64,000 nt of DNA, taken from assembly GCA_964349945.1 (NCBI GenBank), contig CAYGIH010000002.1, forward strand, positions 46,937-110,936, in the 5' to 3' direction. Below, in pieces: positions 1 to 64,000 of this stretch (position 1 is its first letter; each line of letters opens with the position of its first letter). Under the pieces are notes generated by a model that was not told the origin of the DNA, did not search any database, and saw only the letters and a list, made by a program, of their open reading frames with translations. The DNA is from an uncultured Candidatus Saccharibacteria bacterium. GTDB taxonomy: Bacteria; Patescibacteriota; Minisyncoccia; Phycocordibacterales; Zambryskibacteraceae. A program made the translations under genes and the position numbers.

Positions 1-174
1 TCTGTTGGGCTTGGAACAGCCTCAAACCCAAATAACATTGAGGATACCGTTTCCGATATAAAACATTTTTTCGTTGTTGAATTAACAAAAAAAGGACTCG
101 TTAAAAATCTCCAAACTGCTGGGAGCGATCCTGATAATTATCACAAAGCATATATCATAAAATTTGATGCGGAT

Positions 175-561
175 GTGCAACCTCTTACTGAGTACTTGAA
201 GAAATTTGTAGCAACTGATGGAGGTCAACAAGAAGTAATTTGGTTTGAACCAGATTATGGTTTTTATAAAGCAGATAAAAATCAATATGTACCATATACA
301 GAAAATGGAAAATCAAAAAAGAGCTTTAACGTTTTAATGGCTGTAAGCAACAACGAGTTGTCAGCTTCAGAATTATCGAGAGAGGCAAAACTTGCGAGAC
401 CAAATATGGCTTCAGATACATGCAAAAGAATTAATGATCAATTCAAAAAACATTGTGGAGTTCGCGACTCCTTAATACAACGAGATACTACTAGCGGAAA
501 ATACCGAATCAATAGTAAATATGTGATTAGAGAGGTGAAAAAACATTTGAACATCTCGTAG
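175..561 (+). CDS. Hypothetical protein (element cargo)
   Basis: 128-aa ORF from the six-frame track with no recognisable motif. Confidence 0.3.
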   Translation: MQPLTEYLKKFVATDGGQQEVIWFEPDYGFYKADKNQYVPYTENGKSKKSFNVLMAVSNNELSASELSREAKLARPNMASDTCKRINDQFKKHCGVRDSLIQRDTTSGKYRINSKYVIREVKKHLNIS

Positions 562-833
562 ACATCAACAATCATCTGTGGATAACTTTTAAAATGGCTA
601 TATTGAGCCGTTTATTTTTTATCTTAAATTAACGCATGTCTAAGGGATTCTTTGTCTAATTCTGTTGAGATAAAGAAGATCGTAAGCACGATCATCTATG
701 TCTCGAAAATCCGTCAAAACCAATAGAGAGATTGAAAGAGCTGCTCAACTACTTGCAGATATATTCTTCGAATTGGTTACAAACAAACATGAGGCAAAAA
801 ACATCAAAAAATTAAAAGCTAATAAACATAATT

Positions 834-1814
834 ATGAAAGAACAACAAAAAGATATTAGGATTCGTCCTTTATCCCAATTAATGAAAATAGAGTTTCCAC
901 CTGTCGAATGGCTAGTGGATAAGCTCGTGCCTGTATCAAGTGTCATAGGCATATCGGGTTATCCCGCTTCTTACAAAACATGGTTTATTTTAGATTTAGC
1001 ATTAAAGGTAGCTAAAGGAGAAACTCTTTTTGATAAATTTAAAACTGGGCAAACTGGAGTACTTTTGGTTGATGAGGAAAATGGAGAGCGATCGCTTCAA
1101 AAACGATTCAACATTCTTAAAGCAGAAAGTTCTGATCTCCCTTTATATTGGACGTCCCTTAACGAATTCAAACTAACAAAAGATACGGTTGATTATTTGA
1201 TTAAGTCCGCAAATGAAAAAGGTGTAGGACTCATCATTTTTGACTCGTTAGTAAGAATTCATGAAAGCGATGAAAACAGTTCTCGAGAAATGGCTAAGGT
1301 AGCGTCATTGTTAAAGAGATTTACTAAAAATGATATAGCCGTGATCTTTACACACCACAACCGCAAGCCTAGTGGTGGGCAATCAAATCCCGCTCAAGAT
1401 ATGAGAGGTTCGTCTGATTTACTTGCTTCAATAGAAGTCCATATTGCTCTTTCGAGAAAAGTTGGAGGAAGAGTGGTTACAGTTACGCAGACAAAAATAC
1501 GAGACGGAGAAGAATCAAAGCCTTTCCAACTTGAACTGATATCAGACAAAGAACATTGTCATTTCCAATTCAATGGAACTGTTCAAGACAAAAAAGATGA
1601 AGTAATAGAAGCAATAAAAGAAACTTTGAAAACAAGAGACAACCTTCTTAGAAAGGAACTCTTTGAGTGCATAAAAGCGCTAGGTGTAAATGTCGGGAAT
1701 TCAACATTTAGTATGGCAACCAAAGAGATGATCTTAGATGAAGAACTCTTTGAGAGAAAAGGTTCCGGTAATAGTACATATTATTCACTAAAGCCTTTTA
1801 GCGAGAACGAGTAG
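834..1814 (+). CDS. RecA-fold P-loop ATPase, RepA-like (AAA_25/DnaB C-terminal-like) replication/primase-associated protein
   Basis: Walker A-like GISGYPASYKTW and Walker B-like GLIIFDSLVRIHESDE are present, plus a C-terminal HTH-like tail. This is the usual partner of integrases in integrative elements. Confidence 0.55.
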   Translation: MKEQQKDIRIRPLSQLMKIEFPPVEWLVDKLVPVSSVIGISGYPASYKTWFILDLALKVAKGETLFDKFKTGQTGVLLVDEENGERSLQKRFNILKAESSDLPLYWTSLNEFKLTKDTVDYLIKSANEKGVGLIIFDSLVRIHESDENSSREMAKVASLLKRFTKNDIAVIFTHHNRKPSGGQSNPAQDMRGSSDLLASIEVHIALSRKVGGRVVTVTQTKIRDGEESKPFQLELISDKEHCHFQFNGTVQDKKDEVIEAIKETLKTRDNLLRKELFECIKALGVNVGNSTFSMATKEMILDEELFERKGSGNSTYYSLKPFSENE

Positions 1815-1968
1815 ATTGAAATTCTCCTCTTATATAAGGGAAGAATATCAATCCGCTACCCACTTAGAACATATGAATGAGTAATTACACCAAAATCTCA
1901 AGACAAAACAGTGGCATAACTCTCCGTGAATTATCACGTATTCCAATGGATAATTAATCAATAAAATC

Positions 1969-3594
1969 ATGAATAAAACAAACGATAAAAACAGTAAAGT
2001 GGCCGTGGGGTATTGCCGTGTTAGTACTGACGATCAGGCAGATCAGGGTATATCTTTAGACTACCAAGAGGAACAGTGTAAAAAAGCAGCAGAAAAAGAT
2101 GGTTATAACGATAACGAGGTCCTCATTATTAGAGATGAGGGTAAAAGTGGAACAAACCTTAAAAGAAAAGGTATTCAAGAAATTATTGATCTCGCTAAGA
2201 AAAGAGAAATCTCAATTGTATATGTTACCCACTCTGATAGACTGGCTCGTAATATCGTCGACCACGCATTCTTAAGAAACACTCTACGAGCAAACAACAT
2301 AACTTTAAAATATCTAAACGGACAATCTTCACTCGACGACGCTTCGTCAATTATGGCTGACAACATGTTCGCTACGATTAATCAGTACCACAGTGATAAC
2401 ACGAGAGAAAAAACTAAACAGGCGGTCGATACTAAAGCAGAAGCGGGCTACTTCCCAACTCACGCTCCAGTTGGTTATATAAACACTTCTAACCCAAATA
2501 AAAATTGTGAGAAAGTGGCAAAGAGAATCATCATACCTAACCCCAAGACAGGACTCCTGGTAACCGAAGCGTTTAAAACATATGCTACAGGACAATATAA
2601 CGCCTACGAGCTCAATGATTTGATGTATGCAAAGGGACTTGTGAGCAATAGTGAAAAGAAGCTGAGTCCGAGTATGGTTTACGCAATGTTAAAAAATAAG
2701 GTTTATCTTGGTGAAATACATTGGATGGATATACATAATAAAAATGGTAAACACGAACCACTCATAGATAAGGATACTTTTAACCAAGTGCAAAATATTC
2801 TATCCGAAAGGAATCAGAACAGATGTAGAAGACGGAAGTATTTTTGGCTACTTAATGGTTATATGTTTTGTGCTGAACATAATTGTAGATACACCGCAGA
2901 ATGGCACTTAAATAAATCAAAGGCTTACTATCACTGCTCAAATAAGAAAGGTTGTGGTAAATATGTTGAAAAATCTGATCTCGAAAAACAAGTGGCACAA
3001 AAATTCAAACACTTAGAGTTTAACCAAGAATTTATTAATTCAATTATAGAAAAAGTAAAATCTATTTTTGATGAAAGAAAAAATGTATATCAGTCAGCAC
3101 AAAAAACACTACAAAGCAGAAAGAATGCATGTAATGCGAAATTAAGCAGTGCTGAAAATCGCCTACTCGATGAGACCTTATCAAAAGAAGATTACTTGCG
3201 AATAAAAGAAGCTGTGATAGCAGATACTTCTAGGATTGATAAAGAGTTGAATAATCTTCAGATTGGCCATGATATCAATATAGATCTTACCAGTGAGATA
3301 TTAGGCTTCACAAAGAATATATATAACACTTACATGCAGGCACCAGAGGAACTTCAAAAGAAATTCATAAGTCTTTTCTTTGAAGGATTTGATGTTAAAG
3401 ACGGACTTATAGTAAAAGACCGATACTCCCCATTGTTCCAAGAATTACTGAACTTAAACGCCCTCTCCATAAAAAGCCCATATGGCAGAAAAGCCGTTGA
3501 AAACAAAGGAAAAGAGAAACTTATATTAGATACATCTAGGGGTGGCTACCGGGAATCGAACCCGAATTGCGAGTTCCACAAACTCGAGTGTTAA
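1969..3594 (+). CDS. Large serine recombinase (resolvase/invertase N-terminal domain + recombinase domain + zinc ribbon + coiled coil)
   Basis: The N-terminus VGYCRVSTDDQ carries the catalytic Ser. A Cys-rich zinc ribbon (CAEHNCRYTAEWHLNKSKAYYHCSNKKGC) is present and the protein is 541 aa. Its last ~18 codons are read from the complement of tRNA-His. Confidence 0.85.
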   Translation: MNKTNDKNSKVAVGYCRVSTDDQADQGISLDYQEEQCKKAAEKDGYNDNEVLIIRDEGKSGTNLKRKGIQEIIDLAKKREISIVYVTHSDRLARNIVDHAFLRNTLRANNITLKYLNGQSSLDDASSIMADNMFATINQYHSDNTREKTKQAVDTKAEAGYFPTHAPVGYINTSNPNKNCEKVAKRIIIPNPKTGLLVTEAFKTYATGQYNAYELNDLMYAKGLVSNSEKKLSPSMVYAMLKNKVYLGEIHWMDIHNKNGKHEPLIDKDTFNQVQNILSERNQNRCRRRKYFWLLNGYMFCAEHNCRYTAEWHLNKSKAYYHCSNKKGCGKYVEKSDLEKQVAQKFKHLEFNQEFINSIIEKVKSIFDERKNVYQSAQKTLQSRKNACNAKLSSAENRLLDETLSKEDYLRIKEAVIADTSRIDKELNNLQIGHDINIDLTSEILGFTKNIYNTYMQAPEELQKKFISLFFEGFDVKDGLIVKDRYSPLFQELLNLNALSIKSPYGRKAVENKGKEKLILDTSRGGYRESNPNCEFHKLEC

Positions 3595-3613
3595 CCGTTA
3601 CACCATAGCCACC
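3541..3613 (-). tRNA. tRNA-His (anticodon GTG) with the G-1:C73 feature
   Basis: The reverse complement folds as a cloverleaf GGTGGCTATGGTGTAACGGTTAACACTCGAGTTTGTGGAACTCGCAATTCGGGTTCGATTCCCGGTAGCCACC. It has the anticodon loop TTGTGGA, a GTGT/ACAC D stem and a TTCGATT T-loop. Confidence 0.85.
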
Positions 3614-3627
3614 ATTATATGCACAAT

Positions 3628-4179
3628 CTAATTATAACTCGGCGGAGTCTCCTTTATACCAGATTTATGGTTGGATAGTCGAGCCAGAGCATAAAGTATA
3701 CTTGAAAGCCTGTTCATAAACTTGAGCGTTTGTTCTCCAAGTTTTATAGAATTTTCTGCATTCACCCCTACTACTCGCCTTTCTGCTCGACGAGCGATAG
3801 TGCGAGCGACGTCGAATGTGGCTGCAATGTCCGACCCTCCAGAGATGAAAAAAGTTTTAATTGGAGGCATCTCGTGTTCTACGAGGTCAATCCAATTTTC
3901 AACTTGCTTCACCTTCTCTTCACCGATGTGTTTATCTGCACCGGCGAGTTCTGCTTGAACCATAAAGAGATTTTCTTGGAGTATGTGCACTATACGAGCG
4001 AAAGAATCACCACCAACCTTGAGTTGCGCCTCTTCTGACTTCACCTTACATAATCCAAGAAATGAATTAATCTCATCCAAAGACCCAAGTGCTTCAGCTA
4101 TGGCTGAGCTCTTAGAAATCCTTTGGTCACAACCAAAAGTTTTTGTAGTCCCATCATCACCTTTTTTTGTGTATAACAT
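3628..4179 (-). CDS. ATP:cob(I)alamin adenosyltransferase, PduO type
   Basis: The YTKKGDDGTT motif near the N-terminus is the PduO-type ATR signature. The start is chosen at the internal Met of the 3628..4230 ORF. Confidence 0.65.
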   Translation of the reverse strand: MLYTKKGDDGTTKTFGCDQRISKSSAIAEALGSLDEINSFLGLCKVKSEEAQLKVGGDSFARIVHILQENLFMVQAELAGADKHIGEEKVKQVENWIDLVEHEMPPIKTFFISGGSDIAATFDVARTIARRAERRVVGVNAENSIKLGEQTLKFMNRLSSILYALARLSNHKSGIKETPPSYN

Positions 4180-4263
4180 GTGCACAAGAGAGGACTTGAA
4201 CCTCCACGGGTTGCCCCATACGAACCTCAATCGTACGCGTATACCAATTCCGCCACTTGTGCA

Positions 4264-4953
4264 TTAAGTAGAGCTATTTATGTGCTTTACTTTCAAGCCT
4301 ATCTTAGCGAAAGATTGAGCTATTTTCAATCTCTTTCTTGAAAGACACACAACATCCCTTGAATAGTACATTTTGCTCAAAATTTTGATTGAATCAGCCT
4401 TTGCGTATTTCAATTGTTCTGTACTACCCTTTCCATCTTTGGTTATATGCCCTTTAATACTTAAATGTTCAAAAATTCTTTTCTGCAACCAAAGAACAAA
4501 TTTTGGACTAGCAGAAGCAAACTCTGTATAAAACATAAAACTTGATTTCCATCTCTTGTCCCAATAAGAATAAAAGCACCCGTCTCCATCAAAACATCCG
4601 CGCAAAAAATCAAAGAAATATTCATTTGGTATATCAATTGCACCTATTGTCTTTGATTTTGCAGGAGTTAAACCAATCAACAAAAGAAATTCGTAAAATT
4701 TCTTGTTTTTAATTTGCACTCTTAATCCTTTTTTATTTAAACCTGAATTCTTTAAACCAATTTTTATATTTACACCAATACATTTATTAAAATTTTCGAG
4801 CTGTTCTCTATCATTTGAGGTCAGATCAATAAGATATGAGGTTTTAGATAAATAACCGTCTGTCGTAATCAAACCAATAGCATAAGCCAAATTACCTGAC
4901 CATTTTGTATTTATTACTATTTTTGATTTTCTTCCTCTATCCCCCATATGCAA
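4264..4953 (-). CDS. LAGLIDADG homing endonuclease (two-motif, single-chain), free-standing
   Basis: Two LAGLIDADG-like motifs are present: AIGLITTDGYL and LRGCFDGDGCF. Confidence 0.75.
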   Translation of the reverse strand: MHMGDRGRKSKIVINTKWSGNLAYAIGLITTDGYLSKTSYLIDLTSNDREQLENFNKCIGVNIKIGLKNSGLNKKGLRVQIKNKKFYEFLLLIGLTPAKSKTIGAIDIPNEYFFDFLRGCFDGDGCFYSYWDKRWKSSFMFYTEFASASPKFVLWLQKRIFEHLSIKGHITKDGKGSTEQLKYAKADSIKILSKMYYSRDVVCLSRKRLKIAQSFAKIGLKVKHINSST

Positions 4954-5002
4954 TATATTATATCCCGCTCAAGGGGATAGTGTCTACCCTAAGAAATAAA
5001 CA

Positions 5003-5028
5003 AAAAAACTGAAGAAATTCCGGAATTT
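5003..5028 (-). terminator. Intrinsic terminator after rplS
   Basis: Palindrome AAATTCCGGAATTT followed by a T-run on the minus strand. Confidence 0.5.
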
Positions 5029-5421
5029 TTATTCTGCTGATTTTTCCTCTTTGATCTCTTCGACATCCTTAGCCATACGAGTATTTCGCATTTGTCGTCT
5101 GATATCCTTGGCTGCTCGGTCTCTAATATGATAGAGCTTGGCTCGGCGAACTTTGGATCTCTTCACCACTTCTATCTTGTCTATCATTGGAGAATAAAGG
5201 AGAAAGGTTTTTTCTACACCTACTCCAGAAGAAACTCGACGAACAGTAAAGGTGGCTCCGGCCTCCTTGCCATGTTTCCTGGAGAGCACCAATCCTTCGA
5301 AAGCCTGTAGACGAGTCTTGCCCTTCTCTTGAATCTTCTGCCAAACACGAGCAGTATCGCCTGAACGTAGGTCAAGTTTCGCTCTTTCTTCTGTGTTTAC
5401 TGGTGAATGCACTGTTTTCAT
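5029..5421 (-). CDS. rplS: 50S ribosomal protein L19
   Basis: bL19-like sequence ([33 protein letters not shown]...). Confidence 0.9.
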
Positions 5422-5461
5422 AAGTCAGACTAATTTACCACAAGCACTGACCTGTGGCAAA

Positions 5462-5494
5462 TGAAAAGGGCGGTGTCTCCTAGAGACACCGCCC
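5462..5494 (-). terminator. Intrinsic terminator for the GC-rich small gene
   Basis: Perfect 12-bp stem GGGCGGTGTCTC/GAGACACCGCCC, with an A-run on the plus strand giving a U-run on the minus strand. Confidence 0.7.
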
Positions 5495-5509
5495 AACCCC
5501 AGAAAAGGT

Positions 5510-5800
5510 TCAAGCAGCAGAACGCGCCGCTGCCACCATCTGCTCGTACGCAGCCCGGAATCGTGCCTCGTGCTCAGGGCGATACTTGTACTCCGGACGA
5601 GGATCGTGGGGTTGCCCCTCGAGATACTGAGCCCTCGACGGCGACCCTTCGCACACCACCTTGCCATCTTCGATGATAGGCAGAAGGTGACGTGGCGAGC
5701 CGAACAGCATGATCGTCGGATCATTGGCAGCATAGGCTGCGAAGATCGCTGCATCATTGTTGCTTGGGACATGCTTGCCGCACTTGTCGCACTTCATCAT
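5510..5800 (-). CDS. Hypothetical small protein with an N-terminal CxxC (MMKCDKCGKH...), strongly GC-rich
   Basis: GC-rich 97-aa ORF with its own promoter and terminator. The start was chosen at MMKCDK, preceded by a GAGG RBS. Confidence 0.5.
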   Translation of the reverse strand: MMKCDKCGKHVPSNNDAAIFAAYAANDPTIMLFGSPRHLLPIIEDGKVVCEGSPSRAQYLEGQPHDPRPEYKYRPEHEARFRAAYEQMVAAARSAA

Positions 5801-5843
5801 GGTGGACCTCGTGCTTATGTGGAATAGTGAGCCATCTACATAT

Positions 5844-5872
5844 ATAATAGCACCAATACAGCTAAAAGTCAA
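5844..5872 (-). promoter_or_regulatory. Sigma70-like promoter (TTGACT-17-TATTAT) for the GC-rich small gene
   Basis: The reverse complement reads TTGACT tttagctgtattggtgc TATTAT. Confidence 0.5.
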
Positions 5873-5891
5873 GTATTTTCATGGTTTTGTT

Positions 5892-6647
5892 TTATGGCTT
5901 AAAATCTATCTCTTTAAAGGAGTTTTGAAAATCTTCAGGGAAATCAGCCTTAATTGTATGCTCAACTCCATCTTCATCTTTGAAGGTCACTTCCTTTGCG
6001 TGCAAAGCCAATCTTTTAAATCCAAGCATTGGAGGTTTTGAGGATGCATAAAGTTTGTCACAAACAACTGGTCTTTGGAGAGACTGGAAGTGTACTCTGA
6101 TTTGATGAGTCCTTCCTGTTTTTGGTTTGGCTTCTATAAGACTAAACTCCTTTCCTCTTTTTAGAACTCTAAAATAAGTGACTGCATCCCTCATCTCCCC
6201 CGTCGCTCCACGACCCGCAGAATATTTTCTAAAATCACTTGGACTCTTGCCTATAGGCATAGATAAGGTGCCGTGATCTTCTTTCATATTGCCATACACG
6301 AATGCATAGTAAGTTTTATTTATCTTTCTCTTTAGAAATAAATTTTTCAAATGTTCGAAGCCTTTCTGAGTCTTGGCCAAGAGTAAAACACCGGAAGTAT
6401 CTCTATCCAAACGATGCACCACTCCAGAGCGATCTATGATGTCTCCCCCTTCGAGTCTAATCATCTCTCCCACCCCCTTGGCCTCAGGGAATTTCTCCAC
6501 AAGCCAACCAGAAACAGAGTCTTCTTTGGTCCTTCCATCCCCATGCACAATAATCCCAGCCGGTTTGTTTATGGCCAAGATATCTTCATTTTCAAAAAGG
6601 ATGGTTTTGGTTAAATCAATCATAGGTATACCAAGAGGATACATCAT
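5892..6647 (-). CDS. RluA-family pseudouridine synthase
   Basis: HRLDRDTSGVLLLAKT catalytic-Asp motif. The true start may be an internal Met. Confidence 0.8.
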   Translation of the reverse strand: MMYPLGIPMIDLTKTILFENEDILAINKPAGIIVHGDGRTKEDSVSGWLVEKFPEAKGVGEMIRLEGGDIIDRSGVVHRLDRDTSGVLLLAKTQKGFEHLKNLFLKRKINKTYYAFVYGNMKEDHGTLSMPIGKSPSDFRKYSAGRGATGEMRDAVTYFRVLKRGKEFSLIEAKPKTGRTHQIRVHFQSLQRPVVCDKLYASSKPPMLGFKRLALHAKEVTFKDEDGVEHTIKADFPEDFQNSFKEIDFKP

Positions 6648-6666
6648 ATGTTAGTATCATTCCATC

Positions 6667-6742
6667 GCGGGATTAGCTCAGTTGGTAGAGCAACTCATTT
6701 ACACTGAGAAGGTCACAGGTTCGAGTCCTGTATCCCGCACCA
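6667..6742 (+). tRNA. tRNA-Val (anticodon TAC)
   Basis: Cloverleaf GCGGGAT..GCTCAGTTGGTAGAGC..TTTACAC..TTCGAGT..ATCCCGC ACCA. Confidence 0.85.
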
Positions 6743-6776
6743 CGTCCTCTGGTAATTTCCTCCATGAGGACCGCTT

Positions 6777-6848
6777 GTCCTCGTAGTTCAATGGATAGAA
6801 CAGAGCTCTTCTAAGGCTTTGATGCAGGTTCGATTCCTGCCGAGGACA
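6777..6848 (+). tRNA. tRNA-Arg (anticodon TCT)
   Basis: Acceptor GTCCTCG/CGAGGAC, D-loop AATGGATA, anticodon loop CTTCTAA, T-loop TTCGATT. Confidence 0.85.
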
Positions 6849-7196
6849 CTAGATAGATGGATCTATAACACTATTACTACCAGATTTTATTTCCTGAAGC
6901 TTCTTAACTCTTGCCTCATAGAATAAAACAGTCTTTTCTATTGATTCTGCATCAAGTTTTTTTTCTTCTATTGTTGATGGTTTATCTACTAAAAATATAT
7001 TCCCATTAGCTATGGCTATAAACATATAAACACCGAGTGCAAAAACACTGATTGTTAGAGCCAAAAAGATAGTAAACAAAACCTTCCAATCTGCGTTTGG
7101 GCTAACACCCCATCCAAAAAGCTTGCCATTTTTATGCAGATGTAGATGAAGTTTAAATGGTAATTTAGGCATATTATTTAAATATATTAATAGCAA
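6849..7196 (-). CDS. Small membrane protein, possibly pilus-assembly associated
   Basis: Single TM helix; lies at the end of the pilM/N/O operon. Confidence 0.3.
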   Translation of the reverse strand: MLLIYLNNMPKLPFKLHLHLHKNGKLFGWGVSPNADWKVLFTIFLALTISVFALGVYMFIAIANGNIFLVDKPSTIEEKKLDAESIEKTVLFYEARVKKLQEIKSGSNSVIDPSI

Positions 7197-7731
7197 AAGT
7201 CACGTTTAAACGCCAAACTCTGTTCAAAGTTTTTGTGTTTTTATCCGAATCATTAGTAGAATTGTTTAAAGATAAGCTAGCGTTTTCTATAGTGATATTG
7301 GTAGGTAAATTTTCTAAAGCTTGAAGATATCTCATGCTGTTTCCCCATGAACCCTCTGTTTCTGTATTTATATGAACAATTAGTGGATACTTTATCCCCT
7401 TAGTACTAATTTTATCCTGAACTACCGAAACGGTTTTTGTGTCCAGCCCCATATCTTTTCCTAACCGCTCTACAGAATCAATAAGTGGTACAAGATCATC
7501 ACTGTGCACAAGGAGAACCAAAATTTTATCTATCTGTTTTTGATAAATATTTTTTATAGACCTAACAGAACCAGCCAAGGTACTTTCGTTTGCAGCTTCA
7601 TCTGCTTGGTTAGTTATTTGGGAAATATTTTGATTTTCTATTCTGATGATATAAACGCCAAAAATTAAAATTCCAAGTAATATCACAGCCAGGACTCCAA
7701 GTATATACAACAGTAATTTGTTCTTAGACAT
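7174..7731 (-). CDS. PilO-like type IV pilus assembly protein
   Basis: N-terminal TM with periplasmic domain, placed downstream of the PilM and PilN homologs. Confidence 0.4.
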   Translation of the reverse strand: MSKNKLLLYILGVLAVILLGILIFGVYIIRIENQNISQITNQADEAANESTLAGSVRSIKNIYQKQIDKILVLLVHSDDLVPLIDSVERLGKDMGLDTKTVSVVQDKISTKGIKYPLIVHINTETEGSWGNSMRYLQALENLPTNITIENASLSLNNSTNDSDKNTKTLNRVWRLNVTFAINIFK

Positions 7732-7732
7732 A

Positions 7733-8266
7733 TTATTTTGGAGATAGATTAAATTGAAAATTTATATCACTATTTTTTGCAAAATTTGAAACAGGAATAC
7801 TAACTTCAGAAAAATTACCAGAATTATTTAAGATGTTTTCAAAATCATACAAATCCTTTCTTCCTTTGGCCATACCAGCAATAGAGATTGTCGTTGACTT
7901 CAAATCTTTTTTCATAACAAAACTATTTATGATTATCCCGTCCGGTTTTGAATTTATTATCTTTACAAATAATTCATATGGAAGCGCCTTTTCATCAACT
8001 TGAGAAAGTGAAGATATTTCTTTATTTAATTCATCCATCCACTCGACCAACGCATGGGCGTCCTGTGTTGATGATTGATTATTCAATGCATCAATTTTTG
8101 TCTTTGCCTCATTCATCCTGGATTTGGAAATGATGTATGAAGGTAAAAGGGCCACAACCCCAATAAAAAGAATTAGACAAACCCCTCCTAACCCAACGAT
8201 TAATCTGCGAAGAAAATATTCTTTTTTTGCTTTAACTCGCGAATTATCTGTGAGTAATTTAAACAT
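7733..8266 (-). CDS. PilN-like type IV pilus assembly protein
   Basis: Short cytoplasmic N-terminus, TM helix and coiled coil, immediately after pilM. Confidence 0.45.
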   Translation of the reverse strand: MFKLLTDNSRVKAKKEYFLRRLIVGLGGVCLILFIGVVALLPSYIISKSRMNEAKTKIDALNNQSSTQDAHALVEWMDELNKEISSLSQVDEKALPYELFVKIINSKPDGIIINSFVMKKDLKSTTISIAGMAKGRKDLYDFENILNNSGNFSEVSIPVSNFAKNSDINFQFNLSPK

Positions 8267-9296
8267 AACGCGGTTCTTTTTCTGGTAGTGCTACCCCAAT
8301 AGCTACTCCATAAGTAAGCGATTCTTCGAACGATATATCTGGTAAATCTCCAAACAAGGAAAAAGCGTTTACCCAAACATTCGCCACTTCATATTCTATG
8401 TCCATATCTTCCATCAAAGAAGAGACAAACTTATCATCCTTAGCTCCGCGACCAGCAATGAGAACTTTTTCTATTTTTTTACCAGGTTCTCCATTGGTGT
8501 CAGTCTTAGTATTCCAAAAAGCAAAAACTTTTCTCATTTCGCTTTTTAAACTTAATAAATCTTTATAACCATTTTCATCCTTAATTACCCCAAAAGCTGG
8601 AGTGGAGCTAAATTGAACTATTTCATCCTCAACAACATATAAACCTGTCTTGCTTTCTCCAAGATTAACTATTAGTTGAGGCCTTTCGTCTCCATCAGGA
8701 ATAACTGCCCTTGCCAGAGCCTGAGATTCAACTTCAAAGGAAGCTGGTGTTATGCCCGCCGATTCAAAAATACTGGTGTATGTTTGAACTGCCTTGAGTG
8801 GTAACACTGACACCGCTACACGAATTTGTTCTTTATCCTTTATGTTCCCAATTATATCAAAATCAAAAACAGATTCTGCTAAGGAGACAGGAACATTCTC
8901 CTCAATAATAAAAGCCACCCTATCCCTAAGACTATCGAACGGTTCTTTGTCCACCACTGCAGTGAAAAGATACGCTTTTTCTTCAGGTAGAGTAGCTCTC
9001 ACATAATCGAAGGAATGTTTTGATTTTAAATTTTTTAAAGCTTTCACTAGAGCCTCCGTCTCATAAATATACCCCCCTTGAATAACTCCTTTTGGTAAAA
9101 CAACACTATCATAGTTATCTAGGGCCAGGTCTCCAGCTCGATGTGACTTTTTAAACTCTACTACATGTATATCTTGATCAGAAAAAGCTACACCAACTTT
9201 GGATAATTCAAGAAAACGAGGAGTGGGGAAAAAATCAAAAAAATTTCTTTTTCTTTTAGGTACATTTGAAAAACCTGACATGAATACATTATACAC
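8259..9296 (-). CDS. pilM: Type IV pilus assembly protein PilM (actin-like ATPase fold)
   Basis: Size and organisation match PilM/FtsA-like actin-fold proteins, and it heads a pilMNO-like operon. Confidence 0.65.
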   Translation of the reverse strand: MYNVFMSGFSNVPKRKRNFFDFFPTPRFLELSKVGVAFSDQDIHVVEFKKSHRAGDLALDNYDSVVLPKGVIQGGYIYETEALVKALKNLKSKHSFDYVRATLPEEKAYLFTAVVDKEPFDSLRDRVAFIIEENVPVSLAESVFDFDIIGNIKDKEQIRVAVSVLPLKAVQTYTSIFESAGITPASFEVESQALARAVIPDGDERPQLIVNLGESKTGLYVVEDEIVQFSSTPAFGVIKDENGYKDLLSLKSEMRKVFAFWNTKTDTNGEPGKKIEKVLIAGRGAKDDKFVSSLMEDMDIEYEVANVWVNAFSLFGDLPDISFEESLTYGVAIGVALPEKEPRYV

Positions 9297-9315
9297 TCAC
9301 CCCACACAGTTCTCA

Positions 9316-9642
9316 TTAACTAACTCTCGTTCCTTTGGGGGTATCTTCACTTACACGAAGCAATGAGAAGGTGGTGTCAGTGGAAACAGCTAGAATCATC
9401 GCCTCACTGGGTATACCCATGAGTGGTCGTGGTTCAAGGTTTGTGGCGAAAGCACATTTCACTCCAACAAGGGTCTGTGGGTCTTCAAAATACTTTTTTA
9501 TACCAGAGACAACTGTTCTTGGTTTCTCTTCAGCAAAGTCTACTGTTAATTTAAGCAACTTATCTGAGTTTTCAATCAGTTCTACATTCATTATCTCCCC
9601 TATCATTATTTCTCCCTTTTTAAATTCATCTATAGTTATCAT
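9316..9642 (-). CDS. tRNA-binding protein (CsaA/Trbp111/EMAP-like OB fold)
   Basis: The sequence ITIDEFKKGEIMIGEI...LVGVKCAFATNLEPRPLMG resembles the MetRS C-terminal tRNA-binding domain. Confidence 0.6.
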   Translation of the reverse strand: MITIDEFKKGEIMIGEIMNVELIENSDKLLKLTVDFAEEKPRTVVSGIKKYFEDPQTLVGVKCAFATNLEPRPLMGIPSEAMILAVSTDTTFSLLRVSEDTPKGTRVS

Positions 9643-9771
9643 ATTATTATCATACAAAATAATTTACTTTCGTGCCTTAAATATGGAGAAATAATTGGTT
9701 TTCGTGCCTTGCGCAGGACAGCGGTCCGAGCAGAGCAAATTCTTAGTAGAGAATTATGCGTGCAAAGAAAA

Positions 9772-10152
9772 CTAATTATTTTGTAAGTCTATATAACTTT
9801 TAAGTATTAAGGCTGCGGCGGAAGCATCTCGCATTTCATTCTGTCCTTGGATTCTGTCTGCTTCCATAGAAGTATAAACTTCCGGATGCATAACCACATC
9901 GATTTTCTCTGCTTTTAATTTCTCTACAAATAGTTTTATGTCTTGGGAAATTATATTAGGTGATCCGTCTAAGTTTTTTGAATCACCGACCACTACCCTT
10001 TCTATCTTTTCATCATTTATAGTTTTAAGAATCTTTTCAAGAAAGGTTTGGTCGTTTGGTAAAACCGCCCTAGGCAAAGCAAATTCTCCTGATTCATCAG
10101 TTGATGCTATCCCCACTCTTTTTGCCCCATAATCTACAGCCATAATCTTCAT
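9772..10152 (-). CDS. ruvX: Holliday junction resolvase-like RuvX/YqgF (pre-16S rRNA nuclease)
   Basis: MKIMAVDYGAKRVGIA N-terminus with the RNase H-like YqgF pattern. Confidence 0.8.
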   Translation of the reverse strand: MKIMAVDYGAKRVGIASTDESGEFALPRAVLPNDQTFLEKILKTINDEKIERVVVGDSKNLDGSPNIISQDIKLFVEKLKAEKIDVVMHPEVYTSMEADRIQGQNEMRDASAAALILKSYIDLQNN

Positions 10153-10179
10153 AGGAAACATTATAGTATAATAAAAATC

Positions 10180-10419
10180 ATGAATTTAATATCAAACACC
10201 CAAGAAGTAACTAATTGGTTTAGTGCCCATCCAATATTAGTAATAATTATCATGGTTTGGTCTATAGCTTGGAAGGGCTTGGCTTTGTGGAAATCAGCTC
10301 AACGCAATGAACAATATTGGTTTATAGCTCTACTCTTCATTAATACTGTTGGTATTTTGGACATTATTTATATTTACTTTTTTGCCAAAGACTCAAAAGT
10401 AGAGGTAATTAAGAGTTAA
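10180..10419 (+). CDS. Small membrane protein
   Basis: Two predicted TM helices, 79 aa. Confidence 0.3.
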   Translation: MNLISNTQEVTNWFSAHPILVIIIMVWSIAWKGLALWKSAQRNEQYWFIALLFINTVGILDIIYIYFFAKDSKVEVIKS

Positions 10420-10460
10420 AAATTGATTTTAGCCTCCGTTTGTGTTTTTATAGACCTCAC

Positions 10461-10551
10461 GGAGGAGTGGCTCGAGCGGTTTAAGGCACCACTCTTGAAA
10501 AGTGGAATCTGGGCAACTGGATCGTGAGTTCGAATCTCACCTCCTCCGCCA
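10461..10551 (+). tRNA. tRNA-Ser (anticodon TGA), with long variable arm and encoded CCA
   Basis: GGAGGAGTGGCTCGAGCGGTTTAAGGCACCACTCTTGAAAAGTGG...GTTCGAATCTCACCTCCTCCGCCA, close to bacterial tRNA-Ser(UGA). Confidence 0.9.
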
Positions 10552-10638
10552 AAATTGTGATTCTTGATATTCTATATTTTTATGATATGGTTTGAACGGG
10601 TCGTTCTTTAGGCCCTCCCTCATCACAAGGAGTCCTGG

Positions 10639-11214
10639 ATGCGTATTCGTATGATGTCGCTCCTGTCCGCGGCGTTGCTCGCTGCGTGCACGAGCGAGCC
10701 CACTGCTCCAAAGGCGGTGGAGCAGGCTGTCTCCACTTCGAGTGACATGATGGCTCTCAAGGGTGGCAGCTGCACTCTCGCCGATGGTCGGGTTGTGGCT
10801 CCGGGCTTCAACGCCCTCGGTTACAACTACTGCGCCGGCCTTTTCAACGGCCCCGCGGATGGAACCGACAAGGTTCTCGACGGTAAGGTCTGGGGTGACC
10901 CAACCTATGCCGCAGATCACCTCGTCATGAAGTGGAACTCTGCATGGGATGCATGCAACGCAAATCGTAACGTCACGAACTGCACCGGCGCCTGGACCGA
11001 CAATGAATGGAATGGCAAGGTGGCCGGAGGAAGCGGAGAGTCCTGGCACTACAAGATCAAGTGGGTGGGCTCGTGCGGATCATACGGCACACCCCTCGCA
11101 AGTGGCGGATACTGCATCTGGAATGAATATGCAGTATTGTTTTCCCACGGGTCAGTGGCCAACCAACACTTCTGGGACACTCACGCCAAGCCGGCCGGCT
11201 ACGGCACCCAGTAA
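10639..11214 (+). CDS. GC-rich lipoprotein (signal peptide with LAAC lipobox), function unknown
   Basis: N-terminus MRIRMMSLLSAALLAAC. The CDS is much more GC-rich than its surroundings, with an AAGGAG RBS and a terminator after it. Confidence 0.55.
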   Translation: MRIRMMSLLSAALLAACTSEPTAPKAVEQAVSTSSDMMALKGGSCTLADGRVVAPGFNALGYNYCAGLFNGPADGTDKVLDGKVWGDPTYAADHLVMKWNSAWDACNANRNVTNCTGAWTDNEWNGKVAGGSGESWHYKIKWVGSCGSYGTPLASGGYCIWNEYAVLFSHGSVANQHFWDTHAKPAGYGTQ

Positions 11215-11224
11215 GATTTCCCAC

Positions 11225-11258
11225 GGGCGCGATGCAATAGCACGCGCTCTTTTTTTAT
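11225..11258 (+). terminator. Intrinsic terminator after the GC-rich lipoprotein gene
   Basis: GCGCG...CGCGC stem followed by TCTTTTTTT. Confidence 0.5.
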
Positions 11259-11291
11259 TATTTAGATTTATTTTTGTGCTAGAATTTATGT

Positions 11292-11762
11292 ATGGCAAAG
11301 ACAGATCTTCGTCTTGAATGGACTGCTCAAGAATATGAACATAAAGAAAGAACTCAGGATTGGTTCTGGGCAGTAGGGATTATTACTGTCTCTATCTCCA
11401 TTGCTTCAATTATCTTTGGGAACATCATTTTCGGCATCTTTATTTTGGTAGCAGCTTTTTCTCTTTCCCTATACATAAACCGTCCACCAGAAACTCTCCA
11501 AATGAAGATTGACTCTATGGGTATAGCCAGAAATAAAATTTATTACCCCTTTGAGACTCTTCACTCATTCTGTATAGATATAGAACACCCGCACAAAAAA
11601 ATAATCCTTCGCTCAAAAAAAATGTTTATGCCTCTTATAGTCGTCCCTCTTGGTGAAGAAGTTAACTTTGAAAAAGTTAATGCAATATTAAAAGAATATC
11701 TCCCCGAAGAATATCACGAGCTTCCTTTCATGGAGAACATTTTGGAATTCTTAGGATTCTAG
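11292..11762 (+). CDS. Hypothetical membrane protein
   Basis: Two TM helices near the N-terminus. Confidence 0.35.
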   Translation: MAKTDLRLEWTAQEYEHKERTQDWFWAVGIITVSISIASIIFGNIIFGIFILVAAFSLSLYINRPPETLQMKIDSMGIARNKIYYPFETLHSFCIDIEHPHKKIILRSKKMFMPLIVVPLGEEVNFEKVNAILKEYLPEEYHELPFMENILEFLGF

Positions 11763-11834
11763 TGCTCCCAGTAGGAATCGAACCTACATTTTAACTTCCG
11801 CAAAGTTATGTCCTATCCATTGAACGATGGGAGC
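11763..11834 (-). tRNA. tRNA-Arg (anticodon reads GCG; loop TTGCGGA)
   Basis: The reverse complement GCTCCCATCGTTCAATGGATAGGACATAACTTTGCGGAAGTTAAAATGTAGGTTCGATTCCTACTGGGAGCA folds as a cloverleaf. Its D-loop AATGGATA is shared with the Arg(TCT) tRNA. Boundaries are accurate to ±1 nt. Confidence 0.7.
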
Positions 11835-11895
11835 GTGAATCAAAATTAGCACATTTAACCCACTTCTACAAAAAACCGCCTGAGGGCGGATTTCG

Positions 11896-12162
11896 TTAAG
11901 CAATCTTTTTTATCATCTTTGAGAACCTTGAAATCTTTCTTGAAGCTGTGTTTTTATCCAGTGTATGTGCTTTGGCTGCCTTGTCGAATGCTTTTTGAAC
12001 CTCTCTGAGAGCGAGCATGGCTTCCTTTTTCTTATTTTCTTTCACAAGTTTTTTGAGAGTCTTCACTGTCCTTGCAACCTTATCCTTCCTTATAGTATTA
12101 AAAACCTGCTTCTTTAGAGAAGAGCGGAATGCCTTTTTTGCTGAACGTGTTATAGCCATGGG
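11896..12162 (-). CDS. rpsT: 30S ribosomal protein S20
   Basis: MAITRSAKKAFRSS... with basic helical composition typical of bS20. Confidence 0.8.
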   Translation of the reverse strand, partial: PMAITRSAKKAFRSSLKKQVFNTIRKDKVARTVKTLKKLVKENKKKEAMLALREVQKAFDKAAKAHTLDKNTASRKISRFSKMIKKIA

Positions 12163-12212
12163 CAAGATATTAGCGTATATACCTCTATAAATCAACCTGT
12201 TATGATAGAAGT

Positions 12213-12788
12213 ATGATAGGAAGCCTAAACGGGACCGTCCGCCACAAAGATCTCCATTATCTAATCGTAGATGTTGGAGGGGTTGGATATAAGGTGTTTG
12301 TGACCACCGAAGCCTCCCTCGACGCCTTACCCAGTGAGCCTATTTTTCTTTGGACATACCTTGCTGTTCGAGAGACAGCGCTCGACCTTTATGGTTTTTC
12401 TGATAAGGAAACATTGGAAATTTTTGAACTTCTCATCACCATCTCAGGTATTGGACCAAAGACGGCTCTTGGGATATTGAATGTGGCATCCCCTTCTATC
12501 CTTAGACAAGCAGTTAGCGAGAACGACACTTCATACCTTACTCGCGTCTCAGGTATAGGGAAAAAGAACGCAGAAAAAATTGTTCTCGAACTTAAGGATA
12601 AATTAATTATCAAAGAATCTGATCAGGGTCTAAATATGCGCGCCGAAGGTGATGCACTCGAAGCACTTGTCTCTCTTGGATACACAGAACGCGACTCTCG
12701 TGAAGCTCTAAAGAAAGTGTCCAAAGAAATAGACAGTCCAAGTGAACGAGTCAAACAAGCCTTGAAACTCCTTTCAAATAAAAAATAA
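12213..12788 (+). CDS. ruvA: Holliday junction branch-migration protein RuvA
   Basis: MIGSLNGTV...VGGVGYKV N-terminal OB domain and HhH motifs. Confidence 0.9.
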   Translation: MIGSLNGTVRHKDLHYLIVDVGGVGYKVFVTTEASLDALPSEPIFLWTYLAVRETALDLYGFSDKETLEIFELLITISGIGPKTALGILNVASPSILRQAVSENDTSYLTRVSGIGKKNAEKIVLELKDKLIIKESDQGLNMRAEGDALEALVSLGYTERDSREALKKVSKEIDSPSERVKQALKLLSNKK

Positions 12789-12813
12789 AAAACCACACTT
12801 CCGTGTGGTCAAC

Positions 12814-13167
12814 TCAACAAACATCTCCAACTGGACCTCTGTAGTGAAGCTCGATTTCACCCAAGTATCTTGTGATTGAATCACCCATTTCCTCAATGGA
12901 TATAGAATCATCAAATACACCTTCAATCCTGGCCATTACCACTCCGAGAGGCTCTTCGTTTATCCTTGGTTCCGGCCAGGCTCTGAGGTTGAGGTCGTAC
13001 AATCCCCTCATGAACTCCCTGACCTCCTTGATCTCCCAGGGAGACCTTTTGAAAACCTCCTCAGACAATGGTCCAAGCATAACAACATAGCCCTCTCTCC
13101 CCATCCCAGTGAGAAATGAACTCACCCGCCCACCCTCGTTCACCTCGAGCAAAAGATACCGATTCAT
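12814..13167 (-). CDS. Hypothetical protein (moderately GC-enriched)
   Basis: 117-aa ORF with no motif recognised. Its composition is somewhat GC-richer than the neighbouring genes. Confidence 0.3.
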   Translation of the reverse strand: MNRYLLLEVNEGGRVSSFLTGMGREGYVVMLGPLSEEVFKRSPWEIKEVREFMRGLYDLNLRAWPEPRINEEPLGVVMARIEGVFDDSISIEEMGDSITRYLGEIELHYRGPVGDVC

Positions 13168-13240
13168 ATGGCACCTCCGTTCGGGAATGTCCTACTGGTG
13201 GTTACAAGTTCTATATGTATTATATACCCATCAAACTTAT

Positions 13241-14092
13241 ATGCCTGAACTACCAGAAGTCCAAACAACCGTGAACGGTCTAAACAAAACTGTGAGGGGC
13301 AGGACTATTTTAGATGTCTGGACAGATTATAAAAGTGACTTCCATACAGGCAAGGATAATATAAAAAATCCAAAGTTTTTTAAAATTTTTAAAAAGGAAA
13401 TCTTGGGCACGAAAATATTAAAAGCCGAAAGACGAGGAAAAAATATTTTGATCAGTTTGGATAGTGGAAAAACAATTCTTGCTCATATGAAAATGACTGG
13501 ATTCTTCTTCTACAATCCACCAACAGACGAAAGATTTGTGCGAGTAAAATTTTATTTAGACAATAAAAAGGTTCTGGCTTTCTCTGATATGCGTAAGTTT
13601 GCAAAGATTACTCTAATAGAAACAAAAGAAAGAGAAAAGGATTCTGAGCTCTCTCACCTTGGACCAGATGCGCTGGACATCACCATAGAAAAATTTAAAA
13701 AAGTTCTGTCCAAAGAAAAACGTCCCATTAAACAAATGCTTATGGATCAATCGCTCCTCACTGGTGTTGGGAATATTTATTCTGATGAATCCCTCTGGCT
13801 CTCCTGTATCCATCCTCGCTCAACCCCCAACAAAATACCCAATAAACAAGCCGAATTACTCCTAGAAGCAATAAAAAAAGTCCTAAAAACAGGCATAGAT
13901 TTTGGTGGTGATTCTATGTCCGACTACAGAAACATCTATGGAGAAAAAGGTAAATTTCAAAATAAACATAATGCTTATAGAAAAACTGGAGATAAATGTT
14001 CAAGAAAAAACTGCAAGGGAGTAATCACTCGGGATGTAGTCGCCACACGTAGTGCACATTTTTGTTCTATTCATCAAAAACTATTTAAGTAA
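13241..14092 (+). CDS. mutM: Formamidopyrimidine-DNA glycosylase (Fpg/MutM)
   Basis: MPELPEV N-terminus with catalytic Pro2, and a C-terminal Cys zinc finger. The start was moved to this Met inside the 13109..14092 ORF. Confidence 0.85.
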   Translation: MPELPEVQTTVNGLNKTVRGRTILDVWTDYKSDFHTGKDNIKNPKFFKIFKKEILGTKILKAERRGKNILISLDSGKTILAHMKMTGFFFYNPPTDERFVRVKFYLDNKKVLAFSDMRKFAKITLIETKEREKDSELSHLGPDALDITIEKFKKVLSKEKRPIKQMLMDQSLLTGVGNIYSDESLWLSCIHPRSTPNKIPNKQAELLLEAIKKVLKTGIDFGGDSMSDYRNIYGEKGKFQNKHNAYRKTGDKCSRKNCKGVITRDVVATRSAHFCSIHQKLFK

Positions 14093-14548
14093 TTCAAAAA
14101 GGGCTATCCCTGTAGCCACAGAGACATTGAGTGATTCTTTCTCCCCCTTCATCTCTATCTCCACTATTTCATCACATTCATCTAAAACATTTTTGTTTAC
14201 CCCATCAACCTCATTCCCAACAATTAATGCAAATTGTTCTGGAGATTTATATTTTTCTAGATTCACCGACCTATCATCTTGTTCTAATGCTAGGATTTTA
14301 AAATTTTGTTCTTTTAATCCTTTTATCACCCCATCTATCTCTTTTTGATATTCCCATTCAACAAGCTTTTCTGCCCCTAGTGCCACCTTAGAAAAATCAG
14401 TACGTACTCGGCCAAACCTATCTATTGGTGCTGGCGTAGTCCCTATTAAGAAAATCTTTGAAACACCTAAACACTCTGCGGTGCGAAAAATAGAACCAGT
14501 GTTTTCCACTGAGCGAATATTATCTAGTATAAGGACAGCTGTTTTCAT
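14081..14548 (-). CDS. SpoU/TrmH-family RNA 2'-O-methyltransferase (TrmL-like)
   Basis: SPOUT-fold pattern (NIRSVENTGSIFRTAE..., LVGNEVDGV). The size fits TrmL. Confidence 0.65.
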   Translation of the reverse strand: MKTAVLILDNIRSVENTGSIFRTAECLGVSKIFLIGTTPAPIDRFGRVRTDFSKVALGAEKLVEWEYQKEIDGVIKGLKEQNFKILALEQDDRSVNLEKYKSPEQFALIVGNEVDGVNKNVLDECDEIVEIEMKGEKESLNVSVATGIALFELLK

Positions 14549-14565
14549 TATGCTAGAATACACTT

Positions 14566-14970
14566 ATGTTAAATCCATTTCCAGAACTATTAACTTATTC
14601 ATTAATGGGGCCCTTTATTCTTCGGGTGGTGCTTGGTGTCATAATCGCCGAGACAGGCGTTCTTAAATTTAGAAGTGAACGAGATCGTTGGATTGCTTCA
14701 TTCGAAGCGCTTCATCTAAAACCTGCCGATATTTTAGTTTCTATTCTTGGGTTCGTAGAAATAATAGGAGCGGTTGGTCTCATCCTCGGTTTGTATACCC
14801 AAATCGCCGCTCTCATTTTTGTAGTAGTTTATGGATTAGAATTATATGTAGAGTATAAAGAAGAACAGGTCTTGAAACGCGATATTGTTTTCTATCTCCT
14901 CATGTTCACCATCGCCCTCTCTCTTCTCCTCACAGGCGCCGGTGCATACGCATACGATATCCCTTTATAA
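14566..14970 (+). CDS. DoxX-family membrane protein
   Basis: Four-TM small protein with DoxX-like topology. Confidence 0.5.
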   Translation: MLNPFPELLTYSLMGPFILRVVLGVIIAETGVLKFRSERDRWIASFEALHLKPADILVSILGFVEIIGAVGLILGLYTQIAALIFVVVYGLELYVEYKEEQVLKRDIVFYLLMFTIALSLLLTGAGAYAYDIPL

Positions 14971-15018
14971 TCTAGACAATAAGCCTATTTTTAGCTATAG
15001 TTTTGGGGCTTTTAGTAT

Positions 15019-15091
15019 GCGCCCGTAGCTCAGTCGGTAGAGCAGCTCCCTTTTAAGGAGATGGTCATAGGTTCGATTCCTATCGGGCGCA
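15019..15091 (+). tRNA. tRNA-Lys (anticodon TTT)
   Basis: GCGCCCGTAGCTCAGTCGGTAGAGCAGCTCCCTTTTAAGGAGA...GGTTCGATTCCTATCGGGCGCA. Confidence 0.85.
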
Positions 15092-15135
15092 CAACTTGAA
15101 TTAATAACCCTGCATGCTAGGGTATTCGAAGATTC

Positions 15136-15687
15136 ATGTACCTACATAAGGAGCCTAAAGTGACCCAGCCACTCATCCGTGTACCAGAACCAGACCCGAA
15201 CTTCGTTGGGCCTCAATCGTGGTTGAATTACCTCAATGACGGTAGTTCAATTTGTTTCTATGAAGACGTGCATTATTACCTGTCGAACTTCTCCGCCTTC
15301 GCGCTTGTGCTTGGTGGAGAACTCTGGATGACCGTGGAGCACGCCTATCAGGGTTTGAAATTCGACCCGAAGCGTTACTCTGCAATCCGTTCACAAATCA
15401 AGGATGCTCTGTCGGCGCATGAGGCCAAGAAACTTGCATACTTGTGCAAGGATTGCATTCGGCCAGACTGGGAAGCTGTGAAGCTCGACATCATGCGGGG
15501 TTTGATCCATGCGAAGATTCAACAGCATCCGTATGTCCAGAAGAAACTTCTCCAGACTGGTGATGCCGTCCTCATCGAGAACTCGCACAGGGACTCATTC
15601 TGGGGTCGCGGACCAGACTGGCAAGGTATGAATCACCTCGGTCGAATCTGGATGGAGCTCCGTGGTGAACTGAGGAAAATGAAGTGA
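15136..15687 (+). CDS. NADAR-domain protein (YbiA-like N-glycosidase/ADP-ribose-processing fold), GC-enriched
   Basis: Motifs SNFS, VEHAYQGLKF, DSFWGRGPDWQGMNHLGRIWMELR are present. The start may instead be the GTG at 15160, which follows an AAGGAG RBS. Confidence 0.7.
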   Translation: MYLHKEPKVTQPLIRVPEPDPNFVGPQSWLNYLNDGSSICFYEDVHYYLSNFSAFALVLGGELWMTVEHAYQGLKFDPKRYSAIRSQIKDALSAHEAKKLAYLCKDCIRPDWEAVKLDIMRGLIHAKIQQHPYVQKKLLQTGDAVLIENSHRDSFWGRGPDWQGMNHLGRIWMELRGELRKMK

Positions 15688-15694
15688 GATTATC

Positions 15695-15718
15695 GAGCAC
15701 CAATAGGTGCTCTTTTTT
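15695..15718 (+). terminator. Intrinsic terminator after the NADAR gene
   Basis: GAGCACC aata GGTGCTC followed by TTTTTT. Confidence 0.6.
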
Positions 15719-16739
15719 ATTTATCTAAAATTTCTGGAGAGAGCTGGCGGTTAACCAAAACAAAAGTGGTGCGACGAGGTAGTTCTTTTAATCTCTTAGC
15801 TCCTACATATGTACAAGCACTACGGAGTCCTCCAAGGATATCACCAACAGTGTCCAATACTTTTCCTCTATAAGGAATTTTTATTTTCTTACCTTCTGGA
15901 GCTTTATAATGTGCCTTACCTCCATTATGTCTTTCCATAGAATCTGCAGAGCTCGAACCATAGTGATACACAAATTTTTTCTCATTCTCTTCTACTATTT
16001 CTTCTTCTCCTTCATCGTGTCCTGCGAGCATACCTCCAATCATCACAAAGTCTGCCCCCGCACCGAATGCTTTGGCTATATCTCCTGATGTTCTACATCC
16101 TCCGTCCGCACAAATAAGTCCACCTAATCCATGAGCAGAATCTGCACATTCAATAATCGCAGAAAGTTGAGGATAACCAACACCGGTGACTAGTCGAGTC
16201 GTGCAAACTGTCCCTGGACCAATGCCCACCTTCACTATATCTGCCCCTGAGAGTATGAGTTGTTCGGTCATATCTCCGGTGACGACATTGCCCGCCATGA
16301 TAATGCTTCCCTTGCACACACTTCTGACCTCCTTCACAAAATCTACGAATCTTTCTGTGTAACCATTAGCTACATCAATACAGAGTAAATATGGCTCTCC
16401 AAATTTTTTAATATATTTTTTTAGAAAATCTTTATCCTCCTTCCTAACTCCAATTGTTATAAAACTAAATTTTTTATCTACTTCTTCAAAGTGTTTGAGA
16501 TTATGAAATTTGTGTAGAGCCGTAAGGAGTTTTTCTTTCTTTAGAGACTTCACCATAGACACTGTCCCTACTCCATCCATATTGGCAGCAATGATGGGCA
16601 CACCACTCCAAATTTTCTTCGTATGAGGAAACTTGAATTCCCTCTCTAAATTCACCTCCTTTCTACTCGAAAGAGTGCTTCGCTTGGGACGAATCAATAC
16701 ATCTGCATAGTCCAGTTTGACTTCATTTTCTATTCTCAT
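15717..16739 (-). CDS. guaC: GMP reductase/IMP dehydrogenase-family TIM-barrel enzyme (GuaC-like, no CBS insert)
   Basis: [11 protein letters not shown] active-site loop, a GGxxxGGC motif and ~340 aa without a CBS pair. Confidence 0.7.
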
Positions 16740-16758
16740 GCCGGATGAATTATATACC

Positions 16759-17202
16759 TTATAAAGACAAAAGCATCTTCTCTACTAAACCCCCAATATC
16801 CCCCTCTCCTCGACGAGCATTATGGAGCCCTAATACTAGCTTTTCTGATAGTTCCTCTAGTTCTCCTTCTTTAAAATTCTTTAGATTAGCCTTCGCTTTT
16901 TTGTATGGGTACTCTTTCATATCCGTCTCAGTATAATTTTTGGTTCTTTGTGCAATGAGCAAACTCTTTACCACCCAAACCAGTTTCCAAAATATTTCTT
17001 CGGCCACCATTCCGCTGGCCAGAGCTTTTTGATACAAAACCCACGCATCCTTTTTCTTTCTCTCAGCTATCGCATCAGTGAGTGCCCAAATATTAAATTC
17101 ATTTCTCGCTTTTGGTCCAATACTAAATTCTTCTTCATCTCTCTGAAGATCAAGATCTACTACCGAACCAAATATATCTTTGTGATAAAATTCTTCGTCC
17201 AT
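16759..17202 (-). CDS. DNA polymerase III delta subunit-like protein, C-terminal domain only
   Basis: The segment [43 protein letters not shown] resembles HolA domain III. The N-terminal AAA-like part is absent. Confidence 0.35.
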
Positions 17203-17203
17203 A

Positions 17204-19582
17204 TTATTGCATTGCTCCCCAACTATCTCCGGCGACTGCTTCAGCTAAGATGGGCACACCGAGAGTTTTGTCTTTAGGGATAACTTCAGCCATAATTTTT
17301 TTAAACTCTTTCATAGCTTCTTCTACTAATTCCATCTTTATCTCATAAACAATTTCGTCGTGCACGTTGAGTACTGCGAAAACTTTTTCTTCCCAACCTC
17401 GCTTTTTTATATATTCATCTATTCGAAGCATAGATATCTTCACTATATCTGCCTCTGTGCCTTGGATGGGTGCATTGATAGCCATCCTTTCTGCAGCGGC
17501 TTTTATAAAAGGTAGCGGAGATTTTAGACCGGCGAAATATCTTCTACGCCCAAACATTGTTTCTGTATAACCCATCCGTTCTGCTTCTGATTTTGTTTTA
17601 TCTAAATATGATGCTAACCCAGAAAAAGTTGAAAAATAATTATTATAAAATTCCTGTGCTTCAGCTCTATCTGTTTTTAAATTTGTTCGAAGAGCACTCA
17701 CGCCCATACCAAATAACACTCCGAAATTAATAGTCTTAGCCTTGGCCCTCATGCTTTTGTCTACTTCCTCTGCTTTCACTTTAAAAACTTTCATAGCCAC
17801 ACCAGTATGAACATCAATACCTTTCTTGAAAATCTCTATAAGCTTCTCATCCTTGGACAAAATGGCGGCTATACGAAGCTCTATTTGGGAATAATCCAAA
17901 GAAAGGAGTTTGTATCCCTTGTCTACGATGAATGCGTGTCTAATAGCCTGACCAAGTGGAGAACGAATAGGAATGTTTTGAAGATTTGGTTCTTCTGAAG
18001 CCATCCTTCCTGTAGTTGTTCCTGCCTGAATAAAGTTTGAATGCAAACGGTTTTCCTTATCCAATAATTTAGGAATGGTATCTATATAAGTAGAGAGTAA
18101 TTTCTGTAATTCTCTATAATCCAAAATTTTGTTGATGATTGGATGTTTGTCTACAAGTTTTTGAAGCTCTGATTCCTTAGTCGAGAATCCGCCTGTGGCA
18201 GTCTTTTTTTGTCTCTTCTCAGCCAAGCCCATCTTGGTGAATAAAATTTCACCAAGCTGTTTTGGAGAATTCACGTTGAATTCTTCTCCTGCAGCTGACC
18301 AAATTTCTTTTTCTAACCTGTCTAATTCTTTATGATAAGTAGTTGAAAGGTTTTCTAAATTCTTTCTATCTATTTTAACCCCATGAGCATTCATCCTTTC
18401 AACCACAGGTATGAGTGGGAGTTCAATCTCTTCGAAGACTTTCTTTAAGTTTCTTTTATCTAATTCTATCTGTAAAACTTTCCAAGCCACATCTTGGTTG
18501 TTTGTTTTAGTAAATGTATAAACATCTTCAAGAGTTGGGTTAGTAAAGTTTGAATCTATAACCCAAAGAGCTAAGCAAAGTTTTTTATCTTCTTTTGTCT
18601 CTAGCTTGGTTTCTTTTTTTGTTTCTTTAATTATCTTTTCTTTTATTTCTGGTTTTTTCCCATCATTTGCAACCAATTGTTTGATTCTCTCCCCAAGAGT
18701 TCTAAATTCAAGTTGCTTAAACAATTCTAATAAATTTTCTATTACCAAACTTTCTTTCCACTCTTTTGGAAGTTTAAAATCTATTGGTGCGTCTCGTCGA
18801 ATGGTGGCTAGGGTTTTAGAGAAGAGGGCTTCTTCTTCGTTCTCAATTAGAAGTTCTCCAATTCTTTCAGTAATACCTGCCTCTTTCCATTCATCTTTGC
18901 CTTTCTTCAAAGCCTTATAAATTTTCTCTATTGTGCCGTATTTAACTATAAGCTGTGTGGCTGTTTTCTCTCCAATACCCTTCACCCCAATGATGTTGTC
19001 TGAAGGATCTCCACGAAGACCTTTGTAGTCTGGGAGTAAAAGTGGTTTAAACCCAAACCTCTCTTCTACCGCCTTCTCATCATAAAGAATGGTGTCTTTT
19101 ATACCTTTCTTTAGAGTATAAACCCGCACCTCTTTACCTCGTACAAGTTGGAGAGTGTCCATATCTCCAGAAGCGATGATAATTTCCAAATCTTTATTTT
19201 TCTTTTCTAGTTCTACTATCGTGCCTAAAATATCATCGGCTTCAAAGCCGGGCATAGAAAATATAGGGATACCCCACGCAGTGAAAATATCTTTGGCTCT
19301 ATTGAGTTGGAGGATTAAATTATCATCAATTTTTTTTCTCGTACCTTTGTACTCTTCATAAGCTTCATGTCTATGGGTTTTGTCTGGGAGATCAAAACAG
19401 GCCACAATAAACTGTGGTTTTAATTCTTCTATTATCTTTATGAGCATAGTCACCACACCAAAGAGCGCTCCTGTTGGTTCTCCGGTCGACGTCTGAAAGT
19501 CAGGTAGAGCATGATAAGCACGATGAATAATCGCATGAGCATCTAGGAGAACGAGTTTCTTTTTATCAGTTTTCACTTTCAT
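17204..19582 (-). CDS. polA: DNA polymerase I (5'-3' exonuclease + polymerase domains)
   Basis: N-terminal FEN-like LLDAHAIIHRAYHA, C-terminal polymerase motifs (INFGVLFGMG, HDEIV) and 792 aa. Confidence 0.9.
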   Translation of the reverse strand: MKVKTDKKKLVLLDAHAIIHRAYHALPDFQTSTGEPTGALFGVVTMLIKIIEELKPQFIVACFDLPDKTHRHEAYEEYKGTRKKIDDNLILQLNRAKDIFTAWGIPIFSMPGFEADDILGTIVELEKKNKDLEIIIASGDMDTLQLVRGKEVRVYTLKKGIKDTILYDEKAVEERFGFKPLLLPDYKGLRGDPSDNIIGVKGIGEKTATQLIVKYGTIEKIYKALKKGKDEWKEAGITERIGELLIENEEEALFSKTLATIRRDAPIDFKLPKEWKESLVIENLLELFKQLEFRTLGERIKQLVANDGKKPEIKEKIIKETKKETKLETKEDKKLCLALWVIDSNFTNPTLEDVYTFTKTNNQDVAWKVLQIELDKRNLKKVFEEIELPLIPVVERMNAHGVKIDRKNLENLSTTYHKELDRLEKEIWSAAGEEFNVNSPKQLGEILFTKMGLAEKRQKKTATGGFSTKESELQKLVDKHPIINKILDYRELQKLLSTYIDTIPKLLDKENRLHSNFIQAGTTTGRMASEEPNLQNIPIRSPLGQAIRHAFIVDKGYKLLSLDYSQIELRIAAILSKDEKLIEIFKKGIDVHTGVAMKVFKVKAEEVDKSMRAKAKTINFGVLFGMGVSALRTNLKTDRAEAQEFYNNYFSTFSGLASYLDKTKSEAERMGYTETMFGRRRYFAGLKSPLPFIKAAAERMAINAPIQGTEADIVKISMLRIDEYIKKRGWEEKVFAVLNVHDEIVYEIKMELVEEAMKEFKKIMAEVIPKDKTLGVPILAEAVAGDSWGAMQ

Positions 19583-20009
19583 AAATATCTATTTCTCTGG
19601 TTGTCTCATCTACAAATTTAAAGAAAATATTTTGAACTCCTTCAGGAATAATATCCACTACCCTCTCTGGCCATTCAATCAATATTAAATTCTCCCTCTC
19701 ACTAATTATTTTTTGCCACCCTAAATGAAGGAGTTCCTTAAAGTGATCTAGTCTATACGCATCAATATGAATGAGGTGTTTAAAACCATGATAGTCAATC
19801 GGGTAAATTTTCTCTATTACAAATGTTGGACTATGCATATTCTCTATCACCCCAAGCGTTGAGCCAACAGCTTGAGAGAAAGCGGTTTTACCTGAACCAA
19901 GATTCCCAGCCAGAGCTATAACACGAGCCTTTTCTCCTATTTCTAAAGTCTTCACAAACTGCTCTGCCACTTCTCGTGTTTCTTCTAAACTCTTAGAAAT
20001 ATACTTCAT
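19566..20009 (-). CDS. tsaE: tRNA threonylcarbamoyladenosine biosynthesis protein TsaE
   Basis: P-loop ALAGNLGSGKTAF and typical TsaE size. Confidence 0.8.
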   Translation of the reverse strand: MKYISKSLEETREVAEQFVKTLEIGEKARVIALAGNLGSGKTAFSQAVGSTLGVIENMHSPTFVIEKIYPIDYHGFKHLIHIDAYRLDHFKELLHLGWQKIISERENLILIEWPERVVDIIPEGVQNIFFKFVDETTREIDIYESEN

Positions 20010-20046
20010 TTGGGCATTATAACATTTCTCAAAAACAAATATTTAT

Positions 20047-20078
20047 ATGAAAAAAGGCGAAGGATTCTCCTCCGCCTT
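20047..20078 (-). terminator. Intrinsic terminator after the GC-rich lipoprotein gene
   Basis: Stem AAGGCGAAGGA/TCCTCCGCCTT with one mismatch, then a U-run on the minus strand. Confidence 0.55.
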
Positions 20079-20104
20079 AGCCCCATGAAAGGCTCGAGCT
20101 TCCA

Positions 20105-20518
20105 CTACTTGATGCACCCTCCTCGGCCGTTCGGGAGGTTCAGATAATTCACCTCCCACACCTCGTTCTTCTCCCCTTCGTACGAAGAGATCGAGTAGCG
20201 ACGGGTGTCGGTGCCGAGAAATTCTTTCTTCTCGTTGTAACCTCTGACAACGAGAGTGAATTCGCCATTTGTGAAAGGTTGGCGAACCAGTGGTGCAACA
20301 ACGTGATCTGCATATGGCAAGCCAACGCTGTAAACGACTGTGCCCGTAAAAACATCAATATACGGCACACAATTGTTTTGCACGGTCACCAGCACTCGCT
20401 GTTGAAGCGAGACCGTACCAAACCTTGGCCCGTGTGGCTGTTGGATGATGACCGGAGCACATGCGCTCTGGCTCATCACGACACCCACAACGATGAGGGT
20501 TGAAAGGAACTTGCGCAT
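20105..20518 (-). CDS. GC-rich lipoprotein, function unknown
   Basis: The N-terminus MRKFLSTLIVVGVVMSQSAC has a signal peptide and lipobox-like Cys. The CDS is strongly GC-rich and preceded by a GGAGG RBS. Confidence 0.5.
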   Translation of the reverse strand: MRKFLSTLIVVGVVMSQSACAPVIIQQPHGPRFGTVSLQQRVLVTVQNNCVPYIDVFTGTVVYSVGLPYADHVVAPLVRQPFTNGEFTLVVRGYNEKKEFLGTDTRRYSISSYEGEKNEVWEVNYLNLPNGRGGCIK

Positions 20519-20556
20519 GGTGACCTCCGTGTCCGAATTGGTTTGCCAGCGTTTGT

Positions 20557-20585
20557 ATACCTATATTATATACCCAAAGTCACTT
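20557..20585 (-). promoter_or_regulatory. Consensus sigma70 promoter (TTGACA-17-TATAAT) for the GC-rich lipoprotein gene
   Basis: The reverse complement reads TTGACA aaaagtgactttgggta TATAAT. Confidence 0.55.
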
Positions 20586-20659
20586 TTTGTCAAGAGTAAT
20601 TTAGCCTAGGATTATAGGCTTATTCTGGTATTTGGTCTTATATAAGATACAATAGAGTC

Positions 20660-22342
20660 ATGATTAAATTCGATGAAGATGATGAGAAAGCGAAAACCGC
20701 CCTCCTCAAAAGACAAGAAGAAGAGGTGCTCGCTTCTATGCTTTCGAAGAAATACGGTGTTCCCTATCTCGATCTTTCTGCTCATCCAATAAACATAGAT
20801 GCTCTAAGAATAATAAAGGAAGGAGACGCACGAGCAGCGGAGATTGCGGTTTTTAATCTCACCGATAAAAAGATTGATGTCGGAGTTTTATCTCCTGAAA
20901 GCGATAAGGCAAAAGTCGCCATCGCTGAACTTGAAGGTCGTGGCTACATCCCCACTATTTATATGGTCTCTCATGCATCACTCAATAAAGTTTGGGACAG
21001 ATACAAAGACATGTCTTATTCTTTTGAAACCACTTCCGGAGCTTTGGATATTTCAAGTACAGAAATTATAGAAATTGTGGGTAAGGTTCATGTTGTCGGT
21101 GATGTGAAAGCCCTTATAGAAGAAGTCCTATCAGCAAAAAAATCATATCGTATTTCAAAAATCCTTGAAATAATTTTAGCTTCAGCTATCGCTCTAAAGG
21201 TTTCAGATATTCACATAGAACCAGAAGAAGATTCAGTCCGTTTGCGCTACAGACTCGATGGAGTGCTCATGGATATTCTCCACTTAGACACAGATACATT
21301 CAACCTATTGCTCTCTCGTATAAAACTTGTTTCCACTCTTAAACTAAACTTAAACAATCAGGCCCAGGACGGGAGGTTTTCTATCCGCCTTGGTGATGAG
21401 GAAGTAGAAGTGCGTACTTCTCTTCTCCCTGGTCCGTACAATGAATCCGTGGTGCTTCGTATCCTTACCCCAGATTCTATTTCTGTCCCCTTAGAGCAAC
21501 TTGGTATTCATCCTAGACTCTTGAAAATTTTAGAAAAAGAAATCGCCAAACCAAACGGTATGATTCTCACCACAGGTCCAACTGGTTCAGGAAAAACCAC
21601 CACTCTCTATGCATTTTTAAAAAAGATTTATAATCCTGAAATTAAAGTTATAACTATAGAAAACCCAGTTGAATACCACCTCACTGGTATTGTTCAAACC
21701 CAAACTGACCCAGATGGAGAATATACCTTCGCAGAAGGTCTGCGTAGTGCTTTACGTCAGGATCCGGATGTCATCATGGTTGGAGAAATCAGAGACCCAG
21801 AAACAGCCAAAACTGCAGTCAACGCCGCCCTCACTGGCCACCTTGTGCTCTCCACACTTCATACCAACAATGCTGCAGGTTCTATTCCCCGTCTTCTTGA
21901 CCTAGATATAAATCCAAAAGTGGTTTCTTCGGCTCTTAATATTTCTATTGCCCAAAGATTGGTTAGAAAGCTTTGTAAGGAGTGTAAAAAAGAAGTTACC
22001 CCTGATGGTCGTTCTAAAAAAATTGTTGAACAAACTATTTCTGGAATAACAGACAAAACTTATATAGAAGATCTTCAGACTGAACATATATGGGAAGCAG
22101 TTGGGTGTGAGAAATGCCACAACACTGGTTATAAGGGTCGCGAAGGTATCTATGAAGCGATACTTATGGATGAAAATATAGAAAAAGCGATCCTTACAAA
22201 CCCCGGCGAAAGAGATATTGTGACTGCAGCCAAGAGTCAAAACCTCCTCTCCCTAACAGAAGATGGAATAATCAAGGTTCTAAAAGGTGAAACGGATATC
22301 AAAGAACTCGAACGAGTTATCGACCTTTCGAGTTTTGAATAA
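20660..22342 (+). CDS. pilB: Type IV pilus assembly ATPase PilB (GspE family)
   Basis: Walker A GPTGSGKTTT, Asp/His boxes and a C-terminal tetracysteine motif. Confidence 0.85.
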   Translation: MIKFDEDDEKAKTALLKRQEEEVLASMLSKKYGVPYLDLSAHPINIDALRIIKEGDARAAEIAVFNLTDKKIDVGVLSPESDKAKVAIAELEGRGYIPTIYMVSHASLNKVWDRYKDMSYSFETTSGALDISSTEIIEIVGKVHVVGDVKALIEEVLSAKKSYRISKILEIILASAIALKVSDIHIEPEEDSVRLRYRLDGVLMDILHLDTDTFNLLLSRIKLVSTLKLNLNNQAQDGRFSIRLGDEEVEVRTSLLPGPYNESVVLRILTPDSISVPLEQLGIHPRLLKILEKEIAKPNGMILTTGPTGSGKTTTLYAFLKKIYNPEIKVITIENPVEYHLTGIVQTQTDPDGEYTFAEGLRSALRQDPDVIMVGEIRDPETAKTAVNAALTGHLVLSTLHTNNAAGSIPRLLDLDINPKVVSSALNISIAQRLVRKLCKECKKEVTPDGRSKKIVEQTISGITDKTYIEDLQTEHIWEAVGCEKCHNTGYKGREGIYEAILMDENIEKAILTNPGERDIVTAAKSQNLLSLTEDGIIKVLKGETDIKELERVIDLSSFE

Positions 22343-22402
22343 GACACAATTTTATTAAAAAGCGAGGTTGAACTGGGGGTAGATTTGTGAATAATTAGGG
22401 AT

Positions 22403-22575
22403 AGAGATTTGGCTCAAAAGCATAAATCTCCAAACAACACTTTTAACGGGTAGCTAAAAGTTAGACAAGACTTTCTAGGATAGTTTCAGCTGGTACAAGA
22501 CCAACCAAAACGTCCTCAAAGAGAAGTCCGAAGTGCCTTGCGGCAGTTGTTGTTTAGAGATTTATGATTTGGAGA
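22403..22575. repeat. Structured repeat element upstream of ruvB: an 11-mer TTTGGAGATTT/AAATCTCCAAA occurs in four copies, and a 16-bp long-range inverted repeat encloses ~110 nt
   Basis: Positions 22424-22439 (AAATCTCCAAACAACA) pair with 22548-22563 (TGTTGTTTAGAGATTT) at 15 of 16 bp. Further copies lie at 22404-22411 and 22566-22573. Confidence 0.45.
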
Positions 22576-22606
22576 ACTACAAGAAGTCTAGCACATAATA
22601 CATTTT

Positions 22607-23638
22607 ATGTCAAGTAAGAAAGTTAAAAACAAACCAGATGTCAATTTAGCTGAAGAGGTGGCTTTTGTTGGTGAAGAGCTTCGACCAACTCATTGGGAGG
22701 ACTATATTGGTCAAGAAATTATCAAGGAAAACCTTCGTATTTTACTAAAAGCAGCTTCTGAGCGTGGGGTTCCTCCTGAACACATTCTTTTCTATGGACC
22801 CCCAGGATTGGGTAAGACCACTCTCGCCCACCTCATATCCAAGGAGACCCGCCGAGCGATGAAAATCACTTCTGGTCCAGCCATAGAGAAGGTTGGAGAC
22901 CTCGCATCTATCCTCACAAATCTCTCTGCTGGCGATATTCTTTTTATAGATGAGATTCATCGTTTAAATAAATCAATTGAAGAAGTCTTATATCCAGCCA
23001 TGGAGTCCGGAGTTTTAGACATCATTATAGGTAAAGGTCCTTCAGCTCGTACTATCCAGCTTGAGCTTCCTCCGTTTACCCTCATCGCCGCCACCACTCG
23101 TGTAGCTAGTGTTTCCTCCCCCCTTCGTTCCAGATTCTCTGGTGGAGTATTCCGACTAGAATTTTATTCAGCTCCCGAAATAGAAAAAATAGTAAAAAGG
23201 TCTGCAAAGATTTTAGGGGTAAAGACAGACGGCTCTGCAGAGAAAGAAATTTCTATGCGCTCTCGCTTTACTCCCCGTACTGCAAATTATTTCCTCAAAC
23301 GTGCTCGTGATTTTGCCCAAGTACATAAAAAGAATCTAGATAGTGATGTGGTTGAGGAAGCTCTTAAACTTTTGGGTATAGATGAAGCAGGTCTTTCTCC
23401 ATCGGATAGAAAACTAATGCAAACAATAGCAACCAAGTTTAATGGTGGGCCAGTTGGTCTAGGCACTCTCGCTGCAGCACTATCTGAGGAAGAAGCCACT
23501 ATTGAGGAATTCAATGAACCATATTTAATCCAGCTCGGATTCCTAGAGAGAACTTCTCGCGGACGAACTCTCACCCCTCTCGGCTACAAACACTTGAACC
23601 TCGCGGTTCCTAAAAACTTACAAGCTAAACTTTTATAA
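22607..23638 (+). CDS. ruvB: Holliday junction branch-migration helicase RuvB
   Basis: Walker A GPPGLGKTTLA, Walker B DEIHRL and a C-terminal winged helix. Confidence 0.9.
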   Translation: MSSKKVKNKPDVNLAEEVAFVGEELRPTHWEDYIGQEIIKENLRILLKAASERGVPPEHILFYGPPGLGKTTLAHLISKETRRAMKITSGPAIEKVGDLASILTNLSAGDILFIDEIHRLNKSIEEVLYPAMESGVLDIIIGKGPSARTIQLELPPFTLIAATTRVASVSSPLRSRFSGGVFRLEFYSAPEIEKIVKRSAKILGVKTDGSAEKEISMRSRFTPRTANYFLKRARDFAQVHKKNLDSDVVEEALKLLGIDEAGLSPSDRKLMQTIATKFNGGPVGLGTLAAALSEEEATIEEFNEPYLIQLGFLERTSRGRTLTPLGYKHLNLAVPKNLQAKLL

Positions 23639-23639
23639 C

Positions 23640-24173
23640 ATGTCAGGACACAATAAATGGTCAAAAATTAAAAGGCAGAAGGGCGCCACAGACGCGGCTA
23701 AATCAAAAATATTTGGCAAGATGGCCAAACTCATTGCCACTGCCTCTCGTGAACATAAAGGCGATATTTCTTCACCAGCTCTGCGAGCGGTCATAGAAAA
23801 AGCTCGTGAGTATAATATGCCCTCAGACAACATCGATAGGGCGGTCAAAAAAGGATTGGGTGGTGAAGGAGAAGTGCTTGAATCAATCACATATGAAGCA
23901 TATGGTCCGGGTGGTTCTGCACTTATAATCGAAACCCTAACCTCAAACCGAAATAAAGCTGCCCAAGAAATAAAACACATCCTTTCAAGCCACGGGTTTG
24001 AGCTGGCTCACCCAGGATCTGCCACCTGGGCCTTCACCAAGGGCCACGGCAACGATTGGACACCAAATGCGACAATTCCATTATCTCCTGAAGACGAGGT
24101 CGTCCTAGAGGCTCTCATAAACGAATTAGAAGAAAATGAAGAAATCCAAGAAGTTTATACTAATGCGGAGTAA
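23640..24173 (+). CDS. YebC/PmpR-family transcriptional regulator (compact, 177 aa)
   Basis: N-terminus MSGHNKWSKIKRQKG is characteristic of YebC. The protein is shorter than the usual ~240 aa. Confidence 0.7.
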   Translation: MSGHNKWSKIKRQKGATDAAKSKIFGKMAKLIATASREHKGDISSPALRAVIEKAREYNMPSDNIDRAVKKGLGGEGEVLESITYEAYGPGGSALIIETLTSNRNKAAQEIKHILSSHGFELAHPGSATWAFTKGHGNDWTPNATIPLSPEDEVVLEALINELEENEEIQEVYTNAE

Positions 24174-24666
24174 TTGCGTGGTGGCCATAGACCCTGGATT
24201 TGACCGTGTTGGGGTGGCAGTTTTAGTCAAAGAAAATTCTAAAGAAAAACTTTTGTATTCGACTTGTATCGTCACAAATAGAAAAGAAACTCGTGCAGAG
24301 AGATTAGGAATGATTGGAAAAGAAATAAAAAAAATTTTAAAGAAGTGGGGGCCAGAATATTTGGCCATAGAAAAACTTTTCTTTAATCAGAACACCACGA
24401 GCGTCATCGGTGTGGCTGAAGCTCGGGGGGTTATTCTTTATGAGGCATCCCTCGCTAACTTAGAAATATTTGAATATGGTCCACAAGAAATAAAAATTGC
24501 GACAACTGGTTTTGGGCAAGCCACCAAGAAACAAGTGGAAGACATGGTGGGGAGAATTTTAAATTTAAAGCAATTACCAGAGCTCGATGATGAGATAGAC
24601 GCTATTGCAGTTGGTATTACTCACCTCGCTTCAGTCAAGCACAAAAGAAGGTTATCCACATTTTAA
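24163..24666 (+). CDS. ruvC: Crossover junction endodeoxyribonuclease RuvC
   Basis: VVAIDPGFDRVGVAVL N-terminus with RNase H fold. The start was moved to MRSNC inside the 24136 ORF. Confidence 0.85.
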   Translation: MRSNCVVAIDPGFDRVGVAVLVKENSKEKLLYSTCIVTNRKETRAERLGMIGKEIKKILKKWGPEYLAIEKLFFNQNTTSVIGVAEARGVILYEASLANLEIFEYGPQEIKIATTGFGQATKKQVEDMVGRILNLKQLPELDDEIDAIAVGITHLASVKHKRRLSTF

Positions 24667-24768
24667 CTGTTTTGTATTTGCAAAAGAAAATCGTATTTGC
24701 TACAAATATGAAATCGAAAAATGTCAGCCTTTATTAAAAGCATTTTTTGACCTTAAACATATATAACA

Positions 24769-24963
24769 ATGGACGACGTCACAATAAAAGATGATGAGCT
24801 TGATCTAGATGATATAGATCCAGCCAAGGCTACCATCCCCTTAATAGATGATGAGCTAGAAGACGCTGAGGTTGTTGGGGATCCAGACATAGTATCCATA
24901 GATGACTTAGCTGACGCAGAAGAGGAAGAAGAGGAAGAAATGTTTGACGAAGAAGACTTATAA
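24769..24963 (+). CDS. Small highly acidic protein
   Basis: 64 aa, D/E-rich, followed by a strong terminator. Confidence 0.3.
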   Translation: MDDVTIKDDELDLDDIDPAKATIPLIDDELEDAEVVGDPDIVSIDDLADAEEEEEEEMFDEEDL

Positions 24964-24964
24964 C

Positions 24965-24992
24965 AAAAAAACCGCCCGCGGGCGGTTTTTTT
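24965..24992. terminator. Bidirectional intrinsic terminator
   Basis: AAAAAAACCGCCCGCGGGCGGTTTTTTT lies between convergent genes. Confidence 0.65.
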
Positions 24993-26175
24993 ATAGCACT
25001 TCTATCTTTATAAACCTTCGCTTACCTACCTTTAGGGTTATCCCGTCCTTGAGAGCTTCATCTGCCTTTTCTATCTTTTCTCCAGACTCGGCGTTTGTGA
25101 TGGCCCCATCTTCTACAAGCCTTCTCCACTCTGTTTTAGACTCTACTATTTTATTTGAAAGTAAAATATCTACTAACAATGAGCCTTGGCTCGCTTCTGT
25201 TGTTGGTAAATCTATGGGCACACCCTTTTCTGAAAATGTTTTTATGAAATTTTCTTCTGCTTTCTCCGAAGCTTCATCTCCGTGGTAGAACCTTACAATT
25301 TCTCTGGCTAGTTTCATTTTAGCTTCCTTTGGATGGAGTTCCCCTGACTCAAGCTTGCCTCTTATTTCTTCTACTTCTTCCATTGGTATCCTAGTACAAA
25401 GTGTAAAATATGTGAGGATTTGGGCATCTACCATACTCATCACCTTGCCATACATATCACTCGGTTCAGCACTGACGCTGATTGTATTCCCCCAACTTGA
25501 GCTCATCTTTCTACCATCAAGCCCGTCTATAAGAGGTCCAAGGATGATGCTCTGTGGTTCCTGCCCATATTTTTGCTGGAGTGTTCTACCAGAAAGAATG
25601 TTAAATTTTTGATCCATCCCTCCGAGTTCTACATCTGCCCTTACCATCACACTGTCGTATCCCTGCATTAATGGATATAAAATTTCTCTTAGAGAAACTC
25701 TCTTCCCCGCTTCTAACCTTCTGGCAATATTATCTCGAGCAATAAAATCAGAAACAGAGAAACAGTCCGCTTGTTCCCCTATTTCTCTGTATGTGAGTTT
25801 CTCTAACCACTCACTGTTGTGATATAACTCTGCTTTGGATAAATCGATTATTTTACCGACCTGTTCGAAATACGATTTTTTATTCTCATCTATTGTTTCC
25901 TTTGAAAGCATTGGTCTTTCAGCATCTTTGTCTGATGTGTCGCCGATAATACCGGTAAAATCTCCAACGATAAAAACGATCGTGTGTCCGAGTTTTTGAA
26001 AATCTCGAAGTTTGAGTAGCGGAATAGATCGACCCAAGTGTAGGTTCGGGCTCGTTGGATCTATCCCGAGTTTTATTCGCATTGGTTTACCAGAGCGAAG
26101 CCTTTCTTCTAGTTCTTTTTGACCAATTATTTCTGAGACCCCCCTGGTGAGAAGCTCTTTTATATCTCTTTCCAT
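24991..26175 (-). CDS. tyrS: Tyrosine--tRNA ligase
   Basis: HIGH-like HLGR motif, KMSSS motif and a C-terminal S4 domain. Confidence 0.9.
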   Translation of the reverse strand: MERDIKELLTRGVSEIIGQKELEERLRSGKPMRIKLGIDPTSPNLHLGRSIPLLKLRDFQKLGHTIVFIVGDFTGIIGDTSDKDAERPMLSKETIDENKKSYFEQVGKIIDLSKAELYHNSEWLEKLTYREIGEQADCFSVSDFIARDNIARRLEAGKRVSLREILYPLMQGYDSVMVRADVELGGMDQKFNILSGRTLQQKYGQEPQSIILGPLIDGLDGRKMSSSWGNTISVSAEPSDMYGKVMSMVDAQILTYFTLCTRIPMEEVEEIRGKLESGELHPKEAKMKLAREIVRFYHGDEASEKAEENFIKTFSEKGVPIDLPTTEASQGSLLVDILLSNKIVESKTEWRRLVEDGAITNAESGEKIEKADEALKDGITLKVGKRRFIKIEVL

Positions 26176-26205
26176 GTCTTTAATCTAACATGGTAGAATG
26201 CTTTT

Positions 26206-28380
26206 ATGAAAGGACATCAAAAAGGAGGGTTGTTTCATAACAAAATATTGGTTGTGGTTACTTTCGGCTTATTTTTCCTTGGGGCTTTTCTCCTTTGGGC
26301 TGCCACCCTTAGAATTCCTGATCTTTCTGATCTAGGGGGAAGAAGAGTTATTCAATCAACAAAAATCTTTGATAAAACTGGGTTGATTTTGCTTTATGAT
26401 ATGTCTCCCAACCTAAAGAGAACCGTAGTGCCGTTTGAGGACATTTCTGATTATTTAAAAAAAGCCACTCTTGCAATCGAAGATAAGGATTTTTATAGCC
26501 ACGGCGGAGTTAAATTTAGCTCTCTCATTAGAGCTCTCCTTGTTGATTTGTCTACTCTTTCCTTTAGCCAAGGGGGGTCAACAATTACTCAGCAGGTTGT
26601 AAAAAACACAATTTTAAATGGAGACAAAACTCCAACAAGAAAAATAAAAGAGTTGATTTTAGCTGAAAAACTAGATAAGGCTCTACCAAAAGATCAGATA
26701 TTGAACATTTACTTGAACGAGAGTCCTTATGGGGGGAGTGTTTATGGTGTTGAAGAAGCCTCTCTTAATTTTTTTGGTAAAAAAGCAAAAGACGTTACGC
26801 TTGCGGAAGCCGCATATATTGCTTCTATGACCAAGGCCCCAACATATTATTCGCCCTATGGTGAACATAGAGATAAATTAGAGGAAAGAAAAAATTTGGT
26901 TTTAAATGAAATGTTAAGTGGGGGGTTAATCACAAAAACAGAATACGATGAAGCAAAAAAAGAATCTGTTTCCTTCTTGCAAAAAATTGATAGGGGTGGA
27001 CTTCGTGCCCCTCATTTTGTTTTTTTTGTTATAGATTATCTTGCGAACAAGTATGGGGAAGAAGTTCTTTCTAGTGATGGATTAAAAGTCACCACGACCC
27101 TTGATTATGATATTCAAGCTAAGGCCGAAGAGGTGGCAAAGGAATACGGACAAATTAATGAGAAAAGCTTTGGTGCAGACAATAATGCAATTGTGGCCAT
27201 AGATCCAAAAACTGGAAACATTCTATCAATGGTCGGCTCGAAAGATTACTTTGATTCAAAAATTAATGGGAACTTTAATGTTGCAACAGCCCACAGACAA
27301 CCAGGATCCACATTTAAACCATTTGTTTATTCAGTTCTTTTTAACAAAGGATACACACCAAATACAATTCTTTTTGATCTAAGAACTCAGTTCAATTCTG
27401 GTTGTGATGTGGATAATTTTACCTCTGAAAACAAATGTTACTCACCAGACAACTATGACCATGTCTTTCGTGGTCCGATGAAAATACGAGATGCACTTGC
27501 CCAATCAATCAACGTTCCTGCAGTAAAAGCGCTTTATTTAGCAGGAGTGCAGGATTCTTTAGATTTGGCTAGAAGTATGGGAATTGAGGAATTAGGAGAC
27601 CAGAATCAATACGGTCTAACCTTAGTACTTGGAGGAGGTGAGGTTTCCTTACTTGATATGACCTCTGCATATTCTGTCTTTGCGAATGATGGTGCTAGAA
27701 ATCCTTATAATGCTGTTTTGAAAGTAGAAGACAAAGATGGAAACATATTAGAAGAATTTATTCCAAATCCAAGAGATGTATTATCAAAAGAAACTGCTCG
27801 TAACATTAATTCAATTCTCTCAGACAACACCGCGCGCGCTCCGGCATATGGAGAAAGTTCCGCTTTGTATATCCCTTCAAGGCCAGTAGCAGTAAAAACA
27901 GGAACAACAAATGATTATAAAGATGCTTGGATAATGGGTTATACACCAAATGTTATTGTTGGTGCGTGGGTTGGAAACAATGAAAACATCCCTATGGAAA
28001 AAAAGGTAGCTGGTTTTATCGTTGCTCCTCTTTGGAGAAAATTGATGGATCAGATACTTCCGTCCTTTCAAGTTGAACCTTTTGTTGATCCGTCTCCAAC
28101 CAACCAGAGTATCAAGCCTGTGTTAAGGGGGGTATTAGAAAATGTAGAACAAAATGATTTTTCTCAAGGCTCTGTACACGACATTCTTCATTATGTAGAT
28201 AAAGACAACCCTCTTGGTCCCTACCCACAATCCCCCGAAGACGATCCTCAATATAAATCTTGGGAATACAGTGTCCGTTTTTGGGCAAATTCGCCTCAAT
28301 ATAGAGATTATGCAATCTCTTATCTACAAACAAGAATAAATTCCACCACAGCCACCACATCCCCAAATACAGTATATTAA
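26206..28380 (+). CDS. Class A penicillin-binding protein (glycosyltransferase + transpeptidase)
   Basis: N-terminal TM, GT51 motifs (ATLAIEDKDFYSHGG), and transpeptidase motifs STFKP and KTGTT. Confidence 0.85.
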   Translation: MKGHQKGGLFHNKILVVVTFGLFFLGAFLLWAATLRIPDLSDLGGRRVIQSTKIFDKTGLILLYDMSPNLKRTVVPFEDISDYLKKATLAIEDKDFYSHGGVKFSSLIRALLVDLSTLSFSQGGSTITQQVVKNTILNGDKTPTRKIKELILAEKLDKALPKDQILNIYLNESPYGGSVYGVEEASLNFFGKKAKDVTLAEAAYIASMTKAPTYYSPYGEHRDKLEERKNLVLNEMLSGGLITKTEYDEAKKESVSFLQKIDRGGLRAPHFVFFVIDYLANKYGEEVLSSDGLKVTTTLDYDIQAKAEEVAKEYGQINEKSFGADNNAIVAIDPKTGNILSMVGSKDYFDSKINGNFNVATAHRQPGSTFKPFVYSVLFNKGYTPNTILFDLRTQFNSGCDVDNFTSENKCYSPDNYDHVFRGPMKIRDALAQSINVPAVKALYLAGVQDSLDLARSMGIEELGDQNQYGLTLVLGGGEVSLLDMTSAYSVFANDGARNPYNAVLKVEDKDGNILEEFIPNPRDVLSKETARNINSILSDNTARAPAYGESSALYIPSRPVAVKTGTTNDYKDAWIMGYTPNVIVGAWVGNNENIPMEKKVAGFIVAPLWRKLMDQILPSFQVEPFVDPSPTNQSIKPVLRGVLENVEQNDFSQGSVHDILHYVDKDNPLGPYPQSPEDDPQYKSWEYSVRFWANSPQYRDYAISYLQTRINSTTATTSPNTVY

Positions 28381-28389
28381 ACGCGGTTG

Positions 28390-28650
28390 TTATTTATAAA
28401 AAATTTTATTTATTTCTAGTTTTTGGTTTGTTTTTAAATCTTTAATTATTAAATCTTCTTTCAATCTAATCTCGTTGTTTTTTATTGGGGTTGATTTTAT
28501 TTCAAGAATTGCATTTTTCAAATAAACTTCTTCTAAAGAAAGTTTGATTTTAGTCTTGTCCTCTATACACAAGATTATTTTTTCCTTTATGAAGGAATCA
28601 TTTCCTAATGATTTTTTAAATCTTTCTAATAATGAGCTTAGGTTTTTCAC
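28390..28650 (-). CDS. Small hypothetical protein downstream of dnaN
   Basis: 86-aa ORF, function unknown. Confidence 0.3.
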   Translation of the reverse strand: MKNLSSLLERFKKSLGNDSFIKEKIILCIEDKTKIKLSLEEVYLKNAILEIKSTPIKNNEIRLKEDLIIKDLKTNQKLEINKIFYK

Positions 28651-29750
28651 GATTTATTCATCGGCATCACTAGGTACATAAAGCTTTTATCTCCGACCCC
28701 TTCTACTACTATTGGCTTTGTTTGGCCGTTAAATCTCAAACTTATTGTGTCTCCAGAGATAGAGGCAAAGCTGTCTGTGAGGTATTTTTGGTTAATATTT
28801 ATAGACAAATCATCTCCTTCTACAACAGCGTCTATGTTGTATTTATTTTCTCCGATTGCTGTGTTTTTGGATTCTATTTCAAATAATTTTTTGGCTTTGG
28901 AAATCGTTATCCTTAGTTGATTAAAGGAATCTGAAAAAATCATGGCTGTTTTTAGTGAATTATTTAAGTCTTGTTTAAGAACCAACGATTTTGTTGTTGT
29001 CTCTTTTGGTATTATTTGTCTGTAATCAGGAAAAATACCTTCGATGATTCTTGAAGTTAAATATATTCCTCCTCCAAACATCGATATCTGGTTATCATGA
29101 ATAGAAAGAGAGACATCATCTTCGATTGAATCAAACACTCTTATTATTTCAGAAATATTCTTTTGTGGGATTAATATGTATTTGAAGTTTGGTGTTTTTT
29201 TAATTTTTATTTTCTTTTCTGCCAATCTAAATGAATCTGTGGCTGCGAATATTAAAAACTCATTCTCATGATAAATATAAACTGATGATAATTCTGGTTT
29301 CATACTCCCAATTGCTGCTGTATAGTTAACAGACTTTAAACCTAAAATAAAATCCTTTATAGGAAGGGTAAAATTTTCTTCATTTTTTAATGTGGGTATT
29401 ATAGGGAAATCTTCAGTTGGTAGTGTTTTTATATTTGTCTCTGTATTACCTGTTTTTACTAAAATTGTTTGCCCGCTCGTGTTAATAATTATATTTTTCT
29501 CTTTCGGTAAAGAATTTAAAAAAGAACTTATTACTTGAGCCGGAACAACAACTTCCCCCGGTTCAATAACCTTTACTGGTATTTTAGAAAAAAATCCCAA
29601 ATCAAGGTTCGTGGTTCTTATTGATAGAGTGTTGTTCTCAGCTTTAAAGTAAACTCCACTAAGAGAAGGAAGGGTTGGATTCTTTATAGCTATCTTTTCT
29701 GCTTTCCCTAATACCTCACTGAGCTTTTCTTTTATGCATTCTATTTTCAT
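28647..29750 (-). CDS. dnaN: DNA polymerase III beta sliding clamp
   Basis: Three-domain clamp, 367 aa, immediately downstream of dnaA. Confidence 0.85.
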   Translation of the reverse strand: MKIECIKEKLSEVLGKAEKIAIKNPTLPSLSGVYFKAENNTLSIRTTNLDLGFFSKIPVKVIEPGEVVVPAQVISSFLNSLPKEKNIIINTSGQTILVKTGNTETNIKTLPTEDFPIIPTLKNEENFTLPIKDFILGLKSVNYTAAIGSMKPELSSVYIYHENEFLIFAATDSFRLAEKKIKIKKTPNFKYILIPQKNISEIIRVFDSIEDDVSLSIHDNQISMFGGGIYLTSRIIEGIFPDYRQIIPKETTTKSLVLKQDLNNSLKTAMIFSDSFNQLRITISKAKKLFEIESKNTAIGENKYNIDAVVEGDDLSININQKYLTDSFASISGDTISLRFNGQTKPIVVEGVGDKSFMYLVMPMNKS

Positions 29751-29963
29751 ATATAAATACTTGTTACTACTATTAGTACTGTGGATATGGGGACAACAAA
29801 TCTATCTTTATTTTGGACCATATTTTTAAGAAAAGAAAAAACATGACTGGGGACAAGAACTAATAAGTGATTTATTGAAGTCATTAAAAACCAAAAGAAC
29901 AAAGAAAACATTGAGGGAATCAAGACTTTTTCCACAGTAATTTGGTTAGTTATCAACATAGTT
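29751..29963. promoter_or_regulatory. Candidate oriC segment (dnaA-dnaN intergenic) with DnaA-box-like 9-mers
   Basis: TGTGGATAT, TTTTCCACA, TTATCAACA and TTATCCTAT lie in an AT-rich 213-bp spacer. The 70-aa ORF called here is probably spurious. Confidence 0.45.
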
Positions 29964-31310
29964 TTATACAGATAATAGATTTCTTATCCTATCTATCTCT
30001 TGAGAAAGAAGAACATCTTCTTTAATGTCGTTTTTTATTTTTTCACAAGAGTGAATAACAGTCGTATGGTCTCTTCCCCCAAGTTTTTGACCAATAGAAG
30101 GGTAAGAAATACTAAAATCTTCCCTTAATAGATACATGATTACCTGACGAGGCTTGATTACTTCCTTTCTTCTTGTCTTTTCATAGATACTCTCTTCTTC
30201 AACTGAATAAAAATCAGAAACAATCTTTACTATATCTTTGATGGCAATGGTTTTCTTTGGTTTGGCATTATTCTTCACAAAATGACGGACATCCAAGAGA
30301 GAAATTTCCTTCCCTTTTAATTGGGATTGGATCACGAGGGTGTTTATTACCCCTTCAAGGTCACGGATGTTGCCATTAATTGAGTGAGCGAGATAATTAA
30401 TTATTTCATCTGACAGAGATAGTCCTTGGCTCTTGGCTTTGTTGGATAAAATAGCAATCCGAGACTCTTCATCTGGGGGAGGAATGTCCACGACCATCCC
30501 GGCAGAAAAACGAGACTTGAGTCGCTCTTCTAACCCAGTGATAAAGTGGGGGTGTTTATCGGAAGAAAAAATAATCTGCTTATTGTTGTCATATAGGGTG
30601 TTAAATAAATGGAAGAGCTCCTCTTGGAACTTTTGTTTGTCAGAAAAAAACTGAATGTCATCCATAATCAAAACATCATATTTTCTATATTTTTCTTTAA
30701 AAACGTTCATTTTTTGGTTTTGAAGGGCATTCATACAGTCCTGCCCGAATTTTTCTGAAGTCATGTAAAAGACTTTTTTATTTGGATTCATTGTCTTAAC
30801 ATAATTCCCAACAGCTTGGATTAGATGGGTCTTTCCATGCCCCGTTGAACCATAAATGAACAACGGGTTGTACATCAATCCAGGAGACTTCAATACAGCC
30901 TGAGCAGCTGCGTGTGCAAGTTGGTTAAATGGTCCTATTACAAACGTATCAAAGGTGTACCTTGGATTAAGGTTGTCTTCTTTATTTATCTGGGCTTCTG
31001 GAAGGGGCAACTCCTTTGAGCCGAATGGAATCTGGTTTGAAACAGTTTCCCTTCTTCTTGATTCTTCTTTATTAACAACATACTCAACCGCGTGTATAGA
31101 GCTTTCTAGGTTTCTAAGAGATTTTAGAATTGTGCTGTTATATTTTTGAATTAACCACTCCTTCACAAAAGCGTTTGGAACAGAAATCACCACCACACCA
31201 CCATCCTCTTTGACTATCCTTGTGTCTTTAAACCAAGTGGAAAAGTTTGCTTTAGAAACTGCAAGTTCTATTTCTACCAGAACGCCTTGCCATAGTTGTT
31301 TATAATCCAT
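29964..31310 (-). CDS. dnaA: Chromosomal replication initiator DnaA
   Basis: AAA+ Walker A GSTGHGKTHL and a C-terminal DNA-binding domain. Confidence 0.9.
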   Translation of the reverse strand: MDYKQLWQGVLVEIELAVSKANFSTWFKDTRIVKEDGGVVVISVPNAFVKEWLIQKYNSTILKSLRNLESSIHAVEYVVNKEESRRRETVSNQIPFGSKELPLPEAQINKEDNLNPRYTFDTFVIGPFNQLAHAAAQAVLKSPGLMYNPLFIYGSTGHGKTHLIQAVGNYVKTMNPNKKVFYMTSEKFGQDCMNALQNQKMNVFKEKYRKYDVLIMDDIQFFSDKQKFQEELFHLFNTLYDNNKQIIFSSDKHPHFITGLEERLKSRFSAGMVVDIPPPDEESRIAILSNKAKSQGLSLSDEIINYLAHSINGNIRDLEGVINTLVIQSQLKGKEISLLDVRHFVKNNAKPKKTIAIKDIVKIVSDFYSVEEESIYEKTRRKEVIKPRQVIMYLLREDFSISYPSIGQKLGGRDHTTVIHSCEKIKNDIKEDVLLSQEIDRIRNLLSV

Positions 31311-31409
31311 ACTGATATTGTTGTGCTAGTAGTATATCCTCGGGGAGCACAGAGCAAAACTTGATAAGGTGGTTAAAACTGTTTATAATGTGTGTATAAC
31401 TAAAAAGAG

Positions 31410-31544
31410 ATGTCTACAACATATCAACCAAAAAAACGCAAGAGAGCGAGAGCCCACGGATTTTTAAAAAGAGCAAAAACCACAGGGGGAAGACGCACAG
31501 TTAAGGCTAGAAGAAGAAAAGGACGAGCAAAATTAACGGTATAA
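31410..31544 (+). CDS. rpmH: 50S ribosomal protein L34
   Basis: [44 protein letters not shown]. It is below the length cutoff of the ORF track. Confidence 0.85.
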
Positions 31545-31545
31545 C

Positions 31546-31872
31546 ATGCTTCCAAAGAAATTGAGAATTAAGAGAGAGCTCTACAAAGAGCTTCTTTCTG
31601 GTTCACGCTTTGTGCACTCTACTCATTTCTCATTAAGGTTTAAGGGGATAAAAAGTGGAAACAGTCTGGTTGGCGTATCTGTGTCAAAAAAGGTGGCTAA
31701 AAGCGCTGTCGCAAGGAACACAACCAGGAGAAGAGTGTATTCTGCTGTTGCACTACAAATAAAAAACCAACAAGGATATTTATTATTATTTGTAGCCAAA
31801 AAAGGGGCAGAAACCCTTAGAGGAGAAAAACTTGAGACAGAAATAAAACAACTATTTTCTGAATTAAAGTAA
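31546..31872 (+). CDS. rnpA: RNase P protein component
   Basis: Sits between rpmH and yidC; a basic 108-aa protein. Confidence 0.8.
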   Translation: MLPKKLRIKRELYKELLSGSRFVHSTHFSLRFKGIKSGNSLVGVSVSKKVAKSAVARNTTRRRVYSAVALQIKNQQGYLLLFVAKKGAETLRGEKLETEIKQLFSELK

Positions 31873-31909
31873 GATTGTTTTTGGGTTTCAAAAAGGATAC
31901 AATTCTTAA

Positions 31910-32653
31910 ATGTCAGCTTTCTATCATGGGTTTATTTTTAACCCCCTATATAATCTCCTAATAAGTCTTTTTACTCTCATTCCTTGGATAGACGCAGGTA
32001 TTGCTGTTATTATCCTTACGGTCATTGTGCGCCTCATTCTGTTCCCTCTCTCCAAGAAGGCTGTTTTAACTCAGGTAAGGATGCAAGGAATAAATGATGA
32101 TCTAAAAATAATAAAAGATAAATACAAAAACAAAGAGGAACAAGCAAGAAAAACACTGGAACTATATAAGGAAAAAGGGGTCAATCCTTTCTCTGGTATA
32201 TTGGTTCTCTTGATTCAACTCCCTATTATTTTCGCCCTTTACGGGATCTTTCTTAATGCAGGATTCCCAAATGTAAACGATAGTTTGTTGTATCCATTCA
32301 TTCATGCTCCTGAGCATATCAACACCTTTTTCCTTGGATTAATAGATATAACCAAGAAAAGTATGCCATTGGCATTATTTGCTGCAATAAGTACTTATTT
32401 TCAACTTAAACTAGCAACGACAAATCAATCAAAACCAAAAGGTAAGACAGAAACTAAAAATTCTTTTGGAGAAGACCTCGCTCAGAGTATGCAAACACAA
32501 ATGAAATACTTCTTCCCTATTATTGTTTTCTTCATTTCTTATAACATTTCTGGAGTGATAGCACTTTATTGGTTGGTTTCTAATCTCTTCACTATTGGTC
32601 AAGAGATAGTTGTACGTAGAGGCATTTCAATGGAAACAGTAAAGATTAGTTAA
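31910..32653 (+). CDS. yidC: Membrane protein insertase YidC (short Oxa1-like form)
   Basis: Five-TM core with the conserved region, in rpmH-rnpA-yidC synteny. Confidence 0.8.
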   Translation: MSAFYHGFIFNPLYNLLISLFTLIPWIDAGIAVIILTVIVRLILFPLSKKAVLTQVRMQGINDDLKIIKDKYKNKEEQARKTLELYKEKGVNPFSGILVLLIQLPIIFALYGIFLNAGFPNVNDSLLYPFIHAPEHINTFFLGLIDITKKSMPLALFAAISTYFQLKLATTNQSKPKGKTETKNSFGEDLAQSMQTQMKYFFPIIVFFISYNISGVIALYWLVSNLFTIGQEIVVRRGISMETVKIS

Positions 32654-33854
32654 GTTTGAGGGCCCAGAGAGAAAGATCACCCTTGTTCATAAAGATCATA
32701 TAATCTTCATCAGGAGTAAGTGTTGGATTAAAAACATCTATATCAACGCCTTGGTCCTTCTTTGGTTCTGCAAAGACATCAGTAAGTGTGGTTGATGTGT
32801 TGAATCCCCAAATTCTATCAGAAAAGGAAGTCTTTCCTTGATACCAATCATCTGGTTCATTTGATCCGATTGAGTCTGGCACGCCACAATATATTATTTT
32901 TATTGATTTAGAACTCCACACACACTTTTCAGATAATGTTGCTGGGACAAGAGAAAGGATGGTTTTAGAGGAATTGTTTTTCACTGAAAAATTAATAACC
33001 CCACCGATTTTATAAGAGTAAATAACGGCATCTTCATTTGGGCTAGGAAGCAGAGTGAGAGAATTTAAAGGACCAACAATTTTCGATAGTGTTCCATTTT
33101 TTGTGTTTAATTTATACGAGTAACCATCATAATTCCCACCGGCCTTCGTAGTGATGTAAACCTCATTAGTACCTGAAGGAGAAATTCTCCACTCTGTGAA
33201 GGGGGTGGTGTAAATATTAGTTGGCTTATCTCCAACAAACCCAGAAGTGACTATTGCTCCAGGGTTATTAGTTGAATAAACCAAGTCGCCAGAAGACAAA
33301 ACTTTAATCTCTCCTATGTCTCCACGAAGCATAGAAGCGTTTAATGTATATAAAACATCACCAGTTGATGTTGATTTTGGTGCAGTGAGAGAGATAGATG
33401 TGTTTATGATTGAATCATTATTGTCTAATGACCTATAAACAACCCCACTACCATCTTTTTTATAATATGCTTCATAAATTTTAGGCAGGGTTTTGTTTGA
33501 AATCTTCACTCTCTCCATTGTTTCTGGGTTCACATCAATGATGTGTCCTGTGGCTCTTTCTGTATATCTAATGATGGTTGAGCCGTTTTTAATTATGCCC
33601 ACTGCACCAGAAACAGGAGTGTTTGATATTTGGAAAAGTTTGGCTACAGGACGACCACTGGCGTCTAATCCAGAGCTTGGACTTTTGTTAGTTTGACCAG
33701 CAGGAACAACATCTGGACCACCATATCCAAATGGAGAAGTGGTGCTGGTTGGGGCGGGGGTAGTTGGAGTAGAAGATCTAAAAAAGACAAACCAAACACC
33801 AACAATGATTATCAGCGCAATGGGTATTAAAATTAATAATTTTTTATTATTCAT
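32646..33854 (-). CDS. Membrane-anchored extracytoplasmic protein (T4SS-like operon member)
   Basis: N-terminal TM, Thr/Pro linker and a beta-rich domain. Confidence 0.35.
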   Translation of the reverse strand: MNNKKLLILIPIALIIIVGVWFVFFRSSTPTTPAPTSTTSPFGYGGPDVVPAGQTNKSPSSGLDASGRPVAKLFQISNTPVSGAVGIIKNGSTIIRYTERATGHIIDVNPETMERVKISNKTLPKIYEAYYKKDGSGVVYRSLDNNDSIINTSISLTAPKSTSTGDVLYTLNASMLRGDIGEIKVLSSGDLVYSTNNPGAIVTSGFVGDKPTNIYTTPFTEWRISPSGTNEVYITTKAGGNYDGYSYKLNTKNGTLSKIVGPLNSLTLLPSPNEDAVIYSYKIGGVINFSVKNNSSKTILSLVPATLSEKCVWSSKSIKIIYCGVPDSIGSNEPDDWYQGKTSFSDRIWGFNTSTTLTDVFAEPKKDQGVDIDVFNPTLTPDEDYMIFMNKGDLSLWALKLN

Positions 33855-33855
33855 A

Positions 33856-34908
33856 TCATAATTCTATATGCACACTCTCCCCCGTGGTGGTACCTGGACA
33901 ACTAATAATAAGTTTAGGTTTAAACACATTAAAGACAGTTTTATTTTGAAGTTCTGATAGCCTTGCTCCGCAAACCTCGTATGTATAAGTTCTTGCACCA
34001 CTTTCACTAATAGCTTGAAAGAAGGCTCTTAACCCATTATCTGTTCTGTCTTCTACTGTAGCGTCAACACAAGTCCCATTATTATGACAAGAGTCTGCAT
34101 GTGGAACTGTTGGTGGAAACATTTCTGTTACTTGCCACCTACGAACACTCATTTTTTGAGTAAGATTTCTTAATATGGTTAGCATTTGTGGACTAACAAC
34201 ACACGGTCCAGGGTATTTACAGGCACCGTTTGTTGTTCCTTGAGGAGCAACTCCTTTTTGAGGAATGCCAGTTCCAGCAGCGGGAACACAAGTTAAACAC
34301 CCTGTTGGTGCTGGGCCAGGACCAGAACCAACACAACGCCCACCAGCATCTGCAGTTGTTTCGTCACCATTTTTTATTCCATCAAAACAGGTACCGTTTG
34401 TACCGTCACCACATCGACCACCAACGTCTATTCCAGTTTCATTGCCATTTTTTACACCGTCTCGACAGTCAACAGCAGTGCCGACTCCTAAACCACCACC
34501 AATTGGTCCACTCGGCGCAAAAACTTCTATTGAGAGATCAAGGTTTACTAACTTAGGATTAATGGTGTTTAAAAGAACATAAGAACTTATGGCTAAAATA
34601 AGCCCAAACAAAGCGTTGTTTATTTTATCCTTACCATCGCTCTTTTTTTCTATAGCATCAGTTGAAAGATATTGTATGCCACCAATGATTATGTAGATAA
34701 CTGCAAGGGCACTAGCTATCCCTATCCCTAATTTAAAAAGACCAGGAAGAAATGTGGTAATCGTAGCAGTGCCACCGGGGGCTATTTCTGGGACGTTTCC
34801 TGCAATAGTCTCATAAGTAGCTGGAACATCTGCTGCAAATAACATAAATGGAGAAAAATATAATAAAACCAATGTAATCTTATCTAAAAATTTATAAAGC
34901 CGTTTCAT
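33856..34908 (-). CDS. Cys-rich repeat-containing membrane/surface protein (T4SS-like operon member)
   Basis: Tandem ~24-aa modules DG(V/I)KNG(N/D)ET..D.GGRC with several TM segments. Confidence 0.35.
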   Translation of the reverse strand: MKRLYKFLDKITLVLLYFSPFMLFAADVPATYETIAGNVPEIAPGGTATITTFLPGLFKLGIGIASALAVIYIIIGGIQYLSTDAIEKKSDGKDKINNALFGLILAISSYVLLNTINPKLVNLDLSIEVFAPSGPIGGGLGVGTAVDCRDGVKNGNETGIDVGGRCGDGTNGTCFDGIKNGDETTADAGGRCVGSGPGPAPTGCLTCVPAAGTGIPQKGVAPQGTTNGACKYPGPCVVSPQMLTILRNLTQKMSVRRWQVTEMFPPTVPHADSCHNNGTCVDATVEDRTDNGLRAFFQAISESGARTYTYEVCGARLSELQNKTVFNVFKPKLIISCPGTTTGESVHIEL

Positions 34909-35920
34909 TATTGTATTTTATATTAACCACACTTTCCCCAGTTTGCATAAACCTGTTTAAATTTGTAATTCGCAAACCAAGCGATGAAACACCAGATCCA
35001 GAATCTCCTTGTCGTAATGTTATTGAAGTTTTGCTTGGTGTATCAATGATTTTATTATTAAGTGACCAAATATATTCTAGACCACCATTAGTAAGATCAA
35101 TCAATGCGAAATAGAAAGGAAAACCAACGATGCTCATCTCCTTTTCTTTCATAGTAAAATTGTCTTGTAATGATTTTTCTAATCTTAATCCATATAAAGG
35201 ATTGTTCTCATAAAAAAGAACAAAAGGGTCTGTTGGAGCGATGATCATTGAATTTTCCGCTTGGAAGGTTTTATTTATATTAGTCGCTCTAACAGTAATT
35301 TTCATTGGCTGACTAAAATTAGTGTCAGTTATTTTTAAAGAATTTTTCCCATAACCAGAAGAGTTTCCTAAAACGGTACCATCTTTAGACCAAGTATAAA
35401 TGAAATTATCAGATTTAATAAGTGAACCATTGGAATTCGTGTTGTTTGGTATCGCCACTAACAAAACAGAATTTTGTTTAGTGAAAAGAGGAATACCTTT
35501 ATAAAACACAGGAACAGAAGATAGTCCTTTTATTAATAAATCTACTGTTGCTGGTCTGATTATAATGGTTTTCGTAAATTCACTACTCTCTAGGGGTTTA
35601 ATGTTTATTGATACTGTGGTTGGAGAATTTAAATTTCCTAGAATGGTTGAAAAAGACACTTCACCAACACCATTCTTCATAACTCTCCCTTCAACAGACC
35701 AAGTAATAGTTGAACTATTAAGGTCTACTGAATAACTCTCAATATTAATTACCACAGTAGAATTAGGTTTAGGATTCTCGGGGCTAACTTTTATTGAGAC
35801 ATTTTCAGTTAATTCCTTTAATGCATCAGTGGGGGTGAGCTGAGCGTATATAAAAAAAGGGAAAAAACCAAGAAGGAAGATGGTAAAAAATAAGAAACGC
35901 TTCATATATTTATTATACAC
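34892..35920 (-). CDS. Secreted protein (T4SS-like operon member)
   Basis: Signal peptide and beta-rich sequence. Confidence 0.35.
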   Translation of the reverse strand: MYNKYMKRFLFFTIFLLGFFPFFIYAQLTPTDALKELTENVSIKVSPENPKPNSTVVINIESYSVDLNSSTITWSVEGRVMKNGVGEVSFSTILGNLNSPTTVSINIKPLESSEFTKTIIIRPATVDLLIKGLSSVPVFYKGIPLFTKQNSVLLVAIPNNTNSNGSLIKSDNFIYTWSKDGTVLGNSSGYGKNSLKITDTNFSQPMKITVRATNINKTFQAENSMIIAPTDPFVLFYENNPLYGLRLEKSLQDNFTMKEKEMSIVGFPFYFALIDLTNGGLEYIWSLNNKIIDTPSKTSITLRQGDSGSGVSSLGLRITNLNRFMQTGESVVNIKYNNETAL

Positions 35921-35927
35921 TATAGGC

Positions 35928-36326
35928 TTATTTCTGTGTTTCTACAGGTTGTTGATTTCCTTGTTCTTGTGCTTGTCCACCAGACTTCTTAAGTTTTTTA
36001 TCAGCTTTATCAAGCATCATATTTCTAACCCCAATTGCAGTCCATACAGGAAGAAAATCAAAAACAGGGATCATTTCTAAACCGAATCCTCCAATCATAC
36101 TTCCAATTTTTTTTGTATCGAGTTTTACCCCTCGAAGTTTAAGATACAGAGGTATCATCATACCAACAAATATATTTATAAATCTGTTCACAAGGACCCC
36201 AACAGCAAAAAAGTTCAATAAGGCCTGGACCCCATCCACTACAAGCAGGGCTCCTATAACCAAACCCCATTCTGTATTAGATATTTTACTACCCATATTA
36301 AACTGGTTTAGATGCCAAGGCTTCAT
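35928..36326 (-). CDS. Small polytopic membrane protein (T4SS-like operon member)
   Basis: Three to four TM helices. Confidence 0.35.
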   Translation of the reverse strand: MKPWHLNQFNMGSKISNTEWGLVIGALLVVDGVQALLNFFAVGVLVNRFINIFVGMMIPLYLKLRGVKLDTKKIGSMIGGFGLEMIPVFDFLPVWTAIGVRNMMLDKADKKLKKSGGQAQEQGNQQPVETQK

Positions 36327-38145
36327 CCTTTATGGCCGCCGCTTCTTGTTCAGCTTTCTTCCTCGCAAGCACTTGTGATGGATCAGAAGTAATTATTTGA
36401 TCTTCTGTATAAGAGGCAATGTTTTTTATAGCCACATGTTTGAGTCCAGCGAAGAATATTCCCTCCCCCAAACCAGATTCAAGGAGAAGAAACTTCTCTT
36501 CATCCGTGAGGTTAAATATTTTTTGGAGATTATCTACTGTTGTTGGAGATTGTTTAAGGAGAATCTGGATTGAAGAGTTAGTGATAATGGGTAGACCATA
36601 CGGACTCTTAAGGAAGTCCCCAACATCTTGAGTAATGGTAGCCACACCCAAATAATATTTTCTTCCTCTCTTAACCAAACTCATAAGGAAGCTTGCGGTA
36701 TCATCAGACTTCATCATCCACCACGCCTCGTCTATTACAAGCAGTCTCTTTTTTAGTTCTCGCCTGATGGCATTCCAAATATAGTGAGTGACTATATACA
36801 TTGCTATAGGTTTAAGCTCATCTTCCATGTCTCGGAGAGAGAAGACAATAAATTTTTTGTTTATATCTACGTTTGTAGGTTTGTTTATGAAGCCGGCCCA
36901 AGTACCCTTGGTGTACTTAGTAAGTCTTTGGGCAAGTGACGCTCCTCCTTCTAATCCAGAAAGTACAAGTTCGAAGTCACTCATAAGAGGTGGCTCAACA
37001 GAGCGGAAATCTGAGTCTGCGGTTATGTCTTTCAAAGCGTATGTCTCAGTGATGGCTCGGTCAATAATCGCATCTTCTTCTGCAGTAAGACCACCCATCA
37101 TTAGTCTAAATAGTCCAACGAGGTTAATAATGTTTGAGCGGAGAATGTTGGCTGCAGATTCATCAGCTGCAGGTATAGGGAGGTCAAATGGATTGATGTG
37201 GTGCTCGGAGTTAAGAGAAATTTTAAAGTATCTTCCTCCTGTGGCTTCTGCCATATATTCATATTCCCTCTCTGGGTCTATCACTATCACATCTACATCA
37301 AACATAAGAGTTCTGAGGATTTCTAATTTTGTGGCATACGATTTTCCTGCTCCAGCCTTCGCGAACATCACCGAGCTATAGTTCTCCATAGAGAATCTAT
37401 CAAACAAAACAAGAGAAGAATTGTGCCTATTGATCCCATAAAGTATTGGAGTGCCTTTATCCGAAGTGAGGTCAAAAGAAGTAAATGGGAAAAGAGACGA
37501 GAGCGGAGTCGAGTTCATCTTCGAATGAACTCCAAGTAAATCGTTGCCTAATGGGAGAGTGCTCTTGTACCCTTGCTCTTGTTGAAAGAGAGCGGGCTTC
37601 ATATAAACTAACTTGGCTTCCAGTATAGATTTGATTTCTGTTTCTACTTTATCTAGCTCTGCATCAGAATCTGCATAAATACTCATATATAAACCAACAT
37701 CAAATAATTTTTCTTGCGCTTGTTGGAGTTCGTCTCGGAGATTTTCAAGATCTTGATAGGCTACGTCGAGCATTGGATCACGTACGAGACCTTTATCCTC
37801 TCTAGAGTGAATTTGGCTTTGAACTTCTGCTACCTTCTTTTGAAATTGTCTGAGAACTTTGGATGTTTCTATGGGGTGGATAAAGATTGAGACATCAAAC
37901 GCCTTATCCATATTTATAATTGGAGAAAACCAACTCTCTGCGAGGTATCTTGGGTATGAGATGACGAAGAAACTTCTAACTATTTTTTCCCCTAGATTTA
38001 ACTCCTTAGGGGTAATTTTAAGAGCACTTGGAGCTATAATATCCTTTAATTCAAGTACCCCAGCTTCAAAGATTTCCTGCGGTAAAATAGACTGAATATT
38101 GGATTCCTTTTCCTTCTTTCCAAAAATGTTACTTAAAAAGCTCAT
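36298..38145 (-). CDS. VirB4/TrbE/TraC-family type IV secretion ATPase (C-terminal two-thirds)
   Basis: Walker A AKAGAGKSYATK and the Walker B hallmark VIDEAWWMM (DEAW). Confidence 0.75.
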   Translation of the reverse strand: MSFLSNIFGKKEKESNIQSILPQEIFEAGVLELKDIIAPSALKITPKELNLGEKIVRSFFVISYPRYLAESWFSPIINMDKAFDVSIFIHPIETSKVLRQFQKKVAEVQSQIHSREDKGLVRDPMLDVAYQDLENLRDELQQAQEKLFDVGLYMSIYADSDAELDKVETEIKSILEAKLVYMKPALFQQEQGYKSTLPLGNDLLGVHSKMNSTPLSSLFPFTSFDLTSDKGTPILYGINRHNSSLVLFDRFSMENYSSVMFAKAGAGKSYATKLEILRTLMFDVDVIVIDPEREYEYMAEATGGRYFKISLNSEHHINPFDLPIPAADESAANILRSNIINLVGLFRLMMGGLTAEEDAIIDRAITETYALKDITADSDFRSVEPPLMSDFELVLSGLEGGASLAQRLTKYTKGTWAGFINKPTNVDINKKFIVFSLRDMEDELKPIAMYIVTHYIWNAIRRELKKRLLVIDEAWWMMKSDDTASFLMSLVKRGRKYYLGVATITQDVGDFLKSPYGLPIITNSSIQILLKQSPTTVDNLQKIFNLTDEEKFLLLESGLGEGIFFAGLKHVAIKNIASYTEDQIITSDPSQVLARKKAEQEAAAIKDEALASKPV

Positions 38146-38146
38146 A

Positions 38147-38851
38147 TTATTTTTCTGGTTTTATTGGTTTCTCTGTCTCTCCTGGGTTAAAGGCTTTATA
38201 GAAAAGTTCTATAAGTGCATCTGTGCCTACTCTCTTCACTCTAATACCTGTTCTTACTAATCCTTGCTCTACTATAGACAACCTCTGTTCTAATTGGGTT
38301 CGGTTCTCTTCGAAGGTTGCCTCCTTCTCATCAACTTTTTGTTTAGTAGTTTTGCTTCCAAAGAGAGAGGATAAACCAGAGGCGTTTCCTGTGGATAAAA
38401 CAGGTGGAGTATAGGGAACGACAATAAAAAATTGCTTGGTCATAATACTGGTATCATCTGTGAATTTCTTTATGAATTGAATATATTCTTGAACTTGTAT
38501 CTTCATAAGGTCGTTCACTTGTTTCTTCTCTGTGGCATCGAGGAGGGCGAGGTAGGGCCTTATGTCCAGCCTCCTTGATTGGATGACTATTTCTATGGAA
38601 AAATCCAAAGAATTTAAAAAATCTTGAAATTGAGAGAGGATGGCAGCCCTCTCATCATCTGATTTTAGAGCGAAGTTGACCGACGAAGCCAAGACTACAG
38701 CCCTCATCCCACCATCCTTGAGGATCATGATACCGTCGCGAACTTCTTTTATAGGTACAAATGATTGAGTAGAGCTGTTTCCGGCTGGCATGTTTGTATT
38801 ATATCTTATCTTCGTTCTCCTTGTTCTCTTCCTCGTGGACATCAAGAGCAT
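38147..38851 (-). CDS. VirB4 N-terminal-domain-like protein (possible split or frameshifted VirB4)
   Basis: IKEVRDGIMILKDGGMRAVVLASSVNFALKSDDERAAILSQFQDFLNSL resembles the N-terminal region of Gram-positive-type VirB4. The stop TAA and the next ATG are 1 nt apart in different frames. Confidence 0.45.
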   Translation of the reverse strand: MLLMSTRKRTRRTKIRYNTNMPAGNSSTQSFVPIKEVRDGIMILKDGGMRAVVLASSVNFALKSDDERAAILSQFQDFLNSLDFSIEIVIQSRRLDIRPYLALLDATEKKQVNDLMKIQVQEYIQFIKKFTDDTSIMTKQFFIVVPYTPPVLSTGNASGLSSLFGSKTTKQKVDEKEATFEENRTQLEQRLSIVEQGLVRTGIRVKRVGTDALIELFYKAFNPGETEKPIKPEK

Positions 38852-39224
38852 AACTTAGCTCTTTTAATTTTGATTCTGAAAGTTTAGGCACATAAATCTG
38901 AGGAACCTCTCTTTCCTCTCCAGCAACCCTCTGTATAGGAGCTTTTTCTTCTCTTTTCCATACATATAACCTACTTGAAATCATATACTCGAAAAAAGCC
39001 TGAACGAGTTCTATGAAAGGCTTGGAGTTTGGTCTATAAAACGCAAGGGCGACAGCAAAGGCTAAAATTGGTAAACCAAGAATTATGGCTATATATATGT
39101 TTAAAAACTTGAATAAAACAGCACAAATCCCCACCCCTCCTCCAAGGTATATGAATTGCTTAAAGGTCAGAGGGCCTATAATTTTATCTTCCACATCAAT
39201 GAATTGTGGTACTTTAAATCTCAT
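38799..39224 (-). CDS. VirB3/PrgI-like small two-TM protein
   Basis: Two adjacent TM helices, placed directly upstream of the VirB4 parts. Confidence 0.4.
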   Translation of the reverse strand: MRFKVPQFIDVEDKIIGPLTFKQFIYLGGGVGICAVLFKFLNIYIAIILGLPILAFAVALAFYRPNSKPFIELVQAFFEYMISSRLYVWKREEKAPIQRVAGEEREVPQIYVPKLSESKLKELSYALDVHEEENKENEDKI

Positions 39225-39241
39225 ACTTTATATAGTTTACA

Positions 39242-39859
39242 CTAAACCAACGGTTCTCGATAAGGATCTATACCACCCACGTATTTAGAAGTGGCGGTGA
39301 CAGACTGGGTGAGGTGTTCTTCTACGATATTCTTTGAAGTTTCTGCTTGAACTGGTTGAATAATTGGTTTTGACTCGACAACTACAGGATTCTCTACAAC
39401 AGGTTTTTCTTCTAATAAGTTAATATTTTTGTGTTGAGCTTCTGGTTCTACATTCAAAACAGGCTTGTTTTCTTCGGTGTGTTCAGGGATAAGAACTTCT
39501 TCTTCAGGCAAATCAATTAATGCTTCTGGTTTGGGGGTGTTTAATGCATCCAAGCTATCTGCCATCATTAAGATTGGTGAAAAGACTTCATCCTCGATCT
39601 CTTTTATGAGAGTATCTATTGTTTTCTCATCTATAGAAAGCTCCCTTTTTAAATTTTCTCTGAAGTTTTCTTGTGGTTCAAAACAATAAATTATAAGGAG
39701 AGTTTCTGTTTCCAAAGTTTTTAATTTATCTTCATCAAGTCCAGCACTTTCTCCAATTCCCCTGATCGATTCCTTCCACGACACAGTTTTAATAGCCTCT
39801 TGTAGTGGTTGAGGGAGAGTTTCTAATTGTGCTTGAGTTAATTTGTCTAAGTCGTTCAT
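39242..39859 (-). CDS. Acidic hypothetical protein (T4SS-like operon member)
   Basis: E/D/P-rich 205-aa protein. Confidence 0.3.
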   Translation of the reverse strand: MNDLDKLTQAQLETLPQPLQEAIKTVSWKESIRGIGESAGLDEDKLKTLETETLLIIYCFEPQENFRENLKRELSIDEKTIDTLIKEIEDEVFSPILMMADSLDALNTPKPEALIDLPEEEVLIPEHTEENKPVLNVEPEAQHKNINLLEEKPVVENPVVVESKPIIQPVQAETSKNIVEEHLTQSVTATSKYVGGIDPYREPLV

Positions 39860-42159
39860 GATTCTGGTGTTGTTTTTTTGTCTCCGCCTTCCTTTTTACT
39901 CCCACCTTCCTCTTTTGGTTTTTCGCTACCAGCTTTATCTTTTGCTGCTTCCTCTACTTCTGCTTCTGCTAATAAATCTTTTGCTTTTTCTCTTTTACTT
40001 TTTTCTTTTGAAGCTGTTCGAATAGCAGCAGCCTGTCTTCCCCCTGCGCTAACAAATGAAGTTATCCTTCCAGAGATTGTCTTCACAGCTTCTTCTTTGT
40101 TTGTTGTTATTTCTCCGTTTTTGTTTATATAATTCCCATATTGATCAACTTTGTATCCTTCTTGTATCCTGGCAGCTCTTTCCATACTAGATACTTTTGT
40201 ATTATTTTTTCTTTCAATTGCTTTTTCATGAGCTTCCTTTGTTGATCTTGATTGCTCAGCTACATAATTGTTCCTTGATTCAGTTCTTAACCTTTTTTGT
40301 TCATCGAATTTTGCCTTGGCGGCAGCCACTTTTCTAGATTTTTCCTCAGCTGTGCCTCCATATGGGTTGCCATTTGAATCAACAATTGTTGATACTGGTT
40401 TAGCTGCATCCTCTTCTGCTAATCTCAATTCATTTTCTGCACCAGCATATTCAACCGAAGCGGGGTTTTCTGCTTCAAATTTTTCTTCTGCTTTCGAGAC
40501 AGCACTATCATGTATTTTTTTGGCTTGCTCCTCTGCTTCCTCTGCGGCTTTTACTTGGTCAACCTTAGGTTTATACGACGCATATCTTTTTTCTAACTCC
40601 TTTTTATCAGTAGCGTAGCCGCCGCTAGGTGCACTACCAGCTCCTAGTGTCCCACCCAAAGCAGAACCACGCAAATCAAGGCTACTTTTTGCCCCCTTAT
40701 TTGCTGCCATAAGAGCAAGTCGTGCAGACATACTACCTTCAGCGGCTGCCTTTTTAAGTTTTTCATTATCAGCGATATTTTGAAATCCTGCACCCAAGGT
40801 TGATCTTCCTACATTCGAAACCAATCCAAATGACGCAGATCCAGCTTTCTTCATTGCCCATTGGTTCATTCCAGAGACTATACTTCCAGATTTATCAGAA
40901 ACCTTTTTAGCTATTAATATGGTCGCGATTAGGAACGCGATAATAACAATAAAATTCATAATTAATCCAATATTGCCCACTCCTGCTTCTGCGCTTTGGA
41001 TTATGACCCCGGCGGCATTCTTTTTTTCTACTAAACTCCCAGTTAATGCATCTCCCAGTGTTGATGTAGAAGGAGTACAGACCCCATTTACCATTTTGTT
41101 TCCGTATATAAAAGTACAAGAATTAAATATTTTAATCACAACCCAAGTGATAATCATATAAACTGGTGCAAACAACGCTTGACCAGTTAAGGCATCTTTC
41201 CATTGGTCAGCATAAGTTTTCATCCCTGGGATGATGCTTCCAACTACAAATATTGGGGAAAGAATTAAAACAAATATCAGGACTACATACCTAATAATAA
41301 ACATAAGCGCAATTGCAAAAAATATGAACGCCGCGATGAGTGTGAAAACAGATCCGAGTATACCTATAGTAATGAGGTTGGTTCCAGATAAATTGTCACT
41401 AAGATTCCAAATACTAGATAGGTTAAGTGGCTTCATTATTGCATTCGATAGACCAGTTTGAAGAAGATTTGCTTCATTCACATCTCCACTAACTATTGCT
41501 TTGTAGAAAGTGAGGGTTATAAGATTTGAAGCGTCTATTACTAGTGAAGTGAAGAAAAAACTAAAGTTCATAAGGAGCGCTGCAATGATCATATTCACCA
41601 CAAACTTTTGAGTTTCCTTGCCTTCACCAACTATGGTCCTTATAGCTTGATAGAGGAGAATAAAGATAAAGGTCATGTTTGCGAGATCCCTTATCATTCC
41701 CCAACTTATTTTTATAGCCCCGATATCTCTATAATGTTCTGCCATATCGACAACGGTATACAAGAGAACGAAATTCAAAAGAGCTCCAGCTAGTAAGGTT
41801 ATTAAGCTGAGTAGTCTCATGATAGTAAGGGCAATCCAGCCGACACCCTTCATAAGACAACCAGTAAGATTTGTTAAACCGCAGGTGTCGTCAGTCTGCG
41901 CGGCAGCCATAGCTAACACTGGAGCAGCTCCGGAAGCTCCTGGGTTTGAGGCGGCCGTGGGGGCTGGCGGCAGGGTTGCAGCTCCTGGTGCTGGACCTTG
42001 TCCACCACTAGCAGGTCCTAATCCTCCTTGTCCAGGTAATAATTGTGCGTAGATATTGGAATGAGGAGTAAGAAATCCAACTAATGTCACAAATATTAAA
42101 ATGAAATAGATCCCTTTTTTCATTGTTGATTTAGAGCATTTACATAAATCGAAGTACAA
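39856..42159 (-). CDS. VirB6/TrbL-like polytopic membrane protein with a C-terminal charged tail
   Basis: Signal peptide, Gly/Ala/Pro-rich low-complexity segment, more than six TM helices and a K/E/A-rich C-terminus. Confidence 0.5.
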   Translation of the reverse strand: MYFDLCKCSKSTMKKGIYFILIFVTLVGFLTPHSNIYAQLLPGQGGLGPASGGQGPAPGAATLPPAPTAASNPGASGAAPVLAMAAAQTDDTCGLTNLTGCLMKGVGWIALTIMRLLSLITLLAGALLNFVLLYTVVDMAEHYRDIGAIKISWGMIRDLANMTFIFILLYQAIRTIVGEGKETQKFVVNMIIAALLMNFSFFFTSLVIDASNLITLTFYKAIVSGDVNEANLLQTGLSNAIMKPLNLSSIWNLSDNLSGTNLITIGILGSVFTLIAAFIFFAIALMFIIRYVVLIFVLILSPIFVVGSIIPGMKTYADQWKDALTGQALFAPVYMIITWVVIKIFNSCTFIYGNKMVNGVCTPSTSTLGDALTGSLVEKKNAAGVIIQSAEAGVGNIGLIMNFIVIIAFLIATILIAKKVSDKSGSIVSGMNQWAMKKAGSASFGLVSNVGRSTLGAGFQNIADNEKLKKAAAEGSMSARLALMAANKGAKSSLDLRGSALGGTLGAGSAPSGGYATDKKELEKRYASYKPKVDQVKAAEEAEEQAKKIHDSAVSKAEEKFEAENPASVEYAGAENELRLAEEDAAKPVSTIVDSNGNPYGGTAEEKSRKVAAAKAKFDEQKRLRTESRNNYVAEQSRSTKEAHEKAIERKNNTKVSSMERAARIQEGYKVDQYGNYINKNGEITTNKEEAVKTISGRITSFVSAGGRQAAAIRTASKEKSKREKAKDLLAEAEVEEAAKDKAGSEKPKEEGGSKKEGGDKKTTPES

Positions 42160-43625
42160 TTTATTGGACCACCACCAATCACATTTTCATTTTGATCGTT
42201 AACTAAAATAGTCATTAATTTTGGACCTTCTGTTGTGTAAGAGATAGAAATGTTTGATCCAAAGGCATAAGTAAGGTCAGTGTCATATGTATTTGCTTTT
42301 TCTATCTCATCTCCACTCCAGTTGTATGTATTTGTTGCCCTTGTAGGAGAGGTGTCTCTTACTGTCCAAGTGATTGATTGTCCAATCCCAACATCTGTAT
42401 TATCTGCATAACAACTGATTGAACCTGTTCCGGTCCCTCCTCCTGTTCCCCCACCTGTTCCCCCGCTACCACCGGTGCTTGTTCCTGCATTGTTTCCAAA
42501 TTCATCAGGATTTGCGGTGCCACTATCTGCATAGTCTGAGGTTGCATTATTTGTATCAAACAAAGAGCTACCCGCAGAGAATAATTTTTTCGTAAGGGCT
42601 GTCACAAGTGCACTAATCACATCATCGAATGAACGAGCTAGTCCCAGATCGGTTATACCCTGCCCAAGAATAGGTTGTAGTTGTCCTTCAATGATACTTC
42701 CTGGAGTTTTGGTTGGACCTTCTTCCTTACAAGGACCAGGACTTCTTGTCCCGTCACTAGCCACTATCTCATCTCCAGGAACCTTACAATCACCTTTAAA
42801 AGATAGGAAACCCTTATTCCAATTTGCTTCTAGTTTTTTCATTCCTAATTTGTCATAAATTCTTCGATCCATTTCAACTTTTGCGTCCATATATGCACCA
42901 TATGGATTATTCGCATTATCTTGAGTCATTTGAAACCACTCATTCCAACCACCACTGCTGAAATCTTTGGTAAAGTTTTGCAGATTTGTGCTCACTGAAG
43001 TGAAAGTACAAGATGATGTTCTTTGATATGTATCCACATATTGTTCTGAAAGTGAAACTTTTATTTTTGCTTGAAATGGAGAACACAAAACATCTAAATC
43101 GGCACCATGAATAAAATCTCCAGCAGCGTTGTCTGCGATTGTTTTAAAATACCCCTTTGGATCAGTCACATATGCCGGACCACCCTCAAAACCACCGTTA
43201 ATCCATTTAACCGTAGAATTTGTGATTTGTTTCACTATGCCCTTGATGACAACTTTAGCTATTGAGTCCCAACTTAAGAAAGGCATAGGTACTCCCAAAA
43301 GAGTTGGCCCTACAGTTTTATCCTTTACTGCTTTTGTATTTTTTTGAGTGGCGCAGTTTATTGCTCTCAAATTAATAATCACTGGGTCGATAACAGCATT
43401 ACTGGTCGGTACTGAAAGTAAAGTGTTGCCTGCAGCAAGAGTTACCAAAGGAGCATCAACATCAGCAGCGGTTACTGGCCCATTAGGTATTACACAAGGA
43501 TCAGGGTCAGCGTCAAGAGAGGCCGGTAATATCGCAAAAGTAGTCTTAAAAGGAAGAATTAAAGAAAATATAATTATGAAACTTAATAATGTTGTTTTAA
43601 GTATTTTTGTCATAAAGAGTTCCAA
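42120..43625 (-). CDS. Secreted protein with a Gly-rich linker (GGSGGTGGGTGGGTG) and a C-terminal beta domain
   Basis: Signal peptide present. Confidence 0.35.
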   Translation of the reverse strand: MELFMTKILKTTLLSFIIIFSLILPFKTTFAILPASLDADPDPCVIPNGPVTAADVDAPLVTLAAGNTLLSVPTSNAVIDPVIINLRAINCATQKNTKAVKDKTVGPTLLGVPMPFLSWDSIAKVVIKGIVKQITNSTVKWINGGFEGGPAYVTDPKGYFKTIADNAAGDFIHGADLDVLCSPFQAKIKVSLSEQYVDTYQRTSSCTFTSVSTNLQNFTKDFSSGGWNEWFQMTQDNANNPYGAYMDAKVEMDRRIYDKLGMKKLEANWNKGFLSFKGDCKVPGDEIVASDGTRSPGPCKEEGPTKTPGSIIEGQLQPILGQGITDLGLARSFDDVISALVTALTKKLFSAGSSLFDTNNATSDYADSGTANPDEFGNNAGTSTGGSGGTGGGTGGGTGTGSISCYADNTDVGIGQSITWTVRDTSPTRATNTYNWSGDEIEKANTYDTDLTYAFGSNISISYTTEGPKLMTILVNDQNENVIGGGPINCTSIYVNALNQQ

Positions 43626-44419
43626 CCAAAGGCAGGATCTGTCTTGTTAAAAATTATACCACTAGCCTTAAAATAATCTGCCATAATAATTAATGTTGTA
43701 GATTCATAATCTGAATAATTACTAAAGTTATTTAAACCAGCAATAGTGGAGATTGGGTCAGTTTCTGAATTTTCAAGTTGCTTTAGACTGACCCCACTAG
43801 CTATGTAATTGTTGACTAATTTTAGATGAAGATCCACTAGAGATGCGGGCACGGTTAACTTAGACACTTCTTCTCCCATTTGAGTATATAGGTTAGCAGC
43901 GATTAATATGTCTTTTGTTAAAAGCGAACCAGCAAAATCTAGAGCAGGGTCTCGTTCTGGAGATTTTCTCTGTATAAATAGATTTTTATATTTAGTTTTG
44001 ATAGTCCAAAATGAATTAGCGTAGTTTTTTATATCCTCTTTTGTTTGATTTGGTATTATTTTAATATCGACTGCGGTGTATATTTTGGGAGGAACAATTT
44101 TAATTTGAGAAGAGATGCTTTCTACAAGGCTTTTTGTGGTGTTTTCGTTCAAATTTCCAGATTGTTTAAGGTCTAAGAACTGGGCTAGCAGTTTTTTACT
44201 AATTTCATCTGTTTGGTTTAAACCAGAGTTCAAGGAGTCAGGAGAAACATATTCAGTATTAGTATTTCCTACTGCGAAATTTTGTTGATTTCGGCTCGAT
44301 TCAACCGATAACCCAACGCTTCTAGCAACTGAGTCGTTAAATCTAATAAATAAAGCTAGAATTATGAGAAACAGTGCCAATACTGTAGTGACAATAATCA
44401 CTGGAGAAATTTTCTTCAT
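43610..44419 (-). CDS. Secreted/membrane-anchored protein (first gene of the T4SS-like operon)
   Basis: N-terminal TM or signal sequence. Confidence 0.35.
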   Translation of the reverse strand: MKKISPVIIVTTVLALFLIILALFIRFNDSVARSVGLSVESSRNQQNFAVGNTNTEYVSPDSLNSGLNQTDEISKKLLAQFLDLKQSGNLNENTTKSLVESISSQIKIVPPKIYTAVDIKIIPNQTKEDIKNYANSFWTIKTKYKNLFIQRKSPERDPALDFAGSLLTKDILIAANLYTQMGEEVSKLTVPASLVDLHLKLVNNYIASGVSLKQLENSETDPISTIAGLNNFSNYSDYESTTLIIMADYFKASGIIFNKTDPAFGWNSL

Positions 44420-44496
44420 GTTCTATTAAAGTATAGCAAAACTATTACTGTTTTACATGTGTTATTAGCACTTATTGTGCGTGATATAATAAATGA

Positions 44497-44868
44497 ATGA
44501 AAAAAACATTAATAATGCTAATCTTAATTTTGTCCCCCTCCGTATCTTCTGCTGCTATAGGAGTAAGTTTTGGAGGATTGACTAACGTGGTGATTCCCTG
44601 CACATGTAGCGGCGGAGCCATTATTTCATATTTTCCTTTCTATAATAATACCAAAATACCAACTGTAGGAACGTTATATTATCAATTTCCAGTAAGTTTT
44701 TTATTTAGAAATTACAACCCGATAACTCCACTCACCTTTCATTTGGGGGTATATACTCCTGGTATTCAAGCTGCTTGTTTGACCGGAGTGCCACCATTTT
44801 GTGTTCCTGTGACTATTCCAGTACTTGGAATGATTCAGTATATGGGAACAAGTCTTACCCCTTTATAA
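44497..44868 (+). CDS. Small secreted Cys-containing protein, divergent from the T4SS-like operon
   Basis: Signal peptide, 123 aa. Confidence 0.3.
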   Translation: MKKTLIMLILILSPSVSSAAIGVSFGGLTNVVIPCTCSGGAIISYFPFYNNTKIPTVGTLYYQFPVSFLFRNYNPITPLTFHLGVYTPGIQAACLTGVPPFCVPVTIPVLGMIQYMGTSLTPL

Positions 44869-45646
44869 TTTTAATTGAAAGTTGTTGCCAAATATTGATA
44901 TCTACATCTTCTGCCCTACTGTTGTCTCCTAAATTCAATTCTTTAAACACATTTCTTACTTTTTCTTTGTCTACAATTACAGAAAGGTTAGAAGAAAGCT
45001 TCTTTCTTTTTGAAGCGAAGCCGGCCCGGACAAGCTTAAAGAATTCTACTTCAGAGAAATCTTTGAAAAAGTTTTTGGAGATATTATCTATGAGGAGTAT
45101 AGCTGAATCAACATTAGGGATTGGGAAGAATGACCCAGCCTTTACTGTTTGAATGTATTTTGGTTCACCGTAAGCCTTCACAGAAACAGATAAAATACTT
45201 TCTTTTTTGTCTTTGGCCACAATCCTTTGAGCCACTTCCTTTTGAACCATAAGTACCATCCTCTCAGGTTGAATTTCTGATTCAAGGAATTTGCGGATAA
45301 TTTGTCCAGTGATGTTGTATGGGATGTTGGCAATTAATTTATAACCATTCTTATTTAGTTTGAAATCTTTTGGATTAAAATCTAATGCGTCACCATGGAT
45401 AAGTTCTAACTTTTTATTTTTGATTTCTTTTTTAAATTTTTCTTTTAGATTTAAATACAATTTATCGTCTTTCTCTATGGCTAAAACTTTTCCTCCGAAT
45501 TCTAAAAGTTTTTTAGTGAGTGTTCCCTTACCTGGTCCAATTTCTAGAATTATGTCTTCCCCCATCACATCTCCAGCATCAAGAATTGATTCAACAGCCC
45601 CTTCAGAGGTTAAAAAATTTTGGCCTAAAGATTTTTTTGGTTTCAT
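44855..45646 (-). CDS. rsmA: 16S rRNA (adenine1518/1519-N6)-dimethyltransferase RsmA/KsgA
   Basis: KKSLGQNFL N-terminus and SAM motif LEIGPGKG. Confidence 0.85.
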   Translation of the reverse strand: MKPKKSLGQNFLTSEGAVESILDAGDVMGEDIILEIGPGKGTLTKKLLEFGGKVLAIEKDDKLYLNLKEKFKKEIKNKKLELIHGDALDFNPKDFKLNKNGYKLIANIPYNITGQIIRKFLESEIQPERMVLMVQKEVAQRIVAKDKKESILSVSVKAYGEPKYIQTVKAGSFFPIPNVDSAILLIDNISKNFFKDFSEVEFFKLVRAGFASKRKKLSSNLSVIVDKEKVRNVFKELNLGDNSRAEDVDINIWQQLSIKIIKG

Positions 45647-45647
45647 G

Positions 45648-47603
45648 TTAATCAAATGATATATCAAGAAGTGGTTTTCTGCGCCACCCTTCGTCTGATT
45701 CAAATAATTCTTCTTCGATTAAATCTTCTGGGATGTCTAAAATAAATTCTGAAGGAATATTCACTTGTCTTTGGCCAAAAATCATTCGCATCTGAGCATA
45801 AGAAAGATAAATTTTTTTCTTTGCTCTAGTGAGAGCCACATAGAATAATCTCCTCTCTTCTTCTGCCTCGCTTGGGGTAATATCGGATTCATTTATCTTT
45901 TGGTGTGGGAAGAGTCCATCTTCAAGTCCAGAGATAAAAACCACCTCGAATTCAAGTCCTTTAGAAGCGTGAACGGTCATTAGTCTCACTGCGCTTATGT
46001 CTTCTTTCATCTCATCTTGATCACTCTGGAGAGCAGAATCTTCTAGGAGTTCCTCGATGCCTTTTAGTGGCTCTAATCCATCATATTTTTCTGCGAATGA
46101 GGCCAATTCATAAGCATTTTCCAACCTCTCAAGGTCTTCATTTTTACCATGTTTCCACTCAAGTTCTAAGCCAGAATGTTTCAAAATAAATTGAATAGTT
46201 TGGCTTGGAGTTTTTGTTTCCATTGTTTTCTTAATCTCATCGAGGAGATTATAAAAATTAGCAATTTTTGTTTTGGTTGCGCTGGGCAAATCTTCCTCTC
46301 CACCGGTAAAAATTTTGGCTATTGTTGTCTTCCCTATGCCCCTGGTTGGGACATTTATGATGCGTTTTATATCTGCGAGTGAGTCTCTGTTTAATGATGC
46401 CTTGAGATAAGAAAGCACATCCTTAATTTCTTTTCTCTCAAAGAATCTTGTGCCCAAAAGTTGATATGGTATGCGGTGACGCATGAAGGCTTCTTCCAAA
46501 ACTCTTGATTGAAAGTTGGCTCTATAGAGTACCGCGATTTCTTCTGGTTTTGTTTTATCTTTAATAAGACTCTCAACTTTTGAAGCAATGAATTCTGCTT
46601 CACTGGTTTCATCGAAACCTTGGAAGACCCCAAGTTTCTTCCCTGCGGAGTTTGAGGTGAATAAAGTTTTTTTTCTACGAACAATATTTTTTTCTATAAT
46701 TGAATTGGCTGCATCAAGGATGTTTTTTGTTGAACGATAATTCTCTTCAAGTAAAATTATCTTGGCATCCGGATAATCCTTTTCAAAATCTAAAATATTT
46801 TTTATGTCTGCTCCGCGCCAAGAATAAATATTTTGGTCTATATCCCCCACTACACAAATGTTTCTCTTTGGGCCAACGAGCATTTGAGAAATCTCATACT
46901 GCACTCCATTTGTATCTTGATACTCATCAATATGAATATAATCCCAGATTTTTTGGTAGTAATGCCTAACATCCAAATCGTTTTTTAATATCCAAGCGGT
47001 TTTTAAAAGTAAATCATCAAAATCAAGCGCTCCATCTCGCTTTAAAATATTTTCATACTCTCTCCATACCACATCCACAATTTCTGAAAAGGAACTCCGT
47101 TCTATTCTGTTTGAAAACTCTCCACTGTTTTGTCCTCGACTCTTTTCCCTTGAAATCATACTTAAGATTTTTCCTGCATCATGTGTTTTGGGGTCTAGGC
47201 CGTTTTTCTCCAATGCTTCCTTAACTGCTTTTTTTGAATCATCTCTATCAAAGATGGTGAAATGCCTTTTTAGCCCAAGTTTGGAGGATTGTTCCTTGAT
47301 GATATGAACTCCAAGTGAGTGAAAGGTGGAAATAAAAGGCCTTTCGTTGCTTGATACGGGTCTGTTTATGTCTTTGTCCTCACTAAGCATCACCCCAACC
47401 CTTTCTCTCATTTCTTTGGCAGCTTTGTTAGTAAAGGTGATAGCCAAAATTGAAGATGGGGCGGTACCCGTCTTTATTAGATGCCTAATCCTTTCGGCTA
47501 TTGTTTTGGTTTTTCCCGCTCCGGCTCCAGCAAGGATAAGAAGGGGTCCTTCGGAGGTTAAAACTGCTTTTTTTTGCTCTGGATTTAGGGTTTCAAAGGC
47601 CAT
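45648..47603 (-). CDS. pcrA: ATP-dependent DNA helicase PcrA/UvrD
   Basis: LNPEQKKAV...AGAGAGKT motif I and other SF1 motifs. Confidence 0.85.
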   Translation of the reverse strand: MAFETLNPEQKKAVLTSEGPLLILAGAGAGKTKTIAERIRHLIKTGTAPSSILAITFTNKAAKEMRERVGVMLSEDKDINRPVSSNERPFISTFHSLGVHIIKEQSSKLGLKRHFTIFDRDDSKKAVKEALEKNGLDPKTHDAGKILSMISREKSRGQNSGEFSNRIERSSFSEIVDVVWREYENILKRDGALDFDDLLLKTAWILKNDLDVRHYYQKIWDYIHIDEYQDTNGVQYEISQMLVGPKRNICVVGDIDQNIYSWRGADIKNILDFEKDYPDAKIILLEENYRSTKNILDAANSIIEKNIVRRKKTLFTSNSAGKKLGVFQGFDETSEAEFIASKVESLIKDKTKPEEIAVLYRANFQSRVLEEAFMRHRIPYQLLGTRFFERKEIKDVLSYLKASLNRDSLADIKRIINVPTRGIGKTTIAKIFTGGEEDLPSATKTKIANFYNLLDEIKKTMETKTPSQTIQFILKHSGLELEWKHGKNEDLERLENAYELASFAEKYDGLEPLKGIEELLEDSALQSDQDEMKEDISAVRLMTVHASKGLEFEVVFISGLEDGLFPHQKINESDITPSEAEEERRLFYVALTRAKKKIYLSYAQMRMIFGQRQVNIPSEFILDIPEDLIEEELFESDEGWRRKPLLDISFD

Positions 47604-47859
47604 TTGGACACTATAGCATATTGACCTTGTGCGTTGTCCTAACCCATTTTTTGTAGTAAAATGGTCGGGTTGGTCATTCAGGACTTCCTGGCCACTTTTC
47701 AGAAATTCAGGCCAATATTAAACAGTTTAACCAAAGAGTATAAAAAACAGTTATAATCCAAAAAAGGGCTATAAACAAGGCTTTTTTGGAAAAATTAATT
47801 CATCCAATACCTTCTTTCTCCGTCGAGCATTAATCATCGGAGCTGTTTTTGTCATAGGA

Positions 47860-48789
47860 GTGCCCGCGTTTGTGAATGCTCGTTCTCAAGGTATAAAGTT
47901 TTCAAGGACTCCCACAATAATAGAAGCCAAGAATTCTCAAAATATGGCTCTACTTGAAGGCCATTTTGGCACTACTCCGATATCCACAGCTACTCCACAT
48001 TTGGCTATTGTTGATAATAATGCACTTGCTCCAGAATCTGACCAGGGAGTAATCTTCGCTGACGCCGGTAAGGCGGGGGGCGGACAAATCTCTGTTTATA
48101 TCGTTCATAAGGGGGATACTCTTCCTGCGATAGCCAAAATGTTCGGTGTTTCTACTAACACAATCGCGTGGGCTAATGATATAAAAGGGGGCAAGATTTC
48201 AGAAGGACAAGAGCTCGTTATACTCCCTATTTCTGGAGTGAAGCATACGGTTAAAAAGGGCGATACACTCAAATCTATTGCTCTAAAATATAAGGCAGAT
48301 GTAAATGATATTTTGGCTTTCAATGATGTTTTAATAAATTCCAAACTTAATGTTGGTGATGTGATTATAGTCCCAGATGGAGAGGTCACTTTGGGGGTAA
48401 GCTCGTCTCCATCGAAAAGTGCTCAATTTAATAATCTTCCAACCTTTGCTGGATACTATATGAGGCCGATTAATGGAGGAAGGAGAAGTCAGGGTATGCA
48501 TGGACACAACGGTGTAGACCTCGCGGATCGATATGGATCACCTATTTATGCAGCTGCAGACGGTGTGGTTATTATCTCAAGGACTGGTTGGAATGGTGGT
48601 TATGGTACTTATGTGGTTATTAGTCATCCAAATGGTACTCAAACACTCTATGCTCATATGAGTAAACTTTTGGTTTCTTCTGGTCAGAGTGTGAAGCAGG
48701 GCGAACAAATAGGAAATATGGGTAGTACAGGTAAATCTACAGGCAACCACCTACACTTCGAGGTCCGTGGAGCTAAAAACCCTTTCTAA
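47860..48789 (+). CDS. LysM-domain M23 metallopeptidase (peptidoglycan endopeptidase)
   Basis: Two LysM repeats and M23 HxxxD/HxH motifs (HNGVDLA, HLHFEV). The start is a GTG; an in-frame upstream TTG at 47785 would add a TM or signal segment. Confidence 0.8.
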   Translation: MPAFVNARSQGIKFSRTPTIIEAKNSQNMALLEGHFGTTPISTATPHLAIVDNNALAPESDQGVIFADAGKAGGGQISVYIVHKGDTLPAIAKMFGVSTNTIAWANDIKGGKISEGQELVILPISGVKHTVKKGDTLKSIALKYKADVNDILAFNDVLINSKLNVGDVIIVPDGEVTLGVSSSPSKSAQFNNLPTFAGYYMRPINGGRRSQGMHGHNGVDLADRYGSPIYAAADGVVIISRTGWNGGYGTYVVISHPNGTQTLYAHMSKLLVSSGQSVKQGEQIGNMGSTGKSTGNHLHFEVRGAKNPF

Positions 48790-48892
48790 TATTAAATTAA
48801 AATATAGTTTTCTTTGCACGATAATTTCTTGCTAGAAATTTCTCTACTCAAGCCAAGCTTTCCGTAAGGCACAAAAACTATATTTTAATTTT

Positions 48893-50431
48893 TTAAACGT
48901 CGAATTTTTTTGGTCTGTATTCAACTGCTTCAAGGATGTGGTCACGAGTAATTTCTTTGGAGTTATCCAAATCCGCAATGGTGCGAGCGACCTTAAGCAT
49001 TCGGTGATACACACGAGGAGAAAACCCTAATCTATCTGCAGCTAAATTTAAAGCAGACTTCGCATCTGGTTCAAGAGCAATAAAATTCACCAAATCCCTC
49101 GCACTCATTTCAGAATTTTTTAGTAAATGAGTTTTGTGGATTTTATTTGATTCACTGAATCTAGCCCGTTGAACATTCCTTGCATCAGTCACTTTGTTTT
49201 TAAAGAATTCACTCTTTGCACCTTCGTCATTTCCAGAAAGTTGTTCAGAACTTATTCTGTCTACTTCGAGCCATATATCAATACGATCAATAATAGGACC
49301 ACTCATTTTTCTTCTATATCTTTGGAGTGATGTGGGTGTACAAATACAAGGTTTACCTCTAAATCCATAATTACCACAAGGACAAGGATTCATCGCAGCT
49401 ATTAAAATCACATTGGCTGGGAAGTTGGCTGTGCCCTTGGCCCGAGCTACAGAAATAACTTTGTCTTCTAAAGGCTGGCGTAAACTCTCGACAACTCTGC
49501 GTTCAAATTCTGGGAACTCGTCCATGAACAAGACCCCTCTGTGGGCGAGAGTTATTTCTCCAGGTTTTGGTGTGGCTCCTCCACCAACAAGTGAGACATA
49601 AGATGAAGTGTGGTGTGGGGCACGAAACGGTGGTTCAGTTATAAAATTAGTAAGAGTGCCAGCCACAGAATGAATACTGGTGGCCTCGAGCGCCTCATCA
49701 AAAGAAAGTGAAGGCAAGATGCCTGAGAATGCCTTCGCGAGCATTGACTTACCCGTCCCCGGAGGTCCATACATAGCCACATTGTGACCACCAGCAGCTG
49801 CGATGAGTAGACCTCTCTTAGCCCTCTCCTGGCCCTTTATGTCAGAAAAATCTATGGTTGAGACTTTGATTTCTTTTTTAAATTCAGTTGTAGGATTTTT
49901 AATTAAAAGTTTTTCTCCAGATAAATGTGAGATGAGTGACTTTAAAGAATCAACTCCATAAACATCTATCCCGGAGATAATAGCAGCTTCTTCTGCGTTT
50001 TCTTTAGGCACATAAATTTCTTTTATACCTTTTAGTTTACAAAATTGAGTAATGGGTAAAATTCCTCGAATAGGACGAAGAGAACCATCCAAGGATAATT
50101 CTCCAAGGAAAATTTTTTTCTCTGGGTCAAAATCTATTTCTTCTGCAGAAAGTAGATAGGATAGAGCGATAGACACATCAAATGATGGCCCCTCTTTCTT
50201 TTCTGATGCTGGAGCAAGAGAAATTATTACTTTTTGATTTTTTGATTTTGGAGAGCCGAGACCGGTATTTTTTATTGCTGCACTAACTCTGTCTCTTGAT
50301 TCCTCAACTGCTTTGTCTGGGAGTCCGACAATGTTGAAAGCATAAAGTCCACGAGAAATATCTGTCTCTACAGAAACTATTCCTACTGATAACCCCAAAG
50401 TTTGAGCGCTGTAGACCTTGGAGAAGCTCAT
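48893..50431 (-). CDS. comM: YifB/ComM-family Mg-chelatase-like AAA+ ATPase
   Basis: Lon-like N-domain, Walker A GPPGTGKS and a C-terminal MgCh domain. Confidence 0.8.
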   Translation of the reverse strand: MSFSKVYSAQTLGLSVGIVSVETDISRGLYAFNIVGLPDKAVEESRDRVSAAIKNTGLGSPKSKNQKVIISLAPASEKKEGPSFDVSIALSYLLSAEEIDFDPEKKIFLGELSLDGSLRPIRGILPITQFCKLKGIKEIYVPKENAEEAAIISGIDVYGVDSLKSLISHLSGEKLLIKNPTTEFKKEIKVSTIDFSDIKGQERAKRGLLIAAAGGHNVAMYGPPGTGKSMLAKAFSGILPSLSFDEALEATSIHSVAGTLTNFITEPPFRAPHHTSSYVSLVGGGATPKPGEITLAHRGVLFMDEFPEFERRVVESLRQPLEDKVISVARAKGTANFPANVILIAAMNPCPCGNYGFRGKPCICTPTSLQRYRRKMSGPIIDRIDIWLEVDRISSEQLSGNDEGAKSEFFKNKVTDARNVQRARFSESNKIHKTHLLKNSEMSARDLVNFIALEPDAKSALNLAADRLGFSPRVYHRMLKVARTIADLDNSKEITRDHILEAVEYRPKKFDV

Positions 50432-50440
50432 AAAGGATCC

Positions 50441-50800
50441 TTAGTTCATATGCTCTCTACAGGTACGAGCAGCAGGATTTGCAGAAAGTCTTTCTTCATC
50501 TATCATTTCTCCACAAACTTCACAAAGACCATAGTTATCTGATTCAATTTTTTCTAAGGCCAGTTTAACATCCCTGTATCTTGGTTCGAGTCTGTTCACT
50601 ATGGCATTATTGTCTTCATACTCAGAAATGTTATCAGCCTGATCGTTTTCATCTGGTTCGATTCCTCCATCCTTCTCCGGTACAGCTTCCCAGTCTTCTA
50701 GATTATCTGGATTTTTCCTTGCAACATTAGCAAGCTCTTTTTCTAAAGCTAATTTCTCTTCTTCAAGTTTGGTTTTTATTTGTTTAGTATCTATTGTCAT
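50441..50800 (-). CDS. DksA/TraR-family C4 zinc-finger protein
   Basis: Coiled-coil N-terminus and a C-terminal CEVCGEMI...CREH motif. Confidence 0.6.
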   Translation of the reverse strand: MTIDTKQIKTKLEEEKLALEKELANVARKNPDNLEDWEAVPEKDGGIEPDENDQADNISEYEDNNAIVNRLEPRYRDVKLALEKIESDNYGLCEVCGEMIDEERLSANPAARTCREHMN

Positions 50801-50831
50801 ACGACCATTCTATCAAACCAAAAAAATAGTG

Positions 50832-51767
50832 CTAGCGAGAAAGTTTTTCTGAATCAAGTCTATCCAAAATGATTTTTAAGGTGTTTTCGTTATCTGTGAT
50901 AATAAGCATATTGTTGTCATAAAAGGTATAAATGAGAACTGTTTGACCGGTTGAATTTTTTAGAATCCTCACATCTTTGTTTCTTATGATAAGGTCACCA
51001 AAGGTTGTTTGAGAAGGGACATTCTGGCTTACATCAAGAGGAACAAATAAAGGCAAAATGTCATCTGCCAAATCCATTTCCCATTTAAGCATGCCAGCGA
51101 AAGCTAGATCAAATGAGTCTAGTTTTATGAGAATAAAAGTATGCTTAGGGTTCATGTCAATCAATCCAAACATAAACAATGGATCGAAGGCCCGCACCAA
51201 GCTCCCCGGAGCACGGCTTCTGATTAGATTTAGAAAATCAGCAGTAGTGATTATTTCTGTAGTGGAACCAGAATTTTTTTCTAATTGAATTTGTTTAACT
51301 CCAGAACCAGTCATCGGAAGCCATTCGGATTGAATTTTTTGGATGAAGGAATCTCTGTTTAAAGTTAAAACATTTAATTTTTCATATTCTTCAGTAATAA
51401 GAAATCTGTTTGGAACAACTTGTGGTGAAGGGAGAGATGTTTTTGCCTTGTATGCTTTATATGCAAATAATGCTCCAGTAGTACCAAAACCAAAAAGCAC
51501 AATAATCCCTATTAAAAGCATGATGGTTTTTTTTCTTGATTCCCTTTCTGCTTTTTCTTCTGGAGAAAGAGTGATGCCTAGAGCTATATCTTCTGCATTT
51601 TTTTGTTCTTGGGCACGTTGAATAGAAATGAGTGTTTCATTTTGTTCTTCAATAGCCGAGGCTACATCTCCTTGAAAAGTACGAATTTGTTTAAGGAAGG
51701 TGTCCTCTGTTGTATTCTTATTTACTTCGTGCACATTTAAATCTGGCTGTTTTTCTACTGGCTCCAT
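50832..51767 (-). CDS. Hypothetical membrane-anchored protein
   Basis: Single TM helix after a ~90-aa cytoplasmic region. Confidence 0.3.
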   Translation of the reverse strand: MEPVEKQPDLNVHEVNKNTTEDTFLKQIRTFQGDVASAIEEQNETLISIQRAQEQKNAEDIALGITLSPEEKAERESRKKTIMLLIGIIVLFGFGTTGALFAYKAYKAKTSLPSPQVVPNRFLITEEYEKLNVLTLNRDSFIQKIQSEWLPMTGSGVKQIQLEKNSGSTTEIITTADFLNLIRSRAPGSLVRAFDPLFMFGLIDMNPKHTFILIKLDSFDLAFAGMLKWEMDLADDILPLFVPLDVSQNVPSQTTFGDLIIRNKDVRILKNSTGQTVLIYTFYDNNMLIITDNENTLKIILDRLDSEKLSR

Positions 51768-51781
51768 AAGTCTATTCTATC

Positions 51782-52324
51782 TTATCTTTGGTTTTTCCCA
51801 CGAGGTTTTCCTTCATTTGAATTTATTAGAAACTTTTTTGGATCTTTGTCTAAATCTAAGAAATCATCACATGCTTCTATGAGCTTTGATGAAGAAGATT
51901 TACCGAATGAAACCACTTCTACTTGAGTGCCGTGAGTGTTTTGTAAATACTCTATGAGTGAAACAAAATCTCCATCACCAGAACAGATGATGATTGTGTC
52001 GAGTCGAGGCGCGAGTTTGACTGCGTCTATGGCTAGGTCGATGTCCCAATTAGCCTTCTTGGCTCCGCCGATGAAAACTTGTAGAGGTTTGGTACGGGTT
52101 TCAATACCGACCTTAGAAAGAGCGTCAAAAAAACTTCCTTCATCTCCTGATTCAGTGGTGGCTACATAAGCAATAGCTCGCACGAGCACCCGTCCATCCA
52201 AGGCTTCTTTGAGTATGGCTCCAAAATTTGCTTTCGCATGATAAAGATTCTTCGCACTATGATAAAGGTTCTGTGTGTCTATGAATACGCCGACACGCTG
52301 AGCTTTGTGTTTTATTACTGACAT
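51782..52324 (-). CDS. NYN/LabA-like (PIN-fold) domain protein
   Basis: VGVFIDTQNLYHS...IICSGDGDF pattern. Confidence 0.65.
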   Translation of the reverse strand: MSVIKHKAQRVGVFIDTQNLYHSAKNLYHAKANFGAILKEALDGRVLVRAIAYVATTESGDEGSFFDALSKVGIETRTKPLQVFIGGAKKANWDIDLAIDAVKLAPRLDTIIICSGDGDFVSLIEYLQNTHGTQVEVVSFGKSSSSKLIEACDDFLDLDKDPKKFLINSNEGKPRGKNQR

Positions 52325-52390
52325 GAAAAATAACTTAGTAAACTATTATTAAAAATTCTGATTTCAAACACCCACTACTATAATAGTATC

Positions 52391-52657
52391 CTACTTCTTC
52401 AAACCGAGTTTCTTTTGAAGTGCGAGAGCGGCCTTTGGAGATTTTTTCTCTAGGTATTTCATATGAGCCTGGCGGTCAGCCACCATTGCGAGCAAACCTC
52501 GTCTTGAGTGGTTATCCTTGGCATTTTTCTTCAAATGAGCTGCAAGCTCCTCAATTCTCTTCGAAAGTATGGAAATTTGTACCGCAGCAGAGCCCGTATC
52601 CTTGTCGTGGATCTGAGCTTCTTTGATAGCTTTGGACTTTTTGGTCTTTGAAATCAT
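52391..52657 (-). CDS. rpsO: 30S ribosomal protein S15
   Basis: HSRRGLLAMV and the rest match uS15. Confidence 0.9.
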   Translation of the reverse strand: MISKTKKSKAIKEAQIHDKDTGSAAVQISILSKRIEELAAHLKKNAKDNHSRRGLLAMVADRQAHMKYLEKKSPKAALALQKKLGLKK

Positions 52658-52709
52658 CTAAAAACAATAGCATATAAGCCAATATTAAGCAAGTAAGCCG
52701 TTTTAGATA

Positions 52710-52735
52710 TAAAAAAGCCCGGTTTTACCCGGGCT
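52710..52735 (-). terminator. Intrinsic terminator after the DGQHR gene
   Basis: AGCCCGG ttttac CCGGGCT followed by a U-run on the minus strand. Confidence 0.65.
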
Positions 52736-52747
52736 GAAGGACAGACC

Positions 52748-53830
52748 TTATTCGGTCGGCTCTTCCGACTCATCCATGGACACAGCATCACCACGGCGAG
52801 AACGGATCCTCTTGGTCCGCTTGCCACTGTTGATGTGGTCACGCATGAGGATGTAGAGCATGTCAGCAGCCTTACCGTTGCCGGTGGCCAGACTGACGAT
52901 CTGCGGGTCGTTGATCGGGAAGAGAGAAATCTTGCGACGAAGCGACGCTTCGACGGTCAAGACCTTCTCATCCGACTCACGCCAGAAATCGTAATGATCC
53001 GACATGAGACGAGCGAGCACGTTCAGAAAGGTGCTCTTCACGTAGATGGCACCTTCACGATACTGGATGCGCTTGATTCCCCAGCACTCATCAACGAGCT
53101 GGAAAAAGGTCTTGGTATTCGATCGAAGGATCTGAACACCGAAGACATCAACCGCCTTATCGAGAGCAGGCACCAGTTCGTCAACGGAAGTCCGTCGCGC
53201 TGGAGCCTTGTGCGAATGCAGGTGACCAACCACCTTGAGCATGGTGAGAGCGGAGATGAGCTCCCCGCGGGTCATCCGCTGATTCCACGAGACACGGTCA
53301 TTCAGCGGGAAGCCCTTGTCGCTCGTCGAGAGCGAATAGAGGGTTGCCACTGAAGAACTGTCCTCTCGCCTGTTGCGCAGAATCACATTCGGCGACACCT
53401 TGTTGCGCAAGGTGTTCAAGATGCGGAAACGCTCCCGTTCCCACTCCTTGGTTGTGCCGAAGTGAATAGTCGCACCGAGTCGCACCTGCGCAGCTGAGTT
53501 CTGGGCCAGGAAGTGGATCGCACCATTGACGCGCTGAAGGCCGTCGATGATGTAAACCTCGTCCTTGAGCAGAGCCGTACCTTCCCTTTCGGAAAAGTTC
53601 TCACCGCGCATGCCGAGTTCGATGTCAGGAAGAGTTTCCCCTCCCTTGAGGGCTCCCAGAATGCTACTGAGAGCAGTGATCGGCGCAGCCTCACGCTGGT
53701 AGTCGTCGATCTTCAGGTGGACCAGACTATTCTGGTCGACCACACCACGCAGGACGATTTCCCCCTTTGGGGTTTCGTCGAGAGCGCAGTGGATGATGCG
53801 GATAGGCGCATCAGCCTTACGTGCGTTCAT
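52748..53830 (-). CDS. DGQHR/ParB-like-nuclease-fold protein (DndB/DUF262-related), GC-rich
   Basis: The motif YIIDGLQRVNGAIHFL matches the DGQ(H/Q)R signature of DndB/DUF262 ParB-fold proteins. The start was set at MNARKA, which follows a GGAG RBS. The CDS is strongly GC-rich. Confidence 0.55.
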   Translation of the reverse strand: MNARKADAPIRIIHCALDETPKGEIVLRGVVDQNSLVHLKIDDYQREAAPITALSSILGALKGGETLPDIELGMRGENFSEREGTALLKDEVYIIDGLQRVNGAIHFLAQNSAAQVRLGATIHFGTTKEWERERFRILNTLRNKVSPNVILRNRREDSSSVATLYSLSTSDKGFPLNDRVSWNQRMTRGELISALTMLKVVGHLHSHKAPARRTSVDELVPALDKAVDVFGVQILRSNTKTFFQLVDECWGIKRIQYREGAIYVKSTFLNVLARLMSDHYDFWRESDEKVLTVEASLRRKISLFPINDPQIVSLATGNGKAADMLYILMRDHINSGKRTKRIRSRRGDAVSMDESEEPTE

Positions 53831-53930
53831 TGCCCATCTCCATGTAATTGGGCTGTGAAAGAGCATCTCGGAGCAGTAGACTCAAAATGGTCTCTTATGT
53901 CCGAGGATTCGTCAACCGACGAAATCAAGA

Positions 53931-53962
53931 CGATTTTTACATATTTGTAGAGGGTTTGTCAA
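53931..53962 (-). promoter_or_regulatory. Sigma70-like promoter (TTGACA, ~17-nt spacer, TAAAAA/AAAAAT) for the DGQHR gene
   Basis: The reverse complement reads TTGACAaaccctctacaaatatgTAAAAAtcg. Confidence 0.4.
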
Positions 53963-53977
53963 TTATAAAATTAAGCA

Positions 53978-54019
53978 AAAGAAAACCGCGTTGCAGAGAA
54001 GGTTCTCTCTGCAACGCGG
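53978..54019 (-). terminator. Intrinsic terminator after the Pro-rich membrane protein gene
   Basis: Perfect 14-bp stem CCGCGTTGCAGAGA/TCTCTGCAACGCGG followed by a U-run. Confidence 0.65.
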
Positions 54020-54044
54020 GTACTAAGGTGCTTTGATTCTGGTG

Positions 54045-54848
54045 TTACGAACGCGCCGGCGGTGGCAACACGATGCGAGTGCCGTCCTCGTAGAAGAGAA
54101 CGACCTCATGCCGAACTGGCATAACGATCGACGGAGCCGGTGCCGGGGTCGGGGCAGGAACCGGAACGACAGGAGCCGGCGGAGCGACCACTGGGGTCGG
54201 CGTCGCGGGCACAGGCGTCGGTGCCGGAGCAACCGGAGCGGGTGCTGGCGTCTTGGGCGGAGTGTTCCGTCCGTTCAACCAGTTCCACAACTCACTCAGG
54301 AACCAGAAGATGACCGCGAGGAGCAGACCCAGGAAGAGAATGCTCAGCAGGAACTTGAAGAGGTCCCAAAGCCAGTTGGCGGCCCGTTCGAACCAGCCCC
54401 CATTCTGCTTTGCGAGCGTCTTGTTCACCGCCGTGTAGAGCTCCTTGTTCTGCTCCTTCATGGTGGCGACTTGCCGTTCGAGGTCCGCGAGCATCTCGCG
54501 ACATTTCGGGCACTCGCTCGCCTTCACGATGCGGTTGGTGCAATCCGCTTTGTAGCGGAGCGTACCATCCTGGTCGGCCCACACGATCGTGCCGCGCACG
54601 AGCGTCTCGAGGACGAAACGATTCGTGTTGTTGAAGTAGTTGAGCACCGTGACGGTGTCAGCGAGCTCAACGGCGTGCAGACCGAGCTTGGCCTGCATGG
54701 CCGGGGTCATCTCGCCCTGCTTCATGATCGGGTACTTGTTCAGCTCGGCCTCGGCCGGCGCTGCGTACGTTCCCCGCTGAGCCAGAGCGTTAGACGCTCC
54801 ACCGAAGGTGAGGACGACGATGAACATGGACAGCAAATACTTGCGCAT
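54045..54848 (-). CDS. GC-rich signal-peptide protein with an extracytoplasmic domain, a single TM helix and a Pro/Ala/Val/Thr-rich C-terminal tail
   Basis: MRKYLLSMFIVVLTFGGASNALA signal peptide, TM FKFLLSILFLGLLLAVIFWFL, and a PAPAPVAPAPTPVPATPTPVVAPPAPVV tail. Confidence 0.5.
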   Translation of the reverse strand: MRKYLLSMFIVVLTFGGASNALAQRGTYAAPAEAELNKYPIMKQGEMTPAMQAKLGLHAVELADTVTVLNYFNNTNRFVLETLVRGTIVWADQDGTLRYKADCTNRIVKASECPKCREMLADLERQVATMKEQNKELYTAVNKTLAKQNGGWFERAANWLWDLFKFLLSILFLGLLLAVIFWFLSELWNWLNGRNTPPKTPAPAPVAPAPTPVPATPTPVVAPPAPVVPVPAPTPAPAPSIVMPVRHEVVLFYEDGTRIVLPPPARS

Positions 54849-55006
54849 TTGTAGCTCCGTGGTGTGTGGTCTCTGAGTTGCGAACGATTCGCAACCAATG
54901 AATCAAAGTAAAGGTTCTTCGCACTATCTTTTTTAATATTAGCATATTCAAACCTATTTGTCAATAGAGCAAATAAAGCCTATAAATATGAGTAAATGTT
55001 ATAATA

Positions 55007-55939
55007 TTGTGCGACATGGCTACGACAGAACTTGAAAATTTAAAACGGCAATTTCTCGAACACACGGAGATTGAGAGAGGTCGTGCACTCAAAACTATTG
55101 AGAACTATGATCACTATCTCACTCGGTTTTTAACTTTTTCTAAAGCAAAGAATGCAAAGGATATAGATGAAAGTTTAATTAGAGAATTTAGGTTGTGGTT
55201 GAACAGACAATCAACAGGCAACAATAGAGCGACGAGGCAAACTCTTTCTAAAAAGACTCAGAATTATTATATGATTGCTCTTCGTGCGTTTTTAAAATTT
55301 TTGGCCAAAAAAGGAATCAAATCTCTTTCACCGGAAGTAATAGAATTAGCAAAAGTGCCTGAACGACACCTCGACCTCATCTCCCCTTCTGAACTCACTC
55401 GACTCCTCGATGCACCGAAGGGTGATGATTTAATTTCTCTCCGAGATAGAGCCATCTTAGAATTATTTTTCTCTACCGGTCTTCGTGTTTCTGAACTTGC
55501 GTCGCTTACAAATGATTTGGATTTAAAGGCTGATGAATTTTCTATCAGAGGTAAGGGCAGTAAAGTGCGTGTAGTTTTCCTTTCGGACGAAGCCAAGGAT
55601 GCTTTGAAGAAATATTTGGCTGCGAGGAAAGATATGAGTGATGCGATGTTTGTCTCTGTGGGTGGTGAGTCTAAGAAGAAAGAACCCACCCAACTCACTC
55701 GTCGGTCCATAGAGAGGTTAGTCAAAAAATATGCTATTAAGGCTGGGATATCGAAGAAAGTTACTCCTCACGTTATCCGCCACTCCTTCGCCACTGACCT
55801 ACTCTCGAACGGTGCAGACATAAGAAGTGTCCAAATGCTCCTTGGCCACGCGAACATCTCTACTACGCAGATTTATACACATGTGACAGACAAAGCCCTT
55901 CGAGACACCCACAAAAAATTCCACACAAGGAGAAAATAG
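55007..55939 (+). CDS. xerC: Tyrosine site-specific recombinase, XerC/XerD type
   Basis: C-terminal catalytic region HVIRHSFAT...LLGHANISTTQIYTHV with the catalytic Tyr. Confidence 0.8.
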   Translation: MCDMATTELENLKRQFLEHTEIERGRALKTIENYDHYLTRFLTFSKAKNAKDIDESLIREFRLWLNRQSTGNNRATRQTLSKKTQNYYMIALRAFLKFLAKKGIKSLSPEVIELAKVPERHLDLISPSELTRLLDAPKGDDLISLRDRAILELFFSTGLRVSELASLTNDLDLKADEFSIRGKGSKVRVVFLSDEAKDALKKYLAARKDMSDAMFVSVGGESKKKEPTQLTRRSIERLVKKYAIKAGISKKVTPHVIRHSFATDLLSNGADIRSVQMLLGHANISTTQIYTHVTDKALRDTHKKFHTRRK

Positions 55940-55945
55940 AATCGC

Positions 55946-55975
55946 TTGACAAATTCTGTGAAAGGTGTATTATTG
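55946..55975 (+). promoter_or_regulatory. Sigma70-like promoter (TTGACA-16-TATTAT) driving a non-coding transcript
   Basis: cTTGACAaattctgtgaaaggtgTATTATtg. Confidence 0.5.
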
Positions 55976-55979
55976 TACT

Positions 55980-56241
55980 TGGAAAGCAAAATCCCTCGTA
56001 ATCCGAGCTGTGAGTAAGTTTCTCTGAGTCTGGGCTCTGAATAGCCAGAATCAGTACTCACTAGGCCAATAGGCGGGTTTTAGGCTGATAGGTGTAGCGT
56101 TTGTGGTTAGGAAACAAGTCCACCACAGCGTGAATACTGTCAGCTGTGTTCAAATAAACTCTCTAATTTGAGAGCGATATACATACCGATTAGCAGAAAT
56201 GTTACAAAGCCCGCATCCAATTGGACGCGGGTTGATTTTTT
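55980..56241 (+). ncRNA. Candidate small RNA (~260 nt) bracketed by a promoter and an intrinsic terminator; identity unresolved
   Basis: No ORF of 60 aa or more. The terminator CCCGCATCC aatt GGACGCGGG is followed by TTGATTTTTT. An internal segment GAGTCTGGGCTCTGAATAGCCAG faintly resembles RNase P RNA CR-I (AGUCCGGGCUCCAUAGGGCAG). Confidence 0.35.
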
Positions 56242-56351
56242 ATATATCAATCACAAAAAATTCCATTCTAGAAGGAAATAGAGGTATAAATATAGGTTTT
56301 ATTGACTATTTACGGATTGATTTTTGTCCTGTTTTGGTGTATTATGGAGAG

Positions 56352-56650
56352 TAGTTTTCGATTGGATGCATCAATTTTGTCGATTTTTCTTACTTAGTGA
56401 CCTAAACGAGGAGAGGGGTCCGTTAGAAGATAAATCTGTCACAATTGACCCCGTTATGACAGGAATTCACCAATGGCATACATATGTCGGATGTGGATCA
56501 CTTTGAGAAACGGTAAGAAATACCGAAGACCAGATGGCAAGCCAATCTGTTGGGAGAACAGCAAATCTCCTAAAAAGGAAATCCCATCACTGGATGATGG
56601 GATGACCAAAGCTTAAGTTTGAAGGTAAAATCGTCCTCAGGGGCGGTTTT
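56352..56650 (+). ncRNA. Second candidate non-coding transcript downstream of a TTGATT-17-TATTAT promoter
   Basis: Several hairpins (CTGTCA...TGACAG; CCCATCA ctgga TGATGGG) with no convincing ORF. No clear terminator, so the 3' end is uncertain. Confidence 0.25.
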
Positions 56651-56722
56651 ACTTAACTAAGTTTACCTTATATATAATTATATATCTAATATATTGGGGA
56701 TAGCTCAAACACTTGAAAATAT

Positions 56723-56752
56723 TTGACAAAACTGGGTTGTTAGGTATATAAT
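56723..56752 (+). promoter_or_regulatory. Consensus sigma70 promoter (TTGACA-18-TATAAT) upstream of nusA, with a 5'-UTR hairpin
   Basis: TTGACAaaactgggttgttaggtaTATAAT. The leader forms the hairpin GAAGTTCGCC tcac GGCGGACTTC. Confidence 0.55.
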
Positions 56753-56825
56753 ACTGAGGTAATAAGTTTACGAGAAGTTCGCCTCACGGCGGACTTCTTT
56801 GTTAGAAGATTAATATATAAACATC

Positions 56826-58004
56826 ATGTTTGATCTAAAAGTCATCAATTCAGTCTTAGGAGAACTCGAAGAACTTCGAGGTATTCCTCGTGCCAAAATT
56901 ATTGAAGCCATAGAATCTGCTCTAGCCACTGCTTATAAAAAGGAGTACGGCAAACGCGGACAAATAATCAGAACTACTTTTGATGTGAAGACTGGTGAAA
57001 CCCATTTCTTCCAAGTGAAGGTGGTTGTGGATGATACTCGTGTCATCTTCCCTGAAGAAGCAGCTCGATTAGAAGATGAGGCCAATGAAAATCCAGAAGC
57101 CGCAGAAGAAAAGGCTGATGAAAGAGTTTTATACAATCCAGAACAACATATTCTCCTTGCAGATGCGAAGAAAATCAAACGTGATGCCCAACTTGATGAA
57201 GAAATAATCTTCCCTATTGAATCCAAGGGTGACTACGGACGCATCGCTGCTCAAACTGCGAAGCAAGTGATAATGCAAAAGATTCGTGAAGCAGAAAAAG
57301 TTTCTGTCTTTGCAGAATTTGGACAACGAGAGGGTCAAATAGTGAGCGGGACAGTAGAACGTATTGAACGAGGCAACATTTTCGTGAACCTCGGACGTGC
57401 TCCTGGACTTCTCTCATATGAAGAACAAATACCTGGAGAGAGATTTAACCAAGGTGAACGAGTACGAGCCTATCTTTATAGAGTAGAAGAATCTCCACGC
57501 GGAGTATTCCTCAGACTTTCGAGGAGCCATCCAAAATTCCTAGAGAAACTCTTTGAAGCAGAATCACCAGAACTACAAAATGGTGCTGTTGTTATAAAAG
57601 CCGTGGCTCGTGAAGCAGGTTATCGTTCGAAGATTGCAGGCTTCGCCACAGATTCTCACATTGACCCAGTTGGAGCCCTAGTTGGCCAACGTGGAGTGAG
57701 GGTTTCTACAGTAATGTCTGAAATCCGTGGAGAAAAGATTGATGTCATAGAGTGGAACGAAGATCCAAAGAAATTTATCGAAGAGGCTCTCTCCCCAGCT
57801 AAAATCTTGGACATTAAGATAAACGAAGAGGACAAATCAGCTACAGTAAACGTGTCTGAAGATCAGCAATCTCTAGCCATAGGTAAAGGTGGACAGAATG
57901 TTCGCCTTGCAGCCAAGCTCACAGGTTGGAAGATTGATATCCAATCAGCAAAGGGTGAAGAACTGGCTACCGCAGATGCTGAAGCGGTTCCAGAAACAAA
58001 CTAA
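56826..58004 (+). CDS. nusA: Transcription termination/antitermination factor NusA
   Basis: N-terminal domain, S1 domain and two KH domains (GKGGQNVRLAAKLTGW). Confidence 0.9.
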   Translation: MFDLKVINSVLGELEELRGIPRAKIIEAIESALATAYKKEYGKRGQIIRTTFDVKTGETHFFQVKVVVDDTRVIFPEEAARLEDEANENPEAAEEKADERVLYNPEQHILLADAKKIKRDAQLDEEIIFPIESKGDYGRIAAQTAKQVIMQKIREAEKVSVFAEFGQREGQIVSGTVERIERGNIFVNLGRAPGLLSYEEQIPGERFNQGERVRAYLYRVEESPRGVFLRLSRSHPKFLEKLFEAESPELQNGAVVIKAVAREAGYRSKIAGFATDSHIDPVGALVGQRGVRVSTVMSEIRGEKIDVIEWNEDPKKFIEEALSPAKILDIKINEEDKSATVNVSEDQQSLAIGKGGQNVRLAAKLTGWKIDIQSAKGEELATADAEAVPETN

Positions 58005-58025
58005 AATAAGGCTAATTACATGAAC

Positions 58026-58056
58026 AAAAATCCGAGAGCATTTGCTCTCGGATTTT
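58026..58056 (+). terminator. Intrinsic terminator after nusA
   Basis: ATCCGAGAGC attt GCTCTCGGAT followed by TTTT. Confidence 0.6.
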
Positions 58057-58122
58057 GATATAATAGTGTCTACACAGTTCATATAACTGTGTAGCTAAAA
58101 TTATAATTAACCTTAAAGACGG

Positions 58123-58806
58123 ATGAAAAAAAATCACACAATATTAGTCGTGGGAGCCGCGCTTTCAGCCCTACCTTTCTTTGCCATGGCTCAAACAGCT
58201 CCAACAGTTCCCCCTCGACCAGTTCAAATTAGAGAAGAGGTCAGAGATGCAAGGACTCAACTCAAACAAGACATTCAAGAAAAAAGAGAAGATGTTAAGG
58301 ATTTAAGAGAACAAGGAAAGCAGGAGATAAAAGACCTTAGAGAAGAAGGAAAAAAAGAAATTCAAGAAAAGAAAAATAATATTCGAGGTATTGAATTAAC
58401 AAACCGAGTGAACAATACAGTTAGGATGCTTACAGCTACAGCCAACAGATTAGATGCAATTATTGTTCGAATTGAATCAAGATTAGCCAAGATAACCGCA
58501 GCAAAGGGAGACACTACAGCACTAGTGGCAGCCATAGCAACAGCTAAGACAGATATGGCTTCAGCCAGAACTCACATCGCCACCATTGGTTCAATCGATC
58601 TTTCTGGAGCAAGCACCACAGTAAAAGCAAACTTTGAGAAAATAAAAACAGAAACTAAGCTAGCCAAAGATTTGTACGACAAGGTAAGAAAAGACCTTGT
58701 GAGGGTTACAAATGATTTAAGAGAATTAGGTAAGGTCAAGAAAGTAAATGATGATGCTCCAAAGGAAATTGAAGTAGAAAAACCAGTCGCTACTCCAACA
58801 CAATAA
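58123..58806 (+). CDS. Secreted coiled-coil protein with K/E-rich repeats
   Basis: Signal peptide MKKNHTILVVGAALSALPFFAMA and repetitive (D/E)(L/V)REQGKQEIK units. Confidence 0.35.
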   Translation: MKKNHTILVVGAALSALPFFAMAQTAPTVPPRPVQIREEVRDARTQLKQDIQEKREDVKDLREQGKQEIKDLREEGKKEIQEKKNNIRGIELTNRVNNTVRMLTATANRLDAIIVRIESRLAKITAAKGDTTALVAAIATAKTDMASARTHIATIGSIDLSGASTTVKANFEKIKTETKLAKDLYDKVRKDLVRVTNDLRELGKVKKVNDDAPKEIEVEKPVATPTQ

Positions 58807-58831
58807 AAATTAGTAATAAATAATAAATAAA

Positions 58832-59104
58832 ATGGACAATCAAAATTCAAATGAAGGAGGAGTTGGACCAATTATTGCTACAGTTATAATTCTCGCGGTT
58901 ATTATCCTAGGAGGATTCTACTTCTGGAGTCAAAGACAAGGAGCAGATACCACACAACCTGCAGGTTTGACTGATGTTGCACCTGTTTCAAATGACGCCG
59001 TTCAAGCGATAGAAAAGCAATCAACCTCAGATGATACAGCTTCAATAGAAGCAGATCTAAAGGCAACAGACACAACTGGATTAGACGCTTCCCTCGTACA
59101 ATAA
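58832..59104 (+). CDS. Small single-TM protein
   Basis: 90 aa with TM helix IIATVIILAVIILGGFYFW. Confidence 0.3.
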   Translation: MDNQNSNEGGVGPIIATVIILAVIILGGFYFWSQRQGADTTQPAGLTDVAPVSNDAVQAIEKQSTSDDTASIEADLKATDTTGLDASLVQ

Positions 59105-59126
59105 GTTTTGGTTCTATAGGTCGCAT

Positions 59127-59167
59127 AACCCCGCCCTGACACACGTCAGGGCGGGGTTTGCTTTTAT
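59127..59167 (+). terminator. Intrinsic terminator
   Basis: AACCCCGCCCTGAC acac GTCAGGGCGGGGTT followed by a T-rich tail. Confidence 0.65.
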
Positions 59168-59192
59168 CTTCAACTTTCTTTATGCTCTCAAC

Positions 59193-60167
59193 ATGAATAA
59201 ACATTTCACCGACATCAAATCAAAAACACTTCCAGAGAGTGAAGTAGAAATCACTGGTTCTATTAGTTTAGATTTTATAAATGAATGTAGAAAAGAGGCT
59301 ATTAAGGAGCTTGGTAAGAAGGCAAATATAGATGGTTTTAGAAAGGGTCATATACCAGAAGATATACTTATAAAACGAGTTGGAGAAATTGCAGTCCTCG
59401 AAGAGGCGGCTGAAATTGCTCTGGGAAAAGAAATCTATGAGGTGATAAAGGAAACAAAAGTTCAGGCCATCGGTCGTCCAGCGGTAACCATCACCAAGCT
59501 TGCTCCTGGGATTCCCCTTGAATTTAAAATTATCACTGCCGTAGAACCAGAGTTTAAACTTCCTGATTATAAAAAAATATCAAAGGCTATCTTTTCTAAA
59601 GAGGAAAAAGTGGAAGTGATAGACAAGGAAGTAGAAGATGTTTTAGAAGAAATAAAAAAGCACAACCTCAAACCAGATTTAAAGGAAGGTGAAGATTTAA
59701 ATATTAAAATTAGAGAAAATCTTTTGATGGAGAAAGGACTCAGAGCCAAAGAACAAAATAGACAAAAGGCTTTGGAGCAAATGATTAAAGAAACTGAAGT
59801 GGTAGTGCCTAAAATTTTGGTTCAAGCAGAACTTGATAGGATGATGAATCAATTTATGGACGATGTGGCTCGCGCAGGACTTAAATGGGATGAATATTTG
59901 AAGACTCTTAAGAAAACCGAAGATGATGTGAAGGCAGAGTGGAAGGAACAAGCATTAGACAGAGCCAAAGCAGAACTTATCGTGTCCAAAATTGCTATAG
60001 AAGAAAAAATAGAACCAGATGAGAAGGAATTAGATCATGAGGCTAAACACATCCTAGAGCACTATCCTGATGCTGATCCGTTACGTGTTCGAATATATCT
60101 CTATACTCAAATGCGAAACCAAAAAGTCTTTGAATTCTTGGAGAATGTTGACAAGCGACAAAAATAG
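59193..60167 (+). CDS. tig: Trigger factor, short form apparently lacking the PPIase domain
   Basis: The ribosome-binding signature GFRKGHIP is in the N-terminal domain. At 324 aa it is ~100 aa shorter than canonical Tig. Confidence 0.65.
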   Translation: MNKHFTDIKSKTLPESEVEITGSISLDFINECRKEAIKELGKKANIDGFRKGHIPEDILIKRVGEIAVLEEAAEIALGKEIYEVIKETKVQAIGRPAVTITKLAPGIPLEFKIITAVEPEFKLPDYKKISKAIFSKEEKVEVIDKEVEDVLEEIKKHNLKPDLKEGEDLNIKIRENLLMEKGLRAKEQNRQKALEQMIKETEVVVPKILVQAELDRMMNQFMDDVARAGLKWDEYLKTLKKTEDDVKAEWKEQALDRAKAELIVSKIAIEEKIEPDEKELDHEAKHILEHYPDADPLRVRIYLYTQMRNQKVFEFLENVDKRQK

Positions 60168-60218
60168 TTATACTTTAAGGTCTGATTTTGACCTTTACTT
60201 ATACTCACGAGGTGAATA

Positions 60219-61478
60219 ATGTGGGATCCATATGCTGGTTTTGAAACTACCGTGATGCCAAACGGTTTGACCGTTCATGTGGCTCATTGGCCTGATCGAC
60301 CATGGTCTGCTGTGGGCTTTGTGGTTCACAGTGGAGCGAGAGTTGATCCGATTGGTCTTGAAGGCACCGCTCATTTCGTGGAGCATTTGGTGTCTAGAAA
60401 TGGGAATATGCTTTATGGTGATGTCGAAAAGTTTTTCGACAGAATCGGTGGTTCGTGCATGCTTGGAGTAACGAATTTTAAGAGCACTAGTTACAGTTTC
60501 TTCGCTCCATCTGATTCAGATAATCTCAAAAAAGCTTTTCGCTATTTTGGGAATATGCTTCTTGATCTCCGACTCGAAAGATTCATTGAGGAACAGCGTA
60601 AGGTGATTCTCAGTGAATTTCATAGAAAGTTCCCCATCCCTGCCCAGATGGATTTGAGGTGGAGAGAACGAAAGACAGTTTTCTATGGAACTTGGCTTGA
60701 GCGATTCTTGTCTCCCTTGGGAGAGCCTGGTTCAATTAGTCGTATCTCTGAAATGGATTTGCAGAATTACTATGATTGGCATTACACCCCAGCCAACATG
60801 AGTGTGGTGTGTGTTGGCGGATTGGGTTCTCAAGAAGTGTTGAAATACTTGGAAAACAGTCCGTTTTCATTAATGAAAACAGGAAAACGATCAATAATTC
60901 CTGAACCACAAAGTGATTTTCATGTCCCGTCAGAAAATCGTTATGTGGTTGAGATGCACAAGATCGCTAAGACAGAAGTGCCCATGGAGAGAGCTTCATA
61001 TTCTAGTGTAGTGGTTGTTCCTGGAACAATCGATTGGCCTATTCTTACGGTATTTAGGAATATGGTCGACAGGCTTCTTTTTGATGAGATTAGAGAAAGG
61101 CGTGGTTGGACTTATTCAGTTGGTTTGAATAATTACAACCATCAAGCTTTTCGTGAAGCAACAATCTCTTGTTCAGGTATTCCTCTCGAGGCGCTTGATC
61201 GGATAGAAGCTGTTATTGAATCATGTTTAGAATCAATACCAGACATGTCTGATTTGTTTTCTGAAACTGTTCATCGATTGGTTTCAGATATTCATGATTT
61301 GGATATGACTGGCAGAGCTTTGCGCGATAATGTGATGAATCAACTTCAAACTGATCATCTCTTCACAACGTCAACTGAAGATAACCACAGAATTTCTCTG
61401 GTTACATTGGAGGACATTCGTGAAGTGATGAAATGGTTTGCTCCGCATCGTCGAAGAACCGTTCTCACTGTTCCTTGA
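60219..61478 (+). CDS. M16-family zinc metallopeptidase (pitrilysin/insulinase-like, inverted HxxEH motif), GC-enriched
   Basis: The HFVEHLV zinc-binding motif lies near the N-terminus, and the 419-aa size fits a single M16 unit. The CDS is GC-richer than flanking tig and clpP. Confidence 0.7.
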   Translation: MWDPYAGFETTVMPNGLTVHVAHWPDRPWSAVGFVVHSGARVDPIGLEGTAHFVEHLVSRNGNMLYGDVEKFFDRIGGSCMLGVTNFKSTSYSFFAPSDSDNLKKAFRYFGNMLLDLRLERFIEEQRKVILSEFHRKFPIPAQMDLRWRERKTVFYGTWLERFLSPLGEPGSISRISEMDLQNYYDWHYTPANMSVVCVGGLGSQEVLKYLENSPFSLMKTGKRSIIPEPQSDFHVPSENRYVVEMHKIAKTEVPMERASYSSVVVVPGTIDWPILTVFRNMVDRLLFDEIRERRGWTYSVGLNNYNHQAFREATISCSGIPLEALDRIEAVIESCLESIPDMSDLFSETVHRLVSDIHDLDMTGRALRDNVMNQLQTDHLFTTSTEDNHRISLVTLEDIREVMKWFAPHRRRTVLTVP

Positions 61479-61483
61479 TTTAT

Positions 61484-61507
61484 AGCCCGCATAAGTGCGG
61501 GTTTTTT
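61484..61507 (+). terminator. Intrinsic terminator after the M16 peptidase gene
   Basis: CCCGC ataagt GCGGG followed by TTTTTT. Confidence 0.6.
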
Positions 61508-61548
61508 GTTAATTTGATTTAGAGGGTTATTTTCTATATAGTATCGGC

Positions 61549-62124
61549 ATGAGTTATTTAATCCCAACCGTGATTGAGAAATCACAAAACGGCGAACGAG
61601 CCTACGACATTTATTCACGTTTATTAAAAGAACGTATTATTTTTTTAGCTGGTCCTATTGATTTTGATACAGCTAATATAGTTATTGCTCAAATGTTGTT
61701 TCTCCAATCAGAAGACCCAAAGAAAGATATCACTCTTTATATTAACTCTCCTGGTGGAGAAGTTCCTTCTGGACTTGCCATTATTGATACGATGAATCAC
61801 ATTAAGCCGGATGTTTCCACTCTTTGTATTGGCATGGCCGCTTCTATGGGTGCTATGATTCTTTCTTCTGGGGCTAAAGGCAAGAGATTTGCTCTTCCCA
61901 ATTCTGAGGTTATGATTCACCAACCATCTGGTGGATATGAAGGCAAGGCTTCGGACATAGAGATAGGGGCCAAGAGAATTCTTAAAAATCGCGCTATTTT
62001 GAATAAAATACTTGTAAAGAATACTGGGCAGACATTATCAAAGATTGAAAAGGATATGGACAGAGATTTTTTCATGGACCCAGAAGAAGCCAAAAAATAC
62101 GGCATTATAGACAAAATATTATAG
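61549..62124 (+). CDS. clpP: ATP-dependent Clp protease proteolytic subunit
   Basis: GMAASMGA with the Ser active site, and a His-containing IHQPSGG segment. Confidence 0.9.
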
Positions 62125-62244
62125 ATATAGTATTCTTCGGGTGTTCACTTATTATTGAATTAATTGAAACGTTCGCTCCGTTTTCTGACTATCTGACTGA
62201 CTTACCTACTCGACTGACCGCTTGACCGAACTGCGATCACACAC

Positions 62245-63774
62245 ATGTCACTAAAATTAGCATTGCTACTTGCGCTTCTTGCTGCATCTGCCGGAATGGG
62301 TTTGGGTTATTTGTTGCGCCTTATTATTGCCTTGGGCAAGAAGGGCTCAATGGAGCTTGATATCAAACAGATGGAGATTCAAGCCAGAGATGAAGCTCAA
62401 AAGATTGTTTCTGAAGCAGAAAGTAAGGCCACAGAGCTTATAGAGAAAGCAGAATCAATATTGAAAGAAAGAGATGAGAGGATAAATAAAACTGAAGATA
62501 GATTGATAAAAAAGGAAGAATTTTTGGATAAAAGACAGTTAGATATAGACAAAGAAGCTGAATACATCAAAGAAAAAGCCAATGAAATAAGGGCTATTAA
62601 AGAAAAAGCCGACGAGCTCATCCAAATGAGAAATTCAGAACTTTCTAAGGTAGCCGGTCTTTCGGAGACTGAAGCCAAAGAGGAACTATTAAATACAGTA
62701 GAGAAAAAAGCCGAAGAAGACCTACTTATTCGTATGCAAAAGCTTGATAATCAAGCTGAAGAGAAACTGACAGACAAGGCCAAGGATATTTTAGCTACAG
62801 TTATCCAGCGTTTGGCTTCAACTGTCTCTGGAGAAATCATGATCACTTCTGTTCCTCTCCCATCAGATGAAATAAAAGGAAAAATTATAGGAAAGGAAGG
62901 TAGAAACATAAAAGCTTTTGAACGAGTCACTGGTGTTGAAGTGATTGTCGATGATACTCCTGGGGCTATCACCATTTCTTCTTTTGATCCGATTCGAAGG
63001 GCTGTGGCTTGCCTCGCGCTCGAAAACTTAATCACTGATGGAAGAATTCAACCGGCCAAAATAGAAGAATTCGTGGAGAAGGCCAAAATAGAAACAAATA
63101 AAATAATAAAAGAGAAAGGAGAGGCTGCGGCCTTTGAGTGTGGAGTTTATAACCTTGACCCAAAACTCATTGCAATACTTGGGCGATTGCACTTTCGTAC
63201 TTCTTATGGGCAAAATGTCCTCGCTCACTCCATAGAAATGACTCACATTGCTGGGATGCTCGCCGAAGAGCTTGGAGCAAATGTAGCCGTAGCCAAAACA
63301 GGCGCGCTTCTCCACGACATAGGCAAGGCTCTTGATCATGAGGTTAGTGGTACACATGTAGAGATCGGTAGGAGAATTCTACAGAAATTTAATGTTTCAG
63401 AAGAAATAATTAAAGCTATGCAAGCACATCACGGAGAGTATCCATATGAAACCATTGAATCAATTATTGTGCAGACTGCAGACGCAATTTCTGGTGGTAG
63501 ACCTGGCGCAAGGCGAGATACAGTAGAAAACTACCTCAAACGCCTTGAAGACCTTGAAGCTATTGCCCTATCGTTCCCTGGTGTTGAAAAGGCTTATGCC
63601 CTTCAGGCTGGCCGAGAAATTAGGATTTTTGTTACCCCAGAGAAGGTCACCGACCTAGAAGCCAAAAAAATGGCTAGAGATATAGCTATTCGGGTAGAAA
63701 ACGAATTAAAGTACCCAGGGGAAATAAAGGTAAATGTTATCCGAGAGGCACGTTCTGTAGAGTTTGCCAGATAA
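62245..63774 (+). CDS. rny: Ribonuclease Y
   Basis: N-terminal TM, coiled coil, KH domain (GKIIGKEGRNIK) and HD domain (HSIEMTHIAGMLA...LLHDIGK). Confidence 0.85.
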   Translation: MSLKLALLLALLAASAGMGLGYLLRLIIALGKKGSMELDIKQMEIQARDEAQKIVSEAESKATELIEKAESILKERDERINKTEDRLIKKEEFLDKRQLDIDKEAEYIKEKANEIRAIKEKADELIQMRNSELSKVAGLSETEAKEELLNTVEKKAEEDLLIRMQKLDNQAEEKLTDKAKDILATVIQRLASTVSGEIMITSVPLPSDEIKGKIIGKEGRNIKAFERVTGVEVIVDDTPGAITISSFDPIRRAVACLALENLITDGRIQPAKIEEFVEKAKIETNKIIKEKGEAAAFECGVYNLDPKLIAILGRLHFRTSYGQNVLAHSIEMTHIAGMLAEELGANVAVAKTGALLHDIGKALDHEVSGTHVEIGRRILQKFNVSEEIIKAMQAHHGEYPYETIESIIVQTADAISGGRPGARRDTVENYLKRLEDLEAIALSFPGVEKAYALQAGREIRIFVTPEKVTDLEAKKMARDIAIRVENELKYPGEIKVNVIREARSVEFAR

Positions 63775-63901
63775 TAGTCATTTGTGACTTTAGACGAAGT
63801 CTTTCATGGCATTGCTTAAAATATGGCTTAGTATATAATTTTTATTGGGCAAAGATCCTGATCGGACCTTGTTTATAAGTAAGTTTTAATGAAAGAAAAA
63901 A

Positions 63902-64000
63902 ATGAATAAAGTTGCAATAGTAGAGGCTGTACACGCAAAACTTGGAGGAACAAAAGTTCAAGCAGAAGAAGTTGTAGATGTAGTGATTGATTCTATCGTT
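63902..64000 (+). CDS. hup: HU/IHF-family DNA-binding protein (5' part; continues beyond the window)
   Basis: MNKVAIVEAVHAKLGGTKVQAEEVVDVVIDSIV is a typical HU N-terminus. Confidence 0.6.
   Translation, partial: MNKVAIVEAVHAKLGGTKVQAEEVVDVVIDSIV

What the first reader, a model, noticed from the sequence alone, without database searches (positions are those of the whole stretch)
55940..56825. An 880-bp gene-free stretch upstream of nusA with three promoters and two candidate sRNAs
In an otherwise tightly packed genome this region has no credible ORF. It contains (i) TTGACA-16-TATTAT at 55946 followed ~260 nt later by a strong terminator at 56208-56241, (ii) TTGATT-17-TATTAT at 56317 followed by ~300 nt with several stable hairpins, and (iii) a consensus TTGACA-18-TATAAT nusA promoter with a 5'-UTR hairpin. 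The first transcript has a segment (GAGTCTGGGCTCTGAATAGCCAG) faintly reminiscent of RNase P RNA CR-I, but it lacks the other universal blocks. Its identity is open: it could be a reduced RNase P RNA, a 6S-like RNA or a novel sRNA.
Basis: partly seen in the sequence, partly recalled or inferred. Interest (0 to 1): 0.55.

Follow-up and report, generated by a model that had tools for sequence, protein, structure and literature searches.

The report
Mosaic insertion hot spot upstream of nusA
The 886-bp "gene-free" stretch is a patchwork: a small recent insertion carrying an orphan non-coding transcript, an overlooked gene for a conserved 47-residue protein, and the real nusA promoter with a conserved leader hairpin; it is not an RNase P, 6S or other housekeeping RNA locus.

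Summary
The sequence features are real: an 886-bp gap between a Xer-family recombinase gene and nusA, three good sigma-70 promoters and stable hairpins. The interpretation mostly fails. No Rfam family matches. The first two units have no homologue upstream of nusA in 160 related Parcubacteria loci. There the same gap is either about 100 bp or filled with unrelated cargo, such as Doc toxin-antitoxin pairs or a tRNA.

- **Unit 1 (55941-56251):** lies between a 31-nt imperfect direct repeat of the recombinase gene's 3' end. The downstream copy is the displaced ancestral end. A second lineage (L094) has the same layout around a Doc cassette. Unit 1 is therefore a recent, probably site-specific, insertion. 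It carries a promoter, a roughly 260-nt ORF-free, well-folding transcript and a terminator. It is an orphan of unknown role.
- **Unit 2:** an mRNA, not an sRNA. ORF 56473-56616 belongs to a 14-member microprotein family under clear purifying selection, usually found next to mobile-element genes.
- **Unit 3:** the orthologous nusA promoter plus a hairpin (GUUCGCC-N4-GGCGRAC, U-rich tail). The hairpin is present upstream of nusA in 104 of 156 relatives. It is a clade-specific counterpart of the rimP-leader attenuator.

Modest interest.

The parts
55007..55939 (+). Xer-family tyrosine recombinase gene (310 aa). Its last 31 nt (55910-55940) form the left copy of the direct repeat.
   Evidence: Pfam Phage_integrase plus SAM-like N-domains. 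NCBIfam matches XerD/XerC/XerA models, and only NF040815 (XerA/integron-integrase type) passes its cut-off. It lies directly upstream of nusA in 25 loci, counting the window's own contig L081.
55910..55940 (+). Direct repeat copy 1 (attL-like): the current 3' end of the recombinase gene, HKKFHTRRK*.
   Evidence: D1, 31 nt, 84% to copy 2. The best match is 26/31, against a maximum of 23 in 2000 shuffles.
55946..55973 (+). Promoter P1 (TTGACA-16-TATTAT), carried by the insertion.
   Evidence: 11/12. It sits 6 nt after the stop codon, as the nusA promoter does in 'empty' relatives.
55980..56241 (+). Predicted transcript of unit 1 (el1): about 260 nt, no credible ORF, multi-stem fold, ending in the terminator hairpin 56208-56231 plus U-run to 56241.
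   Evidence: Fold z -4.25, or -2.79 without the terminator. GC is 43.5% against 23-40% for other intergenic stretches, and the z-score is at about the 2nd-5th percentile of 44 background windows. The longest ORFs are 20-37 aa. There is no homologue anywhere searched.
56252..56282 (+). Direct repeat copy 2 (attR-like): the displaced ancestral 3' end of the recombinase gene, HKKFHSRRK*.
   Evidence: It matches the clade consensus at 28/29 and the real gene ends of L094, L091 and L002 at 90-97%.
56317..56345 (+). Promoter P2 (TTGATT-17-TATTAT) of the microprotein gene.
   Evidence: 9/12.
56473..56616 (+). Microprotein gene (47 aa, MAYICRMWITLRNGKKYRRPDGKPICW plus a hydrophilic tail).
   Evidence: There are 13 homologues (alignment A6). 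In the 24-codon core, Arg9 uses 6 codons and Arg16 uses 5, and pairwise codon differences are 469 synonymous against 179 nonsynonymous. The AF2 core has pLDDT 82-90.
56626..56655 (+). Terminator hairpin of the microprotein gene (AAAAUCGUCC-UCAG-GGGCGGUUUU).
   Evidence: Homologous loci also have a hairpin plus U-run directly after the ORF, and L162 shares GGGGCGGTTT.
56723..56752 (+). Promoter P3 (TTGACA-18-TATAAT): the orthologous nusA promoter.
   Evidence: 12/12. It aligns with the promoters of L097 and L008, sharing TTAGGTATATAATA...GGTAATA.
56772..56799 (+). Conserved nusA-leader hairpin (GAGAAGUUCGCC-UCAC-GGCGGACUUCUU, pairs 56772-56783 with 56788-56799), followed by UUGUUAG.
   Evidence: The motif lies within 450 nt upstream of nusA in 104 of 156 loci. 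It is almost absent elsewhere and occurs once in the 64-kb window. In 47 sequences, 85.8% of cells are paired, the 7-bp core is always paired, U-A alternates with U.G, and 6 pairs show double changes.
56826..58004 (+). nusA (392 aa).
   Evidence: Pfam NusA_N, S1, KH_5.

Best explanation
The stretch is a lineage-specific filling of a hypervariable insertion hot spot between a Xer-family recombinase gene and nusA. It consists of three unrelated units.

**Unit 1 (55941-56251).** This is a recent insertion. It entered at the 3' end of the recombinase gene, most likely by tyrosine-recombinase-type site-specific recombination (inferred). The insert supplied a new gene end (copy 1 of the repeat). It pushed the ancestral end 342 nt downstream (copy 2). 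Its cargo is one self-contained transcription unit: a near-consensus promoter, a roughly 260-nt GC-enriched, well-folding, ORF-free RNA and an intrinsic terminator. I take it to be an accessory, cassette-borne small RNA that is made in the cell. Its target and role are unknown and it has no relatives.

**Unit 2 (56317-56655).** This is an ordinary small gene with a promoter, a 125-nt leader, a 47-codon ORF and a terminator. It encodes a conserved microprotein that travels with mobile elements.

**Unit 3 (56723-56825).** This is the ancestral nusA promoter with a conserved leader hairpin and a U-rich tail. It most likely works as a NusA-responsive transcription attenuator, that is, negative feedback on nusA (inferred by analogy).
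For: **Hot spot**
- The recombinase gene lies directly upstream of nusA in 25 loci, counting the window's own contig.
- The gap is 83-131 nt in 10 loci and 200-3525 nt in 15.
- Cargo includes AbrB-type antidote plus Doc toxin (L006, L032, L087, L090), another Doc pair (L094), other genes (L083, L085, L086, L004, L024) and a tRNA (L001).

**Insertion of unit 1**
- The 31-nt repeat matches 26/31, against a maximum of 23 in 2000 shuffles.
- The downstream copy matches the clade consensus at 28/29 and encodes the consensus ...HSRRK*.
- L094 independently has a 37-nt repeat (89%) of its own gene end, flanking a Doc cassette.

**Unit 1 RNA**
- The promoter scores 11/12.
- Fold z is -4.25, GC is 43.5%, and it sits at about the 2nd-5th percentile of the genome background.
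- No ORF exceeds 37 aa, and there is no protein relic.

**Unit 2**
- 13 homologues were found.
- The core shows many synonymous codon changes.
- Neighbours include an IS1595 transposase, a viral Rep plus serine recombinase, and a T4SS-type ATPase.

**Unit 3**
- The hairpin is specific to nusA leaders.
- G.U pairs occur only on the nusA strand, and the stem shows covariation.
- A U-run follows the hairpin in most relatives.
- The rimP-leader precedent with proposed NusA feedback is described in PMC2965389.
- B. subtilis nusA is autoregulated by NusA-stimulated termination in its leader (PMC12288461, citing Mondal 2016).
Against: **Unit 1**
- It exists in one genome only. No sequence more than 90% identical to this NusA exists in the 15-billion-protein collection. 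Neither conservation nor covariation can therefore be tested.
- The minus strand folds almost as well.
- A young insertion need not be functional.

**Recombination mechanism**
- Only 2 of the 15 filled loci show the repeat.
- The repeated site is only weakly palindromic.
- No third repeat marks the right end of unit 2, so its mode of arrival is unknown.

**Other limits**
- The attenuator role of the hairpin rests on analogy. In the window's own clade the U-tract is interrupted (UUGUUAG).
- No expression data are available.
Confidence: 0.6

Rival explanations
1. Unit 1 is a housekeeping or otherwise known RNA: a reduced RNase P RNA, a 6S RNA, tmRNA, SRP RNA or a riboswitch.
For: It is promoter- and terminator-bounded, ORF-free and well folded.
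Against: - No Rfam family matches 55975-56203, even at E<=10 with permissive filters.
- ARAGORN finds no tmRNA.
- The MFE fold is a multi-branch structure, not a 6S-like rod.
- It is absent from the same locus in all relatives, and it lies inside a recent insertion.
- An essential RNA would not be strain-specific cargo.
Confidence: 0.02
2. Unit 1 is a non-functional relic: the promoter and terminator of a decayed cassette (for example a toxin-antitoxin pair) whose genes were lost. Any RNA made has no role.
For: - The same hot spot mostly holds protein-coding cassettes of 600-900 nt, and five of the 15 filled loci carry Doc pairs.
- Unit 1 is half that size and an orphan.
- Both strands fold about equally well.
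Against: - tblastn of all cargo proteins from relatives finds no relic in 55941-56251. The best chance-level hits have E of about 0.001-0.03 over 9-19 residues.
- The promoter and terminator are intact.
- The displaced gene end is still near-consensus, so there has been little time for decay.
- GC content and folding are above the intergenic background.
Confidence: 0.28
3. Unit 1 is a type I toxin-antitoxin-like pair. The minus-strand 36-aa ORF (56140-56250) with a hydrophobic core would be the toxin, and the plus-strand RNA its antisense antitoxin.
For: - The ORF reads MIYKKSTRVQLDAGFVTFLLIGMYIALKLESLFEHS, with a 15-19-residue hydrophobic stretch.
- The hot spot favours addiction modules.
Against: - No promoter-like site is found on the minus strand for this ORF.
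- It has a TTG start and a weak Shine-Dalgarno sequence.
- The hydrophobic segment is short for a membrane helix.
- No homologues are known, and the ORF runs through the terminator hairpin.
Confidence: 0.05
4. The repeat was produced by homology-facilitated illegitimate recombination with DNA from a related strain, not by site-specific recombination. The homologous anchor would lie in the recombinase gene, and the illegitimate join 31 nt before the resident stop codon.
For: - The left edge of the insert resembles the junction of a related genome (recombinase gene end plus a nusA-type promoter). P1 resembles the nusA promoter of L012.
- Most filled loci lack the repeat.
- The site is only about 25 kb from dnaA, so it is not a terminus-type dif site.
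Against: - Two lineages with different cargo have remnants of nearly the same length (31 and 37 nt), ending at the same position just past the stop codon. Random joins would not be expected to do this.
- The adjacent gene encodes a recombinase of the right family.
Confidence: 0.25
5. The gene-free stretch is the replication origin or another DNA-level element.
For: Coding-strand orientation and GC skew change sign near 55 kb.
Against: - Only one DnaA box with a single mismatch lies in 55940-56825.
- dnaA-dnaN lie at 28.6-31.3 kb, with a box cluster and a 600-nt gap beside them.
- The gap shrinks to about 100 bp in ten relatives.
Confidence: 0.01

Closest known systems
rimP-leader (Naville & Gautheret 2010, PMC2965389; to my recollection it is an Rfam family, which I did not verify)
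   Same: - A short hairpin with unusual sequence conservation in its stem.
- Usually followed by a U-stretch.
- No visible antiterminator.
- Located in the 5' leader of the operon that contains nusA, 17-383 nt before the start codon.
- Proposed to be read by NusA for feedback.
- B. subtilis nusA is autoregulated by NusA-stimulated leader termination (PMC12288461).
   Different: - The conserved stem is GUUCGCC...GGCGRAC, not GGGc...gCCC.
- There is no rimP gene; nusA follows directly.
- No Rfam model, rimP-leader included, matches the window hairpin even at E<=10.
- In the window's subclade the stem is extended and the U-tract is interrupted.
Xer-dependent mobile modules (Acinetobacter dif modules, PMC6449649 and PMC7399989) and IMEX elements (recalled from my own knowledge)
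   Same: - Small cargo units, often toxin-antitoxin pairs.
- Bounded by copies of a short recombination site.
- Lacking their own recombinase.
- Presumed to be moved by a host Xer-family enzyme.
   Different: - Here the repeated site is the last 31-37 nt of the recombinase gene itself, in direct orientation.
- It is not a recognisable 11-6-11 dif site.
- It is on a chromosome about 25 kb from dnaA.
- One unit carries only a non-coding transcript.
- Recombination was not demonstrated.
Integrative elements that target the 3' end of a gene and restore it with their own copy (classical attL/attR duplication; my own knowledge)
   Same: The target gene stays intact through an element-borne 3' end. 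The displaced original end is left at the far side as a direct repeat.
   Different: The insert is only 342 bp and has no integrase. The target is the recombinase gene itself.
Integron gene cassettes (my own knowledge)
   Same: A tyrosine recombinase gene lies beside a site where small, unrelated, often addiction-type cassettes accumulate.
   Different: - The site is at the 3' end and co-oriented, rather than a divergent attI with a Pc promoter.
- No attC-like imperfect palindromes were found.
- The units carry their own promoters.
- At most one or two units are present per locus.

Membership tests
Bacterial RNase P RNA | Match to the RNaseP_bact_a/b covariance models (universal CR-I to CR-V blocks, P4 helix) | tested here: not met
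   There is no hit at the gathering score or at E<=10 on 55850-56900.
Bacterial RNase P RNA | Conserved, essential, present in relatives | tested here: not met
   It is absent from the homologous locus of 160 relatives, and no CM, nhmmer or blastn match was found in 1.2 Mb. It lies inside a recent insertion.
6S RNA | Rod-like, largely double-stranded fold with a central bubble; match to the 6S model | tested here: not met
   The MFE and centroid folds are multi-branched with three or more independent stems. There is no Rfam hit.
tmRNA / SRP RNA / riboswitches | Match to the family covariance model or to ARAGORN | tested here: not met
rimP-leader attenuator | Located in the 5' leader of the nusA-containing operon | tested here: met
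   The hairpin ends 26 nt before the nusA ATG. The median distance is 46.5 nt across 104 loci. There is no rimP gene here.
rimP-leader attenuator | Short terminator hairpin plus U-stretch, without an antiterminator | tested here: met
   The stem is paired in all 47 aligned sequences. A U-run of 5-8 follows in most, and UUGUUAG follows in the window.
rimP-leader attenuator | Conserved GGGc(...)gCCC stem motif, and a match to an Rfam model | tested here: not met
   The stem is GUUCGCC...GGCGRAC. No Rfam family other than weak sRNA or terminator-like hits matches at E<=10.
rimP-leader attenuator | NusA-dependent termination or feedback | not testable with these tools
   This needs in vitro transcription with and without NusA, or expression data.
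Xer/dif module or IMEX | Cargo flanked by two copies of the recombination site | tested here: met
   There are 31-nt copies at 55910 and 56252 and 37-nt copies in L094.
Xer/dif module or IMEX | Site with two inverted 11-bp arms around a 6-8-bp spacer, recognised by Xer | tested here: inconclusive
   The site is only a weak palindrome (ATTCCATTCTAGAAGGAAAT, 8 of 10 pairs, I10). The sequence is also constrained by coding.
Xer/dif module or IMEX | Recombinase-catalysed excision or integration | not testable with these tools
   This needs biochemical or genetic assays, or circular-junction reads.
Type II toxin-antitoxin (Phd/Doc) | Doc/Fic toxin and antidote genes | tested here: not met
   These genes are present in relatives' hot spots. 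No gene or relic is found in the window.
Microprotein family ICRMxITLRNGKKYRRPDGKPICW (unnamed) | Conserved 24-residue core under purifying selection, variable acidic tail, own terminator | tested here: met
   No Pfam, NCBIfam, PHROG, PADLOC or PDB relative was found.

The most novel reading that the evidence does not exclude
In this Parcubacteria clade, the 3' end of the Xer-family recombinase gene is a dedicated capture site. The recombinase would insert miniature, promoter-bearing cassettes there (Doc addiction modules, a suppressor-type tRNA, a microprotein gene). Unit 1 would then be the first RNA-only cassette of such a system: a mobile, structured roughly 260-nt sRNA with a function of its own, for example an RNA antitoxin or a regulator.
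Probability: 0.12. Interest if true: 0.6.

Novelty: new variant of a known kind. Interest (0 to 1): 0.35.

Why it matters
- **Annotation.** A tempting candidate for a missing housekeeping RNA in a reduced CPR genome is removed. A real but uncalled microprotein gene takes the place of the second 'sRNA'.
- **Insertion site.** In one Parcubacteria clade, accessory cargo enters repeatedly between a Xer-type recombinase gene and nusA. In two lineages the recombinase gene's own end is duplicated. This is a testable hint of Xer-mediated cassette capture in organisms whose mobile-element biology is poorly known.
- **nusA leader.** The hairpin GUUCGCC...GGCGRAC extends the rimP-leader idea to the candidate phyla radiation. 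That idea is a sequence-specific leader terminator through which NusA may sense its own level. The different sequence signature could help define what NusA recognises.

Tried and rejected
**Searches for a known RNA**
- Rfam at gathering score on the whole window, and at E<=10 on the region, gave nothing relevant.
- ARAGORN found only the seven tRNAs elsewhere in the window.

**Searches for homologues of units 1 and 2**
- blastn and nhmmer against 161 loci (160 relatives plus the window's own contig, 1.09 Mb) matched only the leader hairpin and the recombinase-gene-end remnant.
- Two 21-mers of unit 1 against viral contigs, and a 22-mer against metagenome contigs, gave nothing.
- blastn against phage and plasmid collections gave nothing.
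- A single-sequence covariance model of 55988-56145, run over 1.2 Mb of loci and the window, matched only itself.

**Other tests that found nothing**
- tblastn of all cargo ORFs from relatives against the gap found no pseudogene relic.
- A search for a third recombinase-gene-end remnant to the right of unit 2 found none.
- The oriC idea failed: there is no DnaA-box cluster, and dnaA lies 25 kb away.
- Closer strains were sought for covariation, but the 90% NusA cluster has a single member.

**Microprotein function**
- Pfam, NCBIfam, PHROGs and PADLOC gave nothing.
- The AF2 model plus Foldseek against PDB gave no match with E<1.
- A viral-contig scan found no relatives.

**Idea rejected**
- I considered whether unit 1 is the upstream leader of the microprotein module. 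Other loci have a conserved hairpin upstream of the ORF, but it does not align with unit 1, and the displaced gene end lies between the two units.

**Searches left unused**
- I ran no further search on spurious ORFs of unit 1, because the expected yield was low.
Full report
**Setting.** The window comes from a Parcubacteria (Zambryskibacteria/Paceibacteria-like) genome of about 38% GC. The best NusA matches in genome and metagenome collections are 84% identical. An identical contig exists in a Logan assembly (L081). The finding covers the gap between a Xer-family tyrosine recombinase gene (55007-55939, +) and nusA (56826-58004, +).

**Observation.**
- The gap is 886 nt and is the largest ORF-poor stretch in the window.
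- The three promoters are at the stated coordinates, scoring 11/12, 9/12 and 12/12.
- The hairpins at 56208-56241, 56626-56655 and 56772-56799 are real in RNAfold. The simple terminator scan missed the first two on the + strand, because of one mismatch in the first and stem over-extension in the second.
- Both proposed transcripts fold better than shuffles, with z -4.25 and -4.14. The reverse strand of the first gives -4.13.
- Against 44 random 271-nt windows of the same genome, the first unit ranks at about the 2nd-5th percentile. Its GC (43.5%) exceeds that of other intergenic stretches, which range from 23% to 40%.

**No known RNA.** Rfam 15 gives only seven tRNAs elsewhere in the window at the gathering score. 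At E<=10 the region gives only weak terminator-like matches, none covering 55975-56203. ARAGORN finds no tmRNA. The RNase P, 6S, SRP and riboswitch readings are therefore not supported.

**The gap is a hypervariable hot spot.**
- The recombinase gene lies directly upstream of nusA in 25 loci, counting the window's own contig.
- In ten loci the gap is 83-131 nt. It then holds only a TTGACAAA-type promoter a few bases after the stop codon, followed by a hairpin and nusA.
- In the other fifteen the gap is 200-3525 nt with unrelated content:
  - AbrB-type antidote plus Doc toxin in L006, L032, L087 and L090
  - another Doc pair in L094
  - two 120-aa ORFs in the closest relative, L086
  - a TrpR/YerC-like gene and a desuccinylase-like gene in L083 and L085
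  - other genes in L004 and L024
  - a tRNA with anticodon UUA in L001
- Nothing in 55941-56700 matches any of these loci by blastn, nhmmer or a covariance model. Nothing matches viral, metagenome, phage or plasmid collections either.
- No genome with NusA more than 90% identical exists in the 15-billion-protein collection. Short-range conservation therefore cannot be examined.

**Unit 1 is an insertion.**
- The last 31 nt of the recombinase gene (55910-55940) recur at 56252-56282, matching 26/31. The maximum in 2000 shuffles of the gap is 23.
- The downstream copy encodes ...HKKFHSRRK*. It matches the clade consensus at 28/29 and the true gene ends of L094, L091 and L002 at 90-97%. The copy that now completes the gene is the odd one (...HTRRK*).
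- The two copies are identical over their first 14 nt and differ after that. This fits a crossover in that core, with an element-derived right arm at the gene and the ancestral right arm displaced (inference).
- L094 is a different lineage (NusA 80%, recombinase 76% identical). It has the same layout: a 37-nt repeat (89%) of its own gene end, 621 nt apart, enclosing a Doc toxin pair.
- Two independent cases ending at the same position argue for site-specific insertion at the gene's 3' end.
- Homology-facilitated illegitimate recombination remains a rival, for three reasons. Only 2 of the 15 filled loci keep a repeat. The site is only weakly palindromic. The left edge of the insert resembles another genome's gene-end-plus-nusA-promoter junction.
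- The site is about 25 kb from dnaA-dnaN, so it is not a terminus-type dif site.

**Cargo of unit 1.** The cargo is promoter P1, a roughly 260-nt ORF-free transcript and a terminator. The longest ORFs are 20-37 aa and none is convincing. No relic of relatives' cargo proteins is detectable. An antisense 36-aa ORF has a hydrophobic core, but no promoter was found for it. I conclude that unit 1 is a recently acquired, self-contained non-coding transcription unit. Whether its RNA has a role cannot be decided with one sequence.

**Unit 2 is a protein gene.**
- ORF 56473-56616 has a homologue in a different genomic context (P0001 in L162). Its codons for ITLRNGKKYRRPDGKPICW are changed only synonymously, including AGA to CGT twice.
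- Profile searches give 13 small homologues of 43-67 aa.
- Across ten loci, Arg9 uses six codons, Arg16 five, and Thr7, Leu8 and Gly19 four each. Pairwise codon differences are 469 synonymous against 179 nonsynonymous.
- The conserved I-C upstream of Met7 supports the ATG at 56473 as the start.
- AlphaFold gives a confident small beta-sheet for residues 1-30 and a disordered tail.
- No fold or family match exists.
- Neighbours are often mobile-element genes: an IS1595 transposase, a viral Rep plus serine recombinase, a T4SS-type ATPase and a holin. Host GC ranges widely. The gene therefore looks like mobile cargo.
- Other loci have a conserved long hairpin plus U-run 100-140 nt upstream of the ORF. 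The window copy lacks it.
- The gene was not called in the public assembly.

**Unit 3 is the ancestral nusA control region.**
- P3 aligns with the nusA promoters of L097 and L008.
- The hairpin motif GUUCGCC-N3-7-GGCGRRC occurs upstream of nusA in 104 of 156 loci with enough flank. The median distance to the ATG is 46.5 nt. It is almost absent elsewhere in 637 kb and occurs once in the 64-kb window.
- In 47 aligned sequences, 85.8% of cells pair, against 37-53% when partners are slid. The 7-bp core always pairs. The 3' arm switches between A and G opposite U, giving wobble pairs on the nusA strand only. Six pairs show changes on both sides.
- Most relatives follow the stem with a run of 5-8 U.

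**Closest precedent for unit 3.** The closest precedent is the rimP-leader, a sequence-conserved terminator (GGGc...gCCC) upstream of rimP-nusA-infB with proposed NusA feedback (PMC2965389). B. subtilis nusA is autoregulated by NusA-stimulated termination in its leader (PMC12288461). The element here has a different stem sequence, has no rimP gene, and is not matched by any Rfam model. I call it a clade-specific variant that probably works the same way, which is an inference.

**Rejected alternatives.** An origin of replication is excluded by the lack of DnaA boxes, the position of dnaA, and the roughly 100-bp gap in relatives.

**Verdict.** The region is a mosaic of a recent orphan non-coding insertion, a missed microprotein gene and a conserved nusA leader attenuator. 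Interest is modest. The most promising threads are possible Xer-linked cassette capture at the recombinase gene's own 3' end, and the new sequence flavour of the nusA leader hairpin.

Noticed in passing
window 52700-54900: A segment of 54-58% GC sits in a 38% GC genome. It has two minus-strand ORFs (52748-53866, 372 aa; 54045-54848, 267 aa, with a signal-peptide-like start and a Pro/Ala-rich tail) that have no Pfam match. The 267-aa ORF was also run by tblastn against the 80 genome relatives' loci and matched none. This looks like a foreign island lying directly upstream of the recombinase gene and divergent from it.
   Followed up: partly
window 28647-31909: dnaN (28647-29750, -) and dnaA (29964-31310, -) are here, with three near-consensus DnaA boxes at 29780-29958. 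A 600-nt ORF-free gap lies upstream of dnaA. This is the likely replication origin.
   Followed up: partly
L001 3542-3618: The closest genome relative carries a tRNA with anticodon UUA in the same recombinase-nusA hot spot. The anticodon would read the UAA stop codon (ARAGORN 'tRNA-Stop'; Rfam tRNA score 58.7 bits).
   Followed up: no
L162 3255-3345; L163 about 2790-2905; L166 about 2810-2880; also L172, L173, L175: A conserved long hairpin plus U-run (AAAGAACCCnTAGGACAACTGG ... CCAGTGTGTCCnnGGGCTTTTTTG) lies 100-140 nt upstream of the microprotein ORF. It shows many compensatory changes between loci. It is a candidate attenuator or small RNA, and it is absent from the window copy.
   Followed up: partly
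window 56140-56250 (-): A 36-aa antisense ORF inside unit 1 has a 15-19-residue hydrophobic core and looks like a type I toxin. No promoter-like site was found for it.
   Followed up: partly
L094 1468-2119: About 650 nt without a credible ORF lie between the displaced recombinase-gene end and the nusA promoter. The stretch contains several terminator-like hairpins. It may be another non-coding filling of the hot spot.
   Followed up: no
window 56581-56603: A perfect 10-bp hairpin inside the microprotein ORF reads as a minus-strand terminator (followed by TTCCTTTTTA) in the simple scan.
   Followed up: no
P0005, P0012 and other long hits: The microprotein core (C-x-ITLRNG..RPDGKPICW) resembles the repeat unit ...HTCALRxDGSPICWG of long multi-repeat proteins. 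From memory these look like RCC1-type repeats. The microprotein may be a single-blade relative.
   Followed up: no
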